A stretch of 64,000 nt of DNA from a virus (Duplodnaviria; Heunggongvirae; Uroviricota; Caudoviricetes). The position numbers and the translations under genes were made by a program. The DNA lies in the IMG/VR virus record IMGVR_UViG_3300023297_000003, one strand, 5' to 3'. The notes under the pieces were generated by a model that had not been told where the DNA came from, made no database searches, and was given only the letters and a program-made list of their open reading frames with translations. Positions 1-64,000 of this stretch are shown here, in pieces. Each line of letters begins with the position of its first letter. Within the stretch, counting starts at the first letter, position 1.

Positions 1-183
1 ACCCCATTTGGGTTGACGTCCCTTAAACTGTTCTAAGAAGGATGAACTCAATGAAAAAACCCGAACCTTCCTATCGTCAGCCTCCTGCTGAAATATCATC
101 CATCTTCCTCCCATGTGTACGAAGCACCGGAACACCAACCCAGTAAGAGGATGAGATTATCAAATCCCTACCGTGCCGCTCTC

Positions 184-1416
184 CTAAACTAACCCAATCA
201 AGGACAAGCCTTGACTGGCGTTAGGTTCCTGCTTCACTGAGGATAGTTTCACCGGGTCCAAATGGACCAAGCCAGAGCTTTCCTCTCCACAGGCTGACAC
301 CGCCGAACTGACGGCCATATTTCTTAAATTACAAGCTGCGTTCTCATCACGATCCTGAATGTGCCCACAGGATACACAATGGAAAACCCGATCCCTCAAG
401 GTTAAGTTGTGCCTAACCTCTCCGCAAACTGAACACATTTTGGACGAAGGGAACCACCGATCTGCCTCTACGACTTCCCCACCGTGCCAGGCTACCTTGT
501 ACTTCAGACATCGAAGGAACTCTGACATACCAGCATCAGACAAAGCCCCAGCAAGGCAATGATTCTTCATCATTCCTGACACATTTAAGGACTCGATCCC
601 AACAACCGCACACCGTTTGGCTATCGCAGTGGTGGCCTTATGAGTCGCATCCCTACGAACACAGGAAACTCGATAATGCTGACGAGCAAGACGATGCTTT
701 GCTTTCCTCCGGTTCCTCGATCCCTTCCTCTTTCTGCTTACACCTTTTTGTAATCGCCGTAGACGTTGTGTTGCAGCCTTAAGTGCTCTGGGGTTCTCAA
801 AGACCGTACCGTCCGATAAGACAGCAAGAGACTTGATCCCAACATCAACGCCGAGGATTTCGGTTCCAACGGTCCTCTCGTTCTCTTCCTCAAGGGCTAA
901 CGAAACGAACCAACGCCCAGCTCTTTCGGAAACAGTAGCCCTCGTAATCTTAGCGCCTATTGGAACATATCCGTGCTCTTTCAGCCGAAGGTGGCCTAAA
1001 CGAGGAAGTTGAACGTGGGTCTCTGAAACGTGGATAGCGCCCGTCAGGGTAAAGGATCCGATGCCTTTACGTCGGCTCTTAAACCTTGGAAATCCCTTAC
1101 GTTTTGCTTTCGTTTTGCAACGACGGAAGAAACCATCGAAGGCTTTATCGAGGTTTCGTAAGGCTTCCTGCGGAGCGCACTTGGAAACCTCGTACATCCA
1201 AGGCATACCACCGTCATCTTTGGGAACTTTCTTAAGGGCATTCAATTCACGATGGAGGCTGATTGCCGAGGGAGATTTCTCTCCAGCTTTATGAGCCTCG
1301 ATCTTTCGTCCCAATCCCCAATTATAGGCCCGTCTGGCTGCTCCAGCGTGCTGAAACAACGACGTTCGTTGGACGTTGTTTGGGTCCAGTTCGGTCTTGT
1401 AAGCCCGTTGGATCAT
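184..1416 (-). CDS. tnpB: RNA-guided endonuclease TnpB (IS607-like)
   Basis: N-term RAYKTEL/HAGAARRAYNWGL, RuvC-I GVDVGIK, RuvC-II IESLNV, CSVC..CVSC Zn ribbon, DRDENAA. Confidence 0.95.
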   Translation of the reverse strand: MIQRAYKTELDPNNVQRTSLFQHAGAARRAYNWGLGRKIEAHKAGEKSPSAISLHRELNALKKVPKDDGGMPWMYEVSKCAPQEALRNLDKAFDGFFRRCKTKAKRKGFPRFKSRRKGIGSFTLTGAIHVSETHVQLPRLGHLRLKEHGYVPIGAKITRATVSERAGRWFVSLALEEENERTVGTEILGVDVGIKSLAVLSDGTVFENPRALKAATQRLRRLQKGVSRKRKGSRNRRKAKHRLARQHYRVSCVRRDATHKATTAIAKRCAVVGIESLNVSGMMKNHCLAGALSDAGMSEFLRCLKYKVAWHGGEVVEADRWFPSSKMCSVCGEVRHNLTLRDRVFHCVSCGHIQDRDENAACNLRNMAVSSAVSACGEESSGLVHLDPVKLSSVKQEPNASQGLSLIGLV

Positions 1417-1556
1417 TGGGTGGTTTTTTCCATAGCGGCAAGGATCAGGTCACGAATTATTTGTGCCATACTGCATCGTCGTCTTTTTGCCTCATCACGT
1501 AACCACTGGTCCATCTCAGCATCTAACTGTATCAAGATTCTTCGGTCTTTCTTCAT
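1413..1556 (-). CDS. Ribbon-helix-helix (CopG-like) protein, 47 aa, coupled to tnpB
   Basis: Own translation MKKDRRILIQLDAEMDQWLRDEAKRRRCSMAQIIRDLILAAMEKTTQ; AGGAG RBS; ATGA overlap with tnpB. Confidence 0.8.
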   Translation of the reverse strand: MKKDRRILIQLDAEMDQWLRDEAKRRRCSMAQIIRDLILAAMEKTTQ

Positions 1557-1580
1557 CACTATCTCCTGACCTGAAGGGTA

Positions 1581-1602
1581 TGACAGTCTGTAGTGACTGT
1601 CA
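1581..1602. promoter_or_regulatory. Inverted-repeat operator overlapping the TTGACA -35 of the RHH-tnpB cassette
   Basis: TGACAGTC-N6-GACTGTCA. Confidence 0.65.
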
Positions 1603-1664
1603 AGTAATTCTTTCTGAGCCGAGAGTCTTCATTTGGGACCGGTCGACCCTGATTTTGACCATAA

Positions 1665-2651
1665 CTACTGTGCCCCTGAGCAGACGGAGAGTACCCCAGC
1701 ACAGAGGCTTGTCCAGGGACTTAAGGCCCCACTCAACTGAAGCCGCTGTGCCTCTGCGAGACTTCCGATCAGGGCCACCAAATCCTTGGCTGACCACCTC
1801 CGAAGTGGGGGCAACAATTTGTTTTTTAGAACCCACTGATTCATCCCAGTCATGCCACTAATCTCATCAGGGGATTTTCCAGCATCCCGAAGGAGAACGT
1901 AGTTCAACCACCGAACTACGATCTTCCCAAGCTGTACCGCCACGGAGATCGTAGGGTCACCCGAACCGGACTGACGGAGCCGCCTGAGAACGTTGGCGAC
2001 CTGTAGTGGGTCACGAGCCAGGACCGTATCCGCTAACACCGTGACGTCAGTCAGGGTGAGAGGGGCCATACTCTGCTTCACCAAACTGGCCGTGATGTCC
2101 GTAACCCCCTCAGCCTCGGCCAAAGTCGAGACCTTCAGGATCTCGAATGAGAGGAAGCCTAGATCCTGACCCAGTCGGGCAACGATGGCCTCGGCCAGAT
2201 CCTCCGGGAGAGTCATCCCCCGATCCTTGGCCTCCTGCCGCACGAACCTCTGAGCAGCCTCTGCCTTCTGGTATGCCTTGGCGGGGATGGGGTAGGATTG
2301 GACGGCCCGTTTCCCTAGCCCCTGGAGGAACTTAGCGAACTTCGTAGTGGCCTTAGGATCCTTCGGGTAGTCCAACAACAGGACCACGTTAGGGTCCCCC
2401 CGTTTGGCATGACCTTCCAGGACAGACAACTTCACCTTCTCAGGGTTGGACACGATCACTAGGGTCCGTGACACCTCCAGGAAGCACCCAGCAGACCCTA
2501 CGGCGATCTCCACTACTTTTGATTCAGATCCGTCAATATAATCCAGAGACCATCCAGCTTTCCGCTGAACGTCTATTGCCTTCAGAAGGGCTCTCCGTTG
2601 GATGAAAACTTCCGCCCCTGTAATGGCCACTACGGTGGGATTCTTCGCCAT
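1665..2651 (-). CDS. holA: DNA polymerase III delta-like clamp-loader subunit
   Basis: N-term ITGAEVF, GxDLxxLxxExxK motif (LGQDLGFLSFEILKV), size and C-terminal helical domain. Confidence 0.75.
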   Translation of the reverse strand: MAKNPTVVAITGAEVFIQRRALLKAIDVQRKAGWSLDYIDGSESKVVEIAVGSAGCFLEVSRTLVIVSNPEKVKLSVLEGHAKRGDPNVVLLLDYPKDPKATTKFAKFLQGLGKRAVQSYPIPAKAYQKAEAAQRFVRQEAKDRGMTLPEDLAEAIVARLGQDLGFLSFEILKVSTLAEAEGVTDITASLVKQSMAPLTLTDVTVLADTVLARDPLQVANVLRRLRQSGSGDPTISVAVQLGKIVVRWLNYVLLRDAGKSPDEISGMTGMNQWVLKNKLLPPLRRWSAKDLVALIGSLAEAQRLQLSGALSPWTSLCAGVLSVCSGAQ

Positions 2652-3286
2652 CAGAAACCTGCAAACGCAGTCACAACCTCTAGGAAGGTTGGATCTCGTT
2701 TCATCGTCACCATTCTAACCCGGTCCCAAAGTGCCCTGCTGCGCTCGTTATCCAGTTGATCACTCAGGCACTCTGCAACCACTTGGAGGAACACCCCAAC
2801 AGGTGCCTTTTTGCCCCCTATAATCCGAAGACCATCGATTGCAGTCGCCTGGTCCCCCTTAACTGCCGCATGCACCACGGACCAAGCTGCGGAGGAGATG
2901 TTATCATCTATCACGTCCGGCTCTTTGTTGGGTGCCCAGCGATCCAGACAACGGGAGCGGATGGTTCCGGGCACCTCCCCCAGGTCATTGGCCCATAGAA
3001 GGGGTGTGACGTAACCACTACCACCCTCTTCTACGGTCTTGAGGAGGGCGTCCGAAGACTTGAGTGTCGCCGTTCCATCCATAGGCCCGACAACCACAAC
3101 CGCCCTGCGGGTACCCAACGGGGTGGACTGGAGAAGAGACACGACCTCCCGAGCTTCCGCCACCTTCAGACCCCGTCCCTCATCACCTACAGGCGGGACC
3201 AGCAAATAACCGATCCGGGCTGCCTCACCACAGGCTGCCATCTTTGCCCCAGGACCATGAAAGAGAAGACATGAAGACACGGACAC
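2651..3286 (-). CDS. holB: DNA polymerase III delta-prime-like clamp-loader subunit
   Basis: LLFHGPG, ALLKTVEE, TIRSRC (SRC arginine finger). Confidence 0.75.
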   Translation of the reverse strand: MSVSSCLLFHGPGAKMAACGEAARIGYLLVPPVGDEGRGLKVAEAREVVSLLQSTPLGTRRAVVVVGPMDGTATLKSSDALLKTVEEGGSGYVTPLLWANDLGEVPGTIRSRCLDRWAPNKEPDVIDDNISSAAWSVVHAAVKGDQATAIDGLRIIGGKKAPVGVFLQVVAECLSDQLDNERSRALWDRVRMVTMKRDPTFLEVVTAFAGF

Positions 3287-3330
3287 CTCCCATCATCCTG
3301 TACTACTCGCAGAGGGGTGAGGAAGTCCCG

Positions 3331-3543
3331 TCAGGTGGTGATTTGAAAGACACCTTTACAAGTGAGACAGCGGTACCGGGTGAATGTCCCACCCTGCTCC
3401 GCATTGAAGGACCCAATGGAAATAGCTCCTACAGGACGGTTGGTCCTGCTGGAAATGATCTCAGCCTGGTTGCCTGGACACTTCTCATTCGCCCTACAGG
3501 AGATCCACACCGTCTTCTTGGGTTCTGTCTGTTTATCAATCAT
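3331..3543 (-). CDS. Small Zn-ribbon protein
   Basis: CRANEKC and CLTC pairs; RBS. Confidence 0.6.
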   Translation of the reverse strand: MIDKQTEPKKTVWISCRANEKCPGNQAEIISSRTNRPVGAISIGSFNAEQGGTFTRYRCLTCKGVFQITT

Positions 3544-4046
3544 TAGTCTACCTCCGGGTACTGCAACCGTTGATGTCCATCGATCCATGCGAGTTGGGGA
3601 TCCACAACCGGGTAGGCTGAGTCCCCACTCAGGGCCAGAGGGCCTCTTAGGATCGGTTCCCCAATCAGGGAAGCCAGGAACTCAGCGTCTAAAACGGACA
3701 CCTCAGTAGGATTGACCTGTTCCCTCAAGAGAGCAGCCCAAGCCCGTACCAAGGTCTCCCAGTCAGCCACGTCCCCCTTCTTGAACTGTACCCAAAGTTC
3801 GTCACCATCTCCCTGCATTAGTGGAACAACGGCATACTGCCACATGTCCCAACTCACCTTGAAGGGGAAGAACCGATCAGCACCTTCCCCAACAGGAGGA
3901 TTGACGTTCCTGCTAATCACCACCCACTCAGAGGGATGTGCCCTCGTAGACGTAGGGAAATCCACTACCGCTTTGTTGGCTTGGATGTAGGCACACCCCA
4001 AACCGATGAGCAGTAGATCCTGTTCTCCAAGATAGGTGGTCGTCAT
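3543..4046 (-). CDS. Hypothetical protein
   Basis: ORF with GGAGG RBS, coupled to the next gene. Confidence 0.6.
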   Translation of the reverse strand: MTTTYLGEQDLLLIGLGCAYIQANKAVVDFPTSTRAHPSEWVVISRNVNPPVGEGADRFFPFKVSWDMWQYAVVPLMQGDGDELWVQFKKGDVADWETLVRAWAALLREQVNPTEVSVLDAEFLASLIGEPILRGPLALSGDSAYPVVDPQLAWIDGHQRLQYPEVD

Positions 4047-4777
4047 CGTAGATCCCTCCCACCCAGGTTCCTTCATAGGAGGAAAACCAGCAAGGAGATC
4101 CAGCACTGGTATAGATAAGGGCAGGGATTACACAGGGTTAGGGAAGGGGAAGGAGAAGACGGTTAAACCTGTCTTTGGATACAGATCGGCCCCATAAAAG
4201 GGCCATAGGGCTTTCGCCCGTTGGTTTCAGGATCACTCACCTCACGGTAACGATCTCTAAGGTTCTAGTTTTCAACTTTCTCATTTTCACTATCACTGAT
4301 TCCACGAGCATCCTATCGGATGCCCTAAGACTATGTAGGGTCCATAACCTTAGGGGTTTAACCGGAGATGCTGGGGCAACCCTTACGAGAGGATCATCCT
4401 CAATCCTCATGGGCTCCTTTCGGTCCCTCCCTCAAAGGGTAGGGCACACGTGGTCTTGCCACCTCCTCTTCCGAGGGGATGAAGGACATCCTGCAGGAAG
4501 AGGGAACTCTGTCTGTTCTTCAAAGAACGGGCTCAATCCAGGAGACATTCGGCCTAGCTCAACGGCTTTCCCATCGGTTACCCGATTGCCCCTCATCGCT
4601 GGTGTCCCTGACCCCAGGAACATCCAGATAGACCCCCGACTTATACTTCCCCGAAGGGAACATCGAAGCGGGGCGGAAGAGGCACTCCCAGAACTGATTC
4701 TCAAGATCCGGTTGGATCGAGCCTACAGACTCAATGGAACAGTTAGACTATGATGGTGGGCTGTGTCAAGCGGTCTG

Positions 4778-5872
4778 TCAGGAAAGTCCCAAGGTGCTGA
4801 TGTACCTGGAGGCCACTCTTTTGATCTGTTCCTGGTTGTTTGCAGCGGCACGTGGGCGTGGACGGTCGGGTCGAGGTGACAGGAGGGAATCCATGTCTAC
4901 ACCTCTGAGGGAAGAAGCATCCCAGTAGATTCCGTAATCGCTGGCCTTCTCCTCCATCATAGTAAGCAGGCGGGGCTTGGACTTGAGCGCTTGGAGGAAC
5001 TTCTTCCACCGGGGCTTCCAGTGCCGCTGATGGAAAGGTGAGGGCCTTATGCCTGCCTTCTCCGCTACCTCCTTCTGGGTCGGGTAACGGTGTTGACCTT
5101 CCACAATGCTGAGCCACTGAAGCATAGGGGGACTGTCGTGCCAAGCAGCCCGCATCAGATCCCTGACCTTAGAACCCACCGGATCGTGGGTGTGGCGGAA
5201 CACCACCTCTGCCAGGAACTCCCCAAACTCGTCCGGGTCATAACTAAGAAGGTTGGGGTCTTCTGCGGGGTCAGCCTCACCGAACTCGATGGGGTTCCCT
5301 TCCTCGTCCACAGGGTACGGGACATCCCGCTGCTTCCGTTCCTCTACGTCTACCTTGTTCCCAAAGTACTTACAGAGCATCCCTATTCCAATGCTGACGG
5401 GGGTTTCCTGACCGTCCAGGATCCGTTTCTTGAGCTTTTGGCCCACCATGTAGGCGGGACGTTTGATCGATCCAAGGTTGGCTCCGAGGCCCATGAGGTT
5501 GCTCGTGATGACGTCTAGGGGATCGATCCACCGGAGCTTGTAGCTGTTGATAAGTTTTGCCACACAACGGAAGACCGTGGTGTACATCCCAGTGTTGCCA
5601 GGGGAAAACCATCCTGCAGGGATCTGATGACCCTTGTCCTCGAAGTAGCTCTGGGCGTGCTGAAGCTGACCCCTCGGCCTCGGCTTCTCCATCCAGGTAC
5701 CCACGGGGACGCCTGCGACACCCTCCAGTACCTGGAGGCGCAACATTATGTCGAAGTCTCGTTCGACGCCGCCCTTGACCCAGCGGGTTGCCAAACGTCG
5801 TGCCGGAGGCTCCGTGTCCGCTATCTTCCCACTCAGGCTTTTCAGCAGTTCCGCTCTGATTTCGATGCTCAT
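4778..5872 (-). CDS. Hypothetical protein with HTH-like segment and RVASRY module
   Basis: TQKEVAEKAGI; C-term KRVASRYI; GGAGG RBS. Confidence 0.7.
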   Translation of the reverse strand: MSIEIRAELLKSLSGKIADTEPPARRLATRWVKGGVERDFDIMLRLQVLEGVAGVPVGTWMEKPRPRGQLQHAQSYFEDKGHQIPAGWFSPGNTGMYTTVFRCVAKLINSYKLRWIDPLDVITSNLMGLGANLGSIKRPAYMVGQKLKKRILDGQETPVSIGIGMLCKYFGNKVDVEERKQRDVPYPVDEEGNPIEFGEADPAEDPNLLSYDPDEFGEFLAEVVFRHTHDPVGSKVRDLMRAAWHDSPPMLQWLSIVEGQHRYPTQKEVAEKAGIRPSPFHQRHWKPRWKKFLQALKSKPRLLTMMEEKASDYGIYWDASSLRGVDMDSLLSPRPDRPRPRAAANNQEQIKRVASRYISTLGLS

Positions 5873-6115
5873 CCGTAACCCTCCATCACAACCGTCATCA
5901 CAGTCTAAGTATAAGCATATCACCGTCCAGCACTTTCGTCCCAAAACATCAGAGAAAAACCTGGATGTTTTCCCTTGACAGGTTCTGTGGGCGGGGTAAG
6001 GTCCCTGGTGATCGAGGTGGACCTTGCTCCCGTTTCGAGCCCTGTCTACGCCCCGATCAAAGCTAAACCGAGGTGACTACACCCTACCAGGGCTGTCACC
6101 CAAGGAGGCCCTTCC

Positions 6116-7204
6116 ATGACAATTGCTCTCCCCAGTTTCAGTGACTTCAGAAACCCTGTATTGACCGTGTTGGGAACCCTCACCGACAATCAGCCTGGTG
6201 TGTTCGTCCCCCTCACAGATAAGCTCTTCCTGATGGTTTATCGGGCGGCAGGGTTCAACCCGAAGAGGCTCTCCCTGTGTGGGAAGCCTGAGGATGGCTG
6301 GCGCATTGAGGGCATCAGCGGTCCTCCGGGGTTTCGGCGCAAGGTTTCCATCGCCTACCAGGATCTACACACCCGAGTTAAGGTCCCCCTGACCGTGAAG
6401 GGTATCCGAGGCCAATGGGCACTCACCCCCGAGGGGGTAACACAGAATCAGGTCCTGGAGGAAGCGTCCAGGGGCAAGCCCAACGAAACTGCCCTGTTCA
6501 TCGACCGGAGACTGAAGGAAACTAAAGGGGACTTCCTCCGCCTGCTCCATAGGTCCGTCGCCTCCAAGATGCTTGTGTCTGCTACTTCAGGGATGGTTGA
6601 GGATCATGTCCAGAATTGTATGGTCCGACTGATCCACAGGAACGCTCTGAAGAGCCGCATCATGATGGGCCTCCCGATCCCCGATTACCATATCGTCCAG
6701 TGGGCCGTCAGAGCCGCATACACGGACGCCCGGAACGATGGAACAGAACCTGTGGCACGGGAGATGTACGGTGCCCGCACGGATACGGAAAGGGCACGGG
6801 CCAAATTGAACCCCTCTCTTATCGTTACGACATCACACAGGGATCCCCGGATTCTGTGGGGAGGGGAAGACAGCGACGGAGCCTGGACGGATATTCGTGA
6901 CGACAGCACCACCGCTACCAGCGACGCTGTGGACGACAACCTGTTGTTCCAGGGCATCTGGGACAGGGTTGAATCCGTAATGCAGTCGAAGACCCCGGAG
7001 GGATCCCGTTACCTGGAACTGTTGGGGAGGAAGGCAACGGGGTTCTCCATCCAGGAATTGGCGGACGTCGAGGGGATACCCACCAAACGGATGAAGGCAC
7101 TTCTGAACAAGGCCAAGCGGACGGCGAGAGCGTCCTGGGAGACTGTTCAGGCACAGATTCTGGAGACTGCTGAAATGTCCGAGGGGCGTCCTGTCGGGGT
7201 GTGA
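6116..7204 (+). CDS. Mrr_N-like winged helix fused to a sigma-70 region 2/4-like domain (putative sigma factor or regulator)
   Basis: FSDFRNPVL...RGQWALTPEG; VEDHVQ; GFSIQELADVEGIPTKRMKALLNKAK; upstream TTGACA promoter. Confidence 0.55.
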   Translation: MTIALPSFSDFRNPVLTVLGTLTDNQPGVFVPLTDKLFLMVYRAAGFNPKRLSLCGKPEDGWRIEGISGPPGFRRKVSIAYQDLHTRVKVPLTVKGIRGQWALTPEGVTQNQVLEEASRGKPNETALFIDRRLKETKGDFLRLLHRSVASKMLVSATSGMVEDHVQNCMVRLIHRNALKSRIMMGLPIPDYHIVQWAVRAAYTDARNDGTEPVAREMYGARTDTERARAKLNPSLIVTTSHRDPRILWGGEDSDGAWTDIRDDSTTATSDAVDDNLLFQGIWDRVESVMQSKTPEGSRYLELLGRKATGFSIQELADVEGIPTKRMKALLNKAKRTARASWETVQAQILETAEMSEGRPVGV

Positions 7205-7272
7205 GGGCCGAAGGGGTCCCCGGGTGTAGGCCCCTCCCCGTCGCAGCGGTTCTCAGGGCCACGTAGCCCCTC

Positions 7273-7563
7273 CTAGCGGTGATCCTTCTCTACCCACTTG
7301 TCAACGGTTTCCCCGTCCAGGGTCAGGGACTTGATGCAATCCTCACCATCCCCGTCGATTCCCCCGATCATTAAACTCTCGTCCTTCAGGGTGCAGGAGT
7401 GGCCTACGCCGCCGCACCACTGGAGGTAACTCAGGATGTTGGTGATGCCTTTAGCCCCATTGCGGTTGCAGATGATCTGGATGACGGCTGCGTTCTCCAT
7501 GGTGTTGGGACACCCGTCTCCCGCTGCGAGCCATCGGGAGGCTATCCTCTGTGTGGCTGTCAC
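7273..7563 (-). CDS. Hypothetical protein (RIASRWL module)
   Basis: Coupled ORF; shared N-terminal motif. Confidence 0.6.
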   Translation of the reverse strand: MTATQRIASRWLAAGDGCPNTMENAAVIQIICNRNGAKGITNILSYLQWCGGVGHSCTLKDESLMIGGIDGDGEDCIKSLTLDGETVDKWVEKDHR

Positions 7564-7880
7564 AGCATCCTCAGCATCGCCCTGAAGGGGCGGACGACCT
7601 CGTAGAGACGGTCGAGGGTGGAGCCAATGAACTGCTTCTCTTGTTCCAACTGCTGGGTGGCACCCTCGATCTCATCCAGGAGAACCTCGAAATCAGCGGG
7701 GTCGTCATTCATCGTGGTAGAAGCCAACCGCCTTACATTGTCAGCAAGGTCCGACCAGAGACGTGCGTTCTTTTCACGTTCCTTGGCTCCCCGTTGCATG
7801 GCGATTCCGAGCCTTTCCACGGATTGGTAATCACCCTGGGACAGATACCGCAGAGCCAGCTTCCTCGTTGTGTCGCTCAT
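7560..7880 (-). CDS. Hypothetical coiled-coil protein (KLALRYL module)
   Basis: Start MSDTTRK directly after stop of the upstream gene. Confidence 0.6.
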   Translation of the reverse strand: MSDTTRKLALRYLSQGDYQSVERLGIAMQRGAKEREKNARLWSDLADNVRRLASTTMNDDPADFEVLLDEIEGATQQLEQEKQFIGSTLDRLYEVVRPFRAMLRML

Positions 7881-7881
7881 G

Positions 7882-10800
7882 TCATTCACTCCAAGCCAGC
7901 CATCCGTCCACAGTGTCAGGTGCCCCCGATGCAGACTTCCGGTCGGGGTCAGGGTAACTGGAGTGTAGCAGCCGGGAATACACGCAGTCGCCTTCCTGGG
8001 CGTGCCTGTCCAGGAAGGCCGTGACATTGGTGTGCCTGTCCGACCGGCGGCTGTGAAGGTCCGAGACGAGGTGTCCGGCGACGTCCCGCACATCGGTGCA
8101 GGCGCTGAGTCCGAGGCGGGCGGTTTTGGCCAGGTGACCGTACAGGCCGTACTTCCGCTTGGCCGTCTTCCCATCCTCGGGGGGGTCCTCGGGTTCATCG
8201 CTGGCGATCTTCGGCCCGATGTTTCCGAGAGCTGCCACCAGGATCTTGGCCGAGAGGCTGTCCGCCTTCTTGGCGTGGGTTACGAGAAACGGGGCGACCC
8301 GCTCATCTTTGGCGTAAACCCTCCTCGCTACCTTCTCCGCTTGCTTGGTCAGCTTACGGACACAACCCTCGCAGTCGGACTGGACGCCCTTGGTGAAGCC
8401 ATAGAGGCCCCCAGCGGCTGCACCTTTGATTTTGCCGTGCTCCCGTCCAATCCAGGCACACAGGGCGTTAGGATCCCTGATGTCTTTCCCGCACTCCTTC
8501 TGGTATGCCACGCAGTTGTCGAAGGCTTCACCCTTCCCACCCTTGAAGTCGCCCTTGTCGTCCTTGTACTTCTCACCGCAGGTACCCAGGCGGGTCCAGG
8601 TGATGTCCGCACCCTTAACACGGACTGAACCGTCAGGTTGCACGGATGATGACTTCCAGTCATTGATCTGGATCTGACCATCAGGGTATCCTTCCAAGGG
8701 ATTGTCCGAGGCTGCCTTCCCGTCCAGTTCGTCCACTTTGCCGTGGTATTTGTCCCAGAGGGCCTTATCCTCCTTGGACATGTTCTCGGTGGGGTCAGCG
8801 GGCTTCCCTTCCTCGAACCGGGCGACCTGCTCGTCCGATGCGTCCTTCCCCTCCAGTTCGTCCACCTTGCCGTGGTACTTTTCCCATTTCTTCTTATCCT
8901 CAGGGGACATGTTCTCAGTAGGGTCGGCGGACTCGCCCTCTTCGAACCGGGCGAGTTGTTCGTCTGCCCGGATGCCCCGTTGTGCGTACTCCCGAATGAT
9001 CCTTTTGTCCTGCCAGAAGGCTACTATGTCGTTGTCGTTGAACTGGTCCAGGATCGCCCCCCCATAGATGGCTCCATGCGGTCCCACCTGCTCATTGGGC
9101 TCACCCGGTTCAAGGGACTCGTTATGCTTCTTCACGAAACGAGCGATGTTGTTGCGAGTGGGCTTTCCGTAGGACCGTGAGTCCCAGATGCTGTTGCTTT
9201 GGCTGTACCTTCGGGTGACGGGGTACACCTTCAGCACGTACCGTGGGGTGGAGTCCCGACCGGCTTGGTGGCCTGTGGGAGCGGGGTCAGTAGACCAGAA
9301 AGAAACCGGCTGTGCCCCGGATCCAACCACCCAGCGCCCGTTGAAAATGTAAAGGTCGCAACCCTTCTGACCCGGTCCCCAGTCACCACACATGTAGAAA
9401 CCGTGGCCATATTCAGGTTTATGTTCGAGGGCTTCCAGCGCCCGGAGATTGCGGACACCCTTGGCCCGCATCAGGTCACGTAGGGACTTGTACTTGACGC
9501 CACCGTCACCGTACTTGACGTCGTTGTCCGTGAAACCACTGAACTTGAAGAAGTCTAGGTGCCCCCCTCGTCCCTCTTCAACCCCATAGATGTGCCCCAC
9601 TTTCATCTGGGAAACTCTGACGAGGGAGTCCAGTACGTACTCCTTGCCGTAGAACTTGGGAAGGGCCTCCGGCTCGTTCCATCTACCAGCCCGGCGACTG
9701 TTCTTGATCATCTTGTTCAGTTCAGCCTTGATCTCCTTGGCTTTGGGGCCTCGCCAGGAGGAGGCATTGGTGAGGAAGTAGGCCACGATCTGACGGGCTG
9801 AATCCGCCCCGAAGCTGTCGGTGATGTCGTCCAGGCGGAACATGGCGTCCAGGTGGGGCTTGGCAGCGTAGTTCACGGGCTTCCAGTCCCTGCGGATGTC
9901 CACGGCGATCTCGTGGATGGGACGGACGCCAGCGGTGATGGTTTTGCCCCACTTGGACTCCAGGATTGTTTCTCCTGTGGCGGTTAGACCTCTGGCCACA
10001 TTGTCAGGAAGGCTTGCGATGAAGTTATCATCCCAAGTGTCAGGGACAAGACGCAGCCTTGTCAGATCGATGATATGGTTGGGACTGATCTTCCGACCCA
10101 CATTGTCATGGATCCAGTCCTTCAGGTCATTCCTGTCCGTGGTCCTGAGTTTGATGTCAGAAGTCGTCTTGCGAGGGTCACCCAACGTAACCAGGAACCC
10201 ACCGCCAGAGTCCCTGGAGATCACGTACATCCATTGTGTTACCTGTTTCTTTACCCCTTGACCTGAGGCGGCGATGTCCATGACGACCGTGGGTTCATCC
10301 CCGGCTCCAGGCAACTCAGAGCTTGGCTCCTCGTTGGGGATGACCGTGACGGGGCCACCGAGCCTCGTCATAGAGGACGTTTTGCCCTTGGGTTCAGGCT
10401 TCCTCTTGATCTCGGGCTCGGGGGTCTTCTCCACTACGGTGTGCTCCACCGAATGCATCTGAGGATCAGCATCAGGGTGCTTCCTGAGGTATTCCCGCCT
10501 GGACGTCTCGTCGGGGAACACCGTGGCCTGCTTGAACTGGTCCTTGTGCTTGATGCGTTCCTCGTCCCACTTCTTCTTGTCCGCCTCGGACATGTTTTTG
10601 GTGGGGTCGGCAGGCTCACCTTTTTCGAACATGCCCTCACGTTCATCGTGGGCGTCACCGGGGAGCAGGGAGGTAGACTCCCCAACCGGGTTCGTGTCCC
10701 CGGTGATCTCCGTGTCGTCTTTGAGGTTGACGTTGATCAGGGATTGCATCGAGGCCAGTCTAGTGACATCCTTCTGGGACGCCGCTCTCAGGTGCTCCAA

Positions 10801-11412
10801 GTTGAGTGCCTTCAACTCTTCTTCGTCCCCATTGTCCAGGGCATCGATGATGTCCTGCATGTCACCAGTTGGGGTGAAGCGGTTGAGCTTCCGACGCCGC
10901 TTTTTGGCCTGTGCGACTTGGGACTTCCACTCTGCGTGCCCCATCATCTCCAGTACCTTGTAAAGACGGGAGTAGATTTTGTCCGCTCCAGGCCACGACG
11001 GAGTCGATGCAAGGACACGACGGAAGGCCGCACGTAACTCAAGTGTTCCCGCCATTTCGAAGTTGCTCTCATCCACGGCTAGAGGGCATTCGGGAGAACC
11101 CCTTCCCGGTCCTGTACCATCGGGTACACCTTGGATTCCTTCGACCAGTTGTTCATCCTCGAACAGGGGATAGTCAGAGGAGTTACACCCCGGCCCCGTA
11201 CCATCAGGCACACCTCTGGTTCCTCCAGCCAACCGTTCGTGAGGACATTCAGGGGAGCCTTTTCCTGGGCCTGTGCCATCAGGTATACCTCGGGTTCCTT
11301 CTACCAGTTGCTCCTCTTCGGATAGAGGACAATCCGGGGAGAATCTACCCAGTCCTGTACCATCAGACACACCCGGAACAATTCCTGCCAAACGTTGCAT
11401 CTTTTTACTCAT
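7882..11412 (-). CDS. Large modular repeat protein, probable virion internal protein
   Basis: 1176 aa; 4x GxPDGTGPG-type and 3x FExGxxADPTxNMS repeats; modules separated by K/R/Q-x-A. Confidence 0.75.
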   Translation of the reverse strand: MSKKMQRLAGIVPGVSDGTGLGRFSPDCPLSEEEQLVEGTRGIPDGTGPGKGSPECPHERLAGGTRGVPDGTGPGCNSSDYPLFEDEQLVEGIQGVPDGTGPGRGSPECPLAVDESNFEMAGTLELRAAFRRVLASTPSWPGADKIYSRLYKVLEMMGHAEWKSQVAQAKKRRRKLNRFTPTGDMQDIIDALDNGDEEELKALNLEHLRAASQKDVTRLASMQSLINVNLKDDTEITGDTNPVGESTSLLPGDAHDEREGMFEKGEPADPTKNMSEADKKKWDEERIKHKDQFKQATVFPDETSRREYLRKHPDADPQMHSVEHTVVEKTPEPEIKRKPEPKGKTSSMTRLGGPVTVIPNEEPSSELPGAGDEPTVVMDIAASGQGVKKQVTQWMYVISRDSGGGFLVTLGDPRKTTSDIKLRTTDRNDLKDWIHDNVGRKISPNHIIDLTRLRLVPDTWDDNFIASLPDNVARGLTATGETILESKWGKTITAGVRPIHEIAVDIRRDWKPVNYAAKPHLDAMFRLDDITDSFGADSARQIVAYFLTNASSWRGPKAKEIKAELNKMIKNSRRAGRWNEPEALPKFYGKEYVLDSLVRVSQMKVGHIYGVEEGRGGHLDFFKFSGFTDNDVKYGDGGVKYKSLRDLMRAKGVRNLRALEALEHKPEYGHGFYMCGDWGPGQKGCDLYIFNGRWVVGSGAQPVSFWSTDPAPTGHQAGRDSTPRYVLKVYPVTRRYSQSNSIWDSRSYGKPTRNNIARFVKKHNESLEPGEPNEQVGPHGAIYGGAILDQFNDNDIVAFWQDKRIIREYAQRGIRADEQLARFEEGESADPTENMSPEDKKKWEKYHGKVDELEGKDASDEQVARFEEGKPADPTENMSKEDKALWDKYHGKVDELDGKAASDNPLEGYPDGQIQINDWKSSSVQPDGSVRVKGADITWTRLGTCGEKYKDDKGDFKGGKGEAFDNCVAYQKECGKDIRDPNALCAWIGREHGKIKGAAAGGLYGFTKGVQSDCEGCVRKLTKQAEKVARRVYAKDERVAPFLVTHAKKADSLSAKILVAALGNIGPKIASDEPEDPPEDGKTAKRKYGLYGHLAKTARLGLSACTDVRDVAGHLVSDLHSRRSDRHTNVTAFLDRHAQEGDCVYSRLLHSSYPDPDRKSASGAPDTVDGWLAWSE
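8716..8945. repeat. Tandem ~120 bp coding duplication (ARFEEGxxADPTENMS..YHGKVDEL)
   Basis: Two near-identical units in DNA and protein. Confidence 0.8.
11080..11385. repeat. Four GxPDGTGPG..SPxCP coding repeats
   Basis: Visible in translation. Confidence 0.8.
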
Positions 11413-11424
11413 GATTTGTACCCT

Positions 11425-12015
11425 CTAGTTCATTGCTTCAATTAAGGCAGCTAGTGACGTTTCATCTAGCCCCAGTCTCATTGCCTTGTTCAGTTTCAGT
11501 GCTAGTTGAACATCAGGCCCCAGGCTCTGAGTGGACTCGGCTTTCCTAATGTATCCCTTGAGGAACTGAACGACATCTGCCACTGTTTCAGCAATTGCTT
11601 TGCGGACACGAGGCTCATCATTATGTCCGGGATCCTTCACTCGGTGGTCTACAAACCACCAGGAGTTAGTGTGTACCAGAAAGAACACCCCGTCCGGGAA
11701 GGTGAAGGTTTGCAGATGCTTCGTCCCGGACATAGTAATGGCACTGATGGAGAGAGCAGCATACTCGCCCCCATGGAAGGTGGTTTGGGCAAAACCCACC
11801 GCTACGTCTGAGATCGTGGGGGAATCCAACTCAAAGGACATTGCCAGCTCGTTTTTTCGGGTGCCCTTTTTCCCGATGCCCTTCCCCACAGCCTGGATCA
11901 CCTGAAGAGGTGTGCTTCGGTGGTCCCATCGAGCCTGTTTGAGGATCGGTACAAGGTGCCTCTGGGTCTCGGGGTGTTTCCTCGCCAGCTTCACAAGTTC
12001 TTTCCTCAGGCTCAT
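11425..12015 (-). CDS. Hypothetical protein with LRxxxVxLAxxHPE N-terminal module
   Basis: MSLRKELVKLARKHPETQRHLVPILKQA. Confidence 0.7.
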   Translation of the reverse strand: MSLRKELVKLARKHPETQRHLVPILKQARWDHRSTPLQVIQAVGKGIGKKGTRKNELAMSFELDSPTISDVAVGFAQTTFHGGEYAALSISAITMSGTKHLQTFTFPDGVFFLVHTNSWWFVDHRVKDPGHNDEPRVRKAIAETVADVVQFLKGYIRKAESTQSLGPDVQLALKLNKAMRLGLDETSLAALIEAMN

Positions 12016-13127
12016 TCCATCCTCCCAGACAAGTAGCGACGGGCCAACCGCCTTTTCATCTCGTCGTTACCTTGCTCGTGGAGCAGGTCGTTCTGTAGCT
12101 GTTGCATCACGTTGAAACCCCCGGTGAGCGGGGCGTCAACACCGTGGTCAATATCGTTCGGGTAGATGGGAACCCCATCAGGGTTGCCATCATATGTGGC
12201 AGTCCTTTCAGCCTCTTCCTCCAGGCGTCGTCCCAGGGTGTCCCCGGTGCCGTAGTCTGAACGGAGGCTTAGAGGCTGTGACAGAGCAGCGTCCCGCTCC
12301 CAGGGCTTGGGGTGTTTCTGCCGCCGCTGACGGCCCTTGGCCTCATCATAGGGCCTGTTCTGGTGCCGCCCACCGCTCGGACCCTTCTCAATCAGCCCCC
12401 GTGTGACCGGGTTCCTGATCTTGTTCCCAGGGCCTCTGACCTTGTTGTCCTTCCGTTTCCGGGGATTGACAGGCTGTGGGCGTTTGGCCTCTACCCCGAA
12501 GTCTGCAACTTCATCCAGCATTGTCATGTGTTCGGTCTGGCCCCGGATGGGCTGACTCAGTCCTGCACCTGTCAGAATCCTGCGGGAGGCGACCATCTGG
12601 CGTCCGTCCTGGGAAATCTCCCGCTCGACGGCCATCGCAGGGCGACGAATAAGATAACCTTGTGACGCTTTTTCCCACCATTTCTCATAAAAATCGTCGT
12701 GGCTTAACACTCGTATTAGCCTATCAGGGTTTTTGATGTTGGGATCTGCAATGGAAACATCTGTGTCAGTCACACTAAAGATCAGACTGGCATGGGACCA
12801 CTCGGCCCCTGTATTCCATCCGATCAGTACTGGTATTCCTTGGTCCGTCCACTGACGTACCATATTTAATGTGGCAGGAATCACTAGTGTGACCCTACAA
12901 CCAAAATGGGATGCTGCACCTGCTACCTGATCCCATGACCCGCCTTGCAAGGGTACTGCCCCCAAAACTTTGTTGACATGTTTTACGGAACATTCAAAAG
13001 CGGGGATTCCCAAAGATTGCATTGCCATTGACAAAGACGTTGCTGTACACGAGTACTGATTGGGTTGTCGTTGGGGTGTAATCTTAACATGGGTTGTTTT
13101 CGCAATCATTAGGGGGTCTCCTGACAC
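12012..13127 (-). CDS. C39-family cysteine peptidase domain protein
   Basis: QPNQYSC (Cys), WSHAS (His), IADPN (Asp). Confidence 0.75.
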   Translation of the reverse strand: MSGDPLMIAKTTHVKITPQRQPNQYSCTATSLSMAMQSLGIPAFECSVKHVNKVLGAVPLQGGSWDQVAGAASHFGCRVTLVIPATLNMVRQWTDQGIPVLIGWNTGAEWSHASLIFSVTDTDVSIADPNIKNPDRLIRVLSHDDFYEKWWEKASQGYLIRRPAMAVEREISQDGRQMVASRRILTGAGLSQPIRGQTEHMTMLDEVADFGVEAKRPQPVNPRKRKDNKVRGPGNKIRNPVTRGLIEKGPSGGRHQNRPYDEAKGRQRRQKHPKPWERDAALSQPLSLRSDYGTGDTLGRRLEEEAERTATYDGNPDGVPIYPNDIDHGVDAPLTGGFNVMQQLQNDLLHEQGNDEMKRRLARRYLSGRME

Positions 13128-14377
13128 ACCACAAAGGGAATCTGGTTTTGAGATTCAGGACCAACGGTTAACAACCCATACTCTGACAACACCCCTAGTG
13201 TTCGTTTCTTAGCCCTTGTGGGTAGGAGGTGCACAGCCCCCTTGATCACAGTCGGGCGATGAGAGAAATCCACGCATCCGGCACCACCACTTTCTACAAG
13301 TGCCCTGTAAATGCGTAAAAGGGGGGGCCGTAATTTATGTAACCGTTCGGACAGTGGGAGCTTTTTGTGCTGTGTAGTGAGCCACTCTTTGTAGTGTTTA
13401 TTACACAAGGCCCGAATCGCAAACCTGTCCTGTTTCCCACAAACAAGACAAACATGAGCGTCTGTAAACTGTGGTTCTGTTTCCGTTTGGTACTTAGTCA
13501 GTTCTTCAGGCCAGATCACACGGAAGGTGTATCCCCGACTTCTCAAAAATGCTGCTTTCTTCTCCAACTTTTTTTTGTAGACTGTCCCTAGTGTTTTATG
13601 GGCCGCAAACCCAGCGTACTCAACTACCACGTTATTGGGGAATAGCCAATCCACACGGTATGGACCAATAGTCACCTGTGCTTGATGTTCCTGTCCTATA
13701 TGATGCCAGTAGAGGTCAATAACAGCCTCTGGGTAATTTACGTTTTCCCCCTCAGTGGTCAAGCAAATCAGGTCTCTTCGAGGAATCCCTAATTTTAACC
13801 TAGCAGCACGGACTATACAGGTAGTTGTACCAAGGGTGCGGGCAAGAGAAACATCACTTACTTTCCCAAGCGGTTGCTTTTCCCAACAAACATTAAGAGA
13901 GGGTTTGGGTGTTGGGTTTGGGAGTTTGCGTTGATTACGTGCCGCTTGGACAACCCGAAGGGTCACCCCCAAAGATTCAGCTATATCCTTGTCGGGGAGT
14001 ATTCCTATTTGTTCGGCATACCAATCTCGTTCAAAGGTAGTTCTATAGGCTGCTATTCCTCGTTTTTTACGTTCCGAACTCACAATGTTGTAGGAAACAC
14101 CCAGGGTGGCCCCTAGTTCTTTATCCGAAAGCATCCCTAATGGTTGCTTGTCCCAATTAATCTGATCTCGTTGATGGGTTCGACTGAAATGGGGTGTCCC
14201 CACCTGCCAACGCCTTTTTTGAATCTTCCAAGTAGAACACCCCAATTTCTTTGCCAACTGCACATCGGACATTTCCCCTAACGGTACATTGTCCCAATTG
14301 ACTCCGAGTTGCCCAGAAGCAGTGGAACAAGTGTGCGTCTTTCTCGGATGCACATCAGCGGCTGCCGTTCGGTTCAT
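13109..14377 (-). CDS. Free-standing PD-(D/E)xK homing-type endonuclease with WxxxPLGxxSD HTH repeats
   Basis: 4 repeats; IGPYRVDWL..VVVEYAG..YKKK; AT-richer than flanks. Confidence 0.7.
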   Translation of the reverse strand: MNRTAAADVHPRKTHTCSTASGQLGVNWDNVPLGEMSDVQLAKKLGCSTWKIQKRRWQVGTPHFSRTHQRDQINWDKQPLGMLSDKELGATLGVSYNIVSSERKKRGIAAYRTTFERDWYAEQIGILPDKDIAESLGVTLRVVQAARNQRKLPNPTPKPSLNVCWEKQPLGKVSDVSLARTLGTTTCIVRAARLKLGIPRRDLICLTTEGENVNYPEAVIDLYWHHIGQEHQAQVTIGPYRVDWLFPNNVVVEYAGFAAHKTLGTVYKKKLEKKAAFLRSRGYTFRVIWPEELTKYQTETEPQFTDAHVCLVCGKQDRFAIRALCNKHYKEWLTTQHKKLPLSERLHKLRPPLLRIYRALVESGGAGCVDFSHRPTVIKGAVHLLPTRAKKRTLGVLSEYGLLTVGPESQNQIPFVVCQETP

Positions 14378-14378
14378 C

Positions 14379-15242
14379 CTACTTCTCCCTCCAGGCGTCG
14401 TTGACCAGGCGGGAAACACCCATCTTTTTCAGTTTGGAAGCGGTCTCGTCTAGCCCAGCCTTCTCCAGGGCCTTGAACAGTGCCCCCAGAACCTCTGGAG
14501 CGTTGAACTTGTTGAAGGACTGGAGGTAGCGTGAGGCCACCCTGTGAGTTGCCTGATCCGATCCGACTCGGTTCCGATACTTGAAGAGAGAGTGTTTGAT
14601 GAACTCCTCGGCCATCCTGATTACGGATCCGTCTGCTCTAGGCTCAACGGACCGGAACGTGTCTCGGACCAACTCTCGCCCATGGGGTTTGAGGTTCAGA
14701 GGGTCAGGGCTTGTCGACACGATGATCTGCCATTCCTTTGCAATACCCCGCCCCCCGAAATCGTTTTTTGCGTCCATTTTGTCGAACCAGACGTGGACAT
14801 AAACGCCGCCGCTGCTGAAAGTAGCGTGACCCCTGTCCTTGATCTGGCGTATCGAAATCCCAGCACCCGTGTGACTTGTCATGGCTTTCTTCCCTCTCCA
14901 CGAAGTGGTGCCCTCTATTGTATCTGCAAGTGAGGCACAGAAGGCTCCGGGGTCGTCAAACTTCCCCTTCATTTCCTTCATGCACTTGGTGACCTTGTGC
15001 TTGGCTTGACCTGTCAGTGAGGCCCAGAACTTCTTGACTGACTCCTGGGTCCAACCCTTGGGGAGCTTGTCCCACCCAATAGCTTCCTTGGCGATCCCAG
15101 CTATGACAGCGTTGACATCGGGATCGACAGCAGCAAGGTACTGAAGGGCACTCCCCCCACACCCACTGAAGATTGCTTGTTCGGCCAATTTGACGCCATA
15201 GTCCATCGGGATCCCTCCTGAGGTGAATCCTGACAAAGGCAT
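14379..15242 (-). CDS. Hypothetical modular protein
   Basis: DDPGAFCA and HRVASRYL modules shared with neighbours. Confidence 0.7.
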   Translation of the reverse strand: MPLSGFTSGGIPMDYGVKLAEQAIFSGCGGSALQYLAAVDPDVNAVIAGIAKEAIGWDKLPKGWTQESVKKFWASLTGQAKHKVTKCMKEMKGKFDDPGAFCASLADTIEGTTSWRGKKAMTSHTGAGISIRQIKDRGHATFSSGGVYVHVWFDKMDAKNDFGGRGIAKEWQIIVSTSPDPLNLKPHGRELVRDTFRSVEPRADGSVIRMAEEFIKHSLFKYRNRVGSDQATHRVASRYLQSFNKFNAPEVLGALFKALEKAGLDETASKLKKMGVSRLVNDAWREK

Positions 15243-15277
15243 CTAATAGGGACTTCACCGAGAGGACAGAGGCGGGT

Positions 15278-15520
15278 CTAGTTCTCGATCCACTCGCAAG
15301 CATCGGTCTGAGCAACGACCGGGGAGGCCATGCCCACATCGATCCCCAGGTCTACACCCTCCACCAGACCCTCACCGAAGCCCGTCTGGAGGCCCATGTG
15401 CCATGCCTCCGTGACGGATTCGGTCTCAGGTGCCGGTTGCTCACGGAGTCCTCGGAACCGTTGCCAGATCTTTGGACGTCGTAGAGCTAGGATCTTGTCG
15501 AACAGACTCATGAAATGCAA
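15278..15520 (-). CDS. Hypothetical protein
   Basis: ORF in co-oriented run. Confidence 0.5.
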   Translation of the reverse strand: MHFMSLFDKILALRRPKIWQRFRGLREQPAPETESVTEAWHMGLQTGFGEGLVEGVDLGIDVGMASPVVAQTDACEWIEN

Positions 15521-15554
15521 TCCCCCTCTCTCATCTACTCAGTCTATGGTTAGA

Positions 15555-16070
15555 TTAGTGTGTATGGAGCATCATTTTTAGGATTTCCCTGACAGAGTCT
15601 TGGGAAATCTTCGGGATCACATCAGCCAAGTTCTTCTCGACTTTCATTGCTAGATTCACGATAGCGGCATCAACTGCCTCAGGGTGTCTACAGGCCCGAA
15701 GGAACTCTTTGTCCTGGGTCATTGCAAGCAAGGCACAAACGTAAGCCTCTCGTCGTACCGCCTCGGTCAATAAGGCGTGGGCAATGTGTCTGACCCCACC
15801 GCCATCCCACTTCTGGGAAATTGCAGCATCCTCGGGTGTTTGGAAATCGTGCAGGGACTTGACGTGGCCGTGCTCGTCTACGGTGATCTGGACAATCAGG
15901 TGTGCTGTATTGGCATCCCGCAGGGGCAAACCTTCGGACGAGCTGCTTCCCGCATCATCCATTTGCCCAGCCTCCAGATCAGGTACCCTGGAATTGCTCC
16001 CAGGAACATTGCACCCACAACAGCCAGGACAAGGATCAGGATAGTCGCAGTCATTGTCATTTTTCATCAC
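15555..16070 (-). CDS. Hypothetical protein
   Basis: ORF downstream of phage promoter. Confidence 0.6.
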   Translation of the reverse strand: MMKNDNDCDYPDPCPGCCGCNVPGSNSRVPDLEAGQMDDAGSSSSEGLPLRDANTAHLIVQITVDEHGHVKSLHDFQTPEDAAISQKWDGGGVRHIAHALLTEAVRREAYVCALLAMTQDKEFLRACRHPEAVDAAIVNLAMKVEKNLADVIPKISQDSVREILKMMLHTH

Positions 16071-16080
16071 CTCACCCTCT

Positions 16081-16107
16081 CTACTCTGGACCCCCTTGAG
16101 ATGATCC
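16081..16107 (-). promoter_or_regulatory. Phage promoter GATCAT-N14-GAGTAG
   Basis: Exact motif upstream of ORF. Confidence 0.7.
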
Positions 16108-16126
16108 CAGGAGGCGTCCGTTTATC

Positions 16127-17701
16127 CTACCGTGTGATGGCTACCTCAACCGTCAGGATGGTGGTGGCTACGGAAACAGCCACCCGCAAAGCGGCCCTCA
16201 CAACCTTGGTGGGGTCCATCACAAGCGGCTCCTCAGCCAGGTTACGTATCTGCCCCTGGGAGGCGTCCCATCCGATCCAGGGGTTCCCTGAGTCAGCCCA
16301 CTCTCTCGTCATTGCCTCGATGACAGCCCCCGACTTCTCCCCGGCGTTTTCAGCCAGGATCTGAAGGGGTCGTGCCGCAGCCTGGCCCAGGATCTCCCAA
16401 CCCATCCGATGGGGGTAGCCCTTCTGGGGCCACTGCACCCGGTGTGCGGCGTGGAGCAGAGCAGCACCCCCACCGGGCACAACCCCTCCCTGCAAGGCGG
16501 CTCGCACCGAAGCCAGGGCGTCCTCCACTCGGGCACGGCGCTCCTTCATTGCTATCTCCGTGACACCCCCGATCTTCAGGACAGCCAGGCCACCGGACAG
16601 TGCTGCCATCCGCTCCCGGATCTTGTCCTGGTCAAATGCTGAGGGAGATCGTTCCACCTGAAGCCGCAGGGTGTCAAGGTACTCCTGGAGGCCCTCTTGC
16701 TTGTCTTCGTAGGCTGTGATAACGATGGATTTGTTCCTGATACGGACATGATGGAAAGCTCCGAACCAGTCAGCATTCCATTCCTGTGGGCTCATCCCTA
16801 GTTCTCTGGTGACGAGGGTAGCTCCAGCCAGGGCTGCAATGTCCTGGAGGTGTTCTCTCTTCCAGTGTCCGAAACCAGGACATTGGAGGGGGACGTTCTT
16901 CACGGTGCCCTTTGAGTCATTCACGGACAGGATCGCCAAAGCGTCATGACTGACCCCCAGCGAGAAAATCAGGAGTTCCCGAGGTTGCCACTGGGAGGCA
17001 CATTCCAACAGATCCTGGATGTCTCTCACCGACCTGAGTTCCTGGTTGATAACCGCAACGAGAGGACCAGTCATCGTCCGTTCCCTCTCGTTCCGTAGGA
17101 AGACATTGCTGACGGCCCCCCTGTTCAACTCCATCCCTTCCTGGTACTCAAAACGGACGTCGGTACTTTGACCGTCCTCAATGACAATGGTGCCGTCCCG
17201 TCCCACGGCCATCGTCGCTTCGGACAGAGCCTCAGCGACCTCGGTGTCCCCGTTGGACGCCAGCATCGCTACCCGTGTGATTTGCTCAGGGGTGCTGATG
17301 GGTGTGGACATGTCCTGGAGTGCCTTGTCCAAGGCATCCGCAGCGTCTTTGATCCCCAGGCAAAGCTGACCAGGATCGATCCCAGCAGCAACCATCTGTT
17401 GACCACGTTTCAAAATCTCGGCGGCCAGGAGGGCAGTCGTGGTTGTCCCGTCCCCGACTTCCTCGTTCACCTTCACACAAGCAGACCTCAGGAGGGCTGC
17501 GCCCTGGTTCTCTACTGCATTGTCCAGCACGACCTCGTGGGCCACGGTGACGCCGTCCCGTGTGGACAGGACACCAGCCCAGCGGGACAGGAGACAGTTT
17601 CTACCATGGGGGCCGTAAGTCACCCCCACAGCCTCTGCCAACCTGAACGCACCCCAGAGCAATTGCTTCCGCACCTTTTGGCCATGTAAAATGTAGGACA
17701 T
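16127..17701 (-). CDS. groEL: GroEL-like chaperonin
   Basis: TYGPHGRN, TRDGVTVA, VGDGTTT, ERMAALSGG, GVVPGGG, DPTKV. Confidence 0.95.
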   Translation of the reverse strand: MSYILHGQKVRKQLLWGAFRLAEAVGVTYGPHGRNCLLSRWAGVLSTRDGVTVAHEVVLDNAVENQGAALLRSACVKVNEEVGDGTTTTALLAAEILKRGQQMVAAGIDPGQLCLGIKDAADALDKALQDMSTPISTPEQITRVAMLASNGDTEVAEALSEATMAVGRDGTIVIEDGQSTDVRFEYQEGMELNRGAVSNVFLRNERERTMTGPLVAVINQELRSVRDIQDLLECASQWQPRELLIFSLGVSHDALAILSVNDSKGTVKNVPLQCPGFGHWKREHLQDIAALAGATLVTRELGMSPQEWNADWFGAFHHVRIRNKSIVITAYEDKQEGLQEYLDTLRLQVERSPSAFDQDKIRERMAALSGGLAVLKIGGVTEIAMKERRARVEDALASVRAALQGGVVPGGGAALLHAAHRVQWPQKGYPHRMGWEILGQAAARPLQILAENAGEKSGAVIEAMTREWADSGNPWIGWDASQGQIRNLAEEPLVMDPTKVVRAALRVAVSVATTILTVEVAITR

Positions 17702-17740
17702 TCCCCCCTCCTCACTACTACACTACCCCCAAAGGGGTCG

Positions 17741-17929
17741 TCAGTGTAGTAGAGGCTCCAGAACCTCTTTGTACCGAGGAAGGGACACCAGGAAGCGTTC
17801 TATTCTCCCACGGAGGACCCGGTCGTTGGGTGCCCGGCAACAATGCCCAAGTAGACCACGACGGTACCTCCCCAGATCCGGGTTGTCCCGAATCACCTGA
17901 GCCAGTCGAGGATAAAGGGTCAGCGCCAT
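17741..17929 (-). CDS. Hypothetical protein
   Basis: GGAGG RBS. Confidence 0.5.
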   Translation of the reverse strand: MALTLYPRLAQVIRDNPDLGRYRRGLLGHCCRAPNDRVLRGRIERFLVSLPRYKEVLEPLLH

Positions 17930-17974
17930 CTGGGGCCTCCTATTAAAGGAAGGGGATAGCGAGGAAAACGAATG

Positions 17975-18001
17975 GGATCATCGTCGGGGCATCCAGAGTA
18001 G
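17975..18001 (+). promoter_or_regulatory. Phage promoter GATCAT-N14-GAGTAG
   Basis: Exact motif. Confidence 0.7.
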
Positions 18002-18033
18002 TTACTGTTGAAGGGACGGGATGAAAAAAACCC

Positions 18034-18062
18034 TTGACATAGGGTTCCCACCCCGGTATCTT
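18034..18062 (+). promoter_or_regulatory. Sigma70-type promoter
   Basis: TTGACA-N17-TATCTT with upstream A-tract. Confidence 0.7.
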
Positions 18063-18070
18063 CTTTCAGA

Positions 18071-18395
18071 GAAGGAAGGTTTCCTTTTCGAGAGGTTGCG
18101 AATGAGTTTGGGTTTCAGCGGTGTGTTGAGTGTGATTGGGTCCGTAAGAGTAACAGGAAAGGTAAGACGTTCAAGTGTGGCAAATGTGGCTTCACCATAG
18201 ATGCTGTTTTGAATGTGGCTTCTAACTTGAAACTCGGTCTCTTTGAGATCCCATGGTGGGTGCGGCTAAGTTAAACAAACCGTAAAGGGTTCTTTTGGAC
18301 TTCTGATGGTTTGTTTAACGAAGGGCGGGAGCCTATAGTCCCCGCTACCATAAAAGACAATGAAAGCAAGAAATTGCTACAACATTGTTGACTAT
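18071..18395 (+). pseudogene. tnpB: TnpB 3' remnant (Zn ribbon, RuvC-III and omegaRNA region)
   Basis: FREVANEFGFQRCVECDWVRKSNRKGKTFKCGKCGFTIDAVLNVASNL; internal TAA; ends TGACTATC like the 21.6 kb element end TGACTAAC. Confidence 0.8.
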
Positions 18396-18456
18396 CTATG
18401 GCGTAACAGGGCAACCCCACCTGTGAGGATGCCCTGAGGATTGGAAGGAGACGATA

Positions 18457-18552
18457 ATGACCTGCTTGTTTACCACCTTAGAAGCCCGGACAGAGACGAC
18501 CAGTTGGTCGCTCTATCTGTCCGAGCGGACGCTGGGGGTGGCGGGCGAGTAG
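18457..18552 (+). CDS. Leader peptide of tRNA operon attenuator (31 aa)
   Basis: GAAGGAG RBS; MTCLFTTLEARTETTSWSLYLSERTLGVAGE*; directly before the terminator. Confidence 0.75.
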   Translation: MTCLFTTLEARTETTSWSLYLSERTLGVAGE

Positions 18553-18575
18553 CTCACCATAACGGGATCGAACCC

Positions 18576-18615
18576 GAAACCCCCCGGCGCTCAGGCTCCG
18601 GGGGGTTTCTTCGTT
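18576..18615 (+). terminator. Attenuator terminator with alternative antiterminator pairing
   Basis: GAAACCCCCCGG..CCGGGGGGTTTC then TTCGTT; GGGGGTGGCGGG (18535-18545) can pair with CCCGAAACCCCC. Confidence 0.8.
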
Positions 18616-18673
18616 CTGGAATGTTTGACAACGGGTTTAAGTGACCTGTAATGAGGACTATGAAGGTTAAATT

Positions 18674-18844
18674 TTCAGTTTTGGCGGTTAGTTCGACCGT
18701 GACAGCCTGTTGCCTTGGAAGCTCTGGCTCTGGTCATAAGATCGGAGTGAAACTACCGATTGGGCAGGAACTTAACTCTAATCAAGGGATGACCCTGATT
18801 AGGTCAGTTTAAGAGAACGGCTTCTCAGTGCCCGTAAAACTGAG
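18674..18844 (+). ncRNA. Candidate structured RNA
   Basis: Closing stem TCAGTTTTGGCGG/CCCGTAAAACTGA, internal hairpins, no ORF. Confidence 0.4.
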
Positions 18845-18902
18845 GCGGTCTTTGACAACTGGATGCCACGAGGGTGCTGGACGGCCACTCCAGCACCCTT
18901 AT

Positions 18903-18986
18903 GTCGGAATGGTGGAACTGGTAGACACGCTAGACTCAGGTTCTAGTGCCTTAAATGGTGTGAGGGTTCGACTCCCTCTTCCGGCA
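18903..18986 (+). tRNA. tRNA-Leu(CAG)
   Basis: Cloverleaf, long variable arm. Confidence 0.95.
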
Positions 18987-18990
18987 CCGA

Positions 18991-19190
18991 GGACGGCTTG
19001 AGAGGTGGAAAACCTGTTTGAGCTTCACCCATTTGTACGATGGGCGTCGGGGTATAAACTTGAGGAGACGCTGCTGAATTCAAAACAGGTCAGCGGCAAG
19101 GGGCCTTGATAAAACTCGACCTGCGTGGGTAACCAGTCCCACCCGTCCTGGCGGAGAGGAGACCGGGTGGGACTCCCGGCCTTCTCTCTA
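18991..19190 (+). ncRNA. Candidate structured RNA between tRNAs
   Basis: GGACGG/CCGTCC closure, T-arm-like CCGGG-TGGGACT-CCCGG. Confidence 0.35.
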
Positions 19191-19194
19191 GTAT

Positions 19195-19281
19195 GGTGGG
19201 GTGTGCCGAGCGGCGAAGGCAGCGGTCTGTAAAACCGTGACGTAAGAAACATCGTAGGTTCGACTCCTACCCCCACCACCA
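19195..19281 (+). tRNA. tRNA-Tyr(GTA)
   Basis: Cloverleaf with CCA. Confidence 0.95.
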
Positions 19282-19291
19282 TAAAGAGTAC

Positions 19292-19378
19292 GGAGGGGTG
19301 GGCGAGTGGTTGATGCCGACGCCCTGCTAAGGCGTTGTAGGGGAAACTCTACCGGGGGTTCGAATCCCCCCTCCTCCG
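19292..19378 (+). tRNA. tRNA-Ser(GCT)
   Basis: Cloverleaf, long variable arm. Confidence 0.95.
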
Positions 19379-19389
19379 CTTTGTCCTGG

Positions 19390-19497
19390 TCTGAGCCTGC
19401 CGGGTGTAGGGTACAAACCCTTGTCCCCTTCTGTGTCAATCCTGAACTATTACCCACGGATAGGACGATGCGGAACAGCGAGGTAAGGTAGGGCTCA
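19390..19497 (+). ncRNA. Candidate ~110 nt structured RNA
   Basis: TGAGCCTGCC/GGTAGGGCTCA closing stem. Confidence 0.35.
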
Positions 19498-19501
19498 TTT
19501 T

Positions 19502-19585
19502 GCGAACGTGGTGAAGGGGTAGACACGCTGCGTTGAGGGCGCAGTCCTGCTTGACGGGGTGTGGGTTCGAATCCCATCGTTCGCA
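19502..19585 (+). tRNA. tRNA-Leu(GAG)
   Basis: Cloverleaf. Confidence 0.95.
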
Positions 19586-19589
19586 CTAT

Positions 19590-19678
19590 GGAGGGGTCGC
19601 CTAGTCAGGCTATGGGCATCTGCTTGGAAAGCAGACGTGGGTGCAAGTCCACCGGGAGTTCAAATCTCCCCCTCTCCG
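19590..19678 (+). tRNA. tRNA-Ser(GGA)
   Basis: Cloverleaf. Confidence 0.95.
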
Positions 19679-20130
19679 CTGTCCGTTGGTAACCAACCGC
19701 TGCTCAAGGTGGTCGCCATCTGCTGACGACCTTCAGGTGTGCTGGCGAGTTCCCGTAGGAAGGAGGGGCTAGCAAGAACTCTCGTCAAATCAATCTCCCA
19801 AGTCTTGTCAAGACACTGGAAACCAATTCGACGTGTTAGGACATTGTCCAGGGGTTCAATGGTTTTGTCCGAGTCATCAGACAAAACAAAGGCTTGGATC
19901 TGTACCAGCATGTCGGTCAGATCCTGATAGAGTCCCTCGTCCCCTCGGTAGATCTGATCGGACTCCAGGTAGATTTCTTGACCACGACAAACGGTCACCC
20001 TTCGGATCTGTCCCTTTGATGTTAGAGTCAGTCTTGCGATGGCTTCACCTTTTCGAAAGGGTTTAACCGCTGTGATGGTCCAACCAATAAGTTTTGCTAG
20101 GGCCTCAGCAGAGGGGTTTTTGATGCTCAT
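19660..20130 (-). CDS. Hypothetical protein
   Basis: AGGAG RBS before MSIKNP; TRRIGF..PEGR motif shared with 47714-48286. Confidence 0.6.
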   Translation of the reverse strand: MSIKNPSAEALAKLIGWTITAVKPFRKGEAIARLTLTSKGQIRRVTVCRGQEIYLESDQIYRGDEGLYQDLTDMLVQIQAFVLSDDSDKTIEPLDNVLTRRIGFQCLDKTWEIDLTRVLASPSFLRELASTPEGRQQMATTLSSGWLPTDSGEGEI

Positions 20131-20180
20131 GGTTTTTGTCCTCCTGTCCAACAATACCCCGGACAGGTGAATTCCTTTAC

Positions 20181-20254
20181 GGGTGCGTAGCTCTAACTGG
20201 TAGAGCATCGGATTCCAAATCCGAGGGCTGGGGGTTCGAATCCCTCCGCACCTG
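20181..20254 (+). tRNA. tRNA-Trp(CCA)
   Basis: Cloverleaf. Confidence 0.95.
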
Positions 20255-20270
20255 CTGGTGTTCTTTCTAT

Positions 20271-20406
20271 GGCGGCGTGGGCAAACTGGTAAAGCCACAA
20301 GACTTAATCTTGTTTCGTAAAACATCGTTCCACACCTCGGACCCTGTCATGGGGACCAAACTGGGGAACAAACACGCACCTGGAGGTTCGAGTCCTCCCG
20401 CCGCCA
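20271..20406 (+). ncRNA. tRNA-Leu-like chimera with Y-RNA-like stem in the variable arm
   Basis: Acceptor, D and T arms intact; shortened anticodon loop CTTAA; insert GTTCCAC-ACCTC-GGACCC..GGGGAAC-AAACAC matches the 62 kb motif. Confidence 0.75.
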
Positions 20407-20416
20407 CCCACCTTTT

Positions 20417-20489
20417 GCCGGGGTAGCTCAACTGGTAGAGCGCCAGACCGAAAATCTGGGCGTAGGCGGTTCGACTCCGCCCCCCGGCA
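20417..20489 (+). tRNA. tRNA-Phe(GAA)
   Basis: Cloverleaf (C33). Confidence 0.93.
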
Positions 20490-20496
20490 CTCTTTT

Positions 20497-20571
20497 GCCC
20501 GGATGAAGGGAATTGGCATACCTCTAGCACTTAAAATGCTGGGTTTGGGGGTTCGACTCCCCCTCCGGGTA
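20497..20571 (+). tRNA. tRNA-Leu(TAA), short variable arm
   Basis: Loop CTTAAAA; no long V arm. Confidence 0.85.
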
Positions 20572-20575
20572 CTAT

Positions 20576-20659
20576 GCCAGGATGGTGAAGTTGGTAGACA
20601 CTCCGGTTTTAGGGGCCGGTGGGCTTCGGTCCGTGCGGGTTCGACTCCCGCTCCTGGCA
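20576..20659 (+). tRNA. tRNA-Leu(TAG)
   Basis: Cloverleaf. Confidence 0.95.
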
Positions 20660-20665
20660 CTTTGT

Positions 20666-20692
20666 GGATCATCTCAGGTTCCCCCAGAGTAG
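20666..20692 (+). promoter_or_regulatory. Phage promoter GATCAT-N14-GAGTAG
   Basis: Exact motif. Confidence 0.7.
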
Positions 20693-20714
20693 ACCTTGTG
20701 AAAGGAGGACTGGG

Positions 20715-21425
20715 ATGACGGACAAAGACATGTACCCATCGGATGAACTTGGACTGCTCCTAGCGGAGATCGGACCTGGCCACCCGTTGGCTTTGCGCCT
20801 CCAACGGATTCTCACAAACATCCAAGACAGGAAGGAGATCACCCAAGAGTTCGATTTCCTCACCAGTGAGGGTGCAACTGTTCGTGTGCTCGAACACCCC
20901 TGTGGGGAACACAGATGGTTCTTCGATTACCGTTTCATAGGGGCACGGGATCAAAAGCGCAAACCCGAGTCCGTGGTGGAGTGGAAGTGCCTGGTGGATT
21001 ATCGGAACGGCGTGCTGCAACCGTCACTCCAGATCAGCATGAACATTACGATTCCCAAGCTACTGGGGAAAAGGTTCCTTTTCGGGCTGGACCTCTCGCC
21101 GGGGGCCAAAACGTATTTCAATTTCACCTACGAGATGTGTGACGAAGACACCTTCCGGCTCGTTGAGATCCAAAAGGGGGCCAGAACCGTCATGGACCTC
21201 CGACCAATGTGGGCCGAAGAGGGTGAGGGCTTGATCCAGCAGGTAACACCCCCCTTCCCCCTGGTTGTACAGGAACGGATCCAGCGAGAGTACGAGAGTA
21301 AGGACCGGAAAACAGGAGAGACCCAATGGCTGGGGCGTTTCCGTGTACCCTTCCCCTACCGGGATCAGGAAGCCGGAATTGAGAGTGTGCATCACATCTA
21401 TTTTTCAGACAGTATTGTCCGATAA
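20715..21425 (+). CDS. Hypothetical protein
   Basis: AAGGAGG RBS. Confidence 0.7.
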   Translation: MTDKDMYPSDELGLLLAEIGPGHPLALRLQRILTNIQDRKEITQEFDFLTSEGATVRVLEHPCGEHRWFFDYRFIGARDQKRKPESVVEWKCLVDYRNGVLQPSLQISMNITIPKLLGKRFLFGLDLSPGAKTYFNFTYEMCDEDTFRLVEIQKGARTVMDLRPMWAEEGEGLIQQVTPPFPLVVQERIQREYESKDRKTGETQWLGRFRVPFPYRDQEAGIESVHHIYFSDSIVR

Positions 21426-21429
21426 TTCC

Positions 21430-21514
21430 GCCAACGTGGTGAAATTGGTAGACATGCAGCACCCAAAATGCTGTGGGCTTTACGCTCGTGAGGGTTCGAT
21501 CCCCTCCGTTGGCA
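21430..21514 (+). tRNA. tRNA-Leu(CAA)
   Basis: Cloverleaf (C33). Confidence 0.93.
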
Positions 21515-21521
21515 CCTTTGT

Positions 21522-21548
21522 GGATCATTTCTGGTCCCATCCGAGTAG
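21522..21548 (+). promoter_or_regulatory. Phage promoter GATCAT-N14-GAGTAG
   Basis: Exact motif. Confidence 0.7.
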
Positions 21549-21681
21549 ACAGTGTGTGAACCGTTGTCCCGGAAGGGATGGCCTGACGTGCCCGTATCCC
21601 GAACTGGTCAAGACACGCAGGTCAAAAGAGGGTGGACAATATGGTTAGTCAGAATGAACACATTCTGGCCTTAGCGACCTT

Positions 21682-22761
21682 TCAGGTCGTGCAGGACCGG
21701 GGGACCATAGACTCCCCGACGGCCCGAGCAAGGATGTTCACGCTGCCAACAAAGTCGGCATCGGCGGCGTACCCACACCGCACGCACACGAACTTCTCAT
21801 TCACTCGGTTGGATCTAGCCCGATGAGTACAGGAAGGACATATCTGCGAGGTGTACGCTGGATTTACTTCCACCCGTCGAACACGGTTCAGACGGGCTTT
21901 CCATTCAATCCGGCGCAGCACGTAGGCGTATGTCCAGGGGGCCAGAGCCCTGCGAAAACTCTTACCTCGATTGGGTTTCTTTCCCTTCTTGAGGTTTGTC
22001 AATTTTTCGACGGCCACCAACTGCAACTTATCCCAAGGCAGTTGATTCAACGTCTCATCAATGTATTGATCCCGAGCCCGTCGAGCACGGAACTTGCCCT
22101 TAGAACCGTTCTTACATCGGCAAACACGTCGCACATACTTAGACATATCAGCGCCGTAGATCTTCCCATCGGAAGTGGCGATAAGCTTGTTCAATCCGAC
22201 ATCAATGCCCAAGACAGTTCCTTGCTCCTTGAGGGCAAGGTCCGGAAGCTCCACCCAGAGGGTTACGAAGTAGACCCCTGCTCGACATCCGATAGCACAT
22301 CCACCCTTCAGTTTCGCCCCCGGCATAATCAACAGCTTTCTGAGGTGTCTGGTGGCCTTGAGAGGTACATTGATACAGTGCCTTCTGGAGAGAGTCGAGA
22401 AACGCATCCACAAATCGAACTCACTCGTCTCGGTGGCTTCTGTTATGGCAGCAAGCTGCTTAGACAAAACCATTGCCCCAGAAAACGCAGGACAGGTGGC
22501 CAGATTCCCCGTTTGGGCAGCGCTTCTTCGTGTGGCCGCTACAATGCCGAGCGCCTGTTGGAGCGCATGCCCCCTCATCCGAAACGTCAGGTGACCAAGA
22601 GGAACGACGTCAGCGGTTGCTTTGTTAAGGCTACCGCCATAACTCCAGATGTGCTGAATATAGGCGTTGACGGTAGCACGGTAGCGGTCAAGAACGGCCA
22701 CGATCTTCGCCACTTTCGAGACGCTGGCAAACTTCAACGAGAGCTTGGTTGACGCAATCAT
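21682..22761 (-). CDS. tnpB: RNA-guided endonuclease TnpB
   Basis: GIDVGL, VEKL, PAYTSQICPSC, CVRC, DADFVGSVNI; start MIASTK after TTGACA-N17-TATACT. Confidence 0.93.
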   Translation of the reverse strand: MIASTKLSLKFASVSKVAKIVAVLDRYRATVNAYIQHIWSYGGSLNKATADVVPLGHLTFRMRGHALQQALGIVAATRRSAAQTGNLATCPAFSGAMVLSKQLAAITEATETSEFDLWMRFSTLSRRHCINVPLKATRHLRKLLIMPGAKLKGGCAIGCRAGVYFVTLWVELPDLALKEQGTVLGIDVGLNKLIATSDGKIYGADMSKYVRRVCRCKNGSKGKFRARRARDQYIDETLNQLPWDKLQLVAVEKLTNLKKGKKPNRGKSFRRALAPWTYAYVLRRIEWKARLNRVRRVEVNPAYTSQICPSCTHRARSNRVNEKFVCVRCGYAADADFVGSVNILARAVGESMVPRSCTT

Positions 22762-22986
22762 GGATAGAGTATATGCCGAAGAAATTGGTCTGTCAATTTT
22801 TGACGGGGAATTAAAAAAGAGGGTCAGGTTATGTCCATAAGGACCGGAAATGAAGGAACCTTTGCAACGCCGCAAGGCATGTTGGTGTCTCATACTCAAA
22901 GGCACAACACTAGTGGGTACTACTCGACGCCCAAACCCCTCGGATACGGTTGGAAGCCCGAACGGTTCACACTGATGGAGGTTCCA

Positions 22987-23201
22987 TGGCGAAACCAACG
23001 AAGAGGCAACGGGAACTGCGGGAAGCCGCTGACCGTTTCGATGCGTGGTTTGGCACGGGGACCGAAGGCTCCCGGTCATGTCGCCGGGGTGCCCGCCGGA
23101 TCGATGCAAGGAAGCGTGCCCAGTTCCACCACACGAGAGGAACATGGCGGGACGCAGTGAGAGCTTCACAGGAGGGATCATCTCCGTCCCCGTCCGAGTA
23201 G
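22987..23201 (+). CDS. Small basic hypothetical protein
   Basis: GGAGG RBS, MAKPTKRQREL. Confidence 0.5.
23175..23201 (+). promoter_or_regulatory. Phage promoter GATCAT-N14-GAGTAG
   Basis: Exact motif upstream of ncRNA/tmRNA block. Confidence 0.7.
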
Positions 23202-23254
23202 ACAGTGTGAGCCGTAACCCCGGAAAGGATGACATGACGAGGTGACTGTGTTAT

Positions 23255-23383
23255 GGGAAGGGTGGTCTAGTAGCCGAGTGGCTCCCGAGTAGCGCACTCA
23301 GGGGTTGCGGAGCAGGCAAGGACACTCGTTGGGGACCGGACAACCCTGCAGAGAGGTCGGTGGTTCAAATCCATCCCCTTCCC
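23255..23383 (+). ncRNA. tRNA-like RNA with expanded D loop and anticodon arm
   Basis: GGAAGGG/CCCTTCC acceptor, GGTGG-TTCAAAT-CCATC T arm, G-1:C73. Confidence 0.7.
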
Positions 23384-23395
23384 CTAGTGTTTGTT

Positions 23396-23847
23396 CTTTG
23401 AAGCATCGAACGGGAGTATTGACCGGAGTCCGACATAGCGCCGAAAGGAGCCGTGTGGGGTACTTGACAGCACCCGATTTACTTACTAAAGTTTAACTAT
23501 TCCTGCTTGAAACAGGAAGCTGTTGTGGCAGGGAGGCTCACGCTGATTGGGTGGGAGGTTCTGGTGTGCCCAGATGTTCTGGGGGTGAACACATTGGTAC
23601 TAACGATCACCCACGAGGCGTAAAACGAGTGCTGAGAGAGCGATTCCGTCTTCGACGGACCAGTTCCTTGGGATTCGGACGGCAAGAGCAACCGTCATCC
23701 GAGCCTTTACCGTTGGGCCGGAGGCTTACTACCGAGGCACTTGGGTTACCAAGGATCGGCACAGCTTCAAACTTGATGCCTGTTACATTAGCAGGTTTTA
23801 AGGAACGGTGAGGAAGTCAGTCGATATTCCCGTTCGGTGCTTCAGAG
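23396..23847 (+). ncRNA. Large (~450 nt) structured RNA, unassigned
   Basis: 28-bp terminal helix with 4 G-U wobbles; many internal hairpins. Confidence 0.7.
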
Positions 23848-23862
23848 TGTTCTTTGACTTTT

Positions 23863-24237
23863 GGGGGCGCACTGGTTTCGACTGGGAAGTTGGAAGCCGT
23901 TACTGCGTGCCAGCGGATGTCTCAAACCGCTGTGATCAAATGGGGCGACTTTTAATTGCCAACACTCCTGTTGCAATGGCTGCGTAAAAACCCCAGCCCG
24001 GAAGACCTGGAAAGATTGTGACCCGGACCCTTCCGCCGATTATTCGATCTGCTGCCTGAAGACCTGACCCACAGGGCTGAGGGAGACAAGACAAACGTGG
24101 GATGCCTAATGGACACTTCTGGCAAGGGTGATGTCCTGACTGGCGAGAGGGGGTGACCCCAAACACTCCGGCCAACGCATGTGTAGATGTAGCGAGTGAC
24201 CCTTCTCAGGACTTCGGTTCAATTCCGAACGCCTCCA
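23863..24237 (+). ncRNA. ssrA: tmRNA
   Basis: GGGGGCG..GGTTTCGAC 5' end, tag ANTPVAMAA* (23958-23987), T arm and CGCCTCCA 3' end. Confidence 0.95.
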
Positions 24238-24282
24238 CTAAGTACCTGATTTCATTGGCTTTTTTGCGCTGTAGGGGTCAAC

Positions 24283-24699
24283 ATGTCAAATCCGAGAGTG
24301 TTCCTGGGTGGCACCTGTGCCAAGGGCACATCGTGGCGGGAGAAACTGATCCCGCAGTTAATGATCCCCTACTTCAACCCGGTGAATCCCCATTGGGACG
24401 AGGCGGCTCGGCTCCGGGAGTTGGAGGAACGTGAGACCTGCGCCTTTTGCCTCTACGTCATCACGCCGAAGATGCAGGGGTTCTACTCCATCGCTGAGGT
24501 GGCAGACGATTCCAACAAGCGCCCGGAAAAGACGATCTTCTGCTTCCTCCCTGAGGACGGTGACGAGACCTTCACGAGGAAGCAGTTGTACTCGCTGAAG
24601 GAAGTCGGCAAGCTGGTCGCCAGGAACGGGGGCATCTGGGTCGAGTCCCTGGAGGCTGTTGCCGCAGTCCTGAACGGCACGAAGACGGATAGTAGCTGA
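24283..24699 (+). CDS. Nucleoside 2-deoxyribosyltransferase-like protein
   Basis: VFLGGT..WR..FNP..YSIAE motifs. Confidence 0.75.
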   Translation: MSNPRVFLGGTCAKGTSWREKLIPQLMIPYFNPVNPHWDEAARLRELEERETCAFCLYVITPKMQGFYSIAEVADDSNKRPEKTIFCFLPEDGDETFTRKQLYSLKEVGKLVARNGGIWVESLEAVAAVLNGTKTDSS

Positions 24700-24929
24700 T
24701 GTTCATCGATGTAGAGATCGCCTTTGACCCCAAAGCCCATGTGGGAGCTAGGGTTGCTCTGGACGACAAGGAGGGGACCATCACGGAGGGATCCGGTGCT
24801 GGTTTCACGGTAGAGTTCGATGACGGAACGACGTTGGTTACCCGATGGGCCGAATTGGCTGAAAGGGCACTACGCCCCGTTAGCTCAGTTGGCAGAGTAA
24901 CCCCTTCGATCTTTGCCGGGATCACCTAA
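24699..24929 (+). CDS. Hypothetical protein
   Basis: Coupled ORF. Confidence 0.5.
   Translation: MFIDVEIAFDPKAHVGARVALDDKEGTITEGSGAGFTVEFDDGTTLVTRWAELAERALRPVSSVGRVTPSIFAGIT
24874..24908 (+). pseudogene. 5' half of a tRNA (Thr-like), truncated in the anticodon loop
   Basis: GCCCCGTTAGCTCAGTTGGCAGAGTAACCCCTTCG then unrelated sequence. Confidence 0.75.
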
Positions 24930-24993
24930 TGAACCCCACACCCATTTGCATTTGCAGGGTGCTCGCCGTACACTAGGCACGGAGGGCAAAATT

Positions 24994-25617
24994 ATGGGTA
25001 TGACTCGTTCTGAAGCTGGTCGACTAGGGTACCAAAAAACGAAATCCACTATGCAAGCTCACCGGAACGAGGACACACGCAGGGCAAAACAAAAATGGGA
25101 AACCGAAAACAAGTACTGTCCCCAATGTGGTAAACGGATACCATATGAAAAACGGGCAAACTTGTTTTGCAACCATTCTTGTAGGGCTTCCTTTCACAAC
25201 AAGGGGGTACGTCGTCATGGGAAGGCCCATTTTTGCCTCTCGTGCGGCAAACCTGTACGGCGGAAATTCTGCAATAGACAGTGCCAGACCGATTTCAGGT
25301 ATCAGCGTGATGTGTCCTCCTGGTTGGCTGAAGAGATCACAGGCATCAAAGCATACGGTCACAGTGTGTGTCGGTTTGTGCGTAGATGGGTTCAGGAACG
25401 AGATGGAGTTAAGTGTTCTGTTTGTGGTCTCCAAAAGTGGCTGGGAGAACCTATCCCCCTCGTGTTGGATCACGTTGATGGTGACTTTTTAAACACCCGT
25501 CCAAAAAACTTACGTCTGGTTTGTGGTAACTGTAACATGCAGCTACCTACGTTTGCAGGTAGAAATCGTGGGAACGGAACCAGACCGAAAAGAATCTTTC
25601 TAACACGGCCCGAGTAG
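24994..25617 (+). CDS. HNH homing endonuclease
   Basis: Zn fingers; LVLDHVDG..NLRLVCGNC; stop lies inside the tRNA. Confidence 0.9.
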   Translation: MGMTRSEAGRLGYQKTKSTMQAHRNEDTRRAKQKWETENKYCPQCGKRIPYEKRANLFCNHSCRASFHNKGVRRHGKAHFCLSCGKPVRRKFCNRQCQTDFRYQRDVSSWLAEEITGIKAYGHSVCRFVRRWVQERDGVKCSVCGLQKWLGEPIPLVLDHVDGDFLNTRPKNLRLVCGNCNMQLPTFAGRNRGNGTRPKRIFLTRPE

Positions 25618-25678
25618 TGTAAAGGTAGCATTGTGGTCTCGTACTCCGCAGGTAGAGGTTCGAATCCCCTCTCGGGCT
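25608..25678 (+). tRNA. tRNA-Thr(CGT)
   Basis: Cloverleaf, loop CTCGTAC. Confidence 0.88.
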
Positions 25679-25713
25679 CTAATGGTTCTTAATCTTAAAC
25701 TGAGAGGTGGCCT

Positions 25714-25923
25714 ATGACATTGGAACTGGTACGGAACAAGGATCGGAAGTTTGGGGCCGATCCTGAGTTCCTGCGGCTCAAACTGGCAGACGGGGGCTTC
25801 CTCCTGTTCACCGAGGAACAGGTGGCCGACGCCAAGGCGAGGGCGGAAGCCAACCCCGAAGATTGCCTGGATGTCCGGGATGTCGTCAGCAACGATTTCT
25901 GGCGCTCTATCCTCGGTCTCTAG
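25714..25923 (+). CDS. Hypothetical protein
   Basis: GAGG RBS. Confidence 0.6.
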   Translation: MTLELVRNKDRKFGADPEFLRLKLADGGFLLFTEEQVADAKARAEANPEDCLDVRDVVSNDFWRSILGL

Positions 25924-25927
25924 TTAC

Positions 25928-25999
25928 GTCCCTGTAGTGCAGCGGTTAGCACGCTGGCCTTTCAAGCCGGTATCACGGGTTCAAATCCCGTCAGGGACA
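25928..25999 (+). tRNA. tRNA-Glu(TTC)
   Basis: Cloverleaf. Confidence 0.93.
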
Positions 26000-26009
26000 C
26001 TTTTGATCC

Positions 26010-26080
26010 GCCCCGCAAGCATTGTGGCGATGTACCGGCCTTGTACACCGGGGAGTAGGGTTCAAATCCCTGGCGGGGCT
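26010..26080 (+). tRNA. tRNA-Thr(TGT)
   Basis: Cloverleaf. Confidence 0.9.
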
Positions 26081-26250
26081 CTGGGGCGTTTACACTGATC
26101 CCTTAACCAGGGAGGGTGCCCTGACGGAAGAAGCCCACAGGGAGGCTGTCAGGACACCTTCGGGGCGCACGGGTACACCGTAGAGTTCTGCCCCCCGGAG
26201 TGTACCGCAGAGTCCTGCCCCAGTTGCCAGGATGCCAAGCCCTGCAACTA
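26081..26250 (+). ncRNA. Candidate structured RNA
   Basis: CTGGGGC/GCCCCAG closure with several long hairpins. Confidence 0.4.
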
Positions 26251-26287
26251 AGCTCTCTTCTCCCTTAGTTTTGATTCGATTAAATCA

Positions 26288-26359
26288 GCCGGAGTAACTC
26301 AGTGGTAGAGTAGTTGCATGGTAAGCAACAAGTCGAGGGTTCGACTCCCTCCTCCGGCT
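26288..26359 (+). tRNA. tRNA-Thr(GGT)
   Basis: Cloverleaf. Confidence 0.95.
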
Positions 26360-26363
26360 CTAT

Positions 26364-26438
26364 GTCCCTGTCGTCCAGCCAGGTCTAGGACACTGGTTTC
26401 TCATGCCAGTAACTCGGGTTCAAATCCCGACAGGGACA
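26364..26438 (+). tRNA. tRNA-Glu(CTC)
   Basis: Cloverleaf. Confidence 0.95.
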
Positions 26439-26493
26439 CTACGTTGCCCTCCTTCGGAGTAGATCTCAGTGAGACTATTTGCGGAGGTGTGGC

Positions 26494-26913
26494 ATGAGCG
26501 GTATTCGTGTGGAAAACGAGGACTGGTGGGGCACACACATGATGACGGTCCCGACTGTTCCCGAGACTGAAGCTTGGGCCTATCAGTATGGGAACCGGAG
26601 GTTCCGTGCCAACTTCGACTCCTTCGATGAGGCCGCATCGTACCTGATGCAAACCCCCGGTTTGATCGACGGCCTCATCGCCCCGTTCCAGGCGATCCTT
26701 CACAGCCGCAATGCCAAGGGCTGTGCGGAGTCCATGACGAAGGAAGCCGGGTTCTCTGTGTGGGCTGCAGATGGCCGCATCGTCCACAGGTTCCTCGTGA
26801 GGGACTTCAAGGACCGTTGTGTTGCCTACATGGATTACGAGGATGGGAGGAACGTTCTGGTTCGAGGGGACGTGGGCTGGAAGAAGGTCAGTCCCTCTAG
26901 AAACGGCCCTTGA
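26494..26913 (+). CDS. Hypothetical protein
   Basis: GGAGG RBS. Confidence 0.65.
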   Translation: MSGIRVENEDWWGTHMMTVPTVPETEAWAYQYGNRRFRANFDSFDEAASYLMQTPGLIDGLIAPFQAILHSRNAKGCAESMTKEAGFSVWAADGRIVHRFLVRDFKDRCVAYMDYEDGRNVLVRGDVGWKKVSPSRNGP

Positions 26914-27319
26914 CGGCGAGGCGGCAGCCCCACTCGGCTTTGACGATGTCTTTGATGATGTCAACATCCATCTCAGTGACACCCGCCGGAAAGACGATGG
27001 CTACAGTCACCCCGAGGCCGTCCTCCACCATTACGGGGTAGCGCTTGGTGTTACGCTCGCCTACCTCAGCGGACAGCAGTTCTTGTTCTACCCCCGGAGC
27101 GTCACGGGTTATTTGGAGGATTGCTTTTTTCACGGTATCGGCTGACTCTCGGTGAGACAACAACTCCCCGAGAGTCAGGATGGTATCACCCTGGTTACGG
27201 AGAACAGCATAACGAGTGCCAATCCCTTTGGCGGTCCTCTTCAGCAGGGGCACAAGGTGCTCCTGAAGCTCGGGGTGTGCCTTTGCCAACCGAACCACCT
27301 TTGCTCTCAGTGTACTCAT
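26897..27319 (-). CDS. Hypothetical protein with LRxxxVxLAxxHPE module
   Basis: MSTLRAKVVRLAKAHPELQEHLVPLLKRTA. Confidence 0.7.
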   Translation of the reverse strand: MSTLRAKVVRLAKAHPELQEHLVPLLKRTAKGIGTRYAVLRNQGDTILTLGELLSHRESADTVKKAILQITRDAPGVEQELLSAEVGERNTKRYPVMVEDGLGVTVAIVFPAGVTEMDVDIIKDIVKAEWGCRLAVKGRF

Positions 27320-27375
27320 CTGGAAACCTCCAACTGATAGGCACAAAGGAGTGGTTATAGGCAGCGTATTGATAC

Positions 27376-27465
27376 GGAGAGGTGTCCGAGTGGTTGAAGG
27401 TGCTGCTCTCGAAAGGCAGTGTGGGTGCAAATCCACCGGGGGTTCGAATCCCCCTCTCTCCGCCA
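27376..27465 (+). tRNA. tRNA-Ser(CGA)
   Basis: Cloverleaf with CCA. Confidence 0.95.
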
Positions 27466-27504
27466 TAGTCTCATTATAGGTCTTCCCCGAGTAGGGGGTG
27501 TCCT

Positions 27505-27816
27505 ATGGTACGACTTGTTCTCTTAGTGCTGTGTTTCTCCTTTGTGTGTTCTCCAGCAGCGGCGCAAAAGGAACCCCTTCCCGTGTCCGTGGTCATCGTC
27601 ATCCCTTGTGCGCCGCCCCCGGAACCAGGGGATCCGCCGGACCCCGACATCCAGAACATCCAGGAGCAATTCCAACAGGTCCAGATGGCCCTTGATGATC
27701 TGGACGCTCTTGATGATCTGGATGATTTCGACCCTCAGTTGGATGAGTGGGGCGAACAACCCGACGACCTGGATCTGTACATGGACGAGCAGGTTGATGC
27801 TCTGGGGGGTGACTGA
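27505..27816 (+). CDS. Secreted acidic protein
   Basis: Signal peptide ending AAA; D/E-rich. Confidence 0.55.
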   Translation: MVRLVLLVLCFSFVCSPAAAQKEPLPVSVVIVIPCAPPPEPGDPPDPDIQNIQEQFQQVQMALDDLDALDDLDDFDPQLDEWGEQPDDLDLYMDEQVDALGGD

Positions 27817-28343
27817 TGGCGCTGAACAAGAACGAACCTGAGTCCTGTGACTCCATCAACATCCCGACCAAGTCTGTGAAGAACATCGCCGCACTCGTAG
27901 CGGCTGTCCTTGCCTTGCTGGGTGTGGGTGGTCAGTACGCCGGGTTTGGTCCTAACAAGACCGTGGACCAGAGCCAGGTCGACCTGTCCGTCCGCTCTTA
28001 CATGGAGGAGTGCATTGAAGAGGCCATGGATGAGGTTGACACCAAGGTCGCCAAAGAATTGGAGATCGTGGCGGCCCAGAACTCCACGATGGTCCTCACG
28101 AACATAGGCATATCCCGGAGGGCCGTCGACACCAAGTTGGAACGGGAGATCGACAAAATGTCGGAACGGATCGCCCGGATCGTGGCTGTGGTCAAAACCG
28201 CAGTGGCAGGGGTAGAGAAGTCCGTGATCCTACAAATAGGCCAAACGAACAAGGACGTTGCTCGCCTCCTGGAGGAGAACAAAGACCTCAAGCTCCGGGT
28301 GAGAAAGCTGGAGGAGCAACTTCCGTTCTCACATAACCCATAA
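27816..28343 (+). CDS. Membrane-anchored coiled-coil protein
   Basis: One TM helix plus coiled coil. Confidence 0.65.
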   Translation: MALNKNEPESCDSINIPTKSVKNIAALVAAVLALLGVGGQYAGFGPNKTVDQSQVDLSVRSYMEECIEEAMDEVDTKVAKELEIVAAQNSTMVLTNIGISRRAVDTKLEREIDKMSERIARIVAVVKTAVAGVEKSVILQIGQTNKDVARLLEENKDLKLRVRKLEEQLPFSHNP

Positions 28344-28446
28344 CTTGTGGTATGATCAGGGTGTCCGGGTCGGCTACACTCCCTTTGCTGGGGGAAGGGA
28401 AACCGGATCTGAGGAGGTCGGTGCGCCGACTATGGCCTCCACCCTT

Positions 28447-28536
28447 GGAAGCGTCGCCTAGTGGCTGAGGGCACTGGCCTTGAAAGCCAGCGACGGGGCA
28501 ACTCGTCCGAGGGTTCGAATCCCCCCGCTTCCTCCA
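28447..28536 (+). tRNA. tRNA-Ser(TGA)
   Basis: Cloverleaf with CCA. Confidence 0.93.
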
Positions 28537-28564
28537 AAGGGGCATCCAGTAAAGGACAACCAGG

Positions 28565-28966
28565 ATGAGCATCAAACAGGTGATCGTGCTCCGTACCGAT
28601 CTCAATATGCGGAAAGGGAAGATGGCAGCTCAAGCTGCTCATTCGAGCATGAAGGTGTTCTTCGACCGCATGCACGAGGTTGGGGACAGCCGCTTTGAAC
28701 TTGGCCCCGATGAGTCATGGGACTGGCCTGGGGCGGTCCTCCCGTGGGTCACCGGACAGTTCACCAAGATCGTGCTCCAGTGCTCGTCAGAGGAGGAACT
28801 CCTTCGGCTGAGGGATGAGGCACAGAATTTGGGACTACCTCACGCTCTCATCCAGGACAGCGGGCTGACTGAGTTCCATGGTATCCCGACTTACACTGCG
28901 TTAGCTGTTGGGCCTGCGGAGGCTGTTCAAGTAGATGCTGTCACCGGGAACCTGAAGCTGCTCTAG
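28565..28966 (+). CDS. pth2: Peptidyl-tRNA hydrolase, Pth2 type
   Basis: KQVIVLRTDLNMRKGKMAAQAAH, KIVL, IQDSGLTE, AVGP, TGNLKLL. Confidence 0.93.
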   Translation: MSIKQVIVLRTDLNMRKGKMAAQAAHSSMKVFFDRMHEVGDSRFELGPDESWDWPGAVLPWVTGQFTKIVLQCSSEEELLRLRDEAQNLGLPHALIQDSGLTEFHGIPTYTALAVGPAEAVQVDAVTGNLKLL

Positions 28967-29388
28967 AACAGAAGAACCTGGAGCTTTTTCCCCCAAATCT
29001 TTTTGACCAGTTTCGACAGGGCCTCCCGATCCTCTATCTCTTCCTTCTGTAGGGAGGGCAGCTTCATCTGGGCCACCACCTCGACACTGGTGGAGGATCC
29101 TCGTATCTGCATCGGCTTCGGGTCGACCTCGATTCCGGCCTGCCGTATCCCTTGCAGGATCCTCTGAGAATCTCTGGTGTCCTTCAAGAGCGCAGCCTCC
29201 AGTTCGGAAGCGACTACGATGGGGTCGTGGAAAGTCGTCGTCAGGAGCAACCACGGCACTCTGTCATATTGTTTGATCTCAGCCCAGCGCCCTCCCGCTC
29301 CTGCCGTCTTCCGTAACAGGGGCAAGAGGTAAGGTTGCAGATGCTTGTGTTCTTTGGCCAACCTGACGATATCGTTGCGTAGACTCAT
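28963..29388 (-). CDS. Hypothetical protein with LRxxxVxLAxxH module
   Basis: MSLRNDIVRLAKEHKHLQPYLLPLLRKTA. Confidence 0.7.
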   Translation of the reverse strand: MSLRNDIVRLAKEHKHLQPYLLPLLRKTAGAGGRWAEIKQYDRVPWLLLTTTFHDPIVVASELEAALLKDTRDSQRILQGIRQAGIEVDPKPMQIRGSSTSVEVVAQMKLPSLQKEEIEDREALSKLVKKIWGKKLQVLLF

Positions 29389-29487
29389 GTGTGCCCCCTC
29401 ATAGTTACCATGCTCAGAATATAAGGAGTCTACGCAACTAGACCAACGTGGAGTCTCCCTCACGGGCCATCTCCACATCCCGGTACC

Positions 29488-30501
29488 TCAAACATGGTTC
29501 GACCAATCTGTGACCCTCTGACACCATAGCACAAAGTCTTTTACTCTGAAGGTGTATTTCATTCGGTTCAATTTTTTGTGGACCCACTGGATGTTACCCG
29601 GCTCATATCCCTTTGTGTTGTCAATGCGGTCTAGCGATGCTGTTCGTTCTTTGTGCCTACCCTTGATGGTTCTCGGATTTAGTACCCATCCGGTCAAAGC
29701 ACACCGTCCGTTTTGACCGGAAAACTGTTCCCACACATCCTGATGGGAAACACTTACGGAAATGTTTCGGGTTGCTGCTTTTCCTTTGATCTGGCCCCAA
29801 AGATAACCACTGATGTCTCCACACCCCCGCCAATTTTGGTTAGGTTTGTAGTTCCCGGACACATAATTGGGGGTGGGGTTGCTAACTCCATTGGCGTGAT
29901 CTGTCACAGCACGACAGATCTCCAAGAATCTGTCCATTGTGAAGGTGCCCTTCATCTGGTTTATGTCCTGATGTACCCATTGGATGTTCTCGACGGTGTA
30001 TCCGAGACTGCTGTTTGTTCTATCCAAGGATGCCGTTGTTTTTGACACTGATCCAACACCACTTGTTTTTGGGGCAATGATCAGAGGTGTTCCGGTCAAG
30101 GCACATTTTCGTTCCTGCTCCTCAAATTGTGTCCATGCCTGTTCAATGGATAGGTCAAAGGAAAAGCCTCTGATTTTTGCATTGTGCCATTTGGCTCTCC
30201 ACATAGTTCCGCTAATGTCTCCGCACCCTTTCCAGTAAGGATTCTTCTGTTTAGACAAATTCTGGACCTGGAGGCAACCGCAAGATCTAACGGAGGGGTC
30301 CTTCAAAAGACGAACACGTTTAATCTCAACCGTTTTCCCACAGTCACAAAGACATCGATAGATGTAATCGTACCTGTAGAATTTGCCTGTGCTGCTTATG
30401 TATGGTTCTGTTCGTAGAAAGGACTGAACAAGGAGCTTCCCCTGTCTTTTTCCGATGATATCATCAGGATTCGTTCTCTGTAGGTGTTCAGGAATCGTCA
30501 T
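29488..30501 (-). CDS. Homing endonuclease with duplicated HNH-like domain
   Basis: 2x CALTG..ASLDR...GY...NIQWVH..N.MK; CLCDCG; AT-rich. Confidence 0.85.
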   Translation of the reverse strand: MTIPEHLQRTNPDDIIGKRQGKLLVQSFLRTEPYISSTGKFYRYDYIYRCLCDCGKTVEIKRVRLLKDPSVRSCGCLQVQNLSKQKNPYWKGCGDISGTMWRAKWHNAKIRGFSFDLSIEQAWTQFEEQERKCALTGTPLIIAPKTSGVGSVSKTTASLDRTNSSLGYTVENIQWVHQDINQMKGTFTMDRFLEICRAVTDHANGVSNPTPNYVSGNYKPNQNWRGCGDISGYLWGQIKGKAATRNISVSVSHQDVWEQFSGQNGRCALTGWVLNPRTIKGRHKERTASLDRIDNTKGYEPGNIQWVHKKLNRMKYTFRVKDFVLWCQRVTDWSNHV

Positions 30502-30690
30502 CTAACATCCCCCTATCAGAACGCAGCATACAACAGGATGCCTTTTTGTGCAAACATAATGTCGTTTCTTTCTCCTTTCAGGTAATTACTTTATGCTCCA
30601 CCTTGATTGGCCCGAAGAGAGCTTGACTTAAATCCGACATCGGGCTAGAAACAGGGTCGAACTTTCCGTGAGAAAACCAGGAGGAAAACG

Positions 30691-30909
30691 ATGAGGAGTC
30701 CATTAGCCTTGCTTGAGGTTCGGGGTTTTGATGGTGAGATGCATTGGGTTCCAATTAAGACATCAGCTTCTGCTAGGGGCTGTGCCGCCCGCCGGGTGAT
30801 CTTCATCCGAAACCCGACCTCCGAGGAACGCCAAACGGTTGAGCGCTGCCTCTTCCATCCTGACGCTGTCGGCTTGTACCAGTTGGATCAGTTGCTTCAG
30901 ACCGCCTAG
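30691..30909 (+). CDS. Hypothetical protein
   Basis: AGGAGG RBS. Confidence 0.55.
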   Translation: MRSPLALLEVRGFDGEMHWVPIKTSASARGCAARRVIFIRNPTSEERQTVERCLFHPDAVGLYQLDQLLQTA

Positions 30910-30929
30910 TCGGGCGTGTCCCCTTTCGA

Positions 30930-31193
30930 TCAGTCCTCAGCGAGATGCTCTGCTGCTGCCTGATAGGCGAGGCGGAACTCCTCCTTGGACAACTCCTCGG
31001 GTTGTCGGGTATCGGTGCGGGTCGAGGAGAGGTGTGTGAGCACCACCGAGGTCGCTCCCAATCCACTCGGGAAGTGGACATCGAACACAACCTCAACGGT
31101 TGGGGTCCGTGCGGGTTCCGGGGTGGCTCTTTCGAACTGGACAACAACCAGATCTGAGTCCACGCTCTTGGATGAAATCACTCGCATAACCAT
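30930..31193 (-). CDS. Hypothetical protein
   Basis: AAGGAG RBS. Confidence 0.55.
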   Translation of the reverse strand: MVMRVISSKSVDSDLVVVQFERATPEPARTPTVEVVFDVHFPSGLGATSVVLTHLSSTRTDTRQPEELSKEEFRLAYQAAAEHLAED

Positions 31194-31202
31194 AGCTCCT
31201 TG

Positions 31203-31228
31203 ACTTTCGGCCTAATTAGGCCGAAAGT
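31203..31228. promoter_or_regulatory. Perfect 26-bp palindrome over the tnpB promoter or IS left end
   Basis: ACTTTCGGCCTAATTAGGCCGAAAGT overlapping TTGACT. Confidence 0.6.
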
Positions 31229-31297
31229 GTCTGTATGAGAGATGAAACTCCACTTCAAGTTCGTATGTCGGTGGCAATCCAGGTACTGGAAAAGTAG

Positions 31298-32410
31298 ATG
31301 CGTAAAGCGCACAAGACCTTCTCTGTCCCTACTATGAGGCGATCCAGCCGCATCTTCATCAACGATCTGAACACAGGAAAGCGGGACGAACTTGTAGGTT
31401 TTTTGCGATTGTGTCACGACACCACACAGTACTTCGTTGATCTTTTTTGGCAACGAAAGGACTTCTCGGCTACGCTCGCAGACCTCCCTACAGTGCATCG
31501 AGGACGAGACAGGTTTGGGATCACGACCCGACTTGCCCAAGCCCTTGCCAAGCAAGCGAAGGAAACGGTCCGATCTGCCCATGCCAACAAGCACAGGAAG
31601 CCTAGCCTTCGTAGACACACAGCTACACTGTGCTCGCATTTTGTAACTATTTCGGAGTTCGATGGGGCGTTCGATTATGCTATAAAACTGATCGGCTCTG
31701 GAGCCCCTAGAATGGTCATTCCTACGAAGAGTACAGCCCATCTCAACAAGATGCTTGGTGATGGCTGGAAGATCGGTAAGTCTATTCGGCTCGGTCGTAG
31801 AAGCGACGATCTCTACGTAGACCTCTTGCTGGAGAAGCCCAGACCTCCAAAAAACAAGACCGGGAAGATCCTTGGGATGGATTCCAACTACAAGGCCGGT
31901 CTTGTCTTTTCCGATGGTCAGCAGGTCGCAGATGAACCATATGCCCTTATCCAGCAGTTTGGGCGTCGCAGGAAGCACACAAGAACCTACATCAAATCGG
32001 TGGTTGGGCATGCCCTCAAGTCTCTTGACCTTGCTGGTGTCCAAGAGTTGTGCATCGAGGATTTGAAACATGTGAAGCGTGGTACACGGGGAAAGTTTCC
32101 TCGTCGGTTTAATAGGCGGTTGTCTCATTGGCTTTATGCCTATACGGCGGATCTCATTGAGCGGAAATGTGAGGAAGAGGGGGTCCGGTTGAGACGGAAA
32201 GGCCCCTGGAAAACCTCGCAGTTTTGTCGAGTATGCCGTAAATGGGACAGGCGAAACCGGAGAGGTGACAAGTTCAAGTGTGTGCATTGTGGGCATTCCG
32301 AACATGCCGACCTCAATGCCGCCAAGAACTTGGAGCTTCTTGGGTTGGCGGGAGTTTATGGTCTCCGTTCACTACCGAGCCCTCTGCCGGTTTATGCCGG
32401 TTCTGGGTAA
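31298..32410 (+). CDS. tnpB: RNA-guided endonuclease TnpB
   Basis: LGMDSNYK, IEDL, TSQFCRVC, CVHC, HADLNAAKNL. Confidence 0.93.
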   Translation: MRKAHKTFSVPTMRRSSRIFINDLNTGKRDELVGFLRLCHDTTQYFVDLFWQRKDFSATLADLPTVHRGRDRFGITTRLAQALAKQAKETVRSAHANKHRKPSLRRHTATLCSHFVTISEFDGAFDYAIKLIGSGAPRMVIPTKSTAHLNKMLGDGWKIGKSIRLGRRSDDLYVDLLLEKPRPPKNKTGKILGMDSNYKAGLVFSDGQQVADEPYALIQQFGRRRKHTRTYIKSVVGHALKSLDLAGVQELCIEDLKHVKRGTRGKFPRRFNRRLSHWLYAYTADLIERKCEEEGVRLRRKGPWKTSQFCRVCRKWDRRNRRGDKFKCVHCGHSEHADLNAAKNLELLGLAGVYGLRSLPSPLPVYAGSG

Positions 32411-32425
32411 CCATTGTCGTCTCCA

Positions 32426-32911
32426 CTACTGCGCCTGGGAAACCCCGGTGATTGTCAGCTTGGCCTCCTTCGCCGTCACAGTCTTGGCCACCTTGGTGCG
32501 GGGCAGCTTGGCGATGACAGTGGCTTTGACCTGGGCAACGGCATCATCGACACCCGCTTCGGCCAGGAGGCCCTTCGTTGCCTTTTTGTCGAGCGAGATC
32601 GCTTCGATGAGGACTTCCTTCAGCGTATCGAGCGCTGCCTCACGGGTGGCTCCCATCCGTTTCACCAGCAGCCCCAGGGCGGCGAGTACGGGGATGGACG
32701 CCGTGGGCATCCTGTCGCTGTCGTGGCCGATGGTGACCGTGCCGATGTCCAAGGTCATGTCGATGGAGACCCCCTTGAGGGTTTGGCCCCCGTCGACCTT
32801 GTCACGGGGGTTCTCCTTTCCGAGGGCGGTCTTCAGGGCGTCCTTTATGCCCGCTTCAAGAGCGAGGGCGATTTCCGGGGTAATGGGAACTGCAATCTTC
32901 GTCTGTGTCAT
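32426..32911 (-). CDS. Hypothetical protein
   Basis: GGAGG RBS, phage promoter upstream. Confidence 0.75.
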   Translation of the reverse strand: MTQTKIAVPITPEIALALEAGIKDALKTALGKENPRDKVDGGQTLKGVSIDMTLDIGTVTIGHDSDRMPTASIPVLAALGLLVKRMGATREAALDTLKEVLIEAISLDKKATKGLLAEAGVDDAVAQVKATVIAKLPRTKVAKTVTAKEAKLTITGVSQAQ

Positions 32912-32938
32912 GTTGGACCTCCGTTGTTTACACTCTAA

Positions 32939-32965
32939 CTACTCCAAACCGGACCCCGATGATCC
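32939..32965 (-). promoter_or_regulatory. Phage promoter GATCAT-N14-GAGTAG
   Basis: Exact motif. Confidence 0.7.
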
Positions 32966-32992
32966 AAGTTCGAGCTGTCTCAGACTGATTTG

Positions 32993-35617
32993 TCATTTCT
33001 TCACTCTCTTTCCCCGTCCCATTCGGATGTCCACAAGCTCATTTAGTTTGGCTATCAGGAGCTTGGGGAACTGCCCCACCGTGTTCGAGTGGACGTGGTC
33101 GGGGAACAACGTCTTGACATAGACCGCCCCCTTGCCAATACCCACCCCGATGATGTGAATGCCCGCCTCCTTGGCGAGACGAAGTTGCCGCCGGATAACA
33201 TCACGGTGGCCCCAGTTGGGCTGACCATCTGTGACCACAAACAGGAAACGGTGGGCTTCGTTCCGTGCGCTGAGTCCCATCAGGGCGAACTGGATGCCAT
33301 CCGACATTGGGGTGCCTCCGGCAGCTCGGGTGTTGGCAAAGCGCCATCGGATGCTCTGGAACCGCTCATTCCAGCCCTTAAAGACGTCGTAGATGACCCC
33401 CTCCGTCCTGTGGTAGTCACCTGTATCCTTGGCGTCTTGTCGGACATTGGTTCGTCCGTCCCTGAATCCGAGGGCCAGGACCGGACAACCCAGCCCATCG
33501 AGGGGTTCGGTGATCGCCATAAAGATCCGGGTGGCCGTGACCTTTTGATTGGACATTGACCCGGATTCGTCTGCCACAATGGCTGCGGCCATGCTCATGT
33601 CGAGTTGTGTCGTCTTTCGGCAGTACGCCTTGGTGGGACGCTGATGTCCCATCAAAGCCACACGGGAGTCCACCAGGAACCGTCCTGAGAGTTTTCGTCC
33701 CTGGGGGAGGCCATGAGCCGTGCGGGTCTGTTCTTGCGCCTGGATCAAGGTACGTAGCCTGGACCGCAGATAGGCCGATTGAGCTTTGACCGTTTCCAGT
33801 ATCTTGTTCGCTGCTGTCAGGTCAGCGGCTTTCCCCCGTGCCGAGGGCTTCACGATGTTGACCCGATCCGATTCGGGAGCATAGGGCTTCCAGACCTTCT
33901 CACCGGCTTCGGCCTTGTCCTCCTTGGCCTGAACAGCCCCGATGCTCGCCTCCAGGGCACTTCCTGCCTCCAGGAGGCCCTGGTCCTCGTTGGCTTCGGC
34001 GGCGATTTGTTGGGTTAGGTCTGACCAGTCATTTCCTTCTAGTTCCTCTGGCCCCTCTAGGTGCCCACCAGCGCCCGGAGCAGTTACGTCGGCGTCGGTG
34101 CCCCCATCTTTGGGGTCAGCGTTGTGGGTGCCGTCTGTGGGGTCAGCATCACCCTCTCCGCCACCGGCATCTCCGTCCTCCGGGGTTGTACCCTCTTCGG
34201 GCGGCATGTCATCAGAGGGGTCATCCTCCCCCCCACCTTCGGTTGTACCTTTGCCAGGGGTGTCATCGCCCGAGGGGTCACCCTTATCGGTTTCCTTACC
34301 ACCCCCAGCGTTGTCCCCGTCCTTGTCCTTTGTACCAGGGTCGTCTTTCCCCGCTTTGCCCTTGCCAGTGCCCTTATTGGGTTCATCTCCCTCGTCATCT
34401 CCCTCGTCGGCCCCTCCACCGCCAGCCGCTTTATCCTCCTCCTCATCGAATCCCTCGAACCGGGGGGACTCTTTGGGATCGGCTGGATCCAGTGCCTTGG
34501 CTGGGGGCTTGTCCACGGGCTTTTTCTTTTCCACATCCACCAGTTGCTGGTGGCCACAGACGGTGCAAGTCACGATACCCTTTCCGGGTACCTTTCCGCC
34601 ATGCCCGTCCGACTGTGGTCGCACGACCAGCTTACCAGCGGAGGCTCCGCACTGAGGGCACTTGGTTTCGCCGTCCCCGCACTGGCCCTTCTTCGATTGT
34701 TTGTCCTGTTCGTCGTCACCACTCAACTCAGCGAGCTTGGCCAGCACGTCCATCGCAAGGCGCAGGCTTCCCAGCCCGTCTTCCTTTGTGAGACCCCGTG
34801 CTTCCCGAAGGAAGGGAGCGAGCGGTCCCTCCAGGACCAGTTTCACGGCATCGGCACTCGTCAGGCGGTACCCCTCTATGGCATTCCGTTGGATATCCGT
34901 GTTATAACCCAGGCCCACATCCCGGAACGTCCGCTCTACAACGGACAGGGGAGAGGGCTTCCCCCCGTGGCCCCGAAGAGTGTCTTCCCCCTGAGCCTCC
35001 TGCATTATGATGAAGTCCTGGAGGTCACACATTTTGATGTAGATGCCGTCGAACTCCTGGCACCCGCAACGTTCGATGCGGACATCCTCTATCAGGTTTG
35101 ACCACTGAAGGAGGGCCATAACGTAGCGGGACCAGTCCTTGACCTTGGCCCAGCGAGGAAGCACGACCTCTTCGATTTCCTTCGTGGTCAGGTTGCGGGT
35201 GAGGCTGTACAAGGAGTGCAGGGCTTCGTGGTAGGCTCCACCTGTCAGGGCCATCGCTGTCCTTACCGGGAGCACGTCCGGGGTGTTGGCGATAACGATT
35301 TCCCGCTTGTTGTGCTCCACGATTGTGGCGTTGACGGTTGCCACCCAGGTGGCAACATCCCCAGATGTGGGAACGCAACCAGGATTGTCCGCCGCCCAGC
35401 GGCACATCTCTTTGATGATCTTGCGGGATGTCCAACGGTCCAGGTTGAAAAACCGGGATCCACGGGAGGACACACGGGGTGCGTTCCTACCCAGGATGCC
35501 GATGACGGACGCCCGGTACCCGGCTCGGTGTTTTGCCCCGGACAGCGCCGGGATGAGTTCTCTGGTGTCTCCAATCAGCATCTGCATAGGTGCGCCTGGT
35601 TTCGAGATGTTGGACAA
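32993..35617 (-). CDS. vWA-domain protein (CobT-like) with N-terminal metallopeptidase-like motif and acidic linker
   Basis: YHEALH..NLIEDVRIE; Zn finger; D/G-rich linker; DESGSM, GGTPM, TDG. Confidence 0.85.
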   Translation of the reverse strand: MSNISKPGAPMQMLIGDTRELIPALSGAKHRAGYRASVIGILGRNAPRVSSRGSRFFNLDRWTSRKIIKEMCRWAADNPGCVPTSGDVATWVATVNATIVEHNKREIVIANTPDVLPVRTAMALTGGAYHEALHSLYSLTRNLTTKEIEEVVLPRWAKVKDWSRYVMALLQWSNLIEDVRIERCGCQEFDGIYIKMCDLQDFIIMQEAQGEDTLRGHGGKPSPLSVVERTFRDVGLGYNTDIQRNAIEGYRLTSADAVKLVLEGPLAPFLREARGLTKEDGLGSLRLAMDVLAKLAELSGDDEQDKQSKKGQCGDGETKCPQCGASAGKLVVRPQSDGHGGKVPGKGIVTCTVCGHQQLVDVEKKKPVDKPPAKALDPADPKESPRFEGFDEEEDKAAGGGGADEGDDEGDEPNKGTGKGKAGKDDPGTKDKDGDNAGGGKETDKGDPSGDDTPGKGTTEGGGEDDPSDDMPPEEGTTPEDGDAGGGEGDADPTDGTHNADPKDGGTDADVTAPGAGGHLEGPEELEGNDWSDLTQQIAAEANEDQGLLEAGSALEASIGAVQAKEDKAEAGEKVWKPYAPESDRVNIVKPSARGKAADLTAANKILETVKAQSAYLRSRLRTLIQAQEQTRTAHGLPQGRKLSGRFLVDSRVALMGHQRPTKAYCRKTTQLDMSMAAAIVADESGSMSNQKVTATRIFMAITEPLDGLGCPVLALGFRDGRTNVRQDAKDTGDYHRTEGVIYDVFKGWNERFQSIRWRFANTRAAGGTPMSDGIQFALMGLSARNEAHRFLFVVTDGQPNWGHRDVIRRQLRLAKEAGIHIIGVGIGKGAVYVKTLFPDHVHSNTVGQFPKLLIAKLNELVDIRMGRGKRVKK

Positions 35618-35643
35618 ACTTGTCTAACTTCTCTGGCGTCCTT

Positions 35644-36927
35644 TCACCGCCTTAAGCACTCCGAAGAGTGACGGGATCGACCAGTTATAGATCCCGATTC
35701 GTCCTTGGGGATCTCACCCAAGTTACCACCTTTGCCTGCATCATTACAGGAACCAGAGGTAGGGCTGTGAGCCCGACTATTCTTTGGTTTCAGGAACTCG
35801 TCCCTCAACCACGACCAAGCCTTCGGCCTAAGAGTATGCTCACGGGATCTTGCTTCCAGCTTTACCCGAGAACCCCCCAAACCAAATAACTTGTCCGTAA
35901 ACCGCTGACTCTCTAAAAACCCTTGACCCCGCCGAGCTATCACTAGCGCAGCAGCGGTATGGACATTCAGAGAGTACATATCCTGATATTTGAGTTTACC
36001 TAAAATGGATGTGAACGCAGGATTAACCTCAACTACCTCGACGCCCATCCTAGTCGCTCTTGACCTGATGGCATCGAGCATCTGACGATGAAGGAAATTA
36101 TGGGACATCCGATTGAACTTCTTGTTCTTCTGCTTCCCTGCCCTGAACTTCAGAGCTTCGAGAACAAGAGGTTTCTTTATTAAGAAAGCAAACAGAACTA
36201 CCTGAACTGCTAACAATCTGATGTCGTAAGTTCGCTTCTTTGATCTAGCAAACCTAATCCGTTGCTCGTTCTCATAGTGATGATGAACAAGCTGCCCTTG
36301 GTCGTTTGTCTCAACAACTGCAAGACCGTCTGGATTACAGTCGATCCCTATGGCTCCCTGACTGACAGGTTTCGTTACGATCCGAGGAGTCGGGAACTCT
36401 GAGGAGATCTTGACCTCAACTTGGCCTTTTCGGTAGATAAGCCTCACGTCATAACAGTCGGGATTGAACGCAAACTTCTTAGGCATCCAAAAACGACCCT
36501 CGATCCATTTCCCCTTTTCAGAAGGATCGTTGACAAGGATCTTGTCCCCTACGACACGGATGTTGGGATTTCCACTATGAGACTTGTCTCCTCGGGAGTA
36601 GAGGAGCGAGTTCCTTTTTTGTACCCAATCCTCTTTAGAAATTTTGCCTCTTTGAAGGTCTCTCCAGGTTTTCTTGCCTCCGAAGATCACCGAAGGTGTA
36701 TTGCGCTTTTGGGCAGCGAGGCCACAAGCGTCCCCAAGATACCGTTGGTTCAAGTCAGCCATGTAGTTCGGCTTGATGGCTTTTTTGACTTCATTAGCGA
36801 CATGCCCAGTTCGTCTCATGAACTGGTAAGCAGCTCGTGTCGCTGAGGACTGAACCTTCATAAGAGAAAGGATCCGATCCATTTCTGGATCCGGGAACCA
36901 AGCTCTGCCGTGGGATACCTTCCTCAT
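35644..36927 (-). CDS. tnpB: TnpB-related nuclease (no Zn finger)
   Basis: YSRGDK..GNPNIR, IGIDCNPD, VLE, VNPAFTS, HTAAALVIARRG. Confidence 0.9.
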   Translation of the reverse strand: MRKVSHGRAWFPDPEMDRILSLMKVQSSATRAAYQFMRRTGHVANEVKKAIKPNYMADLNQRYLGDACGLAAQKRNTPSVIFGGKKTWRDLQRGKISKEDWVQKRNSLLYSRGDKSHSGNPNIRVVGDKILVNDPSEKGKWIEGRFWMPKKFAFNPDCYDVRLIYRKGQVEVKISSEFPTPRIVTKPVSQGAIGIDCNPDGLAVVETNDQGQLVHHHYENEQRIRFARSKKRTYDIRLLAVQVVLFAFLIKKPLVLEALKFRAGKQKNKKFNRMSHNFLHRQMLDAIRSRATRMGVEVVEVNPAFTSILGKLKYQDMYSLNVHTAAALVIARRGQGFLESQRFTDKLFGLGGSRVKLEARSREHTLRPKAWSWLRDEFLKPKNSRAHSPTSGSCNDAGKGGNLGEIPKDESGSITGRSRHSSECLRR

Positions 36928-37051
36928 GTTTCGAAGAGTACACGATTCTACTCCTCCAAGTCAAGCCTTTTTCTTTGATGTCCTGCACTTGATTCCTTTG
37001 CCCAGGCTTACCCAACTTTTTTGGGGGGTGGGTTGAACCCCTCCACCTTAT

Positions 37052-37118
37052 CTACTCTAGGGAACAACAAGATGATCCTGGAAAGTCCGTGGGATCATCT
37101 GTGGACCCCCCGGAGTAG
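37052..37118. promoter_or_regulatory. Back-to-back divergent phage promoters
   Basis: Motif on - (37052-37078) and on + (37092-37118). Confidence 0.75.
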
Positions 37119-37159
37119 ATGAGGTACGGGGCAAATGACCCCTGACGTCTGGAGGACGA

Positions 37160-38380
37160 ATGGCGAGCAAAAAGATCACTTGTCGGGAATGTGGCCACGA
37201 GGAGTTGGATTACCTCGGGGACCATCTGGTGGAAAAGCACCGGCTCTCGGTGTCTGACTACCTTGCCAAGTACCCCGGTGCCGAAACGATGTCGGAACGG
37301 CTCTGGAAGAAATATCAGGCATCCATAAGGAACATGAAGCGGACAGCGCCCCCTGCGCCGGACAGTCTGACGATACCATTGGCGGGGGCAAATTTCACTG
37401 TTAACCATGACGTTCCCGACTCCGTGTGCCTTCCGATGCCCGCCAACTACATCCTTCCTGAACACGGGGAATTGGGTGCGGATGTGTCACACGCCTTGAT
37501 CAGTCTGTTGAAGGGTCGCAGCATGTACATCTGGGGGCTGCCCGGATCTGGTAAAGACGCCCTGTTCCACGCTTGGTCTGCCTTGACCCGCACGCCCGCC
37601 CTCATTCGACAGGTGAAACCAGGGACTGACATCGAAGCTTGGTTTTTCAGTCGGGGGTTTAACGAAAAGGGCACCTACTGGGAGGAGGGCAACGTTCTCA
37701 AAGCGCTCCGTGACGGATACACGACCAGCACAGGGCGAGTTATCCCCTATCTGATCCTCGTTACGGACTTCGACCGTGCCGACCGAGAACAGGCCGAACA
37801 CCTTCGGCTCATCACCGACTCCATCCAGGGACGAGTGGACGGCCCGGCGGGAATAACCTACCGGGTGATGCCCGGAACCCGCATCGTCGCCACAGCTAAC
37901 ACATCAGGCGGGGGAGACGAACGGGGACGTATGGTGAGTGCCAACCCCCTGGATGCCTCCCTGCTAGATCGTTTTGAACACAAGTACCAGTTCCACTGGC
38001 TGGACTGGACGGATGAGGAAAAAATCATCAGGGCCAAATTCCCCCGCCTGCTCCAACGTGCCCCCAGCGTCATCATTAAGATGAAGGATGTGACAAGGAA
38101 GCTGCGAGAAGCAATCCTGAACGGTGATCTGCACGCCGAGTTTTCTCATCGTGGCCTGTGCAGTATCCTTAGCCATGCTGAAGACATCATGGATGTCTCA
38201 CAACGGGTAGACAAACGCCTGCTCAAATGGGCCGCACGGTGCTGGGTGGATGGACTGCCGGATGATGAAAACCGGAAGGCGGCGAAAAACATAATGGATC
38301 CTAAGCTCGGGATGTTGGACGAAGGGGACACATCGCACGTCAAGAGCGGGGATCTTGCTGGAACGCTGGGGTTTGACTGA
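37160..38380 (+). CDS. MoxR/CobS-type AAA+ ATPase with N-terminal Zn finger
   Basis: GLPGSGKD, variant Walker B LVTDFD, ATANT, LDASLLDRF. Confidence 0.88.
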   Translation: MASKKITCRECGHEELDYLGDHLVEKHRLSVSDYLAKYPGAETMSERLWKKYQASIRNMKRTAPPAPDSLTIPLAGANFTVNHDVPDSVCLPMPANYILPEHGELGADVSHALISLLKGRSMYIWGLPGSGKDALFHAWSALTRTPALIRQVKPGTDIEAWFFSRGFNEKGTYWEEGNVLKALRDGYTTSTGRVIPYLILVTDFDRADREQAEHLRLITDSIQGRVDGPAGITYRVMPGTRIVATANTSGGGDERGRMVSANPLDASLLDRFEHKYQFHWLDWTDEEKIIRAKFPRLLQRAPSVIIKMKDVTRKLREAILNGDLHAEFSHRGLCSILSHAEDIMDVSQRVDKRLLKWAARCWVDGLPDDENRKAAKNIMDPKLGMLDEGDTSHVKSGDLAGTLGFD

Positions 38381-39357
38381 TGCCGACTAAAACGAAAGCA
38401 CTGAGTGCCAAAGACTTCCGTGAGCCACTGCTCCTGACTATGGGTGACATGCTCGGGTACAAGGCGGGCGAGGCGTTAGCCTTTAAGGACACCTACGCCC
38501 CCGTGTTCACCCGGATGCACATCGACAACCCTGACGCCTATGGGGATGCGGACAATGGGAAACCTTGGGTCGAACGATGGGTTCAATTCGCTTTTCAAGC
38601 CCTGTGCAAAGAGCAACTGGGTGCCCGTGCGGGTAGAGGAAAGTGGATGCTTACCCCAGAGGGTGTGCAGGCATCCATCAAATTGAAAGGGGATGACACG
38701 GTCGCCCCTGAGGCGGACACGGAGGACGATGTGGTAGCAGCGGACACCAGCGTAGTGGTTGCCCAGGGCGTGAGTGCCTCTGTCGGGACGAATGCCTCTG
38801 ATGCTGACGTCTACGCCCGTGACCCCTACCTCCGAGGGCTGGCCGTAAAACAGACCCCTTGCATCGGGGCCTACTCTGATCAGGCTCCGACCTGTAAGGA
38901 TTGCGTCCTGAGGAGTGCCTGCACCAAGGTGGCAGCGGCGCAACTCTCCAGCTTCGCCATGTCCCTGCGGATGGCTGACATCAACAAGATCAAAGCGGGT
39001 GTGGCCAAGGCAGCGAAAACCTCCAGGGAGAAGGCCGCAGCCCAGGCCGCAGCCAACCCTGGGGTGTCCGGGGGCATGTCCTCGCCTGCTACAGGCGGTC
39101 AGGTGGTGCTGCCAGATGGGTCGGTTGCGGCCCCGACAACACCCTCGGGCAGCGGCTCCACTTATGCCTGGATTGCCAAAGCGAAGATCAATACGGTGAA
39201 CGCTCGGGTGAAAACCCGATGCCGTCACTGCGGTAACTTCATAGAGCAGGGTACCCCCACCGTATGGGCGCACATGCCTGGGGCAGCGGCGGGTAAGGGA
39301 TCAGCAATGTTCCACAAGGGATGCTTCAAGGCAGCTACTGGAAGGGACGCTCCATGA
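38380..39357 (+). CDS. Mrr_N-like winged-helix and Zn-finger protein
   Basis: DFREPLL..RGKWMLTPEG; CKDC, CRHC..HKGC. Confidence 0.65.
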   Translation: MPTKTKALSAKDFREPLLLTMGDMLGYKAGEALAFKDTYAPVFTRMHIDNPDAYGDADNGKPWVERWVQFAFQALCKEQLGARAGRGKWMLTPEGVQASIKLKGDDTVAPEADTEDDVVAADTSVVVAQGVSASVGTNASDADVYARDPYLRGLAVKQTPCIGAYSDQAPTCKDCVLRSACTKVAAAQLSSFAMSLRMADINKIKAGVAKAAKTSREKAAAQAAANPGVSGGMSSPATGGQVVLPDGSVAAPTTPSGSGSTYAWIAKAKINTVNARVKTRCRHCGNFIEQGTPTVWAHMPGAAAGKGSAMFHKGCFKAATGRDAP

Positions 39358-39833
39358 CGATGACGAGGTGGATAACAGCAGCCAAACAGGCCCTGACGCT
39401 TCTCAACGAGACCGAAGAGGTTGTCCCTGAGGTGGACAACCTCCTCGTGGAAGACCTTGTGGCGCTGGGGCAGCGGCTCTGGTGGATGACCAAAAGGGCC
39501 AACAAGATCCTGGACGCCATCAAGGTACGCCTTCGTAAAGAAGCCCACGGGCACACAGGAGAGGATGCATGGAGGTGTGATTCTCCCGAGGGTGGCCACT
39601 GCTTGGTGATACGGAACGAGTCCATCCTGAACGTTCGCAAGGACGCTGACATCGTCGGACTGAGAGCCCTGCTGGGAGACCGCTTCCCCGAGTTCTTCCA
39701 GGAGGTTGTGACGTATAAGCCCCATAGGCACTTCCAGATTCGGACGGCAGGATGTATGACGGATGAACAGGCGGTCCTTCTGGAAAGTGTTGATCTAGTT
39801 GACCGGACCCCTCGGGTCGTGTTCAAGGATTAG
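39354..39833 (+). CDS. Hypothetical protein
   Basis: Coupled ORF. Confidence 0.65.
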   Translation: MTMTRWITAAKQALTLLNETEEVVPEVDNLLVEDLVALGQRLWWMTKRANKILDAIKVRLRKEAHGHTGEDAWRCDSPEGGHCLVIRNESILNVRKDADIVGLRALLGDRFPEFFQEVVTYKPHRHFQIRTAGCMTDEQAVLLESVDLVDRTPRVVFKD

Positions 39834-39835
39834 GT

Positions 39836-41029
39836 GTGATGATGACTAAATGGAGTTGGCCCCTTCCCGATTGCGTTCCGTGGGAGATCCCTCGTGGTGA
39901 TGCGCCTGGAGCCTTCGGGGCCGTAAGGGACAAGGGAAGACACACTGGGATAGACATCCGGGCACATGCTGGCCAACCCGTCCATGCGGTGGAGTCCGGG
40001 GTGGTCCGTGGGATCGGCCCCTTCACAGAAGACGGCACGGCGACTCCCCTGTGGCAAGACACACAGGCGGTGCTGGTAGAGGGGGATTCGGGGCTGCTCA
40101 CTTACGGTGAGATCCTGGTCCGGTCCAGTCTCATGGTCGGTGATGGTGTGGTGGCGGGGGAACTTTTGGGATCCGTGCTCCCCCTCGATTTGCCCAAGAC
40201 ACAAGCCGTCTCGATGCTTCACTTGGAGTTGTACCAGAGTCTGGAGACTACCCCAGAGATCCCTCTGACGTGGAAGTCGGACGAGGACATACCCGAAGAC
40301 CTCATTGACCCGACCCCGTACATCTTCCAGGCATGGTCTCGGGTTACTTCTCGGTTCCACCGGGATGGGGGTCCGCCCCCGACCGACCCCGAGGAACAGC
40401 GTGAACTCGTGGCGTGGCTCCAGGACCACAACATCTGGACGCACCCCATCACGATCAAGGTCCCCCCCGAAGGTATGACATTCGAAAGACCAGAGGAGAG
40501 CACCTTCTGGGAGAGGCCCCAGCCCGACGACGATTGGGTTGAGCAGGAAGTCCAGACGGGAAGCATCCATGACTGCCTGCATTTCGATTTCGTGTACGTC
40601 GATCCGACTACGGACGGGATCGAAGGCGAGAAGTTCAGTACCTGGGATGAGGACCAAAGGAACACGGACTTCAGGATCTGGGTGGAAGCAGGAGGGTGGG
40701 TAGACATTTCCCTGGAGGAAAATGTTCCCGAACCAGACGAGGGCTGGAACGACCACAACAGGTGGGGTTCCTGCCACGACTGTGACCTCGACTGTGGCGC
40801 AGCAGACATGCAAGATGCCTTCCTCCAGTTGGCCCTCCGGGTCCAGTTCTTCTACACCGAGGAAGGACACAGGCGTCCCGACATCCCTCACCAGTGTGAG
40901 GGTACGTTCGAGGATGATGACGAGGATAAGTACCGTAGCGGGTGCTGTGACGGTGGTGATGGCTTCTGCTCCACCTGTGGTTTCCTGATCCGGTACGAGG
41001 ATGACAAGGACGACAAGGAGACCGAATGA
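39836..41029 (+). CDS. M23 peptidase domain protein
   Basis: FGAVR..HTGID..PVHAVESG; MLHLE. Confidence 0.75.
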   Translation: MMMTKWSWPLPDCVPWEIPRGDAPGAFGAVRDKGRHTGIDIRAHAGQPVHAVESGVVRGIGPFTEDGTATPLWQDTQAVLVEGDSGLLTYGEILVRSSLMVGDGVVAGELLGSVLPLDLPKTQAVSMLHLELYQSLETTPEIPLTWKSDEDIPEDLIDPTPYIFQAWSRVTSRFHRDGGPPPTDPEEQRELVAWLQDHNIWTHPITIKVPPEGMTFERPEESTFWERPQPDDDWVEQEVQTGSIHDCLHFDFVYVDPTTDGIEGEKFSTWDEDQRNTDFRIWVEAGGWVDISLEENVPEPDEGWNDHNRWGSCHDCDLDCGAADMQDAFLQLALRVQFFYTEEGHRRPDIPHQCEGTFEDDDEDKYRSGCCDGGDGFCSTCGFLIRYEDDKDDKETE

Positions 41030-41211
41030 AAGTGCTCGTTCAGTATTGGTGGCCCATCACAAACATCGCCTATGCCCCCAACGGGTCCGAGATCGAACTG
41101 ACACAGGAAGTCTTGGTCAAGCTCCTGGAGCACCATGACGTGATGCTCCGACAATGCCAGGAAATGATCCTGTCTCTCGACCGCCGAGGCGGCGGGTTCA
41201 AGCAGAGGTGA
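41026..41211 (+). CDS. Hypothetical protein
   Basis: AAGGAG RBS. Confidence 0.55.
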   Translation: MKVLVQYWWPITNIAYAPNGSEIELTQEVLVKLLEHHDVMLRQCQEMILSLDRRGGGFKQR

Positions 41212-41214
41212 ACC

Positions 41215-41925
41215 ATGCCTGACCCACACAACACAGATCGTTACGGAGAGTTGTGGCCCCAGCACAAGATCGATTGGACCCTCCTGGCCATCGAACCCCT
41301 CAAGCCCTACGTGGTGCTGTCCGGGGGCTTTGCGTGGCACTTCCTGTCCCCCGAGGGCCACTCCGAGTACAAGCACGCCCACGACCACAAAGACGTGGAC
41401 ATCTACATCCCCAAAAGGAATATCGCCACCGTGATGGGGATGCTTCCGGGCCTGGGCTTCAGGAAAGTCAACACCCAACACGACGGGCCGGACTTCCGCA
41501 GGTATGAGGATGAGGTCGAGGACGGAGATCATCCGCCCTTCCGCATCACCCTGGACCTGTTCGACGGGGACGTGGAATCCATCGAGACCCCGAGCGGTTG
41601 GAAGGTCGTTCGCCCGGACGTGCTGCTCTCCTTCTACAAGACACATCACACCAGCGTCTATTGCTGGGCAGTGCAGTCGGCCACGAGGCTCTTCGCAAAT
41701 GGAGAGGTCCCGGAAAATCTCGTAGGTAATGGTGCTTTGATGGCCTGTCCCGACCTGGACGTCTTCATATGTACCAAGTGTGGCTGGGGGGGTCAGTTCC
41801 CTTTTTCGGTTTCAATATGGGACCTTTTAGACGGAGCCAGCAAAGCCCCCATCTGCAACGGATGTCGAAAATATGTAGTCCTGAATCTTGGGAAACCCTC
41901 TTATACAGTCAGGAGGAGGCAATGA
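41215..41925 (+). CDS. Nucleotidyltransferase-fold protein
   Basis: LSGGFAW..HKDVDI..LDLF. Confidence 0.7.
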   Translation: MPDPHNTDRYGELWPQHKIDWTLLAIEPLKPYVVLSGGFAWHFLSPEGHSEYKHAHDHKDVDIYIPKRNIATVMGMLPGLGFRKVNTQHDGPDFRRYEDEVEDGDHPPFRITLDLFDGDVESIETPSGWKVVRPDVLLSFYKTHHTSVYCWAVQSATRLFANGEVPENLVGNGALMACPDLDVFICTKCGWGGQFPFSVSIWDLLDGASKAPICNGCRKYVVLNLGKPSYTVRRRQ

Positions 41926-42233
41926 AACGTCGGTTTATCATCCTGGGGGCAACAGTCCTCCTCATTTTCGCTGCGTTTCTTTTCGCCACCTATTCCCTGC
42001 CAACGCCCGTTCCTCCGCCCACAGAGGCCCCACAACCGCAGATGACCCCGCAGGAGTGTATGCGCCTGTGTATCCTGAGAACTGCCGCTACGGCGGACCT
42101 GGACGCCACATGCCCCGCCTGCGCCGATGCCGATCAGACCATGGCGTCCTATCAGGCGTGCTTTCGCCAGTCAGGATGTTATGCTGCGTTGTTGTCCTTC
42201 TGTGCCCTGGAATGTGAGGCGCCCGATGCCTGA
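41922..42233 (+). CDS. Cys-rich exported protein
   Basis: N-terminal TM/signal, many Cys. Confidence 0.6.
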   Translation: MKRRFIILGATVLLIFAAFLFATYSLPTPVPPPTEAPQPQMTPQECMRLCILRTAATADLDATCPACADADQTMASYQACFRQSGCYAALLSFCALECEAPDA

Positions 42234-42489
42234 TGCCAACAAGTTCCAACGACTGCGTGAGGTGGGTTACACCATCCCCGTGACCTGTGGTCTCTGTATA
42301 CATCGAGACTTCGCCAATCCCCGAGCGGATTGGGGGCAGTGCAAACACGTCAAGTATCAGCACCTGAAACACACTGGTCCGCTCCGAGGTGTGAGCATCC
42401 ACAGGACAGGGCTATGCACGCACGCAACCCTAGACCCGGCCCTTCTAGGAGCCCTCGCATCCTTCGAGGAGATGGTGGAGCAAAAATGA
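42226..42489 (+). CDS. Small Cys-rich protein
   Basis: TCGLCIH..GQC..C. Confidence 0.6.
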   Translation: MPDANKFQRLREVGYTIPVTCGLCIHRDFANPRADWGQCKHVKYQHLKHTGPLRGVSIHRTGLCTHATLDPALLGALASFEEMVEQK

Positions 42490-42719
42490 CGGCTGACATC
42501 ACACAACGAGATCTCGTGGAAACCATCCTTGGATTACGGAGCTTGGCTTCGGACCTGAAGGAAGCATCAAACGGTGAACCCGTCGCTGGGATTGCACCCT
42601 CTGCTGTTCCTGTTGGTGTTACTGCTTTGCTGGATGCTTCGAAATACCTGACCACGGTGGCAGAGGAACTCGTGGGACTCGTCCCTGACTGCCCCCCGCC
42701 CATCCCCCCTAAGGACTGA
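42486..42719 (+). CDS. Hypothetical protein
   Basis: Coupled ORF. Confidence 0.5.
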   Translation: MTADITQRDLVETILGLRSLASDLKEASNGEPVAGIAPSAVPVGVTALLDASKYLTTVAEELVGLVPDCPPPIPPKD

Positions 42720-43335
42720 TGCCCCGCAGAGCGTAGTACCGGCCCAGGAAGGCATCCTTCGCCGTCTCGGGTGACAGGAACTCCACCTTCAATTCAGACA
42801 GTTCTGACGGGATCGGCGGGAGACCCCAACTCTCGTATTGCAGGAGCGAAGGGATCTGGGACTTCTCCAACGTCAGCGTCAGAATGTCTGCAGCCTTCAC
42901 CTCGGGAGCCTGATAGAAGTCCTGGCCGATGCCCAAGGCCTTGGCGATGACCTGATTGATATTGCGTTCCATATCACCCCAGGTGATCATGGAACCGTCC
43001 GGGATCTGCACCCGGATGAACCGCCGGACAGGAGCCTGGATGTCGTGGGTGTAGGCTTCACAGGCGTCGTGAAGTAGGCCCGCCATCATCTGCTTGGACT
43101 CAGGCCACAGAATCTCGATGACTCTGGACACGAGGATGGAGTGCTCCGCTACGGTGATAGGCTCCGTGTGGCCCCCGTACCGGAACTTGTAGGCGATGCC
43201 GTGGGCGATGTCGTCAAGGCGGACCTCGGACACCTGAGGGGTGATAGGATGGAAGCCGATACCGCTCATGGTCGGCATCCACCCCTCCCAACGAGAGGGG
43301 CGTTTCAAAACGACATCCTGGGGGCGTATGCTCAT
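42709..43335 (-). CDS. HD-domain 5'-deoxynucleotidase (YfbR/YfdR-like)
   Basis: DIAH..RYGGH..VAEHS..LLHDACEAY. Confidence 0.88.
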   Translation of the reverse strand: MSIRPQDVVLKRPSRWEGWMPTMSGIGFHPITPQVSEVRLDDIAHGIAYKFRYGGHTEPITVAEHSILVSRVIEILWPESKQMMAGLLHDACEAYTHDIQAPVRRFIRVQIPDGSMITWGDMERNINQVIAKALGIGQDFYQAPEVKAADILTLTLEKSQIPSLLQYESWGLPPIPSELSELKVEFLSPETAKDAFLGRYYALRGISP

Positions 43336-43395
43336 GGGGTGCTCCTGTAGTAAGTCCCGATGAACTCTACCACAGGAGCAGTCATGATGTGGTCA

Positions 43396-43935
43396 TTAAC
43401 GTAACGATCCGTGCCAGTAGTTAACCGTGCCAAGGTAATCCCGCCACGTTTCAGGCATGTCCCCACCCCACATGGTCGAGAGGTCTGTGGTGGGGAGGGA
43501 CTTGGGACGAACAGGTGTGTTGAGCAGTCTCATCCCAGCCTGTTGCGGTGTCCGGTTCCTTTTCCGCTGGTTGCAGGGCATGCAGGCCACCACGATGTTC
43601 TTCCAGTTCGTTTTGCCCCCCTGCGATTGAGGAGTAACATGATCGAAGGTAAACTCCCGGAGCGAAACCTGCTGACCGCAATACAGGCATTTCCCACGGT
43701 CACGCAACCAGATGTTTTTCCGGTTGAACCGCACGCCACGCTTGAAGTACCCCACCGCCGCCCGTACGAACCGGATTACTGAAGGCATGGGCCAATCAGA
43801 TGTGAATGAGGAGATGATCCGATCCTCATATTCCTCTAAGACTTCGGCACGGCCTGTCATGACCATGTTGAAGGCCCGGTGCCAAGACACTCGGGTAAGC
43901 GGCATGTAGCTGTGACTTAAGACTAAGACTTCCAT
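43396..43935 (-). CDS. HNH endonuclease
   Basis: RDRGKCLYCG..TFDHV.P..GG..WKNIVVACMPCN. Confidence 0.9.
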   Translation of the reverse strand: MEVLVLSHSYMPLTRVSWHRAFNMVMTGRAEVLEEYEDRIISSFTSDWPMPSVIRFVRAAVGYFKRGVRFNRKNIWLRDRGKCLYCGQQVSLREFTFDHVTPQSQGGKTNWKNIVVACMPCNQRKRNRTPQQAGMRLLNTPVRPKSLPTTDLSTMWGGDMPETWRDYLGTVNYWHGSLR

Positions 43936-44006
43936 GATGGCCTCTCAAAACTCGATCTACACCTTTTCATCTCGTTGTCTACACTGGATAGCCAAGCGTT
44001 TCTAGT

Positions 44007-44840
44007 TTACCACTCCCGGACGGGTCCGTCACCGTCAAGCAGCAAGGACATCCGATCACGGACGCTCGCTGGCAACTTGGCAACGGCCTTTTCTATGTCC
44101 CTCCGGCTGTGACGCAAGGAGAAATGAACCAACAGCACATGCTCGAAGGTCATCTTCTCCAGCATCGGGGCCAGTTCATCCAGGTGCGTGTGCCCGTGCT
44201 TCCGGGCGTGAGGCACAGGGGCTTCTCCGTTCACGAAGGTACACTCCGCAATCAGGAACTTGGCCCGCTGCACGTCGGGGTGTGCCAGGGCCTCAGGCAG
44301 GGTATCCCCCGTGTATGCCAGGACTGGCGTGACGACCTTGTCAGACACCTCGACCCCGCTCTTTCGCAGGGCACCTATCTCGACCCCCAGCATGCCGACG
44401 TATTCGGCCCTCAGTTTGGACCGGGTCTCGTACAGGACGTAACCCTGGGACGGGACACGGTGGGCCGTGTGGAAAGCACTGACGGTCAAACCTTTGCTTA
44501 CGTACACCGGAGCATCCCCCGGAGCCAGCCGAACAATCTCGTACTTGAAGCCACCCTGTATCTCGTTCCACAGGGTCAGCAGCGCCTCCAGGTGATCTCC
44601 AACCTCGGGGTTGCAAATGAACCTAGACGGCGAGTGTCCCTGCAAAGACCGAGAGGCAGCGTGCTGCACGGCCCCGCCCATGTGATCGATGTGTGCGTGG
44701 GTGACCAGGACCGTCTGGTAGGACATGGCTTCCTTTGAGCAGTGGCCTATGTCCAGGACGACCTTGTAGGGATGCACGACCAGACAGGTGCTGACACCGC
44801 TGGCCGAGGCCCCTGTAACTGTGACACCATTTACTCGCAT
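44007..44840 (-). CDS. rnz: RNase Z (metallo-beta-lactamase fold tRNA 3' endonuclease)
   Basis: THAHIDH, HRVPSQGY, short exosite, YTGDT, ECTF, GHTH, HFSLR. Confidence 0.8.
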   Translation of the reverse strand: MRVNGVTVTGASASGVSTCLVVHPYKVVLDIGHCSKEAMSYQTVLVTHAHIDHMGGAVQHAASRSLQGHSPSRFICNPEVGDHLEALLTLWNEIQGGFKYEIVRLAPGDAPVYVSKGLTVSAFHTAHRVPSQGYVLYETRSKLRAEYVGMLGVEIGALRKSGVEVSDKVVTPVLAYTGDTLPEALAHPDVQRAKFLIAECTFVNGEAPVPHARKHGHTHLDELAPMLEKMTFEHVLLVHFSLRHSRRDIEKAVAKLPASVRDRMSLLLDGDGPVREW

Positions 44841-44859
44841 GACAACCTCCGCACAGTCT

Positions 44860-44886
44860 CTACTCTGAACTCGGCGCAGATGATCC
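44860..44886 (-). promoter_or_regulatory. Phage promoter GATCAT-N14-GAGTAG
   Basis: Exact motif. Confidence 0.7.
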
Positions 44887-44912
44887 CGTGCGTAGGTTGT
44901 CCTGAAGGGAAC

Positions 44913-45290
44913 CTAGTCGAGATTGAGAAGGTCGGCGGCGGGGTCCACCACCGGCTCGGTGGTTTCGGTCACCGGCTCGGGAGCCGGTTCCGGGGCGGCT
45001 TCCGCCACAGGCTCAGGGGTCTCCACGACAGTCTCAGCCACCGGCTCGGCGGCGGGGGCCTTGGCCTTCCTGGGCTTCTTCACGGTGGATTCTCCGAGCT
45101 TGAAGAAGGCGAATCCGTTCACGGCCTTCTGGCCGCACACGTGGGCGGCGAGCTTGGAGAGGGACTTGAACACAGTCCCCTCGTACTCGAAGCCCTCGTC
45201 CAGGACCGTAGCCTTGATCTCGTTGCCCTTGTACTGGCGAACCAGCACCGCACCTACATTCGGAAGTCGAGGATCGTTCTTCATGTCCAT
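44913..45290 (-). CDS. DUF2924-like protein
   Basis: GAVLVRQYKG..GFEYEG..FKSLS..NGFAFF. Confidence 0.75.
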   Translation of the reverse strand: MDMKNDPRLPNVGAVLVRQYKGNEIKATVLDEGFEYEGTVFKSLSKLAAHVCGQKAVNGFAFFKLGESTVKKPRKAKAPAAEPVAETVVETPEPVAEAAPEPAPEPVTETTEPVVDPAADLLNLD

Positions 45291-45334
45291 TCTCCTTGTC
45301 TGTCCACCTCAGATGTTGAGGGGCTCACCCAGGT

Positions 45335-45361
45335 CTACTCCGGGAACAAAGGAGATGATCG
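45335..45361 (-). promoter_or_regulatory. Phage promoter GATCAT-N14-GAGTAG
   Basis: Exact motif. Confidence 0.7.
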
Positions 45362-45415
45362 TCTTTTTAAGCTCTTTATGCAAGTCCTCGGGCGAAGAAA
45401 GTCTGCGGTTATCAG

Positions 45416-45489
45416 CGACCCTGGTCCGATTCGAACGGACGACCTACTACTTAGGAGGCAGTTGCTCTATCCAACTGAGCTACAGGGCC
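45416..45489 (-). tRNA. tRNA-Arg(CCT)
   Basis: Cloverleaf. Confidence 0.95.
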
Positions 45490-45513
45490 GTGGTAGGCGA
45501 GGCCGGGAATTAG

Positions 45514-45586
45514 TAGAGGATGGGGGATTTGAACCCCCGACCATCGCCTTGTAGGAGCGACGCTCTCCCAACTGAGCTAATCCTCT
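45514..45586 (-). tRNA. tRNA-Val(TAC)
   Basis: Cloverleaf (C33). Confidence 0.92.
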
Positions 45587-46289
45587 ATATATCATCCCGT
45601 TCTGGAACCCCTAGAATATAGTCCTGCTGTCCGAGAAAGAAAACAAACAGGTACACCCCATTCTTGATTGACCTTAGAGTACAGGTTCCGTAAGGAGTCC
45701 GATGCTCTGTAACATGTTTTGAGGAAACAGGCGATATTCTTGATGTCCAAATGTTTGAGGAAGAAACCCCAACAGAACCCCAGAAACCAATGGCCTCTGT
45801 GTCTGATCTCAAACTCGCTGCTGGAATCATCACAAAAAGCTTGAAAGCGTCACTTGGCTGTCCTGCCCGCACCCCCCACTCTAGTAAAAGTCGTATATAA
45901 GCTCGATTTGAATTCGCAAAACTCCAGGAGGGTCTTCTTGATGCTGACCTTTTGGTCCCATCCCCCATATACAGACCAACACAAAGAGCGTCTGTTTTTG
46001 TGGGGTTGGAGTGGTACCCCCTTTTGTACCACTCCAATCGCTTCCTTCGTAGATGCTGAAGGCGACGATTATTGAGAAGTTTCAGATCGGCATCTGAAAC
46101 TGTCTGTAAAAGTTTTAAACGATCACTTCCCTGCGCCCCGATAGGAACGTCACGACACCACAACGAAGCTGTGCTTTTCGAAATGTCTAGCTGTTCTGCG
46201 ATTTCTCTAAGAGAAAATCCATCATACCTAAGCTTGAACGCTGCTTTACGAATGTCCGAACAATATTGAACACCCCTTCGACCCACCAT
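45585..46289 (-). CDS. HTH plus LAGLIDADG-like homing endonuclease
   Basis: FSLREIAEQLDISKSTASLW; GLYMGDG; FANS; AT-rich. Confidence 0.75.
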   Translation of the reverse strand: MVGRRGVQYCSDIRKAAFKLRYDGFSLREIAEQLDISKSTASLWCRDVPIGAQGSDRLKLLQTVSDADLKLLNNRRLQHLRRKRLEWYKRGYHSNPTKTDALCVGLYMGDGTKRSASRRPSWSFANSNRAYIRLLLEWGVRAGQPSDAFKLFVMIPAASLRSDTEAIGFWGSVGVSSSNIWTSRISPVSSKHVTEHRTPYGTCTLRSIKNGVYLFVFFLGQQDYILGVPERDDI

Positions 46290-46367
46290 GTCGAACCCCC
46301 CTGAAACGTTTACAGGGGAACTCTACTCCCAAATGATTGCGACGTCAATTTTTTATGACAAAAATTG

Positions 46368-46398
46368 CTGAGGACTTCTGCCACTGAACTACTCGCCT
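46368..46398 (-). pseudogene. 5' half of a tRNA, truncated
   Basis: AGGCGAG-TA-GTTCAGTGGCAGAAG-TCCTCA then AT-rich insert. Confidence 0.6.
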
Positions 46399-46399
46399 A

Positions 46400-47155
46400 T
46401 TAGGTCTGGCACTCCACGTGGGTGAAATGCTCATCCGTGTGCGATGATCTGGCCAAGTCCCCGAGATTCATGGCCTCGTGGCACACGGGGCACACGATGA
46501 GCGGGCAGGAAGCCATGTGCTGGAGGGACATCCCATCATCGTTGCACGTATCTGCCTCTGCCTTGGACACGGGCTGATGACAACGGATACAGACATCCAC
46601 CCCAGCCGTCTGCCCTGGCTTCAAGGCAGGCTTCGGACCCGGCTCTGGCTCAGGTGTCCGCCCCTGTATACAGTCCGTCAAAGCCGAGGTGGAGTCCAGT
46701 TCATTGATGTCGGGGATGATGACCACCCTGACTTTGTCCTTAGCAGACCCAACGGCCACCTGATCCTCATGACCCTCGAAGGCTTCGTTGCGGAACACCA
46801 TACCGCCTCGGATACCCAGGAGAGCCTCGGCTACCGTTTGGAAGTCCCCGACACCATCCTGGATGAAGGTGAAGGTGGGATTCTTGTTGGCTTCCAACAG
46901 CATCCGACGCTGGTACTCGCTCTGGATGGGACGTCCTTTGCCCTTGACCCGACGCACTTCGGCGTCGCTGTCCACGCCCACGATGAGGATCCCGTCGTAA
47001 CCCAGCGCCCGGAGACACCGCTCCAGATACCGCTCATGGAAGTCGTGGAACAGGTCGAACGTCCCGCTGGTCAGGCCGACCTTCAGTTCCGGGTGGGCCT
47101 TGATGTACAGGCCCGCAGCCTCCAGGCTGGTACAAGGATGGGGGTTGATGACCAT
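46400..47155 (-). CDS. Cytidylyl/adenylyltransferase (RfaE domain II-like)
   Basis: TSGTFDLFHDFH, LIVGVDSD..KGKGRP. Confidence 0.85.
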   Translation of the reverse strand: MVINPHPCTSLEAAGLYIKAHPELKVGLTSGTFDLFHDFHERYLERCLRALGYDGILIVGVDSDAEVRRVKGKGRPIQSEYQRRMLLEANKNPTFTFIQDGVGDFQTVAEALLGIRGGMVFRNEAFEGHEDQVAVGSAKDKVRVVIIPDINELDSTSALTDCIQGRTPEPEPGPKPALKPGQTAGVDVCIRCHQPVSKAEADTCNDDGMSLQHMASCPLIVCPVCHEAMNLGDLARSSHTDEHFTHVECQT

Positions 47156-47358
47156 CAGGCACCTCCAGTAACTGTGGTTGCAGGAGGGACTGGAATACAG
47201 CGTACAGCTTTGTATGCCACGAAAGACCCCTTCTGGTGGGTATAGCCATAGCAAACTAAAGGCTCGTTGCTGTGAGCGCAGTCGTGCTCCTCGACGTGTT
47301 CACAATGGCTGCACAGCTTAAAGCCAGCATGGTCACATACACATATTAACCCCATCAT
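47155..47358 (-). CDS. Small Cys/His-rich protein
   Basis: AGGAGG RBS. Confidence 0.55.
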   Translation of the reverse strand: MMGLICVCDHAGFKLCSHCEHVEEHDCAHSNEPLVCYGYTHQKGSFVAYKAVRCIPVPPATTVTGGA

Positions 47359-47375
47359 GGCACCTCCTACTAGGC

Positions 47376-47402
47376 CTACTCAGGGGGTGGTTCAGATGAT
47401 CC
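47376..47402 (-). promoter_or_regulatory. Phage promoter GATCAT-N14-GAGTAG
   Basis: Exact motif. Confidence 0.7.
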
Positions 47403-47404
47403 CA

Positions 47405-47626
47405 TCAGACATCTGTGGCTTTTCGGTGACTCAGGTGATCCCTTGATCGAGGGGTGATGGCTTCTGTGGGTTGGGTACCCCCGGTCTTCAGCACCACCCA
47501 TCCGTCCGTCCACCCATCCGACCCTTTGAGTTTGACGTAGGCTCCGACGTTGGCGTAGCGGGTGGGTATCCAGGAAGTCGTTTCGGTCTGGCATCGGCGG
47601 AGTCTGCACTGTGTGTGAGTTTCCAT
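47405..47626 (-). CDS. Hypothetical protein
   Basis: GGAGG RBS before METHTQC. Confidence 0.55.
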   Translation of the reverse strand: METHTQCRLRRCQTETTSWIPTRYANVGAYVKLKGSDGWTDGWVVLKTGGTQPTEAITPRSRDHLSHRKATDV

Positions 47627-47641
47627 TGCGTTCCTCCATAG

Positions 47642-47712
47642 TATGCCCACCGGGAATTGAACCCGGATCACCCGATTATAGGTCAGGCGCTCGACCGTTG
47701 AGCTATGGGCAC
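47642..47712 (-). tRNA. tRNA-Ile(TAT)
   Basis: Cloverleaf, loop CCTATAA. Confidence 0.88.
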
Positions 47713-47713
47713 A

Positions 47714-48286
47714 TCAGGACCCACTGATGTCATCATCCTTCTTGTGGAAAAATAATGTCCTTCGCCCCTCCGGGCTACACAACAGTTGACTGTGCTCCTG
47801 GTGGTCCTTCACCCACTCGGGGCGGAGAGAGGCAATGGGGAGCATGTAGTGGTGGACTACCGCCCCGTCGAAGCCCAGAGTACGGAACCCGATCCTTCGG
47901 GTGTTGGGATCATCACTAGGGATGGTCTTCCAGACGCTAGGATTTCCCTTGGCCTCCAGGAAGCTCTCCCAAAGACCAGACCAGCCTCTGTACTGTGTCT
48001 CGTCCGGGTACTCGAAGGTCACATCAGGCCCTTCCCACGATCCGTTAAAGTCAGGGTTCCACTGGTACTGGATGTCCGGCTCGTCCCGCCTCTTCAAGGC
48101 TCCGAAGGTCACCATCATGCCGAGCATGTCGCTCAGGGCGTCCCCGACCCTGTTGGCACTCCAGAAGACGTGCTTCAGGGTGGTCGGGAAGTTGTCCTCT
48201 TCCCGGAACAAACCGAGACTTAACCCCAGTGCATGTTCGGCAAGGTCCCAGTCCTTCCAGTCCTGCATCCGTTCTCTAAACGTCAT
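47714..48286 (-). CDS. Hypothetical protein
   Basis: AAGGAGG RBS. Confidence 0.7.
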   Translation of the reverse strand: MTFRERMQDWKDWDLAEHALGLSLGLFREEDNFPTTLKHVFWSANRVGDALSDMLGMMVTFGALKRRDEPDIQYQWNPDFNGSWEGPDVTFEYPDETQYRGWSGLWESFLEAKGNPSVWKTIPSDDPNTRRIGFRTLGFDGAVVHHYMLPIASLRPEWVKDHQEHSQLLCSPEGRRTLFFHKKDDDISGS

Positions 48287-48301
48287 CGGGCACCTCCTTC
48301 T

Positions 48302-48376
48302 TGGAGCGGGAGACCGGATTCGAACCGGCGACCATCAGCTTGGAAGGCTGATATTCTACCACTGAATTACTCCCGC
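48302..48376 (-). tRNA. tRNA-Gly(TCC)
   Basis: Cloverleaf with CCA. Confidence 0.95.
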
Positions 48377-48598
48377 TTAGTGTTGCTCCTCCTGGGGGAC
48401 GCCCCCGTAGATGAGATTCCACAAAGGTTTACCTGGCCAGTTTGTTTCGGCATGTTCTCGTTTCGTGTAAACAGGAATGAAGGCCACAGGTTGTTCCTCA
48501 TCGGGAACACCATCGGAACTGATCATCGGTGGACTGTCCAAAGGCCAAGGGACAAGCACCACAGGCATGTAAAACTTTGGCGGAGTAGTGGTGGCCAT
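48377..48598 (-). CDS. Hypothetical protein
   Basis: ORF after NADAR. Confidence 0.5.
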   Translation of the reverse strand: MATTTPPKFYMPVVLVPWPLDSPPMISSDGVPDEEQPVAFIPVYTKREHAETNWPGKPLWNLIYGGVPQEEQH

Positions 48599-48600
48599 CA

Positions 48601-49083
48601 CTACTCCGGCACAAGGAGGTTTTCCCTGAGCTTCGTAAGCACTTCGCCCAACCAATTCGTGCCCAACCACTGGCCACGATCCTTGGCCCGCTTGTCGTCC
48701 TTCCGCAAACCTATTCCCCAGACCTTGTCGTGAGGGCTGGCCTCAACCAAGGTGGATCCCGCCGTGGCCACAAGGTGCGCCAGAAGATCCGGGTTCTGTG
48801 TGAACTTGGCGTAGCTTCCCTGGTACACAACGTCCTTGGCAACGGCCCCCCACTTAGTGACGTCAAAGCCTACGACCTGTCTGCCGAACCGCTTCTGGTC
48901 ACTGGGATCCGAGCTGGTCATGATCATGGCTTCCCTCGTGGTGTCCCTGAACAATCGGGCCTTCTCCGCCATCATATACTGCTCCGCACAATTGTACGTC
49001 ACCCCATCGATCACGAAGGGTGATGGATGCCACTGCGAAAAGACGCCCGACCAGAAAAACGTGAATCTCTCTTTCAGTTTCAT
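48601..49083 (-). CDS. NADAR (YbiA/DUF1768) family protein
   Basis: FSQW..EQYMMAEKA.LF.D..KF.QN..LVEASP.D.VWGIG..G.N.LG. Confidence 0.93.
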   Translation of the reverse strand: MKLKERFTFFWSGVFSQWHPSPFVIDGVTYNCAEQYMMAEKARLFRDTTREAMIMTSSDPSDQKRFGRQVVGFDVTKWGAVAKDVVYQGSYAKFTQNPDLLAHLVATAGSTLVEASPHDKVWGIGLRKDDKRAKDRGQWLGTNWLGEVLTKLRENLLVPE

Positions 49084-49302
49084 TCAGCCCCCGATTTCTA
49101 ATCTCTTCAAGACCTTTTCCAACAAGACCCGAGAAACGGACATGTTTGGTCTTCGAATTTCCCCGAAAACCAAAACCTGATCATCGGATTGCTGCTCAAT
49201 CCCTAAAACAGCACCCTCACGAAAACCATCGAGCAACAGGTCTTTTCCGATGTCCTGTTCCGTTACTGTACCAGCAGGTCGGTAAAACTGTACTTTCATC
49301 AT
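49084..49302 (-). CDS. Hypothetical protein
   Basis: ORF with RBS. Confidence 0.5.
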   Translation of the reverse strand: MMKVQFYRPAGTVTEQDIGKDLLLDGFREGAVLGIEQQSDDQVLVFGEIRRPNMSVSRVLLEKVLKRLEIGG

Positions 49303-49316
49303 CTCCCTGTCTCCCC

Positions 49317-49629
49317 TAATGCCGGGTGGCACTGTTTTGGAAGAAGCGGGCTCTCGTTTCCCTTGTCCGTAGCTGTTCCCGCAGTTCCATCAGGTTTAGG
49401 CCCAGTTCTGTCCATTGTCCCTCAGGCACATTACCGCAAAAGGGTAAAGAGGAGAGACCCGATTTGATTTCCATAACGTGGATGGTTACCCATTCCTGTG
49501 TTGTACTGTCTTCGAACCCAATCCAGTGAGGGGCTCCGCATCCTTTGATAGAAGTTCATGGCCTGTTCTTTTGCGCTCCAGGAAATCCTGAAAGAAAAGG
49601 AAACAGCTTTTGAATTGCTTTTCTTTCAT
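49317..49629 (-). pseudogene. Frameshifted PD-(D/E)xK (Holliday resolvase-like) gene
   Basis: MKEKAIQKLFPFLSGFP* and, in another frame, PHWIGFED..IHVMEIKSG. Confidence 0.35.
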
Positions 49630-49644
49630 GTAAAAACCCTCCGG

Positions 49645-49717
49645 TGGGCGGTACTGGACTTGAACCAGTGACCTTCGGCTTGTGATACCGACGTTCTACC
49701 AACTGAGCTAACCGCCC
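49645..49717 (-). tRNA. tRNA-Val(CAC)
   Basis: Cloverleaf. Confidence 0.93.
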
Positions 49718-49903
49718 TCAAATTTCATCCTCTGTCGGTTCCCTGAAGCTGTCTGCGTCAAAGCCCCAGTGAACCTTACCGTCCTTCGTGGCTACCGCAA
49801 CGTGCCCAGGCATGTTCTCGATCCCCCCGAGGAGCAACACTGCCTCGTTCTCTTCCCACGGGTAGTCTAGAACCGCTGAACCTATCGCTATCACTATACG
49901 CAT
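49718..49903 (-). CDS. Hypothetical protein
   Basis: AAGGAG RBS. Confidence 0.55.
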   Translation of the reverse strand: MRIVIAIGSAVLDYPWEENEAVLLLGGIENMPGHVAVATKDGKVHWGFDADSFREPTEDEI

Positions 49904-49913
49904 CGGTAACTCC

Positions 49914-50981
49914 TTAAAAGAACGCATCAAGATCGTCGGGTGCGGTCTTGTGCCCAATGATCAGGAACTCCTGAAGGAGTTCCTGCCTGTAGTCTCGCTC
50001 CTCGGAACTGTCCGACTTGTACCGCTGATAGGGCTCGGCCTGCACCTCCACGGTCTCGCAGCCCCCGTGGAACATCGCTGCCATCATCCGCTGGAGGGGC
50101 ACCGTGCTGTCCGAACTGTAGCTGATGGCAATGAGCCGTGCCCTCGTCCGTCGTACAATCTTCTCCAGGAACTCCGCAACGGCCTCGACAGGGCGGCAGA
50201 AGGTACTCCGGGCATAGTCCTCGGGGAGACCTGTAATGCCCTTCACAACGGGGTCTGTGGCCGACACAGCGGCTTCGTAGAGGTGGTAGTTGGGAGCATA
50301 CTCCCTGGGCACATAGGGTGGATCGATGTAGAGGATGTCCTCCGCATGACTTTGACGGAACTCAGGGTCATCCAGCAGTTCCAGAACGTCCCTGTTGAAC
50401 ACCACCGCAGAAGCCTCCCCGTACACGATGGGGGCGCTCATGGTGAAGCCCCTCTTGGCTTCGGGTCTCCAACCCTTCAGGAAAGCAGCATGGTTCCCTG
50501 TGGTGTTGTCTACTCTACCGATCCCCAGGATCAGGCAGTAGTAGAGGTAGCTCTGCATTACCGGGTCCTTTACCCCTTGGATGAAGGTCCGGGCTGCATC
50601 GATCTGTTGGGCGTTGGCACTGGTGAGGTACCGGCGTTTCCCTGGCCTGTAGGGTTCATCCACGGGGCTGCTGTACTGACGGAAGAAGTGTCCCTCCATC
50701 GGGTTCAGCCTGTTGAGCAGATCGATCATCAACCGGGCCTCAGGCAATCGGGCGGCTGGGAAGCACAACTGCGCCCGAGCCACGTGGGAAGCGAAACACA
50801 GCAGGTCGTTGGCGATGACCTTGTACCCTTCCTTCATTGCCTGGACCGCTACCGAGGCTGTTCCCGTGCAGGCGTCCAGGAAAACGATCCCTGAAGGATC
50901 CATCCCCATTGCTTGGGCGTGCCTGTTGATGTGCCTAAAGAGCCACCGTAGCAACTTGGGCTTGGCACCGATGTACCTCAC
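49914..50981 (-). CDS. DNA adenine methyltransferase (D12 class)
   Basis: MRYIGAK, DACTGTASV, LYIDPPY, NYH. Confidence 0.9.
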   Translation of the reverse strand: MRYIGAKPKLLRWLFRHINRHAQAMGMDPSGIVFLDACTGTASVAVQAMKEGYKVIANDLLCFASHVARAQLCFPAARLPEARLMIDLLNRLNPMEGHFFRQYSSPVDEPYRPGKRRYLTSANAQQIDAARTFIQGVKDPVMQSYLYYCLILGIGRVDNTTGNHAAFLKGWRPEAKRGFTMSAPIVYGEASAVVFNRDVLELLDDPEFRQSHAEDILYIDPPYVPREYAPNYHLYEAAVSATDPVVKGITGLPEDYARSTFCRPVEAVAEFLEKIVRRTRARLIAISYSSDSTVPLQRMMAAMFHGGCETVEVQAEPYQRYKSDSSEERDYRQELLQEFLIIGHKTAPDDLDAFF

Positions 50982-51712
50982 AGCAAGTCCCCCATGTCAG
51001 GAAGATCGAACTGAGAGTCGGTCTCCCGCTTTTTCCTCATCGGTTCAGCCACCACCTCTAGAATCGCACCCATGTCTACTCCATCGGGAGGCGGTGGGCG
51101 CACGGGCTGCAAGTTCCGCAAGGCGGTCCGGCTGAACTTGGTTCGGTGGTGTGGGGTCAACCCCAACTCCTTCAAACCGATCAAATGTTCCTTGGTGCCG
51201 TAACCCTTGTTCCGTTCCCAACCATACCCCGGACAAGCCTCACCCAACCTCTCCATGTAGTTGTCACGGTTGGTCTTGGCGATGACGGAGGCAGCGCTTA
51301 CCTGCCAGAAGTTGAGATCGGCCTTGGCGATGAAGCGGGATGGGACGGAGCCATAGTAGTTGGGGGGCCACAGAACATCGGAACCGTCCACGATGATGTC
51401 GGACACCGGACCTGGGGGATCCACGAGGAGACGCTCCACGCATTCCCTGAAACACTCGGTGACGGTTTTAACGATCCCCCGCTGGTTGATGTCGTTGACA
51501 GACCTCGTGGCGATGACCCAGCGGATCTCAGGGTGGCCCTGAAGTTCCGCTGCAGCAATGGTTCGCTTCCTGTACGTCATCTTCTTGCTGTCGGTGACCC
51601 CTGACACAGGCTCTAGCCCGATAGGGGATAGGACACCCGCCGTGTAGACGTCCCCAGCGAGACAACCTCGCCCGACCTCGTCCACACCGATGCGCCAGAG
51701 TACCTGTGTCAC
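50978..51712 (-). CDS. rnhB: Ribonuclease HII
   Basis: GVDEVGRG, DSKK, VDG, SAASVIAK, KGYGT..H. Confidence 0.95.
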   Translation of the reverse strand: MTQVLWRIGVDEVGRGCLAGDVYTAGVLSPIGLEPVSGVTDSKKMTYRKRTIAAAELQGHPEIRWVIATRSVNDINQRGIVKTVTECFRECVERLLVDPPGPVSDIIVDGSDVLWPPNYYGSVPSRFIAKADLNFWQVSAASVIAKTNRDNYMERLGEACPGYGWERNKGYGTKEHLIGLKELGLTPHHRTKFSRTALRNLQPVRPPPPDGVDMGAILEVVAEPMRKKRETDSQFDLPDMGDLL

Positions 51713-52023
51713 GCTAGGGACTCCTTCAAGGTGAAGTGTCGCTGCAACCACTCCCCGCTGCGGAGATCAAAAACGTGCCGTGTGTCAGGGAACTTCCTGT
51801 ACACCGTCAGGTCCGAGGAGTTCAGGAGGGATGCGTGGGCCAAGAGCTTTCCGGTCTCACAGTCAAACTCCAGGATCTCATCAATCCTCCAGAGCAGAGG
51901 GTTCGCTTCCATTTGCCACCGCTCTAGTGGTTCGAACATGTTGGGGTTGGGACTGAAGATCATCCCCACTTTGATTTTGCTGATAACCATGTTTACCTCG
52001 GGTAACGGATCGTTGTTGTTCAT
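51709..52023 (-). CDS. Hypothetical protein
   Basis: Coupled ORF. Confidence 0.55.
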   Translation of the reverse strand: MNNNDPLPEVNMVISKIKVGMIFSPNPNMFEPLERWQMEANPLLWRIDEILEFDCETGKLLAHASLLNSSDLTVYRKFPDTRHVFDLRSGEWLQRHFTLKESLA

Positions 52024-52787
52024 CCTTGTTGAGAGCTTTGTTTTTTCCGAGAGGACATCCGTTGCAGCCTTCGCAGGTCCGCAATGTCAATCTCATCCAG
52101 TAGCACCAGGGGAGCGTCCAGAAGCCCTTCCCTTACGATTTGTTTCAGCAAGGCCACCTTTTTTTCATCTCCAGGTCTTACCCTCTGTATTCGGTGTATC
52201 TCTAAATAAAACATCCCAAAGGGAGCCCAGACACGAAAATCCGGCAGGTATGTACGCCCCCCGACTAGTGTGAACCGCCTGGGCTCATACTGCCACTTCC
52301 AATACAGTGAGTCTAGCGTCTCGGCTCCTAGTTTTTCCCAAGAGGATCGGAATTTGTGCTTTACACCTTTTGGATCTGTGTAAACAGTCCAGTTGGGCCA
52401 CTTAGGTTTCCGCCGTCTAGCTAAAATTTCCTTGCACCGATCTGAGCGAGCATAATCCTGTACTGCTTTTTTCCAGGAGTCTGTTGAGGTGATTCGTTTC
52501 ATGTTTTTTGATCGGAGTTCTCGGTACTCTGGTGTTTGCATGGCCCTTTCATGGTTTGCTCGTTTTTCTGGATCCAGCCAGGATTTTTGTGTCCTTTTGC
52601 TTTGAGCCTTTCCGTAGGCATCGGACTTCCGATGTTCCTTTCCCCAGAGGGATCGTTTCCGACCCCCACCGAGACGGCCACAAACGGAACTACAATAGAG
52701 CCGGGTCGCAGGGCCTTTTGCTCTAGACGGAAGCACCCAGTAGGGTTCTCCACACTCAGCACACCACATTTGCACCTTTTTCTTCAC
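52020..52787 (-). CDS. PD-(D/E)xK homing-type endonuclease
   Basis: FRSSWE..WQYEP..TYLPDF..YLEI; N-terminal Zn finger. Confidence 0.75.
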   Translation of the reverse strand: MKKKVQMWCAECGEPYWVLPSRAKGPATRLYCSSVCGRLGGGRKRSLWGKEHRKSDAYGKAQSKRTQKSWLDPEKRANHERAMQTPEYRELRSKNMKRITSTDSWKKAVQDYARSDRCKEILARRRKPKWPNWTVYTDPKGVKHKFRSSWEKLGAETLDSLYWKWQYEPRRFTLVGGRTYLPDFRVWAPFGMFYLEIHRIQRVRPGDEKKVALLKQIVREGLLDAPLVLLDEIDIADLRRLQRMSSRKKQSSQQG

Positions 52788-52799
52788 CCTGTTCTTCCC

Positions 52800-53093
52800 C
52801 TATCGTTTTCGATTACGAGACTCCCTTAGACGAACACTTGTCCCTGGAGCAACCTTACGGATAAATGACAGAGCTTTCTGGACTCTGTCATTTGCCAAAA
52901 GTCCCTCCAGAGTATCTAGCTGTTGCTTTGTGTCTCGGATGTCCGTGTTCGAAAACAGAAGATGTATATTCCGGTGACATTCCCGGCAGATCCGATCCGT
53001 GTTGATCTTGTCTACCCTACGGGTTTTCAGGTGGTGCTTCTCCATCAGTTCTGGAGGCATCTCCCGGTTGCATAGCGGACAAGCCATAATCAC
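52800..53093 (-). CDS. Small HNH-like protein
   Basis: CPLC..HHL..CRECH..IH. Confidence 0.75.
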   Translation of the reverse strand: MIMACPLCNREMPPELMEKHHLKTRRVDKINTDRICRECHRNIHLLFSNTDIRDTKQQLDTLEGLLANDRVQKALSFIRKVAPGTSVRLRESRNRKR

Positions 53094-53095
53094 AT

Positions 53096-53371
53096 CTAAT
53101 CCACGTCAACAAAACCACCACAAACGGGACATGCCTGAGGAGTTTCCTCCTTGGTCAGGTATTGCTGTGTACGGATGATCCGAGCAGCCCGTTCACAAGC
53201 TTCCACGACTACGTCCCGGTACGTCCGCTGTGGTTCGTTCCCCTCTCGGGGAAACGGAGCGTCCAGTTTGGACAGGGCATCTTCCCAGTGGAGAAGGCTT
53301 CTGAGTGGATTGTAGTCCTTCGTCCAGAAGTCGTCCTGCTCCCAACCGCATCTGCGACAAAATATAAACAT
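53096..53371 (-). CDS. Small Zn-finger protein
   Basis: CRRC, CPVC. Confidence 0.65.
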   Translation of the reverse strand: MFIFCRRCGWEQDDFWTKDYNPLRSLLHWEDALSKLDAPFPREGNEPQRTYRDVVVEACERAARIIRTQQYLTKEETPQACPVCGGFVDVD

Positions 53372-53394
53372 GGCAAGGTCCTCCCTACAGTCGT

Positions 53395-53421
53395 CTACTC
53401 AAAGGAGGGCACTGATGATCA
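53395..53421 (-). promoter_or_regulatory. Phage promoter GATCAT-N14-GAGTAG
   Basis: Exact motif. Confidence 0.7.
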
Positions 53422-53535
53422 GGAAAAGTTTAGGCCCAAGAGGTTTCCATCTGGTGTTTTTTCAGCATCAGATTTGGGCGCTTTTACTAAAGAGACTCTG
53501 AGCCTGGCCGTAATCCCGATCCTAAGGAGGACACA

Positions 53536-53802
53536 ATGGACCAGCTTGTTGATTATCTGAGAGAGACCTTCACGGATGACTTGGTGATGTGGGACGTGGA
53601 GTATACACAGCGTGCAGGAGTTGAGAAGGACCTACGGGGTCGCTGTAAGGTCTTCATCCACTACCGGCCCGGAGACCCTGGCCCCCAGCCGAAGGACATC
53701 ACGATCACGGAAGCGACCCCTGAGTTTGTTCTGGCGAGGCTGCGATTGAACCTGGAGTTCCAGGCCCGATGTGCTGAGGTGGGTATCCCTGCTGCTCTGT
53801 AG
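53536..53802 (+). CDS. Hypothetical protein
   Basis: TAAGGAGG RBS. Confidence 0.65.
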   Translation: MDQLVDYLRETFTDDLVMWDVEYTQRAGVEKDLRGRCKVFIHYRPGDPGPQPKDITITEATPEFVLARLRLNLEFQARCAEVGIPAAL

Positions 53803-53875
53803 AGGCGACACCCGGATTCGAACCGAGGCATGCCAGATTTGCAATCTGGTGCATTACCAATTTTGCTATGTCGCC
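53803..53875 (-). tRNA. tRNA-Cys(GCA)
   Basis: Cloverleaf. Confidence 0.95.
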
Positions 53876-53876
53876 T

Positions 53877-53952
53877 TGGTGGTGAGAGGCGGGATCGAAC
53901 CGCCGACAACACCCTTATGAGGGGTGGGCTCTACCAACTGAGCTATCTCACC
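53877..53952 (-). tRNA. tRNA-Met(CAT), elongator or Ile2
   Basis: Cloverleaf with CCA. Confidence 0.9.
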
Positions 53953-53956
53953 AAAG

Positions 53957-54028
53957 CAGGGGTGGAAGGATTTGAACCTCCGGCATCCAGATTCAGAGTC
54001 TGGCGTTCTACCACTGAACTACACCCCT
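53957..54028 (-). tRNA. tRNA-Gln(CTG)
   Basis: Cloverleaf. Confidence 0.93.
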
Positions 54029-54115
54029 GTGTTGCACCCACCGATACCCTAGCTGAAAACAAGGACACCGGCAACATCTAACAGGATCTTTGTTGAACTT
54101 CTTATTTTAATGAGG

Positions 54116-54187
54116 CAGGGGCGGCAGGATTCGAACCTGCGATACAGGGACCAAAGCCCTGTGTCTTAACCACTTGACGACACCCCC
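54116..54187 (-). tRNA. tRNA-Gln(TTG)
   Basis: Cloverleaf. Confidence 0.93.
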
Positions 54188-54259
54188 GGACAGAGAATAG
54201 GACCAGACCGTTCTTTCCCCACTCAGGAGCCCCGTTTCAAAGTATCCTTAGGATGCTCC

Positions 54260-54517
54260 TTAAACAGTGAGCAAAGGTTCGGGGTAAACCCCCGGTCCCA
54301 GCACAATCACAGCCCCCTGTTTCATCATACGGACCTGAGCGTTCAGTCTTTTCCGAATTGCGTACAAGGCCGTGACCTTGTACAGCGCCTTGGTGCTGGA
54401 GGAAAAGCTGAGTCGCAACGGCTGCGTTTCAGCTTCGTGCAGCAACGCTATGTTACTGTCCTTCTGGGTATCTCGTACCCCGTCCCATTCAGCAATCGTA
54501 ATCTGTTCCTTTTTCAT
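54260..54517 (-). CDS. Hypothetical protein
   Basis: GGAGG RBS. Confidence 0.6.
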   Translation of the reverse strand: MKKEQITIAEWDGVRDTQKDSNIALLHEAETQPLRLSFSSSTKALYKVTALYAIRKRLNAQVRMMKQGAVIVLGPGVYPEPLLTV

Positions 54518-54580
54518 CTCGTCCTCCCAACCGTCGTAAACCCGCAACAGAGTATACTACTCCGTTCGCCTGACAATGGG

Positions 54581-54653
54581 TGGAGCTGAGGGGAATCGAA
54601 CCCCTGACTTTTGCCTTGCGAAGGCAACGCTCTCCCAACTGAGCTACAGCCCC
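54581..54653 (-). tRNA. tRNA-Ala(CGC)
   Basis: Cloverleaf, G3:U70. Confidence 0.95.
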
Positions 54654-54725
54654 TGAACATCGGCCAATAAGGTTTGATGAGGTGCCTGACGATTTCCTCA
54701 GGAGTCCTGACCAAACCCAATCTAG

Positions 54726-54797
54726 TAGCGGGGGACGGGATCGAACCGCCGACCTCCGGGTTATGAGTCTTCTGAGCTACCACTGCGCCACCTCGCA
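54726..54797 (-). tRNA. tRNA-fMet(CAT)-like with unpaired anticodon stem (possible pseudogene or chimera)
   Basis: 1:72 mismatch; GAAGA-CTCATAA-CCCGG does not pair. Confidence 0.7.
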
Positions 54798-54946
54798 AAA
54801 AAGCCGGTTTCGAGTGCTTTATCTCTCACCGGCAAGAGAGATTCGGAGTGGGAGAGAGGGGAAGAAAACACCTGCATGCGGGAACCTCTCTTGATCCCAG
54901 GCTATGGAACACTCGTGCCTCGCCTTGCTATGTACCCCCGCACACA

Positions 54947-55022
54947 TGGAGCGGGCAACGGGACTCGGACCCGTGGCCTTCTGGATGGGAACCAGATGCT
55001 CTACCAACTGAGCTATGCCCGC
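54947..55022 (-). tRNA. tRNA-Gly(CCC)
   Basis: Cloverleaf with CCA; T loop TCCGAGT. Confidence 0.9.
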
Positions 55023-55023
55023 A

Positions 55024-55200
55024 TTATTCAAACGAAGCCTTCATCTTGGAAAAGACTGCCAAAAAGACCCGGTGTGCTTCTCCTGCGTCCTTGATGGTTT
55101 CACCTTTGTACAGGAAGCCCCCGGTGGTCAGACGCAGGACTTCCTCCTCGCCAACACTGAAGGTGATCGTGTTTTCCGATGTGAAATTGTTTTCGCTCAT
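55024..55200 (-). CDS. Hypothetical protein
   Basis: GGAGG RBS. Confidence 0.55.
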   Translation of the reverse strand: MSENNFTSENTITFSVGEEEVLRLTTGGFLYKGETIKDAGEAHRVFLAVFSKMKASFE

Positions 55201-55214
55201 TTTGACCTCCATAG

Positions 55215-55287
55215 TGGAGCCTACGAGAATCGAACTCGTGACCTCCGCCTTGCAAAAGCGGCGCTCTCCCAACTGAGCTAAGGCCCC
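55215..55287 (-). tRNA. tRNA-Ala(TGC)
   Basis: Cloverleaf, G3:U70. Confidence 0.95.
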
Positions 55288-55291
55288 ATAC

Positions 55292-55572
55292 GGTCTCCGG
55301 GAGAGTGTGCCCTCGGAGACCTTGAACCATTCGGGTGCTCCTTGTATTTAGGGGCAGGATCCCGATTACAGCCTGATCTTTTCAAATCCCGTCACCCGGA
55401 GGGTTGCTCAGGCGCATCCCAGGGGTCTAGTGGTTCGTATACCTTCGGCACCCTTCTAGGACACCCTCAAGGTGCCTTGCCTCAGGCTCGTGACCACCGG
55501 GTACTGGTGGGTTCCTTTTTAAGAGTCAAACCTCCGCCCCACACTCAGCATCTAAGGTTTGTCAGTCCCCCA
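55292..55572 (-). ncRNA. Candidate ~280 nt structured RNA or leader
   Basis: Between promoter and tRNA-Ala; multiple hairpins; no credible ORF. Confidence 0.4.
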
Positions 55573-55584
55573 TCCATGTCTACC

Positions 55585-55611
55585 CTACTCTAAAAGCCAA
55601 AGAAATGATCA
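55585..55611 (-). promoter_or_regulatory. Phage promoter GATCAT-N14-GAGTAG
   Basis: Exact motif. Confidence 0.7.
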
Positions 55612-55617
55612 TCCTTT

Positions 55618-56193
55618 CTAGGTCAACCTGACAACCCCCGTTGCCGTCAACTGGAGGCTGCGCTTCTCACCCGTCTCCAGGAACAACTGGATGACCATCG
55701 CCATCTGTGCCCCGACCATCCCGATGAAGGGCAGGGCGTCGCCGTTCTCACAGGTGGCCTGTCCCGGCTCCCCCTCAGCATCGGGAACGAAGTACTCGTC
55801 CCACATGATTCGTCCGAACAGCCCCTCGGCGGAGAGGCCACCGTGGAGGCACGGGATGCCGTGCTCTCGGACGTACCCCTGGATGACCAGACGGGCCTCG
55901 ATGTTGTCCGTACAGTCTATGACGAGTTCGGCGTCCCGCATCACTTCCCGGACGTTGTCCGTGGTGAGCTTGTGCGGAATGATCTCCAGGCTCCGCCCCC
56001 ACATCCCTTGCATCGCCTGTTGAAGGGCCTGCACCTTGTTCCGGCCAGACCCCATCCGGGTGTGGAACTGTGCCTGGGTATTTTTCATCTCCACCCGGTC
56101 GAAGTCCACCACTCGGATCGTGTGTTCCCAGTTACGCCCGAACAGGATGATGTGGCTTCCCAGCGCTCCTGCTCCTACAATGACGATGGTCAT
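55618..56193 (-). CDS. ThiF/E1-like adenylyltransferase
   Basis: IVGAGALG, DFDRVE..N..Q, K, DCTDN..R, candidate Cys in ATCE. Confidence 0.9.
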   Translation of the reverse strand: MTIVIVGAGALGSHIILFGRNWEHTIRVVDFDRVEMKNTQAQFHTRMGSGRNKVQALQQAMQGMWGRSLEIIPHKLTTDNVREVMRDAELVIDCTDNIEARLVIQGYVREHGIPCLHGGLSAEGLFGRIMWDEYFVPDAEGEPGQATCENGDALPFIGMVGAQMAMVIQLFLETGEKRSLQLTATGVVRLT

Positions 56194-56399
56194 GGTACCC
56201 TCAACCAGCATCCGGCCTCGGATCCCCCGTATCCCGGCAGCCATTTCTGCACCTTGCCACACACCGAACACCTTCGAGTGATTTCCGGCGAGCCAGGGGG
56301 CGGGAAGATGTCCGTGATATGCGGGGGTTGGGACCGCACCCACTTGTGGCAATGTAACCCACTCAGCTCTGCCACTATTTTTTTCCACAACATGGGCAT
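56190..56399 (-). CDS. Small Zn-binding protein
   Basis: LHCHKW..CSVCG. Confidence 0.55.
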   Translation of the reverse strand: MPMLWKKIVAELSGLHCHKWVRSQPPHITDIFPPPGSPEITRRCSVCGKVQKWLPGYGGSEAGCWLRVP

Positions 56400-56605
56400 T
56401 TACCTCCGTTCTTTTCGATCCACACGTCCAACAGGAACATCATCGTTTCACCAATGTCCCCGTCGCCACCCATCTTGATGTCAACAGGAAGGCCAGCCTC
56501 GCCGTCGATTTTGGACATGGCCCTCACCACCGCTTCCGAGAAGGGGTGATGAGGGACGCCGTCTTCCCACCGCTGATCTAGCCTCGCCCCCGTGTCCCCG
56601 GCCAT
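56375..56605 (-). CDS. Hypothetical protein
   Basis: Coupled ORF. Confidence 0.55.
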   Translation of the reverse strand: MAGDTGARLDQRWEDGVPHHPFSEAVVRAMSKIDGEAGLPVDIKMGGDGDIGETMMFLLDVWIEKNGGKCPCCGKK

Positions 56606-56854
56606 CTAGGCTCCGAGCGGGGCCTTGGGACGCACGATGATCTTGTTGTCCGGGATCTCGTCGTTGGCCGGAAAGCGGTTCACCACGAAATCCTTGAGGT
56701 CGATGTCAGGGTCGGCATTGATGCCGGGCACCGATCCGTCCCTCACGGCCTCCTCGACCCAGCCCCGGATTTCCTGATCCGTGGCATCGTAAAGAACCGG
56801 GTCCGGGAGGTCACCGTTCTGACCGTCCCACGTAATGTTCACTCGTGCATTCAT
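56606..56854 (-). CDS. Ubiquitin-like protein (putative)
   Basis: 82 aa beta-grasp-like pattern ending VRPKAPLG-A; between JAB and E1; AGGAGG RBS. Confidence 0.7.
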   Translation of the reverse strand: MNARVNITWDGQNGDLPDPVLYDATDQEIRGWVEEAVRDGSVPGINADPDIDLKDFVVNRFPANDEIPDNKIIVRPKAPLGA

Positions 56855-56904
56855 CTGATCCTCCTGTTTGTCCACGAGGTTGATCCTCGGGCTGTACCAC
56901 TATA

Positions 56905-56931
56905 CTACTCGGGGGCACTCTAGGATGATCC
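56905..56931 (-). promoter_or_regulatory. Phage promoter GATCAT-N14-GAGTAG
   Basis: Exact motif. Confidence 0.7.
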
Positions 56932-57309
56932 TGAGAGTCTCAGCAACTCCTCGATCTCAAGCTCATGTTCGATTCGGGGCGGGATCTTTTGGGGGCGCAC
57001 CACTACGTATTCGTCCGTCACCACGTGCCGCATGAAGTACTTGACCTCGGTGAGGGTGATAATCGGCCAAAGGAGTCTTTGACCAAGGCCCTTCTCCAAG
57101 GCGGTGAAGGTGGTTGTGTCCGTATGGGACGGCCACGCTTCTCCCCTCCACGGGTGCGTATGCGCCAGCCCCCCGAGATTCTTCCGGTTGTCCCAGAGGA
57201 ATTGCCAGAGGTCGAAGGAGTCCGGGATGCTTCCCCCTGTGCGTCCAGGCGGGAGATGCCAAAGGAGCGTCTTTCCGTCCTTGTCAAAAACTAATGCAAC
57301 TTCGATCAT
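56920..57309 (-). CDS. JAB/JAMM metallopeptidase
   Basis: N-terminal Glu, HTHP-x6-PSHTD (HxH..SxxD). Confidence 0.88.
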   Translation of the reverse strand: MIEVALVFDKDGKTLLWHLPPGRTGGSIPDSFDLWQFLWDNRKNLGGLAHTHPWRGEAWPSHTDTTTFTALEKGLGQRLLWPIITLTEVKYFMRHVVTDEYVVVRPQKIPPRIEHELEIEELLRLSGSS

Positions 57310-57318
57310 TGTAGTCTC

Positions 57319-58362
57319 CTACCAGTCATCGTCCTCGTCGTCATAACGGTCAGGATCTTGGCCCCCAGGCAGATGCGCCTGGGGAATGGCACCCCGCTGA
57401 TTGTTTACATCTCCCGGAGCGTGTCTGTAAACTACCAGCCGCCCCTGGAGCATCGCGTCATTAATAATCGCTGGGAGCGATTCTAGCGTGAAATAGTTGT
57501 CCCCCTTCTCACCGTGGTGGTCGTTCAAGCAAACACCCGAGTCAACGATTCGCAGGGTTCGCTTCTCCACAACACATTCCAGCCGCCTGTGCAGGTAACG
57601 ATACTGGACAACCATCCAGGCCCCGTTGTTGTGAGGGCGGGCATCCAGTAGGGTTGCGCCCGAAACACCCAGTGCGGCCCTGCAGGCGGCGCTGAAGTCC
57701 ACTGCTGCCAGTGCCCTGCGTCCGGCACCCGTACTGGCATCCTTCATGGCCTGTCGGAGCTTCTCCTCCGCAATGGTCTTCTTCTCCTCCTCAGCCCTCC
57801 GTGCAGCCGCTTCAGCCTCCCGGCGTTCGGCTTCGACACGCTGGAAGGAGAGCCACCGGAAAGCGAGATCCAAGGCGGGTGTCACTCCGGCCACATGCGC
57901 CACGGAGTCTAATCGATCCTGGTAGGCCACTTCGACCTCCATCTCAGGACCGACAGGGAACTCCTGTCGTATGTAAACGTGGGCGTTCCCCGTCTCAGTG
58001 GAGAGGGGGATCACGACCGCCCTGGCAAACCTGTCCAGCCCCTGTTCCACGAGGAGTACGGAGATGGTCTGATCGATCATTTTATCGGGATCCGGGTCCA
58101 CCCGAACACCGTCAGGAATCAGTCGTTCCCCAGCGAGGTAGCCTCGGATGACCTTGTGTCCTTGCTCGAACTCGAAGTCAGGGTCAGCTGCCTTGATGAG
58201 CCGGGCAGTTCGACCCCCGGAGATCTCGAAGGTGTACCATCCAAACTCCTCGGGGAGCCGACCGGCGATACGCCAGATCTGGTCCTTGTACGCCAATCGG
58301 CGTTCCCCGAGCCAGGGGAGTACCCGCTTCTCGTTCTCTGAAAGTAAGTCCTGCCACCCCAT
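57319..58362 (-). CDS. Conserved protein of the Ubl cluster, putative E2-like
   Basis: C-terminal beta-rich domain with IVDSGVCL Cys; assigned from context only. Confidence 0.55.
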   Translation of the reverse strand: MGWQDLLSENEKRVLPWLGERRLAYKDQIWRIAGRLPEEFGWYTFEISGGRTARLIKAADPDFEFEQGHKVIRGYLAGERLIPDGVRVDPDPDKMIDQTISVLLVEQGLDRFARAVVIPLSTETGNAHVYIRQEFPVGPEMEVEVAYQDRLDSVAHVAGVTPALDLAFRWLSFQRVEAERREAEAAARRAEEEKKTIAEEKLRQAMKDASTGAGRRALAAVDFSAACRAALGVSGATLLDARPHNNGAWMVVQYRYLHRRLECVVEKRTLRIVDSGVCLNDHHGEKGDNYFTLESLPAIINDAMLQGRLVVYRHAPGDVNNQRGAIPQAHLPGGQDPDRYDDEDDDW

Positions 58363-58383
58363 GGGGAACCTCCCATGGGTCAT

Positions 58384-58410
58384 CTACTCTAAACTGTCAG
58401 TGGATGATCC
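58384..58410 (-). promoter_or_regulatory. Phage promoter GATCAT-N14-GAGTAG
   Basis: Exact motif. Confidence 0.7.
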
Positions 58411-58486
58411 CCTAGTATGTCACAGGGGATCCTCTGAGGGCTTTCCTGACAAGAGTCCTTGTGGGAGTTAACGACCTTGGCCTTAG

Positions 58487-59038
58487 CTAGGGCTTCCGAG
58501 GTGCACTCTCTGCAACTGCCCATCCCAGGAGCTTCCTAACTTCTGTCGCTTTGCTCTCCTCCTTCCTCACAGTGGTGTACGCTTTGTTCCATTCCTTGCG
58601 CGAAAGTTCCCTTGCTTCTGGGTGCTTTTGTCGGTCGAGTTTACCGAGGATCTTCCCGGCCTTAGTTTCAGCGTCCTTGGCTTCCTCAAAGATCTTCACC
58701 AACTGACCATGGTCATGTTTGTTTATGAGACTATGCACGATCCTCCTAGACACAGGGAGATGCGCCCTAAAACTCGCCATGGAAGGCACTTTTTCGAAAA
58801 GCTTTTTAAGGGTAGGGTTTTTGTTGTACAGTCCTGCGACGTCTCCTTTACCCGGAAACCTTTTGGGCTTCTCTTCAGGAACCTTACCACCCCCGCCACC
58901 AGAAGGACTCTTAACTGTATGCCTGTGCCTGTCTGCCTTGGGGTGTTCCTGGAGATACTTCTTCAGAGCCTCCTCAGAAGGAAACTCCGTAGCCAACATC
59001 TCCCTATACTCAGCAGCAGTCATCAGTTTCATCCCCAA
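58487..59038 (-). CDS. Basic protein with FPxExxxxxYLxxHPxAD module
   Basis: Module shared with 7882-11412. Confidence 0.7.
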   Translation of the reverse strand: MGMKLMTAAEYREMLATEFPSEEALKKYLQEHPKADRHRHTVKSPSGGGGGKVPEEKPKRFPGKGDVAGLYNKNPTLKKLFEKVPSMASFRAHLPVSRRIVHSLINKHDHGQLVKIFEEAKDAETKAGKILGKLDRQKHPEARELSRKEWNKAYTTVRKEESKATEVRKLLGWAVAESAPRKP

Positions 59039-59089
59039 GTCCCTCCCAGGTGTTTGTCATCAGGGAGGGATTATAACAAGAAAACCGAA

Positions 59090-61024
59090 CTAGGCCCAGA
59101 AGGGCTTCTGGAGCAATGAGGTCTCAAGAATTTCCTGGAGCAGGGACTTCCGATGCTTCACCGGGGCATCCTGCTTCGTCGTCCCCACCGGCGTGGTGGA
59201 GATCAAGTTCCGCAGGGTCCGGGTCACGGCGTAGGGGTCATCCGTGTTGAACAGCGCTTCCTCGATCTGGAAGCAGGGGATCCCCATCCTGGTGGCCGTG
59301 TCCTGAACGTAGGTACCGTTATGGCCCATCATGCCCTTCACCTTCAGAAGGCCTATGGCCACCGGACGGACACCATGCCGGTCGCAAACGTTGATGACCC
59401 GGTCGCTGGGGTACTCACCCTCGTCACCCACGAAGAGGAACAGTGCGTCCTCCTCCGGGCCGGGCTTGTGGCTCTTCAGCAGCACATCCACCCCAGTGGC
59501 GTGGCACGTCCCACCCGCTGCCTGATGCCCCCGGAACGCCTGTTCCACTGCCCCGGCAGAAGCCGCCTTGATGGTGATCTCCATACCGATGGTGTTGAAC
59601 ACCGAAACGTGCAGGCGATCCAGCGGGAAGCCCCCGAGGAACTTCTTAAGGTAGCCCTTCGCCGCCTGGATGGCACCCTGCATGGAACCGGACTTGTCCA
59701 CAATGACGTAGACCCGCAGGCCCCTGGTGACTTCCTCCATCGCCTTCTTCGTGGCCGTGTCCGCTGCACCCTGGAGTTTCTCCACGGTCTCGGTCTTCCG
59801 CACACGGCGAGCGATGTTGGTGGCACGCTGGTTGTCCGCAGCCGCCAGGGCCTTATCGTGCTTGGCCTGGATGTCGGGCAGCTTCAGGAGTTCCATGTCC
59901 TCCAGCGTCGGCGTCAGGATGATCAGGTCGGCATTGGACATGCAACCGTTCAGGACAGCCGCCGCAACAATGGCACGGGTGAGACCCCCGAGGTATCCTT
60001 TGGGATACGGTTTGTCAGTATCCTTCGGAAGCGGGGGCGGAAGCTTTCCAACGATCAGCTTCCAGTTGGGCTTGTCCTTGGCGATGCGGTTGCAGATCTG
60101 CCGTTCGGACAAACCCTCCCAGGTGTCAGCCTTCTTGACCTTCGCACCAATGGCAATGGTCCGACGACCGTCCTTGGCCTGTTCCTGCTTCCACCGCAGG
60201 ATCTCGAAGAACTGCGGGGACGTCGGCTTGTACCCGACCCGCTGGGCGAGCCGGATCACGGAAGTACGGAAACCCGCACGGACGAGACCATTCAGGAGCT
60301 TGATGTTCTCCTCACGGTACCGAAGCCACTTTGTCACGAGCTTCAGGTAGCGCCCGTAGAACGGCTTCCGAGCGGAGTGGCCGAAGCCGAGATCCCTGTT
60401 GATCTGTGCTACCCCCGGCACAGCCAGCACGTCACCGAGCCGGAGCAGGAGCTTGGGGTTGAAATCGTGCTTGCCCCGGATCAGGCACATGGCCTCCCCG
60501 ACCGCACGGTAGTCATCATCCAAGAGATCCGGCTCACCCGCTACGGGTTCCCCGAAACGGTTCTGGCAGAGCATGAACGCCGCCAGGATGACCTTCATGT
60601 CCCGGTGGTCACGGGGGAAGGCCCAGGACGCCCAGTGAGCGGCAAACTCGTTGTCCGCCTTCCACACCTCTGCGACCTGCTGGTACATCCAGGTGACTAC
60701 CTCCGGGAACAGACCCGGCTTGCGGTACTCACCAAGGATCTTCCGTCCGCTGACGATCTTGCCGTCGTCCCGAAGGATGCCGATTTTGGTCTTGACGGAT
60801 TTACGAGCCACCTTCGTCAGGCGGTAGACGACCTTCTCCTGTTTGCCCTTGTCACCCTCTAGCTTCCAGGAGATCGGCTCCCACTTGACGCCGACCTTGG
60901 AGGTCGTGTCCGGGGAAACCATCCCCGGCCTCCCATGATAAAGGTGATCGAGATGAGTGGTCAGGGACTGAATCGCTCGTTCAGCCGGGCCAAGACCCTC
61001 AATCCGTGCTTCTTGCTCATTCAT
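59090..61024 (-). CDS. Ro60/TROVE-like helical domain plus vWA protein
   Basis: ~430 aa basic helical N-terminus; C-terminal vWA VIVDKSGSM, GGT, VGDE; adjacent Y-like RNAs. vWA is certain, TROVE is inferred. Confidence 0.7.
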   Translation of the reverse strand: MNEQEARIEGLGPAERAIQSLTTHLDHLYHGRPGMVSPDTTSKVGVKWEPISWKLEGDKGKQEKVVYRLTKVARKSVKTKIGILRDDGKIVSGRKILGEYRKPGLFPEVVTWMYQQVAEVWKADNEFAAHWASWAFPRDHRDMKVILAAFMLCQNRFGEPVAGEPDLLDDDYRAVGEAMCLIRGKHDFNPKLLLRLGDVLAVPGVAQINRDLGFGHSARKPFYGRYLKLVTKWLRYREENIKLLNGLVRAGFRTSVIRLAQRVGYKPTSPQFFEILRWKQEQAKDGRRTIAIGAKVKKADTWEGLSERQICNRIAKDKPNWKLIVGKLPPPLPKDTDKPYPKGYLGGLTRAIVAAAVLNGCMSNADLIILTPTLEDMELLKLPDIQAKHDKALAAADNQRATNIARRVRKTETVEKLQGAADTATKKAMEEVTRGLRVYVIVDKSGSMQGAIQAAKGYLKKFLGGFPLDRLHVSVFNTIGMEITIKAASAGAVEQAFRGHQAAGGTCHATGVDVLLKSHKPGPEEDALFLFVGDEGEYPSDRVINVCDRHGVRPVAIGLLKVKGMMGHNGTYVQDTATRMGIPCFQIEEALFNTDDPYAVTRTLRNLISTTPVGTTKQDAPVKHRKSLLQEILETSLLQKPFWA

Positions 61025-61661
61025 GGTGTCTCCTGCTTTGTCTGTTTGTCCGAAGGCGATGACAGATGGCACACACCACATCGCACTTGGCTATCTCATC
61101 TAATAGTAATTGCTTGGACCCACAAAAGACCATGCTGGAAATTTTGGCCACCTTGGTTTTCGGGTCTCTGTGATCAAAGTCCATGGCACAGGCAGGAAAG
61201 GAACAACCACAGTCCTGACAGGGTTGATTTTTAGCCTGGGCTGCGATCTTTTGGAGTTTGGTTCTCTGACGACGGTTGTTCTTCAGGTAAGGAACCCGAT
61301 CCTTTCGGTATTGTCGTAAACGGTGTTCCCTTTGGCAGTCCCGACAACGAGAAAGGCGACGCAACAGCGACTCGTTTTTGAAAGCAAAGGTGCTAATCGG
61401 AAGCTCTCTCTGACAATCAGGACAAACCCTGGTGCTCGGTTCCACAATTAATCCAGCGGTCACGGCTTGCCTGCGAGCGTCCAGCAGACGTTGTTGCTCC
61501 CGTCTGTACTGGGCTTTATCCTGACGAGCATACCGCTGCGCCCGGTACATCCTGTCACACTCCTGACACTTGGAGATCCTGTATCCCTTTGCTTTTACCT
61601 TGACTCGGAATTCATCAAGGGGGAAGGCACCCCCACAACCTGTACAAATTTTTATGCCCAT
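61017..61661 (-). CDS. HNH homing endonuclease
   Basis: Two CxxC..CxxC fingers; CQDCG..MDFDHRD..KCDVVCAICHRLR. Confidence 0.88.
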   Translation of the reverse strand: MGIKICTGCGGAFPLDEFRVKVKAKGYRISKCQECDRMYRAQRYARQDKAQYRREQQRLLDARRQAVTAGLIVEPSTRVCPDCQRELPISTFAFKNESLLRRLSRCRDCQREHRLRQYRKDRVPYLKNNRRQRTKLQKIAAQAKNQPCQDCGCSFPACAMDFDHRDPKTKVAKISSMVFCGSKQLLLDEIAKCDVVCAICHRLRTNRQSRRHHE

Positions 61662-61779
61662 CAACTGCCTCCGACTACCCGGCACACAATAGACATTACA
61701 GGTTGTGTTCCATGTGATCAAACGAACACCTCTAATTCGAGAGCTGATGCAAAACATCTGCTCCCCCGTTCACATTGGT

Positions 61780-61806
61780 CTACTCGGCAGTCTCTCCTGA
61801 TGATCA
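61780..61806 (-). promoter_or_regulatory. Phage promoter GATCAT-N14-GAGTAG
   Basis: Exact motif. Confidence 0.7.
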
Positions 61807-61817
61807 CAGTGAGACGA

Positions 61818-61843
61818 CAAAAGGGGAGGTTGCCCTCCCCTTT
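61818..61843 (-). terminator. Intrinsic terminator ending the ncRNA array
   Basis: GGGGAGG-GCAA-CCTCCCC-TTTT. Confidence 0.8.
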
Positions 61844-61852
61844 CGGGTGTAA

Positions 61853-61940
61853 CTGAACGTGCGAGGAGCCGAGCGGAACTTGCGATGGTAACAGGGCGGA
61901 CCCCGTTGGTGCTTGTATGCTCGACAGGCTGCACGTCCAA
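61853..61940 (-). ncRNA. Y-RNA-like element E5 (no tRNA core)
   Basis: GGACGTGC-AGCCT-GTCGAGC-ATACAAG...GCTCGGC-TCCTC-GCACGTTC. Confidence 0.75.
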
Positions 61941-61955
61941 ACTGAATATCAAATA

Positions 61956-62106
61956 GAGGACATCCGAGTGAGTGAGCGTGTTACCAGTTCCCCTTCCCGC
62001 CGGGTCGGGGGACTGCGGACTGGAATTGAACCAGTAACTTTCAGATTATGAGTCTGATGCTCGACCAATTGAGCTACCTTGTGTGCTCACTCTGATGGAT
62101 GCCCTC
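61956..62106 (-). ncRNA. Y-RNA-like element E4, tRNA core with CAT anticodon
   Basis: D, anticodon and T arms enclosed by a bulged terminal stem; no acceptor stem. Confidence 0.8.
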
Positions 62107-62165
62107 AAGTGCGAAGCCAGGATTTGAACCTGGCTCAAAGCCGGAGTTACCTCCTCCCATCCGCA
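62107..62165 (-). ncRNA. Mini-tRNA-like spacer S3
   Basis: TGCGGA/TTCGCA stem plus CCAGG-TTCAAAT-CCTGG T arm. Confidence 0.65.
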
Positions 62166-62174
62166 GTTCGTACC

Positions 62175-62316
62175 AAAAGCACCCGAGTAGGCGAACGTTG
62201 TTTACAATCCCTTGCGAGATCGTGGAATCGGATTCGAACCGATCACCTTCAGCTTTGCAGGCTGATGCTCTATCCAGATGAGCTATCCTTGTATGTTCGC
62301 CTGGATGGGTGCCCTT
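62175..62316 (-). ncRNA. Y-RNA-like element E3, tRNA core with GCA anticodon
   Basis: Same architecture and ATACAAGG / ACTC motifs. Confidence 0.8.
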
Positions 62317-62388
62317 GGTGCAGACGTCAGGAGTCGAACCTGAAGACGTGGGCAAACACGTCATCCCGCCTGTGCCGGGATTACTGCA
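62316..62388 (-). ncRNA. Aberrant tRNA-like spacer S2 ending ACCA
   Basis: 6-bp D-like arm, 6-nt anticodon loop, T arm, CCA. Confidence 0.65.
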
Positions 62389-62392
62389 TGAA

Positions 62393-62454
62393 GCGGCAAG
62401 TCAGGAATTGAACCCGAAAAGGTTGCATGCACCTTTTGACCACAACTGTACCGC
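62393..62454 (-). ncRNA. Mini-tRNA-like spacer S1
   Basis: GCGGTA/TGCCGC stem plus T arm TTCAATT. Confidence 0.6.
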
Positions 62455-62459
62455 AAATA

Positions 62460-62591
62460 AAGGACGCACGAGGTGACGTGCTGTGTTTGGTGGAAAGAAA
62501 CGGAATTGAACCGTTAACCTTCGGAATGTAAATCCGATGCTCTACCAATTGAGCTATCATACCTTGTAAGCACGTCTGATTGTGCGCCCTT
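62460..62591 (-). ncRNA. Y-RNA-like element E2, tRNA core with TAC anticodon
   Basis: Same architecture, TTACAAGG / ACCTC motifs. Confidence 0.8.
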
Positions 62592-62593
62592 AG

Positions 62594-62727
62594 TCGGGGA
62601 GCCAGGATTCGAACCTGGGCAGCGTGTATGCTTCCCTTGATGGACCCGTAAAGGTCCGAGGTGAGAAGCGGGGTTGCTTTTGGCTTTCTCTAAATGAAAG
62701 TGCTCTACCAGACTGAGCTACCCCCCG
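62594..62727 (-). ncRNA. tRNA chimera E1 with permuted Y-like stem in the variable arm, anticodon TTA
   Basis: CGGGGGG/CTCCCCG acceptor; GCTTCTC-ACCTC-GGACC..GGGTCC-ATCAA-GGGAAGC-ATACAC insert. Confidence 0.8.
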
Positions 62728-62794
62728 ATACTAAGTAAAACTGACTATCAAAGAACCCGTGAATCCGTCCAGGGCTGTCCCTATCATACCTGTA

Positions 62795-62820
62795 CTACTC
62801 CACCGAACGCAAGATGATCC
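62795..62820 (-). promoter_or_regulatory. Phage promoter (N13 variant) for the ncRNA array; boxA-like GTTCTTTGA follows at ~62747-62755
   Basis: GGATCAT-N13-GAGTAG. Confidence 0.65.
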
Positions 62821-62866
62821 TGGTTTCGGAAAGTTTTTCAACTTTCCTGGCGTCCTTTCACCGCCG

Positions 62867-64000
62867 TTAACGCTCTGCCGAAACAGAGTGACGTACCCGA
62901 CCAGTTATTGGGTACGATTCGCCCCCAGGAATCTCGCCTGGGTTACCATGCATGCCTGCAATATTACAGGAACCGATGGCAGGGCTGTGAGCCCAACTAT
63001 TCTTCGGCCTCAGGAACTCGTCCCTCAACCACGACCAAGCTCTCGGACGTAAAGTATGCTTTCGGGATCTTCCTTCCAGGTTTACCCGAGAACCCCCACG
63101 ACCTGTTAACTTGTCCGTAAAACGTTGACTCTCCAAATAACCCATACCCCTGCGAGCTATCACTAGCGCAGCAGCAGTGTGAACATTCAAAGAGTACATG
63201 TCCTGATACTTCAGTTTTCCCAGCACCGAAGTAAACGCTGGGTTAACCTCGACAACTTCGACACCCATCTTCACAGCACGAGACTTGATTGCTTCCAGCA
63301 TCTGACGATGAAGGAAATTGGATCTCATACGATTGAACTTCTTGTTCTTCTGTTTACCTGCCCGAAAACGTAGTTCCTCAAGAACAAGAGGCTTCTTTGT
63401 TAAGAAGGCAAACAAAACGACCCGAACCGCAAGTTGCCGAATGTCATAGGTCTGTTTTTCGGATTTGGCGAAACGAATCCTCTGTTCCTTTTCATAGTGA
63501 TGGTGAACAAGCTGTCCCTGAGAGTTCGTTTCAACAATAGCAAGACCGTCAGGGTTGCAGTCGATACCAATGGTTCCCTGACTAACAGGTTTCGTTACGA
63601 TCTGTGGGGTTTCAAATTCTGAGGAAATCTTGACCTCAATCTGACCCTTACGGTAGATAAGTCTCACGTCGTAGCAGTCTGGATTGAACTCAAACTTGTC
63701 AGGCATCCAGAACTTGCCCTCAATCCAACGACCTCGTTCCGAAGGGTCGTTAACGAGGATTCGGTTACCCACTATACGGATGTTAGGATTCCCTCGCTTG
63801 GTTTTGTCTCCTCGGGAATAGAGTTGTGAGTTACGCCTCTGTTGCCATTCCCCCTTGGAGATCTTGCCTTTTTGGAGGTCTCTCCAAGCTGGTTTGCCTC
63901 CGAAAATTACCGAGGGGGTGTTTCTCTTTTGGGCAGCGAGGCCGCAAGCGTCTCCAACATACCGTTGGTTTAGGCCAGCCATGTAGTTTCCCTTGATGGC
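62867..64000 (-). CDS. tnpB: TnpB-related nuclease, paralog of 35644-36927 (5' end outside window)
   Basis: Near-identical motifs; shared 3' end GGCGGTGAAAGGACGCCAG..GAAACCAGG. Confidence 0.9.
   Translation of the reverse strand, partial: AIKGNYMAGLNQRYVGDACGLAAQKRNTPSVIFGGKPAWRDLQKGKISKGEWQQRRNSQLYSRGDKTKRGNPNIRIVGNRILVNDPSERGRWIEGKFWMPDKFEFNPDCYDVRLIYRKGQIEVKISSEFETPQIVTKPVSQGTIGIDCNPDGLAIVETNSQGQLVHHHYEKEQRIRFAKSEKQTYDIRQLAVRVVLFAFLTKKPLVLEELRFRAGKQKNKKFNRMRSNFLHRQMLEAIKSRAVKMGVEVVEVNPAFTSVLGKLKYQDMYSLNVHTAAALVIARRGMGYLESQRFTDKLTGRGGSRVNLEGRSRKHTLRPRAWSWLRDEFLRPKNSWAHSPAIGSCNIAGMHGNPGEIPGGESYPITGRVRHSVSAER

What the first reader, a model, noticed from the sequence alone, without database searches (positions are those of the whole stretch)
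62107..62454. Mini-tRNA spacers punctuate the Y-like array
Seen: S1-S3 keep an acceptor-like stem and a canonical T arm but have degenerate D and anticodon arms. E2, E3 and E4 each start immediately after the 3' end of a tRNA-like unit. Known: RNase P and RNase Z recognise the acceptor/T-arm domain, and this window encodes an RNase Z-like enzyme. Inference: the spacers act as processing signals (tRNA punctuation) that release RNAs lacking their own acceptor stem.
Basis: partly seen in the sequence, partly recalled or inferred. Interest (0 to 1): 0.7.

Follow-up and report, generated by a model that had tools for sequence, protein, structure and literature searches.

The report
Stripped-down tRNA spacers between phage Y-like RNAs
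In a giant phage, three shrunken tRNA look-alikes sit between small Ro-partner-type RNAs exactly where tRNA-cutting enzymes would have to cut to free them. Related phages keep the same layout, but no RNA data yet show the cuts.

Summary
The three units are real, but two details in the finding are wrong or overstated.

**Layout (minus strand, 62752 to 61818):** a promoter-like motif, a 134-nt tRNA carrying a Y-type handle, four stem-closed Y-like RNAs (E1-E4), and three handle-less tRNA relics:
- S1 62454-62393
- S2 62388-62316
- S3 62173-62109

**What holds:**
- The T arms are perfect: three orphan T arms in 350 nt against 0.004 expected.
- No tRNA model detects the units.
- E1, E2 and E3 begin 4-5 nt after a tRNA-type 3' end (discriminator, C-Y-R, A), the same spacing as this phage's tRNA-tRNA junctions.

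**What does not hold:**
- The closing 'acceptor' stems have only 6, 5 and 6-of-7 pairs, no better than shuffles.
- E4 follows a second copy of the promoter-like motif, not a tRNA-like unit.

**Related huge phages:**
- 19 of 50 E units have a T arm ending 12-15 nt upstream (7% by chance).
- S3 sits in the slot of a full 127-nt tRNA-handle gene.
- Elsewhere the slot holds a bare 11-13-bp hairpin with a CCA-like tail.

**Verdict:** most likely these are tRNA top halves kept as RNase P / RNase Z cut sites. An RNase Z homologue lies at 44007-44840. The cuts are inferred, not shown. The scan noted the same layout before in another huge phage (e1-5406826).

The parts
62738..62752 (-). Promoter-like 15-nt motif, copy 1. 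It ends 10 nt upstream of the tRNA-handle.
   Evidence: Only two matches to the motif in 64 kb, both in this array. Similar CTTTGA-type motifs head units in L005, L006, L086 and L089. A role in transcription is inferred.
62594..62727 (-). 134-nt tRNA with a UUA anticodon and a 60-nt permuted Y-type handle in the variable arm. Its 3' end (A62594) is followed by CUAA, then E1.
   Evidence: Rfam tRNA 47.2 bits, full length. Acceptor is 7 of 7 pairs.
62462..62589 (-). E1: a stem-closed Y-like RNA. The bulged two-part handle encloses a tRNA-Val(UAC)-like head.
   Evidence: Handle found by the E finder. The head scores 69.3 bits to the tRNA model. Fold.
62393..62454 (-). S1: mini-tRNA.
- 6-bp closing stem, 62454-62449 with 62398-62393.
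- 7-bp central hairpin.
- T arm 62417-62401.
- Followed by UUCA, then S2.
   Evidence: T arm. Closing stem and central hairpin are in the centroid fold; z -1.0. This is the least certain of the three.
62316..62388 (-). S2: a 73-nt cloverleaf-shaped tRNA relic.
- 5-bp closing stem.
- Two non-tRNA hairpins.
- T arm 62343-62327.
- 3' end A62319, then C62318-C62317-A62316.
   Evidence: MFE equals centroid, -28.6 kcal/mol, z -2.6. No tRNA-model hit. The 3' part is homologous in L005, L006 and L086.
62177..62314 (-). E2: a stem-closed Y-like RNA with a tRNA-Cys(GCA)-like head. Its stem can extend through CCAA 62318-62315 pairing with UUGG 62176-62173.
   Evidence: The head scores 50 bits to the tRNA model.
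62109..62173 (-). S3: a 65-nt mini-tRNA.
- Closing stem 62173-62167 with 62115-62109, 6 of 7 pairs.
- T arm 62133-62117.
- Flush with the E2 3' end, and 2 nt from E3.
   Evidence: T arm. Positional homologue of the 127-nt tRNA-handle genes of L086 and L006 (alignment A2). Fold z -1.2, and the proposed closing stem is not in the MFE.
61956..62106 (-). E3: a stem-closed Y-like RNA with a CAU-anticodon tRNA-like head. The head keeps only 2 acceptor pairs.
61939..61953 (-). Promoter-like 15-nt motif, copy 2. It ends 1 nt before E4.
   Evidence: The same ...AGTTTG|G junction precedes E units in L005, L029, L041 and L092.
61855..61938 (-). E4: a stem-closed Y-like RNA without a tRNA head and with no tRNA-like unit before it.
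61818..61844 (-). GC-rich hairpin followed by a T run: the likely terminator of the array.
   Evidence: Read from the sequence. The consensus scan did not list it.
59090..61024 (-). 644-aa helical + vWA protein, a Ro60/TROVE-like candidate, downstream of the array.
   Evidence: The AlphaFold model's best PDB matches are Ro60 chains over about 550 columns: E 1e-6, TM 0.30-0.40. Pfam finds only VWA_2. More than 1,400 homologues, many on contigs of 140-536 kb.
44007..44840 (-). RNase Z homologue, 277 aa.
   Evidence: PDB 7xgt RNase ZS1, E 1.6e-55; 1ww1 Thermotoga tRNase Z, E 3e-12. NCBIfam RNase_Z 74.7 bits, below the 293-bit cut-off. HAHIDH motif present.

Best explanation
S1-S3 are stripped-down descendants of this phage lineage's tRNA and 'tRNA-handle' genes. 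They keep only the tRNA top half: a closing stem stacked on a T arm, plus a tRNA-type 3' tail (discriminator, C-Y-R, A).

The array is most likely transcribed as one precursor from the motif at 62752-62738. Tail-specific tRNA-processing enzymes would then cut at the relics:
- RNase P at their 5' sides (before 62454, 62388 and 62173). This sets the 3' ends of the preceding E RNAs.
- An RNase Z-type endonuclease at their 3' sides (after 62392, 62319 and 62108, or after the C-Y-R triplet). This creates the 5' ends of the next units, which have no RNase P site of their own.
- The RNase Z-type enzyme could be the host's or the phage's 44007-44840 product.
- E4 gets its 5' end from its own promoter-like motif instead.

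Shown: the anatomy, homology to full tRNA-handle genes, the conserved junction grammar across phages, and the presence of an RNase Z homologue.

Inferred: co-transcription, the cuts, and which enzymes make them.
For: - Three perfect T arms in 350 nt, 0.004 expected.
- The tRNA-handle to E1, S2 to E2 and S3 to E3 linkers are N73 + CUA/CCA/UUG + A. This equals the linkers between adjacent ordinary tRNA genes of the phage, e.g. Met to Cys ACCA-A.
- In 177 kb upstream of homologous Ro-like genes, 46 E units are found on the sense strand and 0 on the reverse complement.
- 17 of 46 E units (19 of 50 with two more loci) have a T arm ending 12-15 nt upstream, against 6.8% of controls (P=3.7e-9).
- 17 of 19 linkers start with C, and 18 of 19 have a pyrimidine next.
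- S3 occupies the slot of a 127-nt tRNA-handle gene. The flanks and T arm are conserved, about 75 nt of interior is missing, and the acceptor is replaced on both strands yet still pairs.
- The spacer before E2 is homologous in four phages. Its T stem covaries (UCAGG/CCUGA, CCAGG/CCUGG, GUAGG/CCUAC). The closing stem is 7 of 7 in L005 and 8 of 9 in L086.
- In L014 and L067 the slot holds 11-13-bp hairpins, the length of an acceptor + T stack. They have z -3.5 to -4.7, UGAAA-type loops and an N-CCR-A tail 4-6 nt before E. L055 has a 40-nt closing-stem + T-arm unit.
- 5' leaders are A/U-rich, with U at -1 for S1 and S2.
- RNase Z homologue with an intact metal motif.
Against: - No transcript or end data exist.
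- The closing stems of S1-S3 are short, have 1-3 unpaired nt next to the T stem, and are not better than shuffles. They would be poor RNase P or RNase Z substrates.
- S1 abuts S2, not an E unit, so one of the two is redundant for punctuation.
- E4 and roughly 45% of E units in relatives lack any such element, so E RNAs can be made without it.
- The related 441-kb phage has neither an RNase Z homologue nor bacterial type-A RNase P RNA.
- Tight spacing may partly be inherited from compact tRNA clusters.
- Related loci are not all independent: L014/L067, L006/L086 and L029/L041 are pairs.
Confidence: 0.5

Rival explanations
1. Neutral relics. S1-S3 are decaying remains of tRNA-handle genes left by deletions and recombination in a fast-turning-over array. 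They have no role of their own. E RNAs would instead be matured by their own promoters, by exonucleolytic trimming back to the protein-protected handle, or by RNase E or RNase III. On this view the tight junctions are inherited from compact tRNA clusters.
For: - S3 is an internally deleted tRNA-handle.
- The L086/L006 spacer still carries a vestigial permuted handle.
- Closing stems are no better than shuffles.
- Spacer content differs in every relative.
- E4 and many E units elsewhere do without such a unit.
- Other degenerate tRNA-like units occur elsewhere in the window, e.g. 54795-54722.
Against: - Interiors have diverged beyond alignment between phages whose neighbouring protein is 67-69% identical. 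Yet every spacer keeps a perfect, covarying T arm in the same register before E.
- The acceptor of S3 was replaced on both strands and still pairs.
- The reduction ends at hairpins of tRNA top-half length with CCA-like tails, rather than at nothing.
- The phasing is highly non-random.
Confidence: 0.27
2. Products in their own right. The relics are released as stable tRNA top-half mimics that act as decoys or sponges. Targets could be host tRNA-directed defence nucleases or acceptor-end-modifying toxins, the CCA-adding enzyme, T-arm modification enzymes or EF-Tu. Alternatively they could be second partners of the Ro-like particle.
For: - S2 is a stable cloverleaf with an encoded A-CCA end.
- Top-half-only tRNA mimics recur in other phages noted by this scan (unchecked leads).
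- The phage invests heavily in tRNA-related RNAs: 32 tRNA/tmRNA genes plus chimeras.
Against: - The sequence, size and number of relics are not conserved between relatives. Only their position and top half are.
- S1 and S3 have no CCA and have weak stems.
- Nothing in the window links them to a specific target.
Confidence: 0.13
3. Composite RNA. Each relic and the following E unit work uncut as one dimeric tRNA-like RNA. An example would be a YrlA-style permuted tRNA domain formed by the relic's T arm and the D arm of the E head.
For: Weak Rfam YrlA matches span each relic or tRNA T arm through to the next D arm: 62138-62058, 62344-62267 and 62619-62539.
Against: - Scores are 15-17 bits against a gathering score of 69, with E 2.7-6.4.
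- The segment between the T arm and the D arm is not a hairpin.
- Chen et al. warn that dimeric tRNAs give false YrlA hits (PMC4201824).
- The E handles close each E unit on its own.
Confidence: 0.04

Closest known systems
tRNA punctuation of animal mitochondrial transcripts (own knowledge: Ojala, Montoya and Attardi 1981)
   Same: tRNA-shaped units lie between other RNAs in one precursor with 0-5 nt to spare. RNase P and RNase Z cuts at the tRNA ends would release the neighbours.
   Different: Here the punctuating units are non-decoding relics, the released RNAs are small Y-like non-coding RNAs, and the setting is a huge phage. The cuts are not demonstrated.
tRNA-like processing elements: plant mitochondrial t-elements, MALAT1 mascRNA, MHV68 tRNA-miRNA units, plant tRNA-snoRNA genes (own knowledge; t-elements PMC1920247 as named)
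   Same: Acceptor/T-arm mimics with degenerate D and anticodon parts, used only to recruit RNase P and/or RNase Z so as to define the end of a neighbouring RNA.
   Different: No sequence relation. Those elements have well-formed 7-bp acceptor stems, whereas S1-S3 have 5-6 pairs with bulges. The elements here descend from chimeric tRNA-handle genes.
Bacterial and phage Y RNAs (YrlA, Yrn1, phiLo Yrl1/2) encoded next to Ro60 (PMC4201824, PMC12135203)
   Same: Non-coding RNAs with tRNA-like modules lie upstream of a Ro60-type gene. M. smegmatis YrlA is cut by RNase P and receives CCA.
   Different: S1-S3 have no Ro-binding-type handle and fail the YrlA model. In YrlA the tRNA-like part lies inside the Y RNA and is not a separate spacer. 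The Ro60 assignment of the neighbouring protein rests on a fold match only.
Acceptor-T minihelix model substrates of RNase P, RNase Z and the CCA-adding enzyme (own knowledge)
   Same: The 11-13-bp hairpins with 6-9-nt loops and N-CCR tails in L014 and L067, and the 40-nt L055 unit, have the dimensions of such minihelices.
   Different: These are natural and genomically encoded, and sit in front of Y-like RNAs. The window's own S1-S3 are larger and less regular.
Phage T4 tRNA operon with co-transcribed small stable RNAs (species 1 and 2; own knowledge)
   Same: A phage polycistronic stable-RNA cluster in which non-tRNA RNAs are matured along with tRNAs.
   Different: The T4 extra RNAs are not Y-like, and no reduced tRNA spacers are described there.

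Membership tests
tRNA (Rfam RF00005 / ARAGORN) | Cloverleaf with a D arm and a 5-bp anticodon stem bearing a 7-nt loop, scoring above the model threshold | tested here: not met
   No hit for S1-S3 at gathering score or at E<=10 on a 1.3-kb search. ARAGORN finds none. S2's second hairpin has a 6-nt loop.
tRNA (Rfam RF00005 / ARAGORN) | T arm: 5-bp stem with a 7-nt T loop (U54, U55, C56, R57, A58) | tested here: met
   All three have 5 of 5 pairs and a TTCRA loop.
tRNA-like processing element (t-element / mascRNA / minihelix type) | Continuous acceptor + T-stem stack of about 12 bp ending in a discriminator | tested here: inconclusive
   - S1: 6+5 bp with a 1-nt gap.
- S2: 5+5 bp with a 3-nt gap.
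- S3: 7 (one mismatch) + 5-6 bp.
- None is beyond shuffles.
- Relatives are better: L005 7+5, L086 9+5, L014/L067 11-13 bp.
tRNA-like processing element (t-element / mascRNA / minihelix type) | Position flush with the end of the RNA to be released | tested here: met
   Linkers are 2-5 nt in the window. In relatives the T arm ends 12-15 nt before E for 19 of 50 E units, against 6.8% of controls.
tRNA-like processing element (t-element / mascRNA / minihelix type) | Cleaved by RNase P and/or RNase Z in vivo or in vitro | not testable with these tools
   No transcript data are held. This needs RACE, RNA-seq or cleavage assays.
YrlA (Rfam RF02553) | Score at or above 69 bits to the YrlA covariance model | tested here: not met
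   Best scores are 15.4-16.7 bits, E 2.7-6.4. The matches span two neighbouring units.
RNase Z (for 44007-44840) | Metallo-beta-lactamase fold with the HxHxDH motif and sequence similarity to characterised RNase Z | tested here: met
   HAHIDH motif. PDB RNase ZS1 E 1.6e-55 and Thermotoga tRNase Z E 3e-12.
RNase Z (for 44007-44840) | Score above the NCBIfam equivalog cut-off | tested here: not met
   TIGR02651 scores 74.7 bits against a cut-off of 293. It is a divergent member, and its activity is untested.
Ro60 / TROVE (for 59090-61024) | HEAT-repeat ring plus a C-terminal vWA domain | tested here: inconclusive
   The top Foldseek PDB hits are Ro60 chains (E 1e-6, about 550 aligned columns), but TM is only 0.30-0.40 and model pTM is 0.49. 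Pfam TROVE is not hit; VWA_2 only.

The most novel reading that the evidence does not exclude
A whole clade of huge phages may use a graded series of tRNA top-half mimics as built-in cut marks to carve Y-like Ro-partner RNAs out of polycistronic precursors.
- The series runs from a full chimeric tRNA-handle, through mini-tRNAs, to a 12-bp minihelix. Each is followed by a CCA-like triplet.
- Some members, this phage included, would bring their own Thermotoga/ZS1-type RNase Z to make the 3'-side cut after that triplet.
- This would be tRNA punctuation reinvented for a viral non-coding RNA operon.
Probability: 0.35. Interest if true: 0.7.

Novelty: new variant of a known kind. Interest (0 to 1): 0.55.

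Why it matters
If the cuts are real, this would be a phage example of tRNA punctuation applied to small non-coding RNAs. It would explain how Y-like RNAs that lack a processable acceptor end get defined ends.

The natural reduction series (full tRNA, mini-tRNA, minihelix) shows which tRNA features the processing step needs. It also gives a likely job to the phage-encoded RNase Z homologue.

Practically, it gives exact predicted RNA ends to test. It also gives a rule for annotating such arrays in huge-phage genomes, where tRNA finders miss these units. I found no description of this in the searched literature. The scan itself has seen the layout in one other huge phage.

Tried and rejected
- **tRNA finders on S1-S3:** no calls from Rfam at gathering score or at E<=10, nor from ARAGORN.
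- **YrlA reading:** rejected. Scores are 15-17 bits and the matches span two units. The YrlA paper itself warns about dimeric tRNAs.
- **Whole genome of the window:** not held. Genome-wide counts and a search for RNase P RNA in this phage were therefore impossible.
- **Related 441-kb phage:** no bacterial type-A RNase P RNA and no RNase Z homologue. No co-occurrence argument can be made.
- **DNA-pattern scan of IMG/VR for the E2 5' motif:** nothing found.
- **Same phage from other samples:** three contigs are 100% identical across the array, so there is no within-species variation to test selection.
- **Pair-count test of the closing stems:** not significant. I do not use them as evidence.
- **Thermodynamic support:** significant only for S2.
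- **Sigma-70 promoter scan:** nothing useful. Its terminator hits are the E handle stems.
- **Alternative one-unit fold of S1+S2:** the outer stem 62433-62428 / 62322-62317, as in L086 and L006, was considered. The MFE prefers two units, but the alternative cannot be excluded.

Full report
**Setting**

The window comes from a huge phage.
- The exact 644-aa product of 59090-61024 occurs on contigs up to 528 kb.
- The window holds 31 tRNA genes and a tmRNA.
- No whole genome is held for it.

**Anatomy of the array**

All features lie on the minus strand, and I read them. In transcription order:

| Feature | Coordinates | Note |
|---|---|---|
| Promoter-like 15-nt motif, copy 1 | 62752-62738 | |
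| tRNA-handle | 62727-62594 | 134 nt; 60-nt insert in the variable arm |
| E1 | 62589-62462 | |
| S1 | 62454-62393 | |
| S2 | 62388-62316 | |
| E2 | 62314-62177 | |
| S3 | 62173-62109 | |
| E3 | 62106-61956 | |
| Promoter-like 15-nt motif, copy 2 | 61953-61939 | |
| E4 | 61938-61855 | |
| Hairpin + T run | 61844-61818 | Likely terminator |
| HNH endonuclease gene | 61661-61017 | |
| vWA protein gene | 61024-59090 | |

- The tRNA-handle scores 47.2 bits to Rfam tRNA.
- E1-E4 share a two-part bulged closing stem, the 'handle'. A fold of the whole region recovers all four.
- The 15-nt motif occurs only twice in 64 kb, both times in this array.

**The observation**

- *T arms.* The three S units have perfect T arms. 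Strict T arms outside tRNA genes are expected 1.45 times per 128 kb of shuffled sequence. Three within 350 nt has P of about 1e-8.
- *Not tRNAs.* ARAGORN does not call the units. The Rfam tRNA model does not hit them, even at E<=10 on a short search. 'Degenerate D and anticodon arms' is correct.
- *Closing stems.* These are the weak point.
  - S1 has 6 pairs and one unpaired base next to the T stem.
  - S2 has 5 pairs and a 3-nt bulge, or 4 of 7 pairs in the canonical register. The canonical register does give a clean A-CCA end.
  - S3 has 6 of 7 pairs with an A.C mismatch, and its stem is not in the MFE fold.
  - A 6-of-7 match somewhere in the 5' part appears in 46-61% of shuffles.
  - Only S2 folds better than shuffles (z -2.6). 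S1 and S3 give z -1.0 and -1.2.
- *Junction statement.* It needs correcting.
  - S1 and S2 both lie between E1 and E2. S3 lies between E2 and E3.
  - E1, E2 and E3 each start 2-5 nt after a tRNA-type 3' end.
  - E4 follows the second copy of the 15-nt motif, not a tRNA-like unit.

**Junction grammar**

- After the 7-nt 3' strand come a discriminator, a C-Y-R triplet (CUA, CCA; UUG for S3) and an A, then the E stem.
- The phage's ordinary tRNA genes have the same tail. Where they are packed together, the next tRNA starts after the same 4-5 nt, for example Met to Cys with ACCA-A.
- The S-to-E junction is therefore built like a tRNA-to-tRNA junction. The downstream unit, however, has no RNase P site. 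Only an endonuclease acting at a tRNA 3' end could separate the two.

**Relatives**

The vWA protein has more than 1,400 homologues of about 625 aa, many on contigs of 140-536 kb. I fetched about 90 loci.

- *E family.* A simple structure-and-motif finder for E handles gave 46 hits upstream of the gene on the sense strand and none on the reverse complement, across 177 kb.
- *Phasing.* For 17 of 46 E units a T arm ends 12-15 nt upstream, against 6.8% of control positions (P=3.7e-9). With two more loci the count is 19 of 50.
- *What fills the slot.*
  - In most cases it is a 125-141-nt tRNA-handle with a 7 of 7 acceptor.
  - Handle-less reduced units occur in the window, L005, L006/L086 and L055.
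  - Nine further E units are preceded by a 9-14-bp hairpin ending 4-7 nt upstream, against 6% of controls. One of these is the window's own E4, whose predicted hairpin is probably spurious pairing with the E3 3' strand, which leaves 8.
- *Minihelix spacers.* In L014 and L067 these hairpins are 11-13 bp, with z -3.5 to -4.7 for four of the five and -1.5 for the fifth. They have loops holding UGAAA and a tail of N, C-C/U/A-R, A before E. That is the length of an acceptor + T-stem stack.
- *Other E units.* Seven others are preceded by an ...AGTTTG motif like the one before E4.

**Origin of the relics**

- Alignment A2 shows that S3 sits exactly where L086 and L006 have a 127-nt tRNA-handle gene.
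  - The end of E2, the T arm and the start of E3 all align.
  - About 75 nt of interior (D arm, anticodon arm, handle) is missing.
  - The promoter-like spacer is missing too.
  - The acceptor differs on both strands yet still pairs.
- The spacer before E2 is homologous at its 3' part in the window, L005, L006 and L086.
  - Its T stem covaries.
  - The closing stem is 7 of 7 in L005 and 8 of 9 in L086.
  - Its interior cannot be aligned.
  - The L086/L006 version still carries a vestigial permuted handle.
- The relics are thus reduced tRNA-handle genes in which the top half and its register before E persist while everything else changes.

**Enzymes**

- The 44007-44840 product matches rice RNase ZS1 (E 1.6e-55) and Thermotoga tRNase Z (E 3e-12).
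- It has the HAHIDH motif.
- It falls below the NCBIfam cut-offs.
- From my own knowledge, the Thermotoga enzyme cuts after CCA. That would fit the C-Y-R-A linkers, but this is conjecture.
- A related 441-kb phage has no such gene and no bacterial type-A RNase P RNA.

**Context**

- The structure model of the vWA protein has mean pLDDT 79.8 and pTM 0.49. It finds Ro60 chains first, with E 1e-6, about 550 aligned columns and TM 0.30-0.40.
- The Ro-like reading is plausible but not established.
- Pfam sees only VWA_2.

**Interpretation**

- *Processing signals (about 0.5).* The best reading is that the relics are retained as processing signals. RNase P would cut at their 5' sides and an RNase Z-type cut would fall at their 3' sides. 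E4-type units would get their 5' end by transcription initiation.
- *Neutral decay (about 0.27).* This explains the poor stems and the variability. It does not explain the perfect covarying T arms, the fixed register, or the reduction stopping at top-half-sized hairpins.
- *Independent function as tRNA top-half mimics (about 0.13).* Not excluded.
- *Composite relic + E RNA (about 0.04).* Not excluded.

**Novelty**

- tRNA punctuation and tRNA-like processing elements are well known.
- Y RNAs with tRNA-like domains next to Ro60 are known, including in phages (PMC4201824, PMC12135203).
- I found no paper describing reduced tRNA spacers between Y-like RNAs.
- The scan has one earlier, similar follow-up in another huge phage, e1-5406826.
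- I class this as a new variant of a known kind.

Noticed in passing
window 62594-62727 (-), 20271-20409 (+), 23257-23380 (+): Several full-length tRNA scaffolds carry long inserts.
- 62727-62594 has a UUA (ochre-reading) anticodon loop and a 60-nt hairpin insert in the variable arm.
- 20271-20409 looks like a second copy of this design, again with UUA in the loop.
- 23257-23380 has a perfect 7-bp acceptor and T arm around about 90 nt of non-tRNA interior.
- ARAGORN misses all three.
   Followed up: partly
window 54722-54795 (-): A degenerate tRNA-Met(CAU)-like unit with a good T arm but broken acceptor and anticodon stems. It lies between tRNA-Gly and tRNA-Ala and is missed by ARAGORN and by Rfam at gathering score.
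   Followed up: no
window 62867-63982 (-): A TnpB-like RNA-guided endonuclease ORF (NCBIfam guided_TnpB E 1.7e-16; Cas12f2 model E 2.8e-8) ends about 140 nt upstream of the RNA array on the same strand. Its guide RNA region would lie at about 62866-62740, next to the promoter-like motif.
   Followed up: no
window, all ARAGORN tRNA genes: Most of the phage's tRNA genes encode discriminator + C-U-A/U/G rather than CCA. About six encode CCA. Adjacent tRNAs are separated by just these 4-5 nt.
   Followed up: partly
window 62491-62563 (-): The head of E1 is an almost complete tRNA-Val(UAC): 69 bits, 5 of 7 acceptor pairs, and an internal ACCA. It is buried inside the Y-type handle. A second tRNA-Val(UAC) gene lies at 45513-45586.
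   Followed up: no
L086:1437-1752: In a related phage, a tRNA-like unit with the shared GGGGG... acceptor and a T arm carries an interior of about 250 nt before its permuted handle. This could be an intron or another embedded RNA.
   Followed up: no
window 61017-61661 (-) versus L005: An HNH endonuclease gene lies between the array and the Ro-like gene in this phage. It is absent from L005, which instead has a GIY-YIG gene after the Ro-like gene. Homing endonucleases appear to come and go around the locus.
   Followed up: no
L067:795-1268 and L014:2328-2568: Each E unit is followed by a run of 5-6 U, and then by the minihelix-type hairpin that precedes the next E. The hairpin loops share UGAAA / UGACA.
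   Followed up: partly
L005:322-462, L086:621-752, L006:300-425: The anticodon of the tRNA-handle units is not conserved between relatives. It reads UUA here, UUG-like in L086, UCC in L006, and an 8-nt loop holding CUA in L005. Decoding is probably not their conserved function.
   Followed up: no
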